A DNA stretch of 41,459 bases from Chiloscyllium plagiosum (Eukaryota). How positions within the stretch are numbered: position 1 is the stretch's first letter; each line of letters starts with the position of its first letter. The translations under genes were made by a program, and so were the position numbers. The notes under the pieces were generated by a model. That model was not told where the DNA came from, did not search any database, and saw only the letters and a program-made list of their open reading frames with translations. Positions 1-41,459 of the stretch are shown here, piece by piece. The stretch is taken from contig NW_025214312.1 of assembly GCF_004010195.1 (NCBI RefSeq), positions 1 through 41,459 of the forward strand, written 5' to 3'.

Positions 1-230
1 TGGGTTTCCTCCCAGTGTTCCAGTTTCCTCCCAAAGATATGCAGCTGAGAGCGGATTGCTCATGCTAAATTGCTAGTGCCCAGAGATGTGTCGGTTGGAT
101 AGTTTACTCATGGGAAATGCAGGGTGACATGGATAGTGTAGCGGGGCAGGTACAGGAGGAGATACTGTTCCGAGGGTCAGTGTGGACTTGATGGACGGAA
201 TGTCCTGCTTCCACACTGTAGAGATTCTAT
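1..230 (+). mobile_element. HE1/V-SINE-like SINE, 5' part outside window
   Basis: Central domain (gggtttcctcc...catgctaaattgc) and CR1-like tail (gtgtggacttgatgg...ccacactgtagagattctat) shared with the other SINE copies in the window. Confidence 0.8.
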
Positions 231-1757
231 AAAAACAACAAGAAGTTTGGATTATGCAAACACCCAGTGAGTATCTATCTGATCCACTTTCCACGAGGTT
301 TTGTATGTTTCAATAAGATCACCTCTCATTCCAAGAGTAACTTGTTAAAGCCTTCATAATATAAGACCATCATTCCTGGAATACATTAAGTGAAACATCT
401 CCGAACTGCTTCCAATTTAATTATATCCTTTCTCAGGTAAGGAGACAAAAATAATCTCTCGCTCAGATGAAGTTAATTTTTGTTTTCTCAGTGGTGAGAG
501 TATTTGGAACTCTCTTCCCCGCAGATCATTGGAGGCAGAGATATTGAATATGTTTGAGGCATGGACAGAAGGTTCATAAATAATAACGGAGTCAAGGATT
601 ATTGGGAAATGGCAGGAATGTGCAGTGTTGGGAAAATGCTGACAGTGGTATAAAATCACACTGCTCCAGAACATCCAGGAATATAGTGCAAAATGAAATG
701 ATAATATCGATAAAATGTTAAGGGGAAATCCAAGATGGTGGCGATCTGGAAGGCCTGCTTTGTTGGGCTCTGCATCACAGCACGGGCAAAGTGGTTCCCT
801 AACCCACTCTATCCAAGCCATTTATTTAAAATGCTTAGTTTTGGAAAATTTTGAGAGTTGGCAGTTGCAGTAGTCTTAGTTTGTGTAGTTTTTAAGGTTT
901 ATGAGACTTTGTTTATTAATGATCAGTAATTCGAGTTCTTCCTCTCTCGAGTTCAAATGTTGTGACAGTGTGTTCTGGGTAATTATGTGCTTAAATGGTC
1001 TACCTGGAGCATTAAGGGGAGCCATTGGCCAGAGAAGTGGAAAAATGTACTTTCTAGTCGTAAAAAGAGAGGGTGGATGTGGTCCTATTGCAGGAGATGC
1101 ACTTTAATGACAAGGAACTTTTGACATTACAGCAAGTCGGGTTTGATCGGGTCTATTTCTCCTCTTTCAATACTACGAGTAGGGGAGAAGCCATAATGGA
1201 TAACAAGAATCTTCCATTTAACCAATTAGTTCGTATTTGACTCTCACGGGAGGCTCATGATCCCCAAAGCCTTGAACTATGGTAAATAATACAGTATGTT
1301 GAATGTTTATTGACCCTCCCAGCGCACCCTCTTAATATCCTCGAAGATACATTTTCCAAACTCAGATATCTTGTATCGTGGCACATAATTGTAGATGATT
1401 TCAACTGTCTTATGGACCCCACCGTGGACAGAATGTCCAAAGGTGCTCCAATACCCTCGTTATAATTTAAGCAATTAGTGGATTTGTGTGCAGAACTAGA
1501 GCTGGATGTCTGGAGGCAGATCCACATCACAAGTTGAGATTTTATTTTCTTCTTTAACCCGCAGAAATGCCACACGAGGGTTGATATCTTCCCCATCCCT
1601 GCAACAATCTTAGATTTGGTGGCTCCTATACAATTGGGAATATTACCATTTCTGACCATGCAGCAGTATAATTATTGATTAAGAGCAATAATGCAGTTTG
1701 GATACATTGGCGAATATATCCCTTTATTGTCAAGACTAGTTAGTTCATTGAGTATTT

Positions 1758-2070
1758 AGATTAGATTACTTACAGTGTAGAAACATGCCATTTGGCCCAA
1801 CAAGTCCACACTGACCCGCCGAAGCGCAACCCACCCAGACCCATTTCCCGACACTTACCCCTTCACCTAACACTAAGGGCAATTTAGCATGGCCAATTCA
1901 CCTTACCTGCACATTTTTGGACTGTGGGAGGAAACCGGAGCACCTGGAGGAAACCCACGCAGACACGGGGAGAATGTGTAAACTCCGCACAGTCAGTCAA
2001 CTCTGGCGGGAATTGAACCCGGGTTTCTAGCAGTATGAAGCAGCAGTGCCACTGTGCCACCGAGCCGCCC
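1758..2070 (-). mobile_element. HE1/V-SINE-like SINE inserted in L1
   Basis: Minus strand: tRNA-like head (gggcggctcggtggcacagtgg...gggttcaattcccgcc), conserved core and taatctaa tail repeats. Confidence 0.9.
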
Positions 2071-3870
2071 ACTGCAATGATTTCAGATCTTTCTCATCCA
2101 TTAATTCAGATTCAACCAGTAACTCATCCACTCTATGAGAAATTGCTAAGGTTTATGCCAAGGCAATAATTATTCCTTAGGATGCAGCAGAAGGGGGAGC
2201 AGGAACGCTGGTTTGAGGCACAGCCGAGAGCAGCCGAGATTGCATACTGTGATTGACCCTCAGTGGCTAACCTGCAGAGGATCACAATGCTTCGGTCGAC
2301 AATGAATTCCACGCTGACAAAGACAGCCAAGAAGAAACTTACTTTCGCAAAACAAAGGCTGTCTGAACATGGTGATAAGCCAGACAGGTATTTAGTCTAT
2401 TTTGCCAGGAAAACGAGCGCCCCTCTCAAGCCATTACCTCAATTAGGGAAGGTACTGGGATCCTTATCTTCAATTTCCAAAATATTAATGCCTCCTGTCC
2501 GAGATTTTTCTCCGAATTATTTCAGACTGAACATTTTGAGGATAGATGGATTAAGATGGAGTCATTTTTCATTTTTCAGNNNNNNNNNNNNNNNNNNNNN
2601 NNNNNNNNNNNNNNNNNNNNNNNNNNNNNNNNNNNNNNNNNNNNNNNNNNNNNNNNNNNNNNNNNNNNNNNNNNNNNNNNNNNNNNNNNNNNNNNNNNNN
2701 NNNNNNNNNNNNNNNNNNNNNNNNNNNNNNNNNNNNNNNNNNNNNNNNNNNNNNNNNNNNNNNNNNNNNNNNNNNNNNNNNNNNNNNNNNNNNNNNNNNN
2801 NNNNNNNNNNNNNNNNNNNNNNNNNNNNNNNNNNNNNNNNNNNNNNNNNNNNNNNNNNNNNNNNNNNNNNNNNNNNNNNNNNNNNNNNNNNNNNNNNNNN
2901 NNNNNNNNNNNNNNNNNNNNNNNNNNNNNNNNNNNNNNNNNNNNNNNNNNNNNNNNNNNNNNNNNNNNNNNNNNNNNNNNNNNNNNNNNNNNNNNNNNNN
3001 NNNNNNNNNNNNNNNNNNNNNNNNNNNNNNNNNNNNNNNNNNNNNNNNNNNNNNNNNNNNNNNNNNNNNNNNNNNNNNNNNNNNNNNNNNNNNNNNNNNN
3101 NNNNNNNNNNNNNNNNNNNNNNNNNNNNNNNNNNNNNNNNNNNNNNNNNNNNNNNNNNNNNNNNNNNNNNNNNNNNNNNNNGGAAATACCTGATACTGAG
3201 GCCAAATCCAGGATTCCTTTTAAATGGTCACGGGGGGTGGTTTCCCTATTTCAGTATATTCATTACATCTGTCTTTGATCATTTATTTAACGTGAACTAT
3301 GCCCATTTGTTTGACAAAATTAAACAAGACCTTCAAAGATGGGAGGCATTTCAATATCCTAGCTAGGTCGGATAGCTGTTATTAAAATGAATGTCCTTCC
3401 TCATTTGCTATACCCTGTGTAAATGCTTCCTTTGATGTTTCCCAGACAGATATTTCGGAAACATAATGGCTGGTTTAGCTCTTTTATTTGGCCCCATAAG
3501 CGATTCTATATCAAGCTAACAAAATTGCTACTGCCCCACAAATTGTGGGTGGTAGATCTCCCAGATTAAAAGCAACCAATAAGCTCTTTTCATCGTATGT
3601 GAGTGCCTGGGCGGCTGAGGACTCGGCATCAAAATGACAAAGTGAACCCTTATTGGTCTGTTTTTCTTAGATAAAATGACATTTATGAAGTATTGTCATA
3701 AACTAATTATTATCAATACTGTTAAAACTTGAAGGACAATGCGTCAGATCGAGGGCAATACAGCCTTCATGTTTCTTACCCCTATAATTGATACACCGGG
3801 CTGTCAACCGGGGATAATGGATTCCAGATTTAATCTATGGGCAGCCAGGAGTGTGCCTTGCTTGGGTGAT

Positions 3871-4199
3871 TTAGAATTATCAGAATCCCTACAGTGTGGA
3901 TACAAGCCCTTGGGCCCAGCAAGTCCACTTCGACCCTCTGAAGAATAACCCACCCAGGCCCATTCCCCTACCATTTTATATTTACCCTGACGAATGTCCA
4001 AATATGCACATCCCTGAACACTATGAATGATTTATCAATGGCCAATTCATCTAACATGCACATCTTTGGACTGGAGGAGGAAGCCCACACAGACACAGTT
4101 AAGAATATGTTAAGTCCACACAGCCAGTCACCCAGGGCTGGAACCAAACCCGTAACACTGGTGGAGTGAGTCAGCAGTGCAAATCACTGAGCCACCATG
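3871..4199 (-). mobile_element. HE1/V-SINE-like SINE inserted in L1
   Basis: Homologous along its length to 1758-2070, more diverged. Confidence 0.8.
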
Positions 4200-6500
4200 T
4201 GTTACTTGAGGGAGAAACAATGATATAATTTTATCAAATAACTCATAAGTATGTACTATCTAATAGAGACCTCTTCTGCTTTTGTTCCAGATTAGAGATT
4301 TGCTTAAAAAACACAATTTTAACAGACACTTATGGAACCGATACAGAGAAGCAGGTGATTATTGTAAAGAATACCCTCTCTGTCAGTTCCCTGTGTCATT
4401 TGTTGGTGAGTGTCCCCTCAGACAAGACTGTGCAGCTTCGTGACGTCTGTGCGAGGAAGTTGGGGGTTTAGATTTTTTCGGAGACATGGGAAGATATTTG
4501 TGAAAATGCTAAAAGGATTTTGATCTATAATAGGATCCATTCCATGCAGTTGAAAATTCTTCATAGGTTCTATCTGACCCAAGATTTTCTCTCAACCTTC
4601 AAAGTGGGACTATCCTACAGCATGTCTTAAATGCAGAATGACTACAGGCACTCTTATTCATTTCATGTGGTCCTGCTGCAGGCTTTGTACATATTGGAGC
4701 ACTGTGTTAGGTGTGGTAGAGTGGGTCTTGGGGACCGAATTGGAAATCGACCCGGTTTCTCTTTTCCTGAGCTTGCCCAGAGTATCTTACGCAGATACAC
4801 ATGGGGAAAAAAAATATCCTTACTTTCTGTGCTAGGAAAAATATTCTGTGGTGTTGGATGTCTAACAACTCCGCGGGTCTGTTGGGTCTTTGTAAGTTCC
4901 TCATGGAGAATCTCCCTTTGGACTTTCTCACCAGCATGGTGCACCAAAAAACAGAGATTAATATAAGTCATAGAATCATAGAGATGTACAGCATGGAAAC
5001 AGACCCTTCAGTCCAACCACTATCCCAAACCAATCTAGTACCACCTGCCAGCACCTGGCCCATAACCCTTCAAACCCTTCTTATTCATATACACATCCAA
5101 ATGCCTCTTAAATGTTGCACTTGTATCCGCCTCCCCGACATCACTGGCAGCTCATTCCATACACGTACCACCCTATGTGTGAAATAGTTGCTCCGTAGTT
5201 CTCTATTGTATCTTTCCCTTCTCACCCTAAATCTAGACCCTCTCATTCTGACTCCCCGACCCCAGGGAAAAGACTTTACCTATTTACCCTATCCATGCCC
5301 TTTATAATTTTGTAAACATCTATAATGTCAGCCCTCAGCCTCTGACACTCCAGGGAAAACAGCCCCAGTCGTTTCAGCCTCTCTCGATAGCTCAAATCCT
5401 CGAACACTGGTAACAACCTTGAAATATGTTCTGAACACTTTCAAGTTTCACAATATCTTTCCGATGGGAAGGAGACCAGAATTGGACGCAATATTCCAAC
5501 AGTGGCCTAACCAGTGTCCTGTACAGCCGCAACATGATCTTCCAACTCCTGTACTCAATACTCTGCCCAATAAAGGAAGCCATACAAAAAGCCTTCTTCA
5601 AGATCCCATCTACCAGCGACATCACTTTCATGGAGCTATGAATCTGCACTCCAAGGTCTCTTTGTTCAGCAACACTCCCTGCGAACTTACCATTAAGTGT
5701 ATAAGTCCTGCAAAGATTTTATTTCCCAAAATACAGCACCTTGCATTTATCTGAATTAAACTCCATCTGCCACCTCTCAGCCCATTGACCATTTCGACAA
5801 TCTGAGGCGACCATCTTCGCTCTCCACTACACCTCCAATTTTGGTGTCATCTGCAAACTTACTAACTGTACCTCTTATGCTCGCATCCAAATCATTTATG
5901 TCAATGACAAAAAAGTAATGAATCCAGCACCGATCCTGGTGGTACTGCACTGGTCACAGGCCTCCAGTCTGAAAAACAATCCTCAACCATCACCCTCTGT
6001 CTTCTACCTTTGAGCCAGTTCTGTATCCAAATGGCTAGTTCTCCCTGTATTCCATGAGATCTAACCATGGGGAACCTTATCAAAACCCTTGCTGAAGTCC
6101 ATATAGATCACATCTACCCCTCTGCCCTCATCAATCCTCTTTGTTACTTACTCAAAAAACTCAATCAAGTTTGTGAGACATGATATCTCATGCACAAATC
6201 CATGTTGACTATCCCTAATCAGTCCTTGCCTACCCAAATATATGCACATCCTGTACCTCAAGATTCTCTCCAAAAACTTGCCCACTACCAACGTTAGGCT
6301 CACTGGTCTATAGTTCCCTGGCTTGTCCTTAACACCCTTCTTAAACAATGGCACAACGTTAGCCAACCTCCAGTCTTCCGGCACCTCACCTGTGACTATC
6401 CATATTGCAAATATCTCAACAAGAGGCCCAGCAATCACTTCTCTAGCTTCCCACAGAGCTGGAGGGTACACCTGATCAGGTACTGGGGATTTATCCACCT

Positions 6501-6718
6501 TTCTGGATCAGTGGTGCTGGAAGAGCACAGCAATTAAGACAGCATCCGAGGAGCTTCGAATTCGACCTTTCAGGCAAAAGCCCTTTATTCCTGATGAAGG
6601 GCTTTTGCCCGAAACGTCGATTTCGAAGCTCCTCGGATGCTATCTGAATTGCTGTGCTCTTCCAGCATCACTGATCCAGAATCTGGTTTCCAGCATCTGC
6701 AGTCATTGTTTTTACCTC
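6501..6718 (+). mobile_element. Non-autonomous fold-back Penelope-derived mini-element with 13-bp TSD
   Basis: Inverted arms 6501-6585 and 6597-6681. TSD atttatccacctt at 6489-6501 and 6719-6731. Interrupts CR1 ORF2. Confidence 0.85.
6586..6623 (+). ncRNA. Minimal type I hammerhead ribozyme motif
   Basis: CTGATGA (6591-6597), A, stem II GGGC-TTTT-GCCC, GAAA (6611-6614), CG, TC. Palindromic ACGT stem III. Stem I is short (tc/ga). Confidence 0.75.
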
Positions 6719-6877
6719 ATTTATCCACCTTAACCCGTTTCAAGACATCCAGCACTTCATCCTCTGTAATATGGACATTTTGTAAGGTATCACCATCTAT
6801 TTCCCTACATTTTATATCTTCTATATCCTCTTCCACAGTAAATACTGATGCACAATACTCGTTTAATATCTCCCCCA

Positions 6878-7382
6878 TACTTCCTGTGCGAGGGAGAATG
6901 TTCTGTTGTGTTGGATGTCTGAAAAACCTCCTGGTCTGATGGGTGGTTGTAAGCTCGTCATGGAGAATATCCCTTTGGAATTTCTCACCAGTATGGTGCA
7001 CAGAAGCAGAGATTTATATAAGATATGGCAACCCTTTTTGGATTACTGCGATACAGGCTTATCTGCCACTCTAAAAAGGGCTTTTATATAGCTATGACGA
7101 TATTGTCTAATGAATCACATATTATGAATTACGAACGTATGCATGTTTATCAGTTAATGCTCTCGAAGAACGAGAGCTATCACTTTGTTATGCTGAGCTG
7201 TATTATTTATTTATTATTTATTGTTTATTTTTGTTTTTCTTCTGTCTGTTTAGAGACTTTAACTTATTTTTATATACATGCACATGGGTGTAATTGTGTT
7301 CAGTTATTAGAGTTGTTTTGTTATTGGTTTAATATAATAATAAATATATATTTTTCAATAAAAAATTGTTAAAAAATTAAAA
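6878..7382 (+). mobile_element. 3' end of the L1-like LINE (ORF2 C-terminus, T-rich 3'UTR, A-rich tail)
   Basis: Repeats 4821-4967, continues with YKIWQPFLDY, and ends in aataaaaaattgttaaaaaattaaaa. Confidence 0.8.
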
Positions 7383-7414
7383 TGCTAACATTGATAGATT
7401 AGAGTCCCAAATAA

Positions 7415-7583
7415 CTCTCATTAGAGAGGCCACTCATGGTGGTTTATGTTGATGCTCCCCACACGGGTGATGGGGTGAGGTTGAGAGACCATCCCCTTCA
7501 TTGTAACCTCAGTCAGTGTGGGGAATTGAACCTGCGCTGCTGGCCTCCCTCGACATCACAAACCAACTATCCAGCCAACTGAA
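7415..7583 (-). mobile_element. tRNA-derived SINE fragment (second family)
   Basis: Minus strand: tcagttggctggatagttgg (A-box-like) and caggttcaattcccc (B-box-like). Confidence 0.6.
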
Positions 7584-7800
7584 TGGGAGACTGTGTAACT
7601 GTTACACACAGACAAAGTGTTGTGTTAGAAAAATTTTAATGACAAGGAAAAGGGTATATTTGAGATAAAAATGTTCTCTGCTAGAAATTGTATTTTATAA
7701 TGAGATAAGTGTTTGGAATTTGTCTTTGGCTGAATACAATAAGGTGAGACAAATGAAATAACCAGAATGACTAATTGTGATTGGATATCAATAACCATAA

Positions 7801-8475
7801 CAGCCAGAAACCCTAACCACCTAGCCATACATCAAAGAAGTTTCAGAAATGACAGCCAGACTACTAAGACCCCTCAGATTCCTAGTAGCACACACAAACC
7901 AACCAACACGCTCAAACAAAAACTAACAGACTTAGAAGACCCAGTACAACCCATGGACAAAACCAATGTCATCTACAAAATTCCATGCAAAGACTGCCAC
8001 AAACACTACGAAGGACAAACAGGAAGAAAGGTAGCCACAAGGAGACACGAACACCAGCTAGCCACAAAAAGACACGACCCTCTCTCCCTCGCAGCCCTAC
8101 ACATGGATGAAGAACACCATTTCGATAGGGACAACACATTTATCCTGGGACAGGCTAAGCAAAGACATGCCAGAGAATTCCTCGAGGCCTGGCACTCCAA
8201 CCACAACGCTATAAACAAGCACATAGATCTAGATACCATCTATCAACCCATCAGAAAACGAACAGAAATGACATCATCACAAACCCCAGGAACCCCATCC
8301 AGGAGAAATACATAAATAGAAAGCAGGAGACAACAGCTTCACTTCACTTGGAGGTCGCCACTGATGATGTTACCGAGCCAGGTAATGAAACGTCTGCATA
8401 TCAAACCTACAGCTCAGCGAGCAAACCTACACCCTAAACATCAACCTCAGCTACAAACCTTCACAAACCTTTCAA
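7801..8475 (+). mobile_element. 5'-truncated Penelope-like element: GIY-YIG endonuclease fragment plus 3' region
   Basis: ORF 7767-8315 contains NVIYKIPCKDCHKHYEGQTGR...R..EH...AREFLEAWH...IN. Flanked by aaccataa at 7793-7800 and 8476-8483 (likely TSD). Confidence 0.92.
8357..8398 (+). ncRNA. Minimal type I hammerhead ribozyme motif in the PLE 3' region
   Basis: CTGATGA (8361-8367), T, stem II GTTACC-gagcca-GGTAAT, GAAA (8387-8390), CG, TC. Stem I ca/tg. Confidence 0.8.
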
Positions 8476-9814
8476 AACCATAAAATAAGTGCATGTTTTT
8501 GATTGGTCTGTGGAAAGCATGCTGACTGTTGCAAGAATTTATAAAGCAGATGAAATATATAGTAAGGAGAGTCCGTCCCCATGGGAAATGCCTTCTGAAC
8601 ACGTGCTAGAAGCAACCCGGAGTAGAAAAGTGTCTGAGAACCATCTGCTCAGTAACAGGAACCTGGTGGTTGACTGACTTAAAGTTCCTGTAACATGGAG
8701 CTGAGAAAACCATCTGATCGCCCCCGAACGGATTGAATGTTGGAGCATATTTGAAGTACTGAATGGTCTCATGATGGATTTTAATTGTGTGTGATTTGAA
8801 AAACGTACATCTCTACTCTATTCTCTTACATGTTACCCACTGGGGCACAGCCGTTATCCTGAATTGGGAATAAGTTGGAATATTATTTGGAACATTCCAT
8901 AATTGGCATTCTCCAGAATATTCTATAACGACGTGGGGGGGGGGGATTAGAAAGGCAGGAGAGGAAGAGAGGGAAGGTGCTGCATGCAGTAGTGAGAGTG
9001 GTGGAGCATGAGCCTTGTTCGGGGGTCGGTGCTATAACAGATATACAGTGAGTGTGAAGGAGCAGAGATAGTATGGTGACCCTTATCCTGACAGAGTGGG
9101 GAAGGTTATTGATNNNNNNNNNNNNNNNNNNNNNNNNNNNNNNNNNNNNNNNNNNNNNNNNNNNNNNNNNNNNNNNNNNNNNNNNNNNNNNNNNNNNNNN
9201 NNNNNNNNNNNNNNNNNNNNNNNNNNNNNNNNNNNNNNNNNNNNNNNNNNNNNNNNNNNNNNNNNNNNNNNNNNNNNNNNNNNNNNAACAGATATACAGT
9301 GAGTGTGAGGGAGCAGAGAAGATATGGTGACCCTTATCCCTACAGAGTGGGGAAGGTCATGGATGCTTGTCCTGTTTTGCTGGACATTTCTTCAGACCGC
9401 AGATACTGCACTGAGGTGGTGTAATTTCCCCTTAGCTGCCATGCTCGGGGTAAACTGTGCAGGGCAGCTACAAACTGAGAAAGCTCAACCGTGTGCCCAT
9501 TGGCCTTTTACGATGGCCCCAGGGTCAGGAATCACGGAATATCCAGGGGCATCCGGGCGATGGTGAGTACTTCCAGTCATGATGGGTGGGAGAATCGGGC
9601 TGGCAATGTATGAGAGGGACACTGTGGAGTGGGCTGGGTAGTTAATGAGATGAGTTTGATTAGATAGCACCAGGAAACTAGCTCGGCCACGTGCAGGCAA
9701 CCCCTCTGTCACACTTTATGAAAATGTCACTGAGACAGATTTTTGTTAGATTCAGCCCAGTGAGGTGAAGACTCTGCTGTCCTCACTCCCAGTTACAAAG
9801 CTGCAGAACAAATG

Positions 9815-9930
9815 CTCATCCAAAACTCTCCATCGCCTGAACTCACAGCAATACTCCTTTCACTAATTCTTCATAATACTGACCCGTGTTGCATGATACT
9901 ATCGAAAAGTCTTCATTTCAGCATTCTGAA
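9815..9930 (+). mobile_element. Old L2-like LINE 3' remnant
   Basis: ctcatccaaaactct... resembles the L2 ORF2 end (LIQN). Similar to 38720-38845. Confidence 0.35.
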
Positions 9931-10004
9931 ACCTGTGAACTTCTCCTTCAATGACATTTTTTTTCAGTCTCACCCACTCTGCCTCCACTCCAAAACACAC
10001 TCAT

Positions 10005-12540
10005 TTACAGTCATACTGCACGAGACTGCCAGTATGGCTGGCCATTTGGCCCAGCTGGTCCATGCCAACCAAAATGTCCATCCACACTCACCCCATTTCC
10101 CTGCCCTTGCTCTGTATCCCTCTAATCCTTACCTATCTGTGTATTTGTCCAAATGCCTTTTCAATGTTGTTATTGTACCCACCTCAATAACTTCCCTTGG
10201 CAGCTCAGTCCATATGCGTACCAAGCTCTGTGTAAAAACGTTGCCCTTCGGGTTCCTTTTAACATATTTTGTTTCTTTCCAAACGTTAATGGATGTCCTC
10301 TAGTCCTCGATTAGGAAACAAAATTGAAGTATTCATCCCATGCACGCCTCTCATGATTTTATAAGAGTTACACTTCTATAAGAACCCCTTCAGTTTCCTA
10401 CGCTGCAAAGAAATAAGTTCTAACTTGTCCAACCTCTGCCTATAACTCAGAGACTTCAGGCCAGGATACATCTTTGTAAATTTTTTCTACACTCTTTCTA
10501 GTTCAATAATATCCTTTCTAGAGCAAGGTGAACAAAACTGAACACAATACTTCAACTGCAGCCTTACCAACATCCTGTACAACTGCAACATAACGTCGCA
10601 ACGTCTATACTCAATGTGCTGATGAAGGCCAATGTGCCAATAGCCTTCTTCACTGTCCTGTCTATCTGTGACACAAATTTCAGATAACCGTGCACCTGAT
10701 CTCAAAAGTAGTTTTGTTCCACTGCACGCCTTAAGACCCTTTCATTCATTATGAAACTCCTACCTGGATTGGACTTTTCAAATTGCCAAACATCACACGT
10801 ATCTATATTAAACTCCATTTGCTATTTCTCAGCCTACTTCCTCAGCTGACCAAGGTACTGCTGCAATTTCTGATAATGTTCCTCATTTAATTGATGCCTC
10901 CTAATTTCGTGTCATCTGCAAACGTACTAACCTTGCATTGTGCACTCTGGTCCAAATCATTGATATAGATAACAAACAGCAATGAGCCCAGGACCGACCA
11001 CTGAGGCACTCCACTAGTCACAGGCCTCCAGTCCGACAAGCATACCTCCACCATAGCCATTTGCTTCATAATATCAAGCCAATTGTGTCGCCAATTTGCC
11101 AGTTTACATTGGAGTCCATGCGATCAAACTTTCCAGAGCGGCCTACCATGTGGAACCTTATCAAAGGCCTTACTGAAATCCATATAGGCTATGTCCACCA
11201 CCCTGCCCTTGTCAACCTTCCTGGTCACTTCCTCAAAAACTCTAACAAAATTTGTAAGGCATGATCCGCCAAGCACAAAGCTATGCTGACTGCTCCAAGT
11301 CAAACTCTGTTTTTCCAAATGCATGCATATCTTATTATCCCCGAACCTTCTCAAGCGGTTTACCGAAACCAGATATGAAGCCGACTGGTCTATCTTTTCC
11401 AGACTTTTTTTTTGCAGCCCTTCTTGAATAAGGGCACGTTTGTTATCGCCCAGTCTTCGGGGACGTTGACCCCTGAACTGTCTTCTCTCGCCTCTTGCAG
11501 TGCTCTTGGATATATCTGGTCAGGACCAAGAGATTTATCTGACTTTATGCATTCGAATATGTCCAACAGCATCTCTACTGTGATATTGACTGTACCAAGA
11601 TATGACACCTAACCTCCCAAAGGTCACAGGTCTTCATGTCTTTCTTTATGGTAAACACAGAGGGGGAATTGAGGACCTCAACCATTTCTTGAGGTTTTAC
11701 ACATGCATGCCGATTTTGGATTTTAAGACGTCCTATTCTCTCTCTGGTTGTTCGTTTACTTTCCTATCCTGAATTTGGATTCACCCTAATCTGCTCAGCC
11801 AAGGCTATCTCATACCCCACTTTAGCCCTGCTGATTTCCTTCTTCATTAAACTCTTGTATCCCCGTGTACCTCCAGAGATTCCGTTGGTCCCAGCTACCT
11901 GTACCTGAGCCACGCCTCCTTTTTTTCTGGTCAGAGCCTCAATATTCTTGTCATCCAGGGTTCTCTCTTCCAGCGTCACTTTCCCTCACAGGAACATGCA
12001 GACCTTGACCTCGAGCTATCTCACTTTTGAAGCCCTCCCACTTGCCCGGGATCCTTTTACTTCGAAACAAACTATTCCAATCAACCCCTGCAAGCCCCTA
12101 TCTAATTCCAACAAAATGCGCCTTGCCCCAATTTAGAACTTGAATCTGTGGACCAATTTTGTCCCGACCATAACTAATTTAAAATTAATACAGCTCCAAT
12201 CACTTCCCGAGTAGGACCCTCTACATGCTGCTTGTGGAAGCTTTCCTGAACGCACTTAACAAATTACATTCCATCTAATTTCTTAACCCTCTGGAAGTCC
12301 CAGTCTATGTTAGGAAAATTAAAATCACCTTTTATGACAACCATGAAGCTCCTGCAAGTCTGGCCATTCTCCCTGAATATTTGTTCCTCTAATTCCCATT
12401 GATTACTTGGAGGCTTATAGTGCAAACACTATAATGTCACCATCCCCCTCTTACTTCTTTGCACCGTTCACAAACCCTCATTGGATATTATCTCAGTTAT
12501 TTCAACTTTAAATGCTAGAGGGATATGCACCTTAATCAGA
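10005..12540 (-). mobile_element. Decayed CR1 LINE
   Basis: ORFs 10487-10705, 10887-11069 ([18 protein letters not shown]), 11124-11354 (YMDFSKAFDKVPH), 11390-11608 and 11764-11979. Confidence 0.92.
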
Positions 12541-13352
12541 ACTATTGGTACTTAAATTGTTTCAATTTACATCTCTTCCAAGCAGTGATTTTCACATTCG
12601 CAGCACCCCTTGTCAAGGCACAGTAGAGATATGGAGCTGTAAATGGATGGCAACTGCACATCCTGTCACTTACAGCATTTGTTATGTTTCCCCACACTGG
12701 GCAGTGATCTAACACAGTGTTTTCGAACAATACAACAGTCTGGGTTTATATATCAATGAACCAGTGCGGTCTGCACAGCTCCCCATGCTGGACATTTAGC
12801 CCAGGATTATAGATCAAGCAATGGTGTGGCTGCACAGAGTTCCACTCTGGACATTACTGGGTTGCATACAGCTGTACACTAGCCGGATCTACACAGTGCT
12901 CCATCCTGAAAGTATAATGGATGGGCTGGTTATGTGAGTTGGATTGCGAATGTGAGAGTACTAATCATCTGGCAATGCTTTTATTTTGAGTTTTCATTCC
13001 TCTGATTGGACCCTTCAAATCCTGACTCATCCTTTTAGACCCATTCTTCTGGATGAGTCATGGTGAGTGTTGTTGCAACATCTGAGCCTGCAACATGACC
13101 AACAAATGGAGCAGAGGCTGCAGAGAAGGGAGTCTCCATAAAATGGAATGACGGAATCACAATCAGATCAGCCGTGGTCGAAGTGAATGTTGGGGCAGGA
13201 TTGAATGGACCACTAATGCAACTAACTCATATATTTCTGTTTGTTCCAAGCAAACTCCTCTTCTCTCCCAGTGTCCTATACTGGCGGAGAGGGAGTCGGC
13301 TCCTGCTGATCTTGCATAACAGGATGCTGGGGCCTCACTAACCTCCAGATTT

Positions 13353-13601
13353 CCCTGTGCCCCAGTTTTGAGCTCTAAGTGACTCCCTCCTGTCCCTGTG
13401 TCGCATTCTGAAGCAGTTGAATGACAGCCTCCTGTTCCTGTGTCAAAGGCTCAAGCAATTGAGTAACTGCCTCCTGTTCCTGTGTCCAAGTCTCGAGCTA
13501 TGAGTGACTCCCTCCTTTCTCTGTGCCCCAGTCTCAAGCAGTTGAATGACTGCGTCCTGTTCCTGTGTCCCAGTCTTGGGCAGCTGCGTGACTGCCCCCT
13601 G
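13353..13601. repeat. ~42-bp minisatellite, about 6 diverged units
   Basis: Recurring cctgtgtcccagtctcaagcagttgaatgactgcctcctgtt-like unit. Confidence 0.8.
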
Positions 13602-13894
13602 ATCCAAGGTTTGCGAAAGTAGATGTCCTCCTCCTTCTACAGACTAACAGGCTCCAATTTCTCTGTGCTCACCTGCTGCTCCTGTCGAATGGAGTTGAGG
13701 GACTGAATGGCCTCTTCACATTCCTTACCGCTTCTCTTGACTAAAAGCCTTCCCCCTGTTTCTGTAAAACACCATTAAAATCTGAATGATGTATTTTTGT
13801 ATTTTACTCTCAGCAATTGAGCAAACAAGCTGACTGACAGAATTCAGAAGCTGAGTAGCCTCCTCCTATTCCTGTGTTATACACTCAAGAGACA

Positions 13895-16160
13895 ATAGAG
13901 TCTCAGAGATATACAGCATGGAAAAAGACCTTTCAGTCTGATCGTCCATACCGACCAAATATCCTAAATAAATCTTGTCCCCCTTGCCAGCATTTGGCCC
14001 ATCTCCCTCCAAACACTTCCCATGCATGTATCCATCCAAATGCTTTTTAAATGGTGTAACTGTACCTGCCTGCACCACCTCTTTTGGCTGTTCAATCCAT
14101 ACACACAGCAGTCTCTGTGTGAAAATGTTGTCCTTCATGTCCCCTTTCAAATCTTTCTCCACTCACCTTAAAACTTTTTCTTCTAATTTTGGACTCGTAT
14201 ATCCTGGGAAAATACATTGACTGTTTACCTTATCTATGCCCCTCATGATTTTATAAACCTCTTTAAGGTCACCCCTCAGCCTCAACACTTGAAAATAGTC
14301 CCAGCCGATTCAAACTCTCCCTGTAACGTTAACCCTCCAACACCTGCAACATTCTTTTAAATCTCTTCTGTATCCTTTCAAGTTTGACAACACATTTCCG
14401 ACAGCAGGGTGAGCAGGATGAAAGGAAGTATTACAAAAGTGGCCAAACCCATGTCCTGGACAGGTGCAACATGTCATGCAAACGTTTAGACACAAAGCAC
14501 ACACCAATAAAGGGAAGATCACCAAGTGCCTTCTTCACTGCGCTGTCTACCTGTGACGGCACTTTCAAGGAACGGAGAACCTGCACCACAAGGTGACACA
14601 GTAGCTCAGTGACTAGCATTGCTGCTTCAGAGCGCAGCGATCTGGGTTTAACTCCATCCTTGAATGACGGCCTGTGTGGAGTTTGCACATTCTCCCCGTG
14701 TCTGCATGAATTTCCTCTGGATGTTATGTTTTCCTCCAACAGTATAAAGATATACAGATAAGGGTAGATTGGCCATGCTAAATTGCGTAAAGTACCCAGG
14801 CATGTGTAGGCGAAGTGGATTATCCATGGGAAATGCAGGCTCAGAGGGATAGGGTAGGGGTTTGTTCAAAGGGATACTGTTTAGAGGGTCGGTGTGGCCT
14901 CGATGGGCCGAATAGCCTGTTTCCTTACTGTAGGGATTTGATAACTTCTATGGGGTTCTTCTTGATTGGCAGCTTTCGACAGGACCCTACATTTTTGTCT
15001 TGCCTTTATTTGTCTTAGCAAAATGCTACACCCCACATTTAACTAAAATAAATCTGCCATTCCTCAGCTCACCTAAGCAAAGTCCCATTATAGTCTGAGA
15101 GATATTCTTCACTGTCGACTACACCTACCAATTTGGTATTATCTGCAAACTTACTGACCATACTTCATCTACTCAAATGCAAATGATTTGTATAAGTGAC
15201 AAAATGCAGTGGACACACTATTGATCTTTGCGGCACGCCACTGGTCACAGGTCTCCAAGTTTAATGAACAAATGTCACTGTCACGCCCTGTCTCCAATAT
15301 TCAAGAAAAAATTGGGTCTAAATGGCGAGCACTCCCTGGACCCCAGGCAGTCTAACCTTGCTAACCAGTCTACCATGTTTTCTGATGTAATGACACTATG
15401 TTAGCAGCCCTCCAGTCATTTGACACCTCACCTGTGGAAATCAATGTGACAGATGTGTCAGCAAAATGCTGAGCAATCTCTTTCCTACCTTCCCACAAAC
15501 ATCTGGGATACAACTGCTCAGGTCCCAGGGATTTGTTCACCTTGATGTGTTTTAAAATGTTCAACGCCTCCTTCGAATATAGACACTTTTCAAGGTATCA
15601 CTATATATTTCTTCATTCTCTCGCTCTTGTAACCTCCTCCACATTAAATTCTGAGGAGAAATACTTGTTTAGTATCCCTCCAATCTCCTATATTTCCACA
15701 CATAGGTAGTCTTACTGATCTTTAAGGGGCCCAATTCTCTACCCAGTTAATCTTTTGCCATTAAAGGATTTGTAGAATTTCTTCAATGCCTTGTTAACCC
15801 TATTTCCAACGCCATCTCATGTCCACATTTTTCTGGCCGATTTCCCCGTTGGCGATACACTTGCTGCCCTTATACACCTCTCGGGATTCACTTGATCTCA
15901 GCTCAGTTTACCTGACATATGCCTCCTTCCTTATGTTGATCAGAGCATCAATATATCTAGCCCATCCAGCACTCCCTGCACCCACCAGCCTTGCCCCTCT
16001 CACGAATGGGAACACGTTGGCTCTGGACGCTCTGAAACCAAGTTTTGATGGACTTGTATTTTCCAACCATCCCTTTCCCTGTGAATAGGATATTCCACTC
16101 AGCTTTTCACAAGGCTCGCCTAACACTTAATTGGCCTTGTTAAAAGTTAGAACTTTAATA
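13895..16160 (-). mobile_element. Decayed, internally deleted CR1 LINE, interrupted by a SINE
   Basis: 3' tail at ~13900. ORF fragments 13866-14162 and 15370-15564 (KSLGPEQLYPR, DWRAANIV). gcaaacttact (KFADD-like) at ~15145. Confidence 0.88.
14592..14945 (+). mobile_element. HE1/V-SINE-like SINE
   Basis: Head ggtgacacagtagctcagtg, core tgtgtggagtttgcacattctcccc...ggccatgctaaattg, CR1-like tail. Confidence 0.88.
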
Positions 16161-17120
16161 TTTACATCAGGTCTTTCCTATTCCAAAACTAATTTGAAAA
16201 TAATATTTATGCTTAACAGACTTGAAAGTTAAATAAACACATCCTGCCCCTCTGTAACAGACTCGAGAGGCTGAATGGGCTCCTCGTGGCCCTCTGTAAT
16301 ACACTGGAGAGGCTGAATAGCCTCCTCCTTTCCTTGTGTAACAGACCAGAGACATTAAATGACACAGCAACCCGTGGATTATGAGCAGCCGTTAAACTGA
16401 ATCTGATAGAGGTTCATCCCTTCCCAGTTACAGAAACACAAACAACATAATGTACTCCAGGTACCCTCTCAGAAACACCTCATACAGCTGCAGCGACACA
16501 TCTCTTCGTTTTGAATGATTCTGTTTGCAAAATGTGCCAATATTCTAGGTTTCCACCTTTTCTAGTAGCAACAGGCTAATATGGGCTGAATGGCCTTCTT
16601 TTATCCCTCTGTAAGATGCCCATAGGGACAGAATTGCTTCGGCCTGTTACTGAGCAGCAGTTTAAATGCTCTGTCTCAAGGATTTGATAATAGGCCATTA
16701 AAACCAGGAGTAGCCTCACACTGGTCAATAAGTACCGTACTTTGGGTTCAGGTATCTAGAAACTTACCCACCCGAGTTTTTGTAAAGTAACCAATCTGTT
16801 ATTTTATAATTGCCTCTTTTCATAAACAGAGCAGAACATATATAGAACCTTGCAGTGTCCTGTTAATACTCCATAAAGAAATAAAAAAAAAGATTTAAAA
16901 GATTTAAAGATTCATGGTCCATCCCTCAGCAACCCTCATCCATTCCATCCAAACCCAGTAAATGTTCCCTTTGAAAGTGATATGAAAAGTGATGTGTGGA
17001 AGTGGTTAACTGAGCCTGTTTGTTTAGTCATGATTTGGAGATGCCGGTGATGGACTGGGGTGTACAAAGTTAAAAATCATACAGCAACAGGTTGTAGTCC
17101 AATAGGTTTAATTGGAAGCA

Positions 17121-17155
17121 CATTAGCTTTCGGAACGCCGCTCCTTCATCAGGTG
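17121..17155 (-). ncRNA. Minimal type I hammerhead ribozyme motif, copy 1
   Basis: Minus strand cac-CTGATGA-A-GGAGC-ggc-GTTCC-GAAA-GC-TA-atg. First stem I pair is mismatched (C/A). Confidence 0.7.
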
Positions 17156-17872
17156 ATAGTGGAGGGTACAATTCGAAGGCACAGAATTTATAGCAAAAAT
17201 TTACAGTGTGATGTAACTGAAATTATCCATTGAAAAATCCCTTGATTGTCTGTTGAGTCTTTCATCTGTTCGAATACCATGATAGTTTCATTTCTTTCAT
17301 GTATCAATCACAAAACCTTTTTCTTTTAAAGTTGCATTCTCAGGTTAGCTGTAACATTGAGTGATAGCTGGACAATATGTTGAAGCTGTTCGCCCCCTGT
17401 GTTCTCCATCTATACCATGATGTTTAGATTGATTCTAATCTGAAAAGTGAGATAACAGAGTTTTACATGAATTCACGTAGTTTTTGAGCAAAGTACAATG
17501 TAACTCTGCAAGTACAAATTTACCCAACAAAAAATATGTGTGCATGTGGGTCTTTGCCTGTTTGTGTGTGCGTTTGTTTTGGTTGGGGGTTGTGAGTGTG
17601 AGAGTGAGTGTATATGTGTGTGTAGTGATATAGAGTGCCTTAAGTCTGTGAGGGGGTGCATGTGTGAGTGTGGGAGTGTGTGTGTGTGTCTGTAGGAGTG
17701 TGTGTATGCGTCTGGGGTGGGGTTGTGAGTGTGTGTGAAATAGTGTATATGTGTGTGCGTGAGTGTAGAGTTTGTTTAGTCATGATTTGGAGATGCCGGT
17801 GTTGGATTTGGGTGTACAAAGTTAAAAATCACACAGCACCAGGTTGTAGTCCAATAGGTTTAATTGGAAGCA

Positions 17873-17907
17873 CATTAGCTTTCGGAACGCCGCTCCTTCG
17901 TCAGATG
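17873..17907 (-). ncRNA. Minimal type I hammerhead ribozyme motif, copy 2
   Basis: Minus strand cat-CTGACGA-A-GGAGC-ggc-GTTCC-GAAA-GC-TA-atg. Core intact, 3-bp stem I cat/atg, palindromic AGCT stem III. Confidence 0.8.
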
Positions 17908-18652
17908 ATAGTGGAGGACACACTTCTAAGGCACAGAATTTATAGCAAAAATTTACAGTGTGATGTAACTGAAATTATACATTGAAAAATACCTTGATTG
18001 TCTGTTGAGTCTTTCATCTGTTCGAATACCATGATAGTTTCATTCCTTCAATGTGTAAATCACAAAACCTTTTTCTTTTAAAGTTGCATTCTCAGATTAG
18101 CTGTAACATTGAGTGATAGCTCGACAATATATTGAAGATGTTCGCCCCCTGTGTTCTCTATCTATACCATGATGTTTAGATTGATTCTAATCTGAAAAGT
18201 GAGATAACAGAGTTTTACATGAATTCATGCAGTTTTTGAGCTCAGAGGTTTACATGAATTCATGTAGTTTTTGAACAAAGTACAATGTAACTCTGCAAGT
18301 ACAAATTTACCCAACCAAATATATGTGTGCATGTGGGTCTTTGCCTGTTTGTGTGTGCGTTTATCTTGGTTGGGGGTTGTGAGTGTGAGAGTGAGTGTAT
18401 ATGTGTGAGTAGTGATATAGAGTGCCTTAAGTCTGTGAGGGGGTGCATGTGTGAGTGTGGGAGTGTGTGCGCCTGGCTGAGATGGGGTGGGGGTTTGAGT
18501 ATCAGTGAGAGAGTGTATATTTGTGTGCATGAGTGTCGAGTGGTCTAAGTCTCTGATCGGATGCCTGTGTGAGTGTGGGTGTCTGTAAGGGTGGGTGTGT
18601 CTGTGTACATGTGTGTCCGTATGTATGTGTGTGCATAGGAGTGCCTGTGTGT

Positions 18653-18655
<3 letters not shown>

Positions 18656-18702
<47 letters not shown>
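18656..18702. repeat. (TA)n(CA)n microsatellite
   Basis: Seen directly in the sequence. Confidence 0.95.
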
Positions 18703-18704
<2 letters not shown>

Positions 18705-19226
18705 TGCAATGGTGGTCACCTGTAATGTGACGTGAACCTAATGTCCCGGTTGAGGCCCTCCCTATGGGTCCCGAAATTAGTTATCAGCCTCTGCTCGGCC
18801 ACTGTTCGCTGCTGCCTGTTCCGAAGTCCACCTTGAAGGATGGTCGCCAGAAGGTCCGAGGTTTAATGTCCTGGACCACTGAAGTGAAGGTCCGAGGTTT
18901 AATGTCCTGGACCACTGAAGTGTTCTCCAACTGGAAGCGAACACTCATGTCTGTTGATTGTTGTGCAGTGCCCATTCATCCGTTGTCGTAGCCTTTGCTC
19001 AGTTTCTCAGTGTTTGTTCAGTGACTGTGCTTAATTCCAATCTCCATGGATTCTAATTATTCCAGTGGAGGGTTTCCATCTTTAAATGATAAATAGGCGC
19101 CGTTCAATGTGTTATCCCAAAGTGTGAGCGGGAACATCACCGACAGCACTGACAGAGATCAACAGATTGAGAGAGAGGGGGCGGAGAGATCAGAATCTGA
19201 GAACATTAGACTGGAATGTTCCAACA

Positions 19227-19405
19227 ATGTATCAGAATCTGGGAATATTAGACTGGCATGTTCCAAAAATAGATAGGAGCTTTTCCAATTATGTTTGGTA
19301 TCTTTCTGTATTTTATTGCTGGTCATTATCATCGCGGATCTATTACGCTCTTCTCATTATTCAATATTTTTATTATCTTTTTTCTGGCTATCGTTGGTGT
19401 TCCTG
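19227..19405 (+). pseudogene. First coding exon of a GPR139/GPR142-like class A GPCR (expanded elasmobranch family), with a +1 frameshift; pseudogene or sequencing error
   Basis: ATG 19227 gives MYQNLGILDWHVPKIDRSFSNYVWYLSVFYCWSLSSRIYYALLIIQYFYYLF. Removing one T from the T6 run (19378-19383) gives LAIVGVP, followed by a phase-1 donor G|GTAAG at 19405/19406. This fits the YY..LA..GVP|VN TM1 split I recall for shark GPR139-like genes. Exon 2 was not found. Confidence 0.72.
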
Positions 19406-19599
19406 GTAAGTATCACTGTCCAGTTTCTTTTTCTATAAACAAGTTATGACAATATTACTGTTCTTTCATATAGTCTACACTTCTTGTCACTATTATTTTT
19501 CTGTTGAAACTCTCAATCAGATATTCACTCTACAGAACACTACTAACTACATCAATGATCGTGTTCAATTACTGTGTCCCTCTCTGGGTTGGCATTGTT

Positions 19600-20000
19600 A
19601 CTCTCTGTGTTGATCTACTCATTTCAGCGGAGAACTACAATTTATTGTATCATGGCCTTTTTTATTTAAGTATTAACAGCATGGAGCTCACTTTCTACTG
19701 TTCTGGTTACAAACTCCACTTCCTTCCACTGTTTCCATCCCACCCCTGGCTAATATCTGCAGCTGAAGCAGCCACGTCACAACTGTGCGGGATCCCTTTG
19801 ATTATGTACTCACTCTTGACACCATTCCCTGACCATTTCTAACTTGAAATACTCACCACTCCAGAATATATCTCACTGTTTTAGTCCATCTGCTGTTTGA
19901 ACTTTGAGCTATGAAGTACAGTCTCAATGAAGCCAATAATCTGCTGCTGACGCTCCCGGCTTCAACCTGCCGAAGCAAATCTGATTCGACCTCACACCAA
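19600..20000 (+). mobile_element. Very old L2-like remnant
   Basis: Weak similarity to L2 ORF2 3' part (catctgctgtttgaa..., ctgctgctgacgctccc). Confidence 0.3.
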
Positions 20001-20943
20001 ACTCCCATCCATCTGTCAATCATGTGCACACCAATGTATATTGCTATTGTGTCTGGCAATGTCTTTATTTTAACATTCTCAAACACTTTACCTTATCTGT
20101 CCATGAAACTTCTCTCGTTCTCTCTCTGTTGATTAACAAAATGCCTGCCAGCTGTTCTTCTTGAAAATAGTTTCCTCCATGTGCGTTCCTTCTCAAACAA
20201 TGAGTTTAGCATTCAACCACGCCAATCGCACACACACACACATTCTCTCTCAGTCTCTGATGAATACACACAAAGGCAGAGAGGGCAAACCTTCACATTG
20301 TAGGCAGTCATCTAATGCGAGGATAGTTAGCATATGAGAGTAGAGTTTTCAATACTCTCTATGCTGGGCAGATAGTGCAGTTTACTGAGCAACACATTAG
20401 CATGGTCTGCACAGCTCTCCATGCTGGGCTGTCATCTTGCCCCGGTTTATGTTGTTTGTGGTGTTCTGTGAAGAAGATTCAGAATTTGATGTAACAAACC
20501 ATTTCAGCTAATCTGACAATGTCTTTATTAAATGTTCTCATTCTTGTAATTTTACTCACAAAGATCTCACTTCTCCAGCTTGTCCCACTGCCCTGACTGT
20601 TTCCACATATTTCCACAACATCTTTTCAGTTAATTAACTGTCTGTTTCTGTCTTTAATGTGAATCTCTCTGTCCCTTTGTATCTTTTCCTGGCCTTGGGT
20701 TTTGGCCTCCCAAGTGTACCGAGTGCTGGCATTGTGTAGTTCAGAAATAATGAAATGGGGTGTGTAAAGCTGTTTTTCACTTTCTGGTATGTCTCATGTC
20801 ATGGTCCATGGACAGGCGTGTTTCAGAAGTTATGAGAAACATCCTTTTAACTTGATCTGTACCTATGGCTGTCAATCTCAGGTGACCTTGCGGTCAATAA
20901 CACGCGGAAGCCCACTGAGTAAAGGACAAGGCATCTAAATTTC

Positions 20944-23900
20944 CTGACAATGCTGTCACTTTTTAAATAAAAGGTTATTTTCTCCTTTATATAGTAAGAG
21001 GTCTTAAAGGCCAAACTTCCTACTGAAAACGGCACAAGTAAATAACTTACGGGGCTTTTAGGGTTTTTAATAAATAGTGGTAACAATGGCCAGCTCGCAC
21101 AGACCAGGCTTTCTAGGTTTCTTTTTATTGTAGCTAATACAATCACCAGGTGCTTCGGGTCCCAGAAGTGTTGTAAGTTTTAGTAAATTATCCCTAGCTG
21201 CTATTCTCTCTGGAACCTCACTTGATGCTGTTTCCTCCTGGATTGGAGAACTGTATGCAAGAATGCATGTCTGAATGTTCCTTTTTGCCAAGGGGTGTGT
21301 TTAGGTGATTTTAGTATATTGGACCAGTTCATTTGTAGAAGGTACATTTGTATTCATTATTCGGTTAAGAATTCCAAAGTTAAGTTATTCTAAATTCCTC
21401 TTCATTGTTTATGGATTTTCATTAGTGTTTAAATATATTGTGTTTTGCTTAATGGTTTGTCTATAGCAAACTGGGAACTCTTGTCCGGTTCTAAATCGAT
21501 AATACCAATTGGGTTTAGAATTTGCAAACAGTCCATTCGACCCAACAAGTCCACACTGACCATCCGAGGAGTGGCCTACCCAGAACCATTCCTGTCCCCT
21601 ATTATTGCACATTTACCCCGACTAAGGCACCTAACCCACACATCCCTGAAAACTGTGAACAATTTAGTATGGACAGTTCACCTGACATGCACGTCTTTGG
21701 ATTGTGTGAGGAAGCCAAAACATCCAGAATAAGCTTATGCAGACACTGGAGAGTATGCACCAGGAGGCTATTGGGTTCAAAGGTCTCATGTGGTAGTTGT
21801 TAGTGTCTTTTTTCCGGAAGTTGAATTCGATTGCTTTGAACAGTGTTTTGTGTATAAAGATTCAGTCACTAAGAGGTCTCTGGGTGTGGAAAAGTGAAGG
21901 TGGGGGTTTTACAAAAGGTAATGAAGGCAAAGGTGTAGGAATTAACAGACAAGCTGGAGTTGGGGTTGCGTTTGTTTGTGAGAAAATGAGAGATTATTAC
22001 TGCTATAGCTCGGCAATTACATTTGGTGGAATCGCCATCAGACTCTTTGGAAATGGCTGGAATTCAATTTCAATGAGGCACTTTGAACATGAGAAGGAAT
22101 TGAAACAGTTTGAATTATGATGAAAAGTAGAAATAAAAGAAAGGGAAATGAAGAAGAAAGAGAGAAAAGGACAGAGGAAATGTAAAGAGTTTCAACTTAA
22201 AAAGTTAGCAATTAGAGAGGAAAGTTGACATAGAAGGCGGAGAGGAAGGTAGACGGTCGGCGGGATGAGTAAGAAAGTGATATTGAGCAACCCTATTGTA
22301 ACCAATGGCCTGATGTGATTCTGTTTAAATGCATCCAGGCATTATCTAAATTTGATGAGAAGGATGGGGAAGCCTTTTGAATTTCATTTGAGAAAGTGGC
22401 TAAACAAATGCAGTGCCCAGTGACCATGTCGATTTAATCTATCCAAACCAAGCTGATAGGTATTTGCATCCCTATCGGAGGGCGTGAAGAAAGCCATCTG
22501 AAGTGAATATGAGCTTGTGCCGGAAGCTGACAGACAGCGTTGCAGGAATCTAAAAAAGGGTCCCTCGTTAAACGCACATTGAGTTTGAAAGGATCAAACA
22601 AAGTAATTTTGAAACGTGGGTAAACAAAGCAAATCTATGACACTCTTGGAGAGATTCTTATTTTGGAGAAGATCAACAATTCACTTCCTGCAGTCGTGAG
22701 AACTCGTGCAGAAGAGCAGAGTGTTAAAACGGCAAGATTAGAAGCTGAAATGGCTGATGATGGTGCTTGAGTTCAGAAATCAAAGTTTGGTTTCTGTGAG
22801 AGATTGAGAAAAATGTGCGAGATCTTCTTAAAACATTTACCTGTGAAAGTAAGGTTTACTGGCATAGGCCAGGAGTAGCAGGTAAAGAGGTTACAGCATT
22901 AAGAGGTACAGAAGCATGTAATTCTTTTATGCTGAGACATGAGGAGCTATGTCATTGAGAAGGGCTATTGGAGAGATAAGAAGTGCTCCATGATGTAACG
23001 TGTGGTTGGAGTGTCCAGTGAAAACATCAACAGATTTATTCCACAATGGGGAAGGAGGCCTTCAGCTTGGTGTTGGCGTTACAACATTTCAGCATTTAAA
23101 TTGCGAATAACGTGCCTGAGACAAATCTAATAACGTGCCTGAGACAAATCTCAGAGAGACAGATCTCTGAGTCACTGATCGTGACCCCTTAAAGCTTTTG
23201 GAGAAGTTTAGGGAGAAAAATACCAGTCTGTTTCGATTGAGCTTATTATTGCTACCATTCAATTTGAAATTATACAGGCGACAGGGCGAGAAAAACCAAG
23301 TTTTGACACGTTGTGGAGACTTGGATGAAGAAAGACAAAGGCATTCTGTGGCAGGAGTAAAATGAATGAAATCGAAACCAGTTGTGAACATGGTATGCTC
23401 AGAGTCAATGTAATATATATGCATTTCAGTCTGCTAATTGAAGAAGGTTAAGAGGTCTAAAGTGAATCCATCTTTGTATATTGGTGGATTATTTTATTGA
23501 AGATGGAGTCGCGAAGATACTATCACTGTAAAAAGGTTATTTTCTCTTGTTTTTTTTGAAGAGAGGTTTTCAAGGCAGAGATGCAGAAATGCTGTGTGAA
23601 AACAGTTTAAGTAAATAACTGAGAAAGCCTTTAGGTTTCATTAAAACGGTGATAACAATGGAAGGGCAGTGGCCAGCTCTCCCCAACCAGGTTTCCTCGT
23701 TTTGTTTTTAGCTGCAGTATTCAGAAGCTGCTGGGGATCCCAGAAGGGTTGGGAGTTTCTTTACATGATCCCTAGCTGCTTTTCTCTCTGAGATCTCTGT
23801 TGATGTTGTTTCCTCCGGATTGGAAAACTGCTGTAAGGATCTGTATTTGAATATATCTTTGTGCAAAGCAGTGTATACCAAGAAGGTACGGTACCTATTA

Positions 23901-24121
23901 TTTGTGTAAGTGTTCCAACATATAAGCTATCCCAAAATATTCTTTTCTTTGATTTTAACTAAAGCATTTTAATAAATTATATTTTGCTTAATCTCGAGTG
24001 TTTTGACCAGTCACAACATATCTGTAAGGCACACTTCCCGTCTATATTCAAAATAAGGAAAGGTTTGGGTCTAAGCGGCCTTCTTACAATATTTTGCGGG
24101 GATCTGGTCTGGTCCACAACA
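20944..24121 (+). mobile_element. Internally deleted Gmr1-like Gypsy LTR retrotransposon
   Basis: Homologous LTR-like segments ~20944-21510 and ~23511-24121 (ends ...acaaca). gag remnants at 22320-22765 (KFDEKD, SFEKVAKQM, YELVPEA.RQR.RNLK, LILEK.NNSLP, EMADD). Protease-like LRGTEA at ~22900. RNase H end at 23045-23320 (KEAFSLVLALQHF, TDRDPL, LLLLPFNLKL). Confidence 0.8.
21512..21758 (-). mobile_element. Truncated HE1/V-SINE-like SINE inside the LTR element
   Basis: cccaacaagtccacactgacc...tttggattgtgtgagg matches 1758-2070. Confidence 0.8.
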
Positions 24122-24254
24122 CTTGTACCGAGGGGTTTCTGACTGGCTCCTGTTATTGAAAAATTAGTGGAGGGGCTGGGGATGGTTTGCTGGAGTTTGT
24201 GCTGTGAGCTGCCTCAGACATTCAAGGAGACCTGAGGATTTGGCGACCCAACTC

Positions 24255-25140
24255 TGGAGGGAGCATTGGGACTGTAGTTACAACATCTGAGCCTGCAACA
24301 TGAACAACAAATGGAGCAGAGGCTGCAGAGAAGGGAAGCTCTGAAACCACGGAGTGAGTGTGTGTGGGGAAAGGGATCTGCTGTATCCACCCCAAGTATT
24401 ACAGGAACAGCTTCCCAAACTCCACTTAACCCAGGAGCACAGTGTGAGGGACATTGATTGAACAAGGAGCTGGTCGCAGAGCGGTGTCACCTCCTTCAAC
24501 ACGACCTGCAGCTTCACACCAGGGGGAGGATGGTGCTGCCAGTGGCTGTTCGGGTCACTGTTTCATTCAGCTTCTATGATCCAGAACTTTCCAGGCAGGA
24601 CTAGGTGACATATCCAACATTTCCCAGTATCTCAACATCAATGTTAACCATTCGATGATGGAGGATATATATATGATGGATGAGAAGCTTTGTTTCTCTC
24701 TCAGTAGGGAGCTGCCGGGTGTATTCAGTATTGTGGGATTCCCGATGGCATCTGCAGAGTACCCATGTCAATGGGGAGAGGTAGAGGAACTGAAGGAGCT
24801 CTCTCTCTCTATTAATGTTACAGTATGCCCATGCACAGTACATCATGTTGGTGAATACCCCCTGCCCTGTCAGCAGTCACGGCCTCTTCATTCAGAAGCA
24901 GTCAGCCATTCCCATCATCATCGGGTCTCCATGTAGAAAGAAATGAATATATCTTGGATAAAGGATGTCCCCTTGATGCACGTTTCAAAACACCATCCCC
25001 ACCGCCAATCAACCACATCAAAGTATTCCATGTGCACGGAGAGCAAAAGGGTCACTTGCAGTGTCTGGGAGCTGACGATCAGGGATGGAGCAAAACCTCC
25101 CATGTCTGAACGGATTTTAGTGAACCCCCCAGTACACAGT
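24255..25140 (+). mobile_element. PIF/Harbinger DDE transposase relic (HARBI1-like), many frameshifts and stops
   Basis: Across frames: LYPPQVLQEQ, KELVAERCHLLQHDLQ...LPVAVRVTVSFSFY, FQAGLGDISNISQ, GFPM, STHV (for DCTHV), IMLVNTPCPVSSHGLFIQKQS (for PGSSHD), LDKGCPL (for GDKGYPL). Confidence 0.8.
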
Positions 25141-25169
25141 ATCATTAAGTCCTGTTATCCCTCTCCATT

Positions 25170-26690
25170 TCAGTAACATATTGCTTTCTCTTACTCCTGT
25201 AAATGAAATGACAGGTTATATCATCTTAAATTCCACCTTCCAAACTATTATCTATTGCCTTTACCTCTCTGAATCTACCTGCAGACTCTCCACCTTCCCT
25301 TGATAATTTAATCTCTTGCTTACCACAGCGACATCACCAAACTCAGCATCTATACAATCTGTTCTATCCTCCTGATCATTAATATAGATTGTAAATAGTT
25401 GAGAACCCAGCGCTGGTCACTGTGTGACCCTACTGGTTACGTTCTGTCGAACTGATTGAGACTGATTTATTCTGAGTGCCTGCTTCCGGTATGATACTCA
25501 GTCCTCCCCCATTCCTCGGCAAGACAGTCGAAGAGTTGAATAAGAACAAGGAGCACCTGTGAGGAATCCAACCCCTCGATGAGGCTGATGTCAACGCGGC
25601 CTCTGTTCCACTTTCCTGCCATATCTCCATCCTAAAACTCTAGTTTATTGTTGTCGATTGTGCCACATGAAAAAGAAATCCACTCCACATCGACACTTTC
25701 AATTACTTTTAGCATTATACAGACCTCAATGAGATCTCCTTTCATTCTTATAAACTCGAGAGTATAGGCCTAAACTGCTCAATTTATCTTCATAAGACAA
25801 ACACTTCAATTATGGAATCAATCTAATGAAGCTCTTCTGAATTGCCTCCAATGGAAATCCTCATTCTGCAGGACACCCAAACTGTACTCCAGTTGCAGCC
25901 TCATTAATGCCTTGCATAGCTACACGAACACTCCCTACCATTCTACTCTATGCTTTTATAAATAAACACTAAAATTATGCTTGCATTTCTCATTACTTAC
26001 AGTACCCGCAGGCATGTTTTCTGTGATATGCAAGCAGACACCCAGATCCTTCTGCACCTAACCACTTTGAAAAGTTATCTCCATTTAGATAATAATTTGT
26101 CTTTCTATGAAACTGGCCAACTTGAATAGCCCATATTTATTCACTTTAATTTTCCTTGCTAAATGTTGGCCCATTCATCCAACCTGTCCATATAGTTTTA
26201 AATCTCTTGTATCATCATTCCGAAGTAATTTCCTACCAATGTTAGTGTCATCTGAAAATGTGGCACCGTATTTTCTATCCCGTCAACCGAGTACAGTACT
26301 ACCATCGATCGCAAATGGTTGAGGCATGAGTACTGAAATCAATGGCACCCCACAAATTGCATTCGCCAAAAGAAAATGACACATCTATTCCATCGGACTC
26401 CATTTTGTTGGTGAACCAAACCTCCATACAACCTAATAAATTGCTCCTAAACCCATGTTGTCTGATCTTACCATTTACTCTCTGGACAAGCGAAATATCG
26501 GATGCCTTCAGGAAGACCAGATATATTCCATCTCCAGGATTCCCACGATCCATATTGTTTATGACATCTTCAAATAACTCAAGCAAACAATTCAAACACG
26601 ATTTAGCCTTCGTAAAACCATGTTGACTCTGAAGAATTGTGGTTTAATTTTGCAAATGTCCTGAACAATGGACTCTAACAATTTGCCTTA
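25170..26690 (-). mobile_element. Old CR1 fragments (at least two)
   Basis: ORF 26299-26595 (NCLLELFEDV...IYLVFLKASD). CR1 3'-region similarity at 25540-26000. Confidence 0.75.
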
Positions 26691-26829
26691 AATTACAATT
26701 GTTTATTGTTACACTTTAGTCCCTAATGTATACCATTATTATAAGCTCTTCCCTTTCGAAACCCTTTGCGTTTACTTTGAATTCCTATTTAATGGGCAAA
26801 CGTTTTTAAGAGATCTGATCCAAATGCTA

Positions 26830-27540
26830 TGCAAGAGCCATGTGTGGCTGAATGGACTCATCATTCTGCTCGTGTCCAAAATCGATGGGCTGATGTCTTT
26901 CTGGTGTTCCCATGTTGTCGTCTCCAAGGCCAGAATGACCTCTTCGCGTTGATGCTTTAGAGGAGTGGGAGATTATGGAATCTTCCTGTTGCTGTGTAAT
27001 ATTTTGAGGGGCTGATGGGTCTTCTCATACTTCTCCATAACAGGTGGATATACTGAATGATCTCCTCATGTATCCCAGATATGGGACCGAGGGATTGATT
27101 GGTCTTCTCTTGTTCCCATACAAGAGACACGTGTCTAAATTACCTCTTCCTTTCTCATGAAAGAAGTCTCAGATAGTGTTTATCCTTATCCAATTCCCTT
27201 GCAATAAGCTCGGTGGGTCTGAATGGCCTCCTGTTATCCCAATGTAACAATCTCCAGTCACTGTGTGATCTCTTCCAATTCCTATCTTACAGACCTGAGG
27301 AGGCTGAATGGGCTGATCTCGTTGCTGTTTAACAGGATACTGGTGAAGCATGGCCTCTTATAGGCTCGAGTCGCTGATTGGCCTCCTTCTGTAAATGTAT
27401 ATCAGGGTCCAGGGGCTGAATAGCTTCGTCCTGTTTTGGTGTAACAGGTTCGAAGGCCTGAATATCCTCCTGTTGTTCCTGTATAACAGGCTGGAGAATG
27501 GAATGAATTCCTCCACTATCTGTGTAATTCGCTTCACTTG
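26830..27540. repeat. Degenerate ~42-bp minisatellite
   Basis: Recurring gggctgaatggcctcctcctgttcctgtgtaacaggctcga-like unit. Confidence 0.75.
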
Positions 27541-28434
27541 TTAACTCCTTCTGTCATCTATTTTTAAATACGATCATCTTCAATTTTTCTAAACTCCAAT
27601 GGCTACTGGGTCAACCTGATACCCTTTCGTTATAAGCTAGCACCTTCATTGCAGGAATCAGTTGAGGGAACCATCTCTTAGCTGCTTCCAATATAACAAC
27701 ATCCTTTCTTCATAGAAGGGGCTAAATCTGTACATACTACTCCAGATGTGATCTCTCTGGACAGCAGCAGCAACACTTTACCAGCCTGCTGTAAAGTTCC
27801 CACCCAGGTTATAGCTGTCTCAGCTCTCTGGGCGAATACAGAGCATTGTTGGAAGATCATTGTCCTGCTCTACTCCATCAGCATAACGGGAGATCTGGAG
27901 AAATTAAAGTTTGAGAAGATCATAAATGATGTGGCGAGATGATCTCTACCATTAATCTCCCCAGAGCCCACGTCGCTCAGATTCCACAGAATCTAGTAAG
28001 GTGGAGCGCAAAAACAGCAAGGAGGAGCAAACATTGATGGGAGTTATATATCAAAGTGAAAGCTGCAGTACAAATGCTGGACATGTTATAAAACAGGAAA
28101 TGATATATACACATTTGTGGGTACTGCCATAATAATGTACTGTTTACATTATATCTAAACTGTGTTAACCCAATTGAATGCTAATGCTGGGAAAAATGGA
28201 TTTCATGACCACGTGTGAGACGGTTTACATGAACATTATGTCGAGCACTGAGCTCGAGATCAGGTTATTTAGGAATTGGTGTTGAGTGATCAGAAGAGCT
28301 AATTGAAAATTTTGCTGAAAAGGACCTTTTGGGAACAGTGACCACAATGTCTTTTATGCTGTTTGAGTACACGACAGTTTTTTTTTTATTTGCAGTAACC
28401 GTTATAAATCTGAGTCATGCAAGCCATGAAGGTG

Positions 28435-29030
28435 TGAGGAGAAAGTGGGGACTACAGATGCTGGAGATCAGAATCGAAGAGTGAATGAAGTTTATGGGCC
28501 AAGGGGGCTGAGAGACAAATGAGAAGGGCTGAGGCAGGGAGGAGGTAGCTGGGATTGCGATAGGTAGATGAAGGTGGGGTTGAAAGTGATAGGTGACGAA
28601 GGGAGACAGAACACCTCATCTACTGCGTCCATTAAACCCAATGTCGTTTTCTCTACATTGGCAAAGCAGGAGGTCAAATTGTGGATCATTTCAGAGAACA
28701 TCTCTGGGACCGCCATATTGAACAAATCCATCACCTTTTGGCTGAGCACTTCAATTCCCCTTCCCACTCTGCCAAGGACATGAGGATCCTGGGCTTGCTC
28801 CATCGCCAAACCCGAGCCACCAGAAGCCTGGAGGAAGAAAGCCTCCTCTTCTGCCATGGGACCCTCCAACCACAGGGGATCACAGTGGATACCACCATTT
28901 CCCCTAATCCCACCTTATCCGACTCCAAACTTCCAAATCAGCAAAGCCCTTTTGAACGCTCCTATCAATCTGGTCAACGCTTCTTCCTCTCAGACTATCA
29001 CTTTCAACCCCACCTTCATCTTCCTATTAG
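28435..29030 (+). mobile_element. Penelope-like fragment (GIY-YIG) with an inverted 5' pLTR piece
   Basis: 28610-28890 reads HLIYCVH*TQCRFLYIGK...FREHL...AEHFNSPSHS...EE..L...GTLQPQGI. 28560-28592 is the inverse of 28996-29028. Confidence 0.85.
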
Positions 29031-30554
29031 ATGAAAGGAGGCAGCTTAGAAAAATGCCAAGTGTTGCAGTAAGCCAGTGGATTCAAAGAGATATAGGACC
29101 CAGCAAAGGATGACCAAGAAACTGAGAAGAAAGTCAGAAAGAGAAAAATCGTGCAAATGAAAGAAAAACATAAAGACTGCTAAAAAGCGTATATCAATGT
29201 ATGAAATAAATAAAAATAAAGTCCAATGTGGAACAGTTGGTGTGCGTTCAGTATAATTTATTGCAGAGAACAGAGAAATCGCAGGGAAAAGAAACAATTT
29301 CTTTGTGTCTATCTTCATGGCAGAATGTCCAGAAATACTTCCAAAAATACCAAGTGACCACGGGACCTGTGTAATTAAAGCCTAAGACCATTCTAATCAA
29401 TGTTGAGGTCATCTTTGAAAAGATGGCTGGATTGAGTATTTATAAATCTGACAGTCCAGATGTACTTCATACAAGAATTTCAGAGGAAGCAGCAATAGAC
29501 ATGTTGATTGTATCGCAGATTTTCACTTTATTTTCCGACACATTCCCGAAAGGCATTTAGCCAATCTGGACAAGGCAAAGGTTATAAATATTATCCAACA
29601 GTTTAAGAAAAGATGAATTTGGAGAATGGTGAACGACAGACCAGTTATCTTGTCATCTGCAGTCATGTATCTGTTGGACTCGATTACAAAGAACATGCTA
29701 CTAGATATTTAGTAGGTAATAACATAACTGGGGAGTATGAGAATGTACCGATGAAAGGAAAACCAGAAGTGGCAAACATATTTTTGGAATGGTTTGAAGA
29801 TGATTCTTTTGGACAAAGGCAATGATGAACCATTGGATAACGTATAGTTGGATATTCATGAGCTTTTTTTAAATAACTCACACAGCAAGTTCATAAGAAA
29901 CATTAAAGCGAGAGGTATTGGGCAGAACATATGCAAATGCGAAAGTAAAAATTAGGTTTACATTCACGTGAATGTAATTGTAAGATAGAGGATGTCGTGC
30001 AACCGTTGCATCGAGCGTTGGTGAGACTAAACGTAGAATATTTTGTATCGTTCGGAGTCCCAATCTAAGAAAGAATATATTGACTACAGAGGAACTTTAA
30101 AAGGTATTATCCAGATTAATCCATAAAATGGCAATACTGTCTGATGGGGAACCTCAGCCTGTAATCTCGAGTTTCAAAACGTGAGAGTTGATTGTAGTGA
30201 ATCTTAGAAACATCGAAAGGACTGAATAACAGAGGGGCATGAAGAAATACAAGTAGGAGAGATCAGGAAGAATCCCACGATATTCTATACGGACAAGTAG
30301 AACAGAATAATCAGCAAACAGTTAGTGTCCATTTGAAACCAAAGGGGCAATCTGTTTGTCAAGCTGGAGAACATTGATGGATTGTTACATGAGACCTTCA
30401 CATCTATTTTACTTGGGAGAAGGAGGAGGCAGGTACAGAATTCAAGAAGATGAACTAGGAAGGTCTTGAAAAGATTAATGTAAAATACGAGCAGGGATTT
30501 GAGGTTTTGTTCTGTACAAATTTGGACCAATCTCCATGCCTGAATGAGTTGTAT

Positions 30555-30770
30555 TCTTTGAGGAGAAAGTGAGGTCTGCAGATGCTGGAGATCAGAGTTG
30601 AAAATGTGTTGCTGGAAAAGCGCAGCAGGTCAGGCAGCATCCAGGGAACAGCAGAATCGACGATTTGGGCATAAGCCCTTCTTCAGGAAGAAGGGCTTAT
30701 GCCCGTTGATTCTCCTGTTCCCTGGATGCTGCCTGACCTGCTGCGCTTTTCCAGCAACACATTTTCAGCT
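30555..30770 (-). mobile_element. Fold-back Penelope-derived mini-element with 15-bp TSD and degenerate HHR
   Basis: Arms ~30593-30684 and 30687-30773. TSD ctgaatgagttgtat at 30540-30554 and 30771-30785. Minus strand CTGAAGA-A-GGGC-TTAT-GCCC-AAAT-CG-TC. Confidence 0.88.
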
Positions 30771-31639
30771 CTGAATGAGTTGTATCACAGGCGGCTGTTG
30801 GTGTCAAAGGAGGAAAGACCCTGACTGAATATTTTAATTAGAATCTGACCATAGGGGAGGTGTAGAGAACTGGAGAACTGCTAATACGATTCCACCTCAC
30901 AGTTAGGGTAGGAGAGATAGACCAGGGAACTATAGACGAGCGAGTATTAGATCACCGTTAAGGAAACTACTGGATAAAATAGGGAAGGAAAAAATCGAAC
31001 TCCAATCAGAGTTCGCAAGGTTTGATCAGGGATAATCATCATGACTTTATCAGGAGAAAGTCACATCCAATGGATTTGATTGAATTAGTTTGAGGAGGTC
31101 GATTATTTAGTTTTGTAGAAAGGCCTTTGAAAATTTTCCACCTGGGAAACTGAAAAATATAATAAAATCTCACAATATGGTGAATAACTTGACAAGTTAC
31201 AATGACAATTGCCTTAATAGCAGGAGACAGATGGTGGTAGGAGAAAGCTGTTTGTGTGACTGGAGACCAGTGTCCCCTGGTGTACCACAGAGATCAGTGT
31301 TGTGTCCCTTATTATTTGTGTTATTTATAACAAAATATAAATCTGAATGTGGAGGGGGTTAGGTGGAGAAATGGGAAGGTGTGATAAGTAAGTGTATGTT
31401 TGACATAAAGATTGCCTGGGTGGTTAGCAGTGAGGGGAAGGCCTTAAGTTACAGAAACATGCAGATGGAATGGCCAGATGGGCACATCAATGGCAGATAG
31501 AATGTAACTCTGATAAATATGAGCTGATGCACTTTGGGAGAAGGAACCCGGCAGGGGAGGACTCAATGATTGGCAGCACACTGGGAAGCTCAGTTTGTGC
31601 TTCTCCACACATCCCTGAATGTGACTGGACAGGGTAATG

Positions 31640-31842
31640 CTTAAAAATTGTTGCTAGAAAAGCGCAGCAGGTCAGGTAGCATCAAAGGAGCAGGAGAATC
31701 GATGTTTTGGGCAGATTCCTGAAGAAGGCTTATGCCCAAAACGTTGATTCTGCTGCTCCTTTGATGCTGCCTGACCTGCTGTGCTTTTCCAGCAACACAT
31801 TTTTAAGCTCTGATCTCCAGCATCTGCATTCCTCACTTTCTC
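31640..31842 (+). mobile_element. Fold-back Penelope-derived mini-element with 15-bp TSD and degenerate HHR
   Basis: Same family as 30555-30770, opposite orientation. TSD ctggacagg(g/t)taatg at 31625-31639 and 31843-31857. CTGAAGA at 31719-31725, then AAAA-CG-TT. Confidence 0.85.
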
Positions 31843-33469
31843 CTGGACAGGTTAATGGACTAGTTAAGAATTGGACCTTGGGTGCAGCGTTTCCTAATCA
31901 GGGTGTAGATTATAAGAGCAATACAGGGCTTTGGTTCGGCTAAAATGGAGTACTGTATGTAGCTACGGGAACCACATTCCAGGAAGGATGTAATTGTACT
32001 GGAGAGGGTGCAGAGGTGATTCACCAGGATGTTCCCTGGNNNNNNNNNNNNNNNNNNNNNNNNNNNNNNNNNNNNNNNNNNNNNNNNNNNNNNNNNNNNN
32101 NNNNNNNNNNNNNNNNNNNNNNNNNNNNNNNNNNNNNNNNNNNNNNNNNNNNNNNNNNNNNNNNNNNNNNNNNNNNNNNNNNNNNNNNNNNNNNNNNNNN
32201 NNNNNNNNNNNNNNNNNNNNNNNNNNNNNNNNNNNNNNNNNNNNNNNNNNNNNNNNNNNNNNNNNNNNNNNNNNNNNNNNNNNNNNNNNNNNNNNNNNNN
32301 NNNNNNNNNNNNNNNNNNNNNNNNNNNNNNNNNNNNNNNNNNNNNNNNNNNNNNNNNNNNNNNNNNNNNNNNNNNNNNNNNNNNNNNNNNNNNNNNNNNN
32401 NNNNNNNNNNNNNNNNNNNNNNNNNNNNNNNNNNNNNNNNNNNNNNNNNNNNNNNNNNNNNNNNNNNNNNNNNNNNNNNNNNNNNNNNNNNNNNNNNNNN
32501 NNNNNNNNNNNNNNNNNNNNNNNNNNNNNNNNNNNNNNNNNNNNNNNNNNNNNNNNNNNNNNNNNNNNNNNNNNNNNNNNNNNNNNNNNNNNNNNNNNNN
32601 NNNNNNNNNNNNNNNNNNNNNNNNNNNNNNNNNNNNNNNNNNNNNNNNNNNNNNNNNNNNNNNNNNNNNNNNNNNNNNNNNNNNNNNNNNNNNNNNNNNN
32701 NNNNNNNNNNNNNNNNNNNNNNNNNNNNNNNNNNNNNNNNNNNNNNNNNNNNNNNNNNNNNNNNNNNNNNNNNNNNNNNNNNNNNNNNNNNNNNNNNNNN
32801 NNNNNNNNNNNNNNNNNNNNNNNNNNNNNNNNNNNNNNNNNNNNNNNNNNNNNNNNNNNNNNNNNNNNNNNNNNNNNNNNNNNNNNNNNNNNNNNNNNNN
32901 NNNNNNNNNNNNNNNNNNNNNNNNNNNNNNNNNNNNNNNNNNNNNNNNNNNTGTTAAATTATGTCAGTGTGAGAAATATGAGAAAACAAGTGCAGTTTCC
33001 TTACAGTTTGAAACCAGAGAATGGAGAATGGGGAACACGGAAATGGCAGAACTATGAAGCCACTACTTCAGTTCTGTCTTCACAGAACTTTCTAACAATA
33101 CCAGGAAAACCGAGTCTGGTGTGGGGAAAATGATGGAGTACATGGAACAATAAACATAGTAAGTAAATGGTTTCGCAGAAATTATTATTGCTGGTCATAG
33201 ACAGCATTAACATAGATTTATGAAATGGGAATTATGTTTGAGAAACAAACTGGGAGACAAATGAAAGAGAAGCAATGGATGTAAAACATTTTGATTTTTA
33301 GGAAAATGTTGGTAAAGCTCCAAGCCCAATTTGCAAAATCAATTCTGAGTGGATTGGGGCTAATATATGGGCATGTTTCTAGAATGGGACGGCTGGCAGG
33401 AAACAGTGAATAGAAATAAACAGACTCGTCAAGTAATAGCCTGACATTTTCTGAAAGGTATGATTCTGT

Positions 33470-36152
33470 GAGTATGACTATGTCCCAGACTCCCCATTAC
33501 CTTCCCCGGATATCTCCTGTCTCATCAGCAGGACCGACACAGTAGAAGTGGCGGTACAGTGGGATACAGTTGGAAGGGAATTGCTCTTGGAGTCCTCAAC
33601 AGTGACTCCGTTTCCCATGAAGTCTCATGGCATTAGTTTGCACATGGGAAAGGAAACCTCCTGCTGATTACCATATACCAGCCTCTCTCAACTGATGAAT
33701 CAGTACTCCTCCATGCTGACCAACACTTGGAGGAAGCACTGAGGGTAGCACGTACGCAAGAAGTACTCTGGGTGGGGGATTTCAATGTTCATCACCAACG
33801 GTATCTCAGCTACATCATTACTGATCGAGCTGGCCGTGTCCTAAAGGATATAACTGGCGGCAGGTGGTGAAGGAACCAACAAGAGGAAAATACATACTTG
33901 ACCACAGCCTTCCTAATCTGCCAGTTGCAGAAGTATCTGTCCATGACAGTATCGGTAAGAGTGACCACCGCATAGTCATTGCGGAGACAAAGTCACACCT
34001 GCATACTGAGAATAACCTCCACCATTTTGGGTGGTACTATCACGGTGCTTAATAGGGCAGACTTCGAACAGATCTAGAAGCTCAAATCTGGGTGTTCATA
34101 AGGTGTTGTGGGTCATTAATAGCAGTGGCATTGTATTCCCACATAACCTCATGGCCTGGCATATCCCCTCGCAACAATTACCATCAATCCAGAGGATCAA
34201 CCTTGGTTCAATGGAGTGTGCAGGATGGCAGGAGCAGCACCAGGCATTCCTGACAATGAGGTGAGAGCCTGGTGATGCCACCAAACAGGACAACGTGTGT
34301 GCCAAACAGCAGAAGCAGTAAGTGATAGACAGAGTTAAGTGATCCCACAAGCAACGGATCAGATCTCAGCTCTGCAGTCCTTCCACATCTCGCCGAGAAA
34401 CATTGGGGACAATTAAACAATTCACTGGAGGAAGAGATCCCACAAATAACCCCTTCCTCCATGATGGAAGAGCCCAGCACTTCACTGTATAAGATAAGGC
34501 TGATGCATTCGCAACAATCTTCAGTCAGAAGTGCTGAGTGGATGATCCATTTCAGCTCCCTCCAGTGGTCCTCAGCAATTCAGTTACCCGTCATCAAACA
34601 ATTCGATTAAGTCCACGCGATATCCAGAAATGATTGGAGATACTGGATACTCCAAATGGTCCATAATCTGACAACATTGTGGCAATAGAACTGAATGCTT
34701 GTGCTCCATAACTTGCCAATCCCCTAGACAAACTGTTTCAATACAGTTACTACAATGGTTTTCCCCGATTATGTAGAAAATTACCCAAGCATCTCCTGTA
34801 TATAAAAAGCAAAACAAATCCAATCCGGCCAATTACCACTCCATCAGTCTACTCTCGATCATCAGTAAAGTGGTGGAAGGTCTCAGTGCTTTTAAGCAGC
34901 ACCTGCTCAGCAATAACCTGCTCAATGACGACCAATGTGGGCTCCACAAGGGCCACTCAGCTCCTGACCTCATTACCGTTGTTCAAACATGGACAACAGA
35001 GTTGAATTACAGAGGTGGGGTGATAGTGACAGCCCTTTAAATCAAGGCTGAATTCGACCCTGTGTGCTATCAAGGGGCCTTAGCAACACTGGAATCAATG
35101 GGTATCAGAGGCAAACTCCCCGCTGGTTAGAATCGTATCTGACACGTAGGAAGATGGTCACGGTTGATAAAGGTCAGTCAACTCAGTTCCAAGTCTGCAG
35201 GAGTCCCTCGAGCAGTGGCCAAAAACATCTTCAGGGCTGCTTCATCAATGACCTTCCCTCCATTTTAAGGTGAGAAGTGGGGATGTTCGCCAATGATTGT
35301 ACAATGTTCTGCAACATTTGTGGCTCGTCAGATACTGAAGCAGTCCATGTTCAATTACAACAAGATCTGGACAGTATCCAGGCTGACAAACGGCAAGTAA
35401 TATTCAGGCCACACAAATGCTAGACCATGACCATCACCAATAAAATACAATCTAACATGCCCCTTGGTATTCAATGGTGTTACTATCACTGAGTCCCCCA
35501 GTATCAAAGTCCTAGTGGGTAATCATTGCTCAGAAACTCACTGGTCTCGCCACATAAACACAGGTCAGGAGCTTGGAATACTGTGGCGAGTAACTCACAT
35601 CCTGATTTCCAAAAGTCTGTCCATCATCCACAATGCCTAAGTCGGAAGTGTGATAGAAGACTCCCAATTTGCCTGGATGAGTGCAGCCCCAACAACAATC
35701 AAGAAGCTTTATACCATCCAGGACAAAGCAACCAGTTTGATTGTCCCTTCATCCACAATGCTCCACCATCAACGGTCAGCAACAGCGCAGTGTTTTACTA
35801 TCTACATGCTGCAGTGAAATGATTCATCAAAGATCCTCAGAGACCACCTTCCCAACTGACGACCATGTCTATCTCGAAGGACAAGGGCTGCAGATGTATG
35901 GAAATGCCATCATCTTTAGGTTCCCTCCAAGCCATTCACCATCCTGACTTGGAAATATATCACCGCTCCTTCACAGTCACTGGTTCAGAATCCTGGAATT
36001 CTCTCCCTAATGGCATAGGAGGTCAATCACAGCAGGTGGACTGCAGCATTCAACAAGGCAGCTCACCACCACCTTCTCAAGGGCAACTAGGGTCAGGTAA
36101 TAAATGCTGGCCCAGACAGTGACACCCAGATTCACGAAATAAGTAAATAGAA
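33470..36152 (+). mobile_element. Near-complete decayed ORF2 of a second CR1-group LINE family
   Basis: Endonuclease motifs (TFPGY, GDFNVHH, VKEPTRGKYILD, IGKSDH). RT motifs (NPANYHSISLL, KAEFDPV, INDLPS, MFANDC). 3' end with aataaa and A-rich tail. Confidence 0.85.
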
Positions 36153-36154
36153 AT

Positions 36155-37315
36155 TAACAGAGGACGGTTGCTGAGGTGTCGCAGGGATCAGTGCTTGGGG
36201 CCCAGCTGGTCACATTGCCCTTTAAACATTTGGTTGCTGGAATCAGATACAATATATCCCAGCCTGTTGACAGCACTAACGGATGTGGGATTGTGAGTAG
36301 GTGAGGAGGATGTAAAAAAGCACCGAGAAGACTAAGACAAGTGGAGTGAATGGGTAAATACGTGACAGATGGAGAACAATGTGGATAAAGTTGACGGTGT
36401 GCCCTTTGGTGGAAACGATAAATTGGCAGCCTACCATTTGAAAGGGATTGGTTGAAACATGTTGATTTATAAAGGGACGTATGCTCCTTTTTGTTGTTTC
36501 CTTCTGCATAAACCTCTGAGGGCCCTGCAGCGCAGTGAGTTCTGTAACCAGAAGTCAATACTGGGCATGGCATTGGCACGCTGACTCGTGTACATAAAAA
36601 CAGCAAGTGGCGAGCTATGTAATTGAAAAGGATCTGGATCTCCTTGTACACCAGTCACTGAAAGCAATATTGCAGGAAAGAAAACAGTTAAGAAGATAAA
36701 TGGTGTGCTGACCTTCATTTCAGGGGGATGTGATTCCAGCAGAAAGGGTGTCTTACTGCAGATATACAGGGCCTTGGTGAGACATCATCTCAAACATTGT
36801 GCAGTGTTGTGGACAGTTCTCATCTCCATACCTAATAAATGACAAACCTGACATTGAGAGAGAGCAGTGAAGGATGACCAGACTGATATCTGGGATGGCG
36901 AGCTTGTTGTGGGAGCAGAGTTTGGGGTGACTAGGCCAGTATTCCATGGGGTTTAGGAAAATGGGTGGAGAAATCAGTGAAATGTACAAAAGTCTGACAG
37001 GGTGAGACAGATTGGAAGCAGGGATGATAATTCCCCTGGCTGGGACGTCTAGAACAAGGAGTGACGGTATTAGGTACAGGCAGGTCACTCTGCATGGAGA
37101 TGAGAATAAATGTCTGCACTCACTGACTGGTGAACCTGGGGAATTCTTTCGCACCTGGAAACCAAGACACTGATTATAAATAAGGATTTAGAGACAGTAA
37201 AGGAATTGTGGGAGATTAGGAGTACGGTGTGGAAATGAAGGGCCAACCATCATTACACTAAGTTGGGTAGCAAACTCGATGGACCAAATGTATTACTGTT
37301 CTTCCTATTTTATAG
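36155..37315 (+). mobile_element. Old CR1 3' fragment
   Basis: cagggatcagtgcttggggccccagct (QGSVLGPQL), tacagggccttggtgagac (YRALVR), CR1-like tail at ~37240-37310. Confidence 0.8.
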
Positions 37316-37669
37316 CTTCCCAAGGTTACTCACATTAACGGATATGTATATCGTGTGGGGTAAGTGCATTGCGGAGATTTTTTCCATGAACTAGAATGGG
37401 GGGCACTCAATGTGTTGTATGACCTACTCTTTTCCCGCTGTTTCTGTGCAGTCTGTGGGAAAGCTCTGTAAATGCTGTCGCAAGCTCTCAGATGTTAGGA
37501 AGGAGGTCTCTGCAGGGTCGACAGGACTTTGTTCCCATTCCCTTTTCTGACACTGATGGTGAGGCCGGATGTTCTGTCTGGTTTCATCCTTTCAGACCTC
37601 GGAGTAGTTAGATACAAATGAGTGCCATGATTGACCGTTTCAGAGACAATTGAAATGTTTATCACATGT

Positions 37670-37890
37670 CACTTTTAGGCCAGCCCAGGAAATCATGGGA
37701 GATTCACTTCCTAAAAGTACATTGGCAAAGGAAATTCTGTTTCCAATCGATATTGGCTTCAAGGTCACTGTTATTGACCCCAGATTTTAGATCTCGATAT
37801 TTTATTAATTGCTTTTAACTTCCACTCGCTGCCAGAGTATTAGCCTTGTCGAGATTAGTAATCCAGTGACATTTCCACAGCACCATCTCC
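37670..37890 (-). mobile_element. Old tRNA-derived SINE
   Basis: Minus-strand head ggagatggtgctgtggaaatgtcactggattactaatc. Confidence 0.45.
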
Positions 37891-37894
37891 ACAT

Positions 37895-38710
37895 GGGGAT
37901 CTATCGGAAACCACACTGAACAGGTTATTTCTGTGCTGCTTGACATCTGTGTCAAAAAGAACTCCCACCAATTTGGCTGTCATGATGGGACTGAGGTGAT
38001 AGTAATTGGTCAGTTTGTAATATTTCCCTTCTTAAAGGACGGGACACAGCTGAATAATTTTCCACATTGCCATTGAGATGTCAGGTTTGGAGCTGGAATG
38101 AAACAGCTTCCCCAGGGACATGGCTTGTTGTGCAACACAAGTCTTCAGTCCTATTGCAGGAATGGAGTCAGGGCCCATTGCCTTTGTCGTATCTATTGTG
38201 TTCACCTGTTTCTTCATGTCACGTGCAGCGAATCAAAGTAGTTGAAAATGGTATCTGTGATTCTGTGGGGATCATGATGAGGGTGATTTGTATCATCGAC
38301 TCAACACTTCTGGCAGAAGATGGTGCAGATAAAACATCCTTCTCTTTTACACTGATGTGCAGGTCTGTTCATTATTTAGGATGGGAATGTTTGTGGAGCC
38401 CTCTCCTCCAGTCATTTGTTTAATCGTCCATCACCATTTATGACATGAATGTGACAGGACTGCAGAGCTTCGATCAGATCTGTTGGTCAAGTCCGGTAGC
38501 TTTAATGAGTTGGCATCAAGTTAAAGTTCATGTGATTCTGACTCTGACATGTTCACCCATACTCGTCACTGAGCCATAGATGGTGTTGATGGTAATGACA
38601 GACTGAGGTGTTACCCTGGAAAAAAGTTACAGGTTGTGGTTGAATGCAGGTCTGCTTCTCCTGCTGCTGTGGTCTACAGCACTACATGAATACGCAGCTT
38701 CGAGCTCCAA
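37895..38710 (-). mobile_element. Fragment of the same LINE family as 33470-36152
   Basis: ORF 38032-38217 (DTTKAMGPDSIPAIGLKTC...MWKIIQLCPV). Antisense similarity to ~34340-34900. Confidence 0.8.
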
Positions 38711-39018
38711 TACCTGCAATGCAATTCTGCTGTCTGTTTCCCAATTCCCACTGAGATCCATTCACCCATCACCCCTGCACTCAGTGACCTAACCTGGTTT
38801 CTGATGTGGAAATACTTCCATTTTCAAACTCTCATTCTGCTGAGGGTCTGTCTCCCCAGGTCTTGCTTCCAATCTGACACATGCCGCAAAAGCATTTAAC
38901 TGACCTTAATTCAAATGTTTAATTCACCTGAATCTTTTTCCTTGAGAAATGCCATCTTCTGTGTTTAAAGTGAATGTGTTTCCTCCGTTTCTTTCCCTGA
39001 CCATGATTAAGAGCTCTG

Positions 39019-41459
39019 TAGACAATAGACAATAGGTGCAGGAGTAGGCCATTCTGCCCTTCGAGCCTGCACCACCATTCAATATGATCATGGCTGATCA
39101 TCCTTAATCAGTATCCTGTTCCTGCCTTATTTCCATAACCCTTGATCCCACTATCCCTAAGAGCTCTATCCAACTCTTTCTTAAATGAATCCAGAGACTG
39201 GGCCGCCACTGCCCTCTGGGGCAGAGCATTTCACACAGTCACCACTCTCTGGGTGAAGATGTTTCTCCTCATCTCTGTCCTAAATGGTCTACCCCGTATT
39301 TTTAAGCTGTGTCCTACTTCCAGAGTGTCCAATCCTTTAATAATTTTACATGACTCAATCAGATCCCCTCTCAGTCTTCTAAACTCAAGGGTATACAAGC
39401 CCAGTCGCTCCAGTCTTTCAGCGTAAGGTAGTCCCGCATTCCAGGAATTGACCATGTGAACCTATGCTGCACTCCCTAAATAGCGAGAATGTATTTCCTC
39501 AAATTTGGAGACCAGAACTGCACACAATACTCCAGGTGTGGTCTCACCAGGGCACTGTACAGCTGTAGAAGAACCTCTTTGCTTTTATACTCAATCCCTC
39601 TTGTTATGAAGGCCAGCATACTATTAGCCTTCTTCACTACCTGCTGTACCTGCAAGCTTACCTTCATTAATTGGTGTACAAGAATACCCAGGTCTCTTTG
39701 TACTGCCCCTTTACCTAAATTGATTCCATTTTGGTCATAATCTGCCTTCATGTTCTTGCCACCAAAGTGGATACCCATACATTTATCCAAATTAAACGGC
39801 ATCTGAATTGCATCTGCCCACTCACCTAACCTATCCAGATCACCCTGTAATTTCCCAACATCCTCCTCACATTTCAACCTGCCACCCAGCTTAGTATCAT
39901 GAGCAAATTTGCTAATGTTATTACTAATACCATCTTCTATATCATTAATATATATTGTAAAAAGCTGCGGTCCCAGCACTGATCCCTGCGATACCCATTG
40001 GTCACTGCCTGCCATTCCGATATAGAGCTGTTTATCACTACTCTTTGTTTCCTGTCAGCCAACCAACTTTCAGTCCAAGTTAGTACTTTGCCCCCAATAC
40101 CATGCGCCCTAATTTTGCTCACTATCCTACTATGTGGGACTTTACCAAAAGCTTTCTTAAAGTCCAGGTACACTACATCTACTGGATCTCCCACGTCCAT
40201 CTTCAGAGTTGCATACTTAAAAAATTCCAGAAGATTAGTCAAGCATGACTTCCCCTTCATAAATCCATGCTGACTCTGACCTATGCTGTTACTACTATCC
40301 AGATGTGTCGTAATTTCATCCTTTATAATCGACTCCGGCATCTTTCCCACCACTGATGTCCGACAAACTGGTTTATAATTTCCTGCTTTCTCTCTCCCAC
40401 CTTTCTTAAAAAGGGGTACAACATTAGCCACCCTTCAATCCGCAGGAAATCCCGAATCAATCGAACTCTGGAAAACAATTACCAATGCATCCACGATTTC
40501 CCGAGCCACCTCCTTCAGTACCCGGGTTCTAGACCATCAGGCCCCGTGGACTTATCAACCTTCAGGCCTAACAGTCTCTCCAACACCAATTCCTGGCAAA
40601 TATAAATTCCCTCAAGTTCAGGTCCTTCAGCCACTGTTAGCTCAGGGAGATTGTTTGTGTCTTCCCCAGTGAACACAGATCTGAAGTATCAATTCAATTC
40701 TTCTGCCATTTCTTTGTTCCCCGTTATATATTCCCCTGTTTCTGTCTCCAATTGCCCAATTTTAGTCGTAACCATTTTGTTTTTTGCCTTTCACATACCT
40801 AAAAAAACTTTTACTATCCTACTTTATATTTTTGGCCAGTTAACTTCATACCTCTTTTTTGTCTCTGCATATTTCCTTCTAAGTAATCCTCTGTTGTTCA
40901 GAAAAGCTTCCCAGTCCCCCGTTTTCCCACTTATCTTTGTTGTGTTATACTTTTTCTCTTTTAACTTTATATGTTTCTTAACTTCCCTCGTCAGCCACGG
41001 CCACCCATNNNNNNNNNNNNNNNNNNNNNNNNNNNNNNNNNNNNNNNNNNNNNNNNNNNNNNNNNNNNNNNNNNNNNNNNNNNNNNNNNNNNNNNNNNNN
41101 NNNNNNNNNNNNNNNNNNNNCACAAAGTCTCTTTCTTGAGGTCCAATACCATCCTGATTCTCCCAGTCTACCTGCATGTTGAAATCCCCCATAACAACTG
41201 TAGTAACATCTTTGTGACAGGCCAATTTCAGCTCCTGATTCAACTTAAACCCGACATCCAGACTACTGTTTGGGGGCCTGTAGATAATTCCCAAGAGGGC
41301 CTTTTTTACCATTAGAATTTCTCAGCTCTATCCACACTGACTCTACATCCCCTGATTCTAGGTCCTCCCGCGCAAGGGACTGAATATCATCCCTTACCAA
41401 CGTGGCCACCCCACCCCCTCTGCCCATCAGTCTGTTCATACGATAGCACGTGTAGCCTT
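39019..41459 (-). mobile_element. Relatively young CR1 LINE ORF2 (endonuclease to 3' tail), few frameshifts, runs off the window
   Basis: ORFs 40824-41312 (IIYRPPNS, MGDFN), 39937-40431 (YLDFKKAFGKVPH), 39476-40015 (QGSVLGPQLF, FAHDTKLG) and 39231-39455. Tail (tctattg)2. Confidence 0.96.

Follow-up and report, generated by a model that had tools for sequence, protein, structure and literature searches.

Minimal hammerhead ribozymes (HHRs) are described from the pseudo-LTRs (pLTRs) of metazoan Penelope elements (PLEs), where they combine a conserved core with one added base separating positions 9 and 10.1, a G10.1-C11.1 pair, a palindromic 15.2-16.2 and a short stem I (4 to 5 bp in the Schistosoma mansoni families described), lie in terminal repeats, and are present in thousands of mostly solitary copies (PMC4209133). 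Endonuclease-bearing PLEs also form partial tandems, in which 5'-truncated copies stand head to tail as pLTRs, with a short target-site duplication (TSD) and microhomology at the 5' junction; up to 30% of PLE copies in Drosophila virilis are reported to be tandem (PMC8557442, PMC2377424, PMC3846280, PMC11167929). How such tandems form was an open question for Schostak et al. 2008 (PMC2377424), and Cervera and De la Pena 2014 (PMC4209133) attribute them to circles; PLEs are also described as inserting beside existing copies (PMC6765202). Dimers of the Drosophila R1, jockey, and P elements ascribed to double insertion have a TSD in the junction, a tail-to-internal junction and two 5' truncations, and offer a substrate for unequal exchange (10.1101/158386). 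Non-LTR retrozymes carry two type I HHRs in direct repeat with a non-coding spacer and a GC content under 45% (PMC7229834, 10.64898/2026.07.22.740005); in the 2026 preprint of Li et al. (10.64898/2026.07.22.740005) their monomers range from 51 to 972 bp, and predicted examples derived from PLE ends are reported in one chondrichthyan genome.

The window analyzed here, a stretch of 41,459 nt from Chiloscyllium plagiosum (contig NW_025214312.1), contains a locus that on the minus strand reads TSD-A-TSD-B-TSD, A and B being two differently 5'-truncated PLE copies arranged head to tail. The longer copy A (17781 to 19011) comprises the end of the endonuclease gene and the 3' non-coding region, the latter including a (TA)17 microsatellite (18656 to 18689), and copy B (17029 to 17769) is a wholly non-coding 3' end (pLTR) of the same family. 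An 11-mer is present in three copies, one per boundary: at the 3' end of the element (17018 to 17028), between A and B (17770 to 17780), and at the 5' truncation point of A (19012 to 19022). The third copy is identical at 10 of 11 positions (11 of 12 counting the next base), an outer match with a chance probability of about 6e-5. The first-pass annotation had noted the 11-mer as TSD-like at the start of both units and had warned that it would allow a duplication after insertion; the warning was justified, but the copy at 19012 to 19022 was overlooked. Duplications of 13 to 15 nt were found at all three other PLE-type inserts examined within the window. The last 2 nt of the middle 11-mer (AC, minus strand) equal the family sequence at the truncation point of B, giving the A/B junction a 2-nt microhomology, and 7 of 12 bases match there.

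The flank adjoining copy B (16900 to 17017, minus strand, left end approximate) is moderately repeated in related organisms and ends near 16900 in a simple AT-rich run. Its summed depth is about 30,000 in run X1 and 60,000 to 106,000 in X8, compared with 2 to 4 million in the PLE tail, and it is probably a repeat of its own that received the PLE insertion. As a check on whether both flanks belong to one interrupted repeat, nine reading frames from the flanks were compared with Pfam and gave nothing under an E value of 0.05, and one left-flank frame had no matches in two protein collections.

A GIY-YIG endonuclease remnant, the C-terminal part of the gene, lies on the minus strand at 18719 to 19006, before the hammerhead units, as had been proposed; it has 24 homologues, mostly shark gene models (best E value, 1.5e-29). 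The remnant alone scored against no Pfam family, and one homologue (P0003) passes the Pfam GIY-YIG model. It is cut off just after the YIG motif and has an in-frame stop, which is repeated by an exact 36-nt duplication (18850 to 18922). The zinc-finger-like CX2-5CxxC linker that precedes the endonuclease in PLEs of the Neptune/Nematis type is present in 9 of the 24 homologues and missing from copy A, which is truncated within the endonuclease; a tenth match to this pattern, in P0024, belongs to an unrelated RING domain. Using tblastn, no reverse transcriptase match was found upstream of the remnant. The C-terminal GIY-YIG domain upstream of an HHR-bearing end places the element among the endonuclease-positive PLEs, as do the short TSD and, in related organisms, a high copy number, a fixed 3' end, and variable 5' truncation.

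The family is huge, with 26,076 and 36,564 contigs of two related organisms aligning to unit B. Its 3' end is located at 17028 to 17031, where at least 1,491 loose ends with mixed flanks were found (from the four X1 entries listed); thus, the 11-mer at 17018 to 17028 lies outside the element. Two related-organism contigs (X1 record 2 and X8 record 17) cross the junction of flank and element at about 88% identity, as expected of an old shared insertion. Family RNA from a related organism (run X21) is polyadenylated about 30 nt past the hammerhead motif, from 17092/17095, where 267 and 478 reads have poly-T loose ends; at 99% identity, none of the 3,188 aligned X21 reads comes from the C. plagiosum locus itself. 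This poly(A) site is about 63 nt short of the 3' end of the genomic copies, so the polyadenylated RNA cannot template the usual copy. For a 20-nt motif of the family, there was no match among viral contigs, two among prokaryote genomes, and five among metagenomes, all seven being chance matches of 20 to 28 nt.

The two minimal type I hammerheads reported in the first-pass annotation were recovered on the minus strand as described, motif A at 17873 to 17907 and motif B at 17121 to 17155, with C3 at 17904 and 17152 and a spacing of exactly 752. Each reads CUGA-N-GA, one extra A after A9, a 5-bp stem II closed by G10.1-C11.1 (G-C, G-C, A-U, G.U, and C-G, with a GGC loop), GAAA-GC-UA, and a palindromic AGCU as a vestigial stem III; their description as PLE-type minimal hammerheads in tandem was correct. 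The reported differences also hold: N7 is C in A and U in B; at position 2.1, A has a U that pairs with A1.1 and B has a C that leaves a C.A mismatch, so that the first stem I base is paired only in motif A. Predicted cuts fall at 17876/17875 (A) and 17124/17123 (B). A relaxed descriptor of minimal HHRs matched five times in the window, compared with a mean of 0.15 and a maximum of 2 in 200 shuffles, and Rfam at its gathering threshold gave no match in the window. The motifs share the core, the extra base, the G10.1-C11.1 pair, the palindrome, and the terminal-repeat position of the PLE ribozymes in PMC4209133, as well as membership in a family with thousands of mostly solitary copies, but differ from them in having a 5-bp stem II, a stem I of at most 3 bp, and stem-weakening changes relative to the family majority. 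Stem I has 3 bp in A, 2 bp plus the mismatch in B, and 3 bp with the family-majority letters. Two changes common to A and B weaken the ribozyme, namely, G1.1 to A in the stem I pair adjoining the cut and a stem II G-C pair altered to G.U; a private change of A, C2.1 to U, restores a pair. Both copies retain all 13 nucleotides of the core, which has a probability of 0.35 under neutral decay, and selection on the core was therefore not supported. The check that the earlier annotation had itself proposed, core against flanks, likewise revealed no extra conservation, as the 35-nt ribozyme has 4 changes and the unit has 51 in 662.

Copy B with its 11-mer spans 752 bp (17018 to 17769), the corresponding part of A is about 772 bp and continues into the coding remnant, and TRF (period up to 1000, settings of Li et al. 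2026) called no 752-bp tandem repeat; the earlier wording of two 752-bp non-coding repeats thus does not fit the locus. The gapped identity of A and B is 87.7%, in an alignment that includes a 17-nt gap, and A has a 35-nt duplication (18208 to 18274, from a repeat search) that is missing from B. This duplication, or one like it, is found in other copies of the family: among the 15 of 131 family joints listed, for which counts are partial, a joint from 17489 to 17456 occurs in X8, X21, and X16, and similar joints occur in X1. The locus's own junction, from 17769 to 17018, is not among these 15, which is not evidence of its absence from the family. The first 58 nt of B differ from A, in the part at 18470 to 18541, at 11 of 58 positions, compared with 30 of 654 elsewhere (Fisher P = 2e-4); this end is about four times more divergent than the remainder (P = 1e-4 under one age), and the neighboring CA-rich stretch is not likewise divergent. 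Independence between the copies is apparent only at this 5' end and in the 35-nt variant. Of 33 differences from the family majority (drawn from the 40 listed of 105, after six in the flank and one at 17706, from X21 only, were dropped), 17 are common to A and B, where fewer than 1 would be expected by chance, the majority being taken from other organisms and so possibly missing a subfamily private to C. plagiosum. The shared changes are interleaved with private ones, and shared letters are as rare in relatives as private letters (Mann-Whitney P = 0.19 to 0.88, four of four runs). Sequence was therefore exchanged or shared after decay had begun. Patchy conversion of different ages was considered, but the hint of two ages was not significant (P = 0.11).

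On balance, and reading from sequence, we favor with moderate confidence a decayed head-to-tail dimer of two 5'-truncated PLE ends, formed by double insertion at one site, later homogenized, and inert. The endonuclease of the element would cut the site with an 11- to 12-nt stagger, and reverse transcription would start at the family's usual end, stop early, and join via the 2-nt microhomology; a second copy would then be inserted, at once or at a later time, into the target so restored, and a target copy would remain between the units. Three 11-mer copies, one per boundary, are in keeping with this, as are the duplications at the other PLE inserts, and the junction TSD, tail-to-internal junction, and differing 5' truncations are the signature published for Drosophila dimers (10.1101/158386). 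The divergent first 58 nt of B and the 35-nt family variant would reflect two templates. Each copy would have accumulated about 5% decay, and roughly midway through that time an exchange, likely gene conversion or unequal exchange, may have made some 650 nt alike, sparing the 5'-most 85 nt of B and the 35-nt length difference; the 17 interleaved shared changes, as rare as private ones, point to exchange acting on an already decayed copy. Since A and B lack independent histories over this length, such exchange must be assumed under double insertion, an extra event amounting to near-complete homogenization, probably in two tracts flanking the 35-nt difference. The decay common to both copies, unexplained by double insertion alone, also sets the locus apart from the Drosophila dimers, as do its PLE nature and shark-like genome.

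Plain DNA duplication gives the 17 shared changes directly and without conversion, and it is the chief competitor, though we think it rather unlikely. Here, one old TSD-A-TSD insertion would have decayed, repair or a replication slip would have duplicated its last 752 bp, and B would later have lost a 35-nt repeat, leaving an equally inert locus. The locus does hold other local duplications (35, 36, and 42 nt), a 2-nt microhomology with 7 of 12 bases matching is compatible with such a slip, and at 17478 B shows the derived letter seen in the first 35-nt repeat copy of A, the expected trace of a later deletion. Against this, chance alone would have to bring the breakpoint to within 1 nt of the outer edge of the TSD, the 35-nt difference is a variant known in the family, and the fourfold excess divergence of B's 5' end, in which the CA-rich stretch beside it does not share, is hard to reconcile with one age. 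The coincidence at the TSD edge would vanish if the right flank, itself a repeat, were a rare 3' extension of the family, which also counts against double insertion.

The age of the remnant bears on a further alternative, in which both units come from a variant source element (species specific or non-autonomous, 2.6% off the majority) in one event, with the overhang of the target site copied between rounds of reverse transcription and without conversion. This would explain the three TSD copies and the shared letters together, and reads from relatives cannot reveal a subfamily private to C. plagiosum. However, over 80 columns aligned with 10 close homologues the remnant has 14 differences from their majority (about 13 without an alignment artifact), a count that fits the 5% neutral decay of the preferred double insertion (P = 0.16) and not an age of 2.6% (P = 0.002) unless the source was already dead; the junction-crossing contigs at about 88% identity likewise suggest an older insertion. 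Among the shared letters, moreover, are two that make the ribozyme weaker, and in four of four runs the shared letters are no more common than private ones. We regard a variant source as improbable.

The first-pass annotation had read the pair as a retrozyme-like unit, a transcript of which could form an intramolecular double hammerhead, be cut twice, and release a 752-nt, perhaps circular, RNA. In its favor are the intact cores and palindromic stem III of both copies, a hammerhead spacing equal to one unit, and a monomer GC content of 40.2%, below the retrozyme limit of about 45 to 50%. Dimers of minimal HHRs cleave weakly in vitro (PMC4209133), the PLE ancestry of the locus matches the origin that Li et al. 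propose for retrozymes, and tandem HHR repeats of PLE origin are reported from vertebrates, one chondrichthyan among them (10.64898/2026.07.22.740005), with 752 nt falling inside their monomer range. In the dimer topology, stem I forms between the copies, so that the intact stem serves the cut of B and the mismatched stem serves that of A; the cut at 17876/17875 thus depends on the C-A mismatch, in a stem of 3 bp at best. In folding, stem III between the copies had a probability of 0.0000, and forcing the dimer helices cost +11 to +16 kcal/mol, although stem II of B reached a probability of 0.6. The minimum free energies of the motifs were -5.2 and -4.8 kcal/mol for 35 nt and -5.9 and -5.8 kcal/mol for 41 nt. 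The linear 752-nt monomer folded with a z score of +1.15, 19 of 20 shuffles doing as well or better. An ATTAAA poly(A)-type signal follows each motif (17859 to 17864 in A, between the hammerheads, and 17107 to 17112 in B), and no promoter or ORF start was seen at the locus. No pile-up of read ends was seen at the cut in family RNA, which poly(A) libraries would hardly show, and only one of nine tested Xenopus dimers cleaved.

Compared with non-LTR retrozymes as described in PMC7229834, which give rise to linear and circular RNA monomers, the locus has minimal HHRs with no extended stem I in place of canonical type I HHRs with loop 1-loop 2 contacts, 752 nt in place of 150 to 450 bp, and a monomer that is not stably self-paired; it amounts to just two imperfect units attached to a coding remnant, and the junction contains target DNA. 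It also falls outside the operational definition of Li et al. 2026, a TRF repeat in which two consecutive units each have a complete HHR with an energy below -5 kcal/mol. No target copy would be placed between the units by rolling-circle copying of a monomer RNA, and this, with the truncated end joined to a coding remnant, the ribozyme no better conserved than the rest of the unit, the mismatched stem I, the monomer that is not unusually structured, and the poly(A) signals, leaves the retrozyme-like reading unsupported. Transcripts of the locus would usually end at the poly(A) signal that follows hammerhead A, and RNA reading past it would be cut weakly at best, more readily at the site of B than at that of A. 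Because of this early poly(A) end and weak cutting, release of a 752-nt monomer, as modeled, is unlikely. Some residual function is suggested by the intact cores, the restored pair of A, and the stem II of B, and folding models miss protein-assisted cleavage of the kind reported for a lizard PLE (PMC11167929). A functional pair, whatever its origin, in which read-through RNA forms a double hammerhead and yields the 752-nt RNA nevertheless seems very improbable. The same holds for reading the locus as a PLE on its way to becoming a hammerhead satellite, a nascent shark retrozyme not born by rolling circle, in which double insertion left the junction target copy, exchange homogenized the units, and residual, possibly protein-assisted, activity frees the RNA. 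Judged from its letters, the locus is very probably an inert PLE dimer and not a working retrozyme.

As a PLE tandem, the locus differs from the partial tandems described in that both copies are truncated, so that no full unit is expected to be expressed, the longer of the two lies upstream, and a target-site copy stands between the units; the open literature yielded no earlier report of a TSD within the junction of a PLE tandem. The earlier statement that no characterized shark example was known stands for experiments, as no experimentally tested shark HHR was found in the open literature, but not for predictions, given the non-LTR retrozymes predicted in one chondrichthyan genome. Published work already covers both partial PLE tandems and, in a cartilaginous fish, hammerhead repeats in tandem, and the locus is probably an ordinary by-product of an abundant PLE family. 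As it stands it carries little weight, since a family this large can be expected to yield PLE ends in tandem that carry two hammerheads. If found genome-wide, however, a target-site copy at the junction would mean that some partial tandems arise by repeated insertion at one site and not from circular RNA templates, and the poly(A) offset, if equally general, would fit read-through RNA as the template, with initiation at an internal site (Frangieh et al. 2024, PMC11167929).

Two minimal hammerhead motifs lie on the minus strand, with cores starting at 17904 in copy A (17781-19011) and at 17152 in copy B (17029-17769), confirming the 752-nt spacing reported in the first-pass annotation. Both are of minimal type I: CUGA-N-GA is followed by a single additional A, stem II is 5 bp long, and GAAA-GC-UA has the palindromic AGCU. 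The differences previously noted between the copies, at N7 and at the first pair of stem I, were correct on inspection of both motifs. Using a relaxed descriptor, five minimal-hammerhead motifs were found in the window, compared with 0.15 in shuffles; Rfam at gathering scores called neither hammerhead motif.

Gapped alignment of the two units gives 87.7% identity, with copy A carrying a 35-nt duplication and lacking 17 nt present in B. Upstream of the motifs, also on the minus strand, 18719-19006 encodes the C-terminal portion of a GIY-YIG endonuclease, which is interrupted by an in-frame stop and contains a perfect 36-nt duplication. This remnant has 24 homologues, mostly shark gene models (best E value, 1.5e-29), nine of which contain the CX5CxxC linker, a feature of Neptune and Nematis elements (Craig et al., PMC8557442); this makes a Neptune-type clade likely for this Penelope-like element (PLE).

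An 11-mer had been described as opening each unit. It is present at 17018-17028 and 17770-17780, but the pair was incomplete, as a third copy (10/11 identical) is located at 19012-19022, at the exact end of endonuclease homology (chance, about 6e-5). The layout is target-site duplication (TSD), A, TSD, B, TSD, with AC microhomology at both 5' junctions; three other PLE-type inserts examined in the window have duplications of 13-15 nt. Data for the abundant family to which both copies belong, drawn from related organisms, were placed on unit B only (16850-17769) and comprised 26,076 and 36,564 records from DNA contig sets X1 and X8, 3,188 raw RNA reads from X21 and 7,829 records, presumed RNA, from X16, with most at 85-95% identity. 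Loose ends, their flanks mixed, accumulate at 17028-17031, which places the end of the family at that point and leaves the 11-mer beyond it.

The adjoining stretch at 16900-17017 is moderately repeated, its depth in X1 and X8 being 1-3% of that of the tail, and is nearly missing from X16; an AT-rich simple repeat stands at its end. A single X1 contig on the repeat stops exactly at 17028, as expected of an empty site. X1 record 2 and X8 record 17 cross from this repeat to the element with an identity of about 88%, and record 17 additionally spans a low-copy stretch past the repeat, the pattern expected of an orthologous site that is filled. From these alignments, we read the stretch as a separate repeat struck by an old insertion. 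It may resume from 19023 onward, but comparing flank frames with Pfam and protein collections gave no support for the left flank as its continuation, so the stretch might instead be a rare 3' extension of the PLE family.

Of 105 difference rows, 40 were listed, 33 of them majority differences in B. At these 33, copy A matches B at 17 (under 1 expected by chance) and the family at 13; at the remaining 3, it has neither letter or is gapped. The shared letters are as rare in X1, X8, X21 and X16 as B's private letters, and a variant source element for both units seems improbable. Up to 17690, 662 positions align between A and B, and 34 of these mismatch; comparison with the family thus places each unit about 5% from the majority, with half of that shared. 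When the endonuclease remnant is compared with the majority sequence of 10 close homologues (of 24), 14 of 80 columns differ, of which about 13 are real; this is compatible with 5% neutral decay and incompatible with 2.6%. Judged from sequence, the shared letters are shown to derive from a decayed genomic copy, unless a dead source was mobilized.

On balance, the probable history is one of double insertion and later exchange. Two PLE copies would have inserted at the same site, leaving a TSD in the junction, and A and B would subsequently have undergone gene conversion or unequal exchange, a step that we infer. This history is favored because it predicts a junction that contains a TSD and joins tail to internal sequence, together with two truncation points (10.1101/158386), and because three observations argue against a simple DNA duplication having made the second unit, which we regard as rather unlikely: the junction and the TSD edge are no more than 1 nt apart, the initial 58 nt of B show 11 differences from A compared with 30 of 654 elsewhere (p 2e-4), and the 35-nt duplication distinguishing A from B is present in other family copies. 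An X1 contig has a tail-to-internal joint from 17693 to 17035 with 30 letters between; thus, other partial tandems of this family exist.

Both motifs have inherited weakened stems, since in the family majority position 1.1 is G and the stem II pair that is G.U in both copies is G-C. The first-pass annotation had offered greater conservation of the core than of its flanks as a check, and this was not seen: the 35-nt motif has 4 changes compared with 51 in 662 overall, and an intact 13-nt core has a probability of 0.35 under neutral decay. At 17905 and 17875, a private C-to-U in copy A restores the first stem I pair lost through a shared G-to-A; at this single site, the change may reflect chance or compensation.

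The proposal that the tandem is a retrozyme-like unit, releasing a ~752-nt monomer through a double hammerhead, is not supported, and a working unit of this kind is very improbable. In that topology, stem I forms between copies. The 17124/17123 cut would be served by full pairing (3 bp) between the 5' strand of A and the 3' strand of B, whereas B's 5' strand and A's 3' strand leave a C.A mismatch adjoining the 17876/17875 cut. In the folded 951-nt transcript, stem II has a probability of 0.05 (A) or 0.6 (B) and the inter-copy stem III of 0.0000, while imposing the dimer helices carries a penalty of 11-16 kcal/mol. Of 20 shuffles, 19 fold better than the monomer, in contrast to the high degree of self-pairing described for coral and plant retrozyme circles (PMC7229834). 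These models fold RNA without protein help, which a lizard PLE hammerhead is reported to need (PMC11167929).

None of the 3,188 placed X21 reads, mostly of the element sense strand, is 99% alike to the A/B locus. Their depth across the cut site is even (941, 960 and 1,089 at 17103, 17123 and 17135), with no read-end pile-up there in a poly(A) library, which is poor at revealing one. Poly(A) occurs in 267 reads from 17092 and 478 from 17095, 12-15 nt past an ATTAAA kept in both copies, and transcripts that enter A would tend to stop short of B. The poly(A) sites, which together with the ATTAAA span 17092-17112, put polyadenylation of family RNA in X21 about 30 nt beyond the hammerhead cut. The usual genomic 3' end lies about 63 nt farther on; therefore, poly(A) RNA cannot template the usual copy, and the position of these sites agrees with internal initiation on read-through RNA.

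Elsewhere in the window, three palindromic mini-inserts of another family (6489-6731, 30540-30785 and 31625-31857) have 13-15-nt flanking duplications; the first contains an intact hammerhead core at +6591, and the cores of the others are broken or partial. A second GIY-YIG-like remnant (7743-8450, plus strand), followed by a hammerhead core at +8361, is of a different PLE family, and a third (28636-29034) is weakly similar to endonuclease homologues (tblastn E value, 4e-4). A hammerhead-like match with a 38-nt spacer inside another repeat (35856-35905) may be due to chance. Short, mutually unrelated arrays at 13354-13605, 16242-16346 and 19189-19270 all have a 42-nt period.

In the portions of the literature available, PLE terminal repeats carry minimal hammerheads with weak dimer cleavage and a hypothesized circle (PMC4209133), and partial tandem arrangements are characteristic of PLEs (PMC8557442, PMC2377424, PMC3846280, PMC11167929). 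A 2026 preprint (10.64898/2026.07.22.740005) predicts non-LTR retrozymes for 20 of the 31 vertebrates it covers, among them its sole chondrichthyan, derives them from PLE ends and reports cleavage in one of nine dimers tested. The A/B locus differs from non-LTR retrozymes in hammerhead type, size and monomer structure and is not called as a tandem repeat under that preprint's TRF settings. The motif pair is real and ordinary in origin, and it is probably inert. A TSD inside a PLE tandem had no earlier description in the portions of the literature searched, and the junction TSD is the sole detail meriting a genome-wide count.
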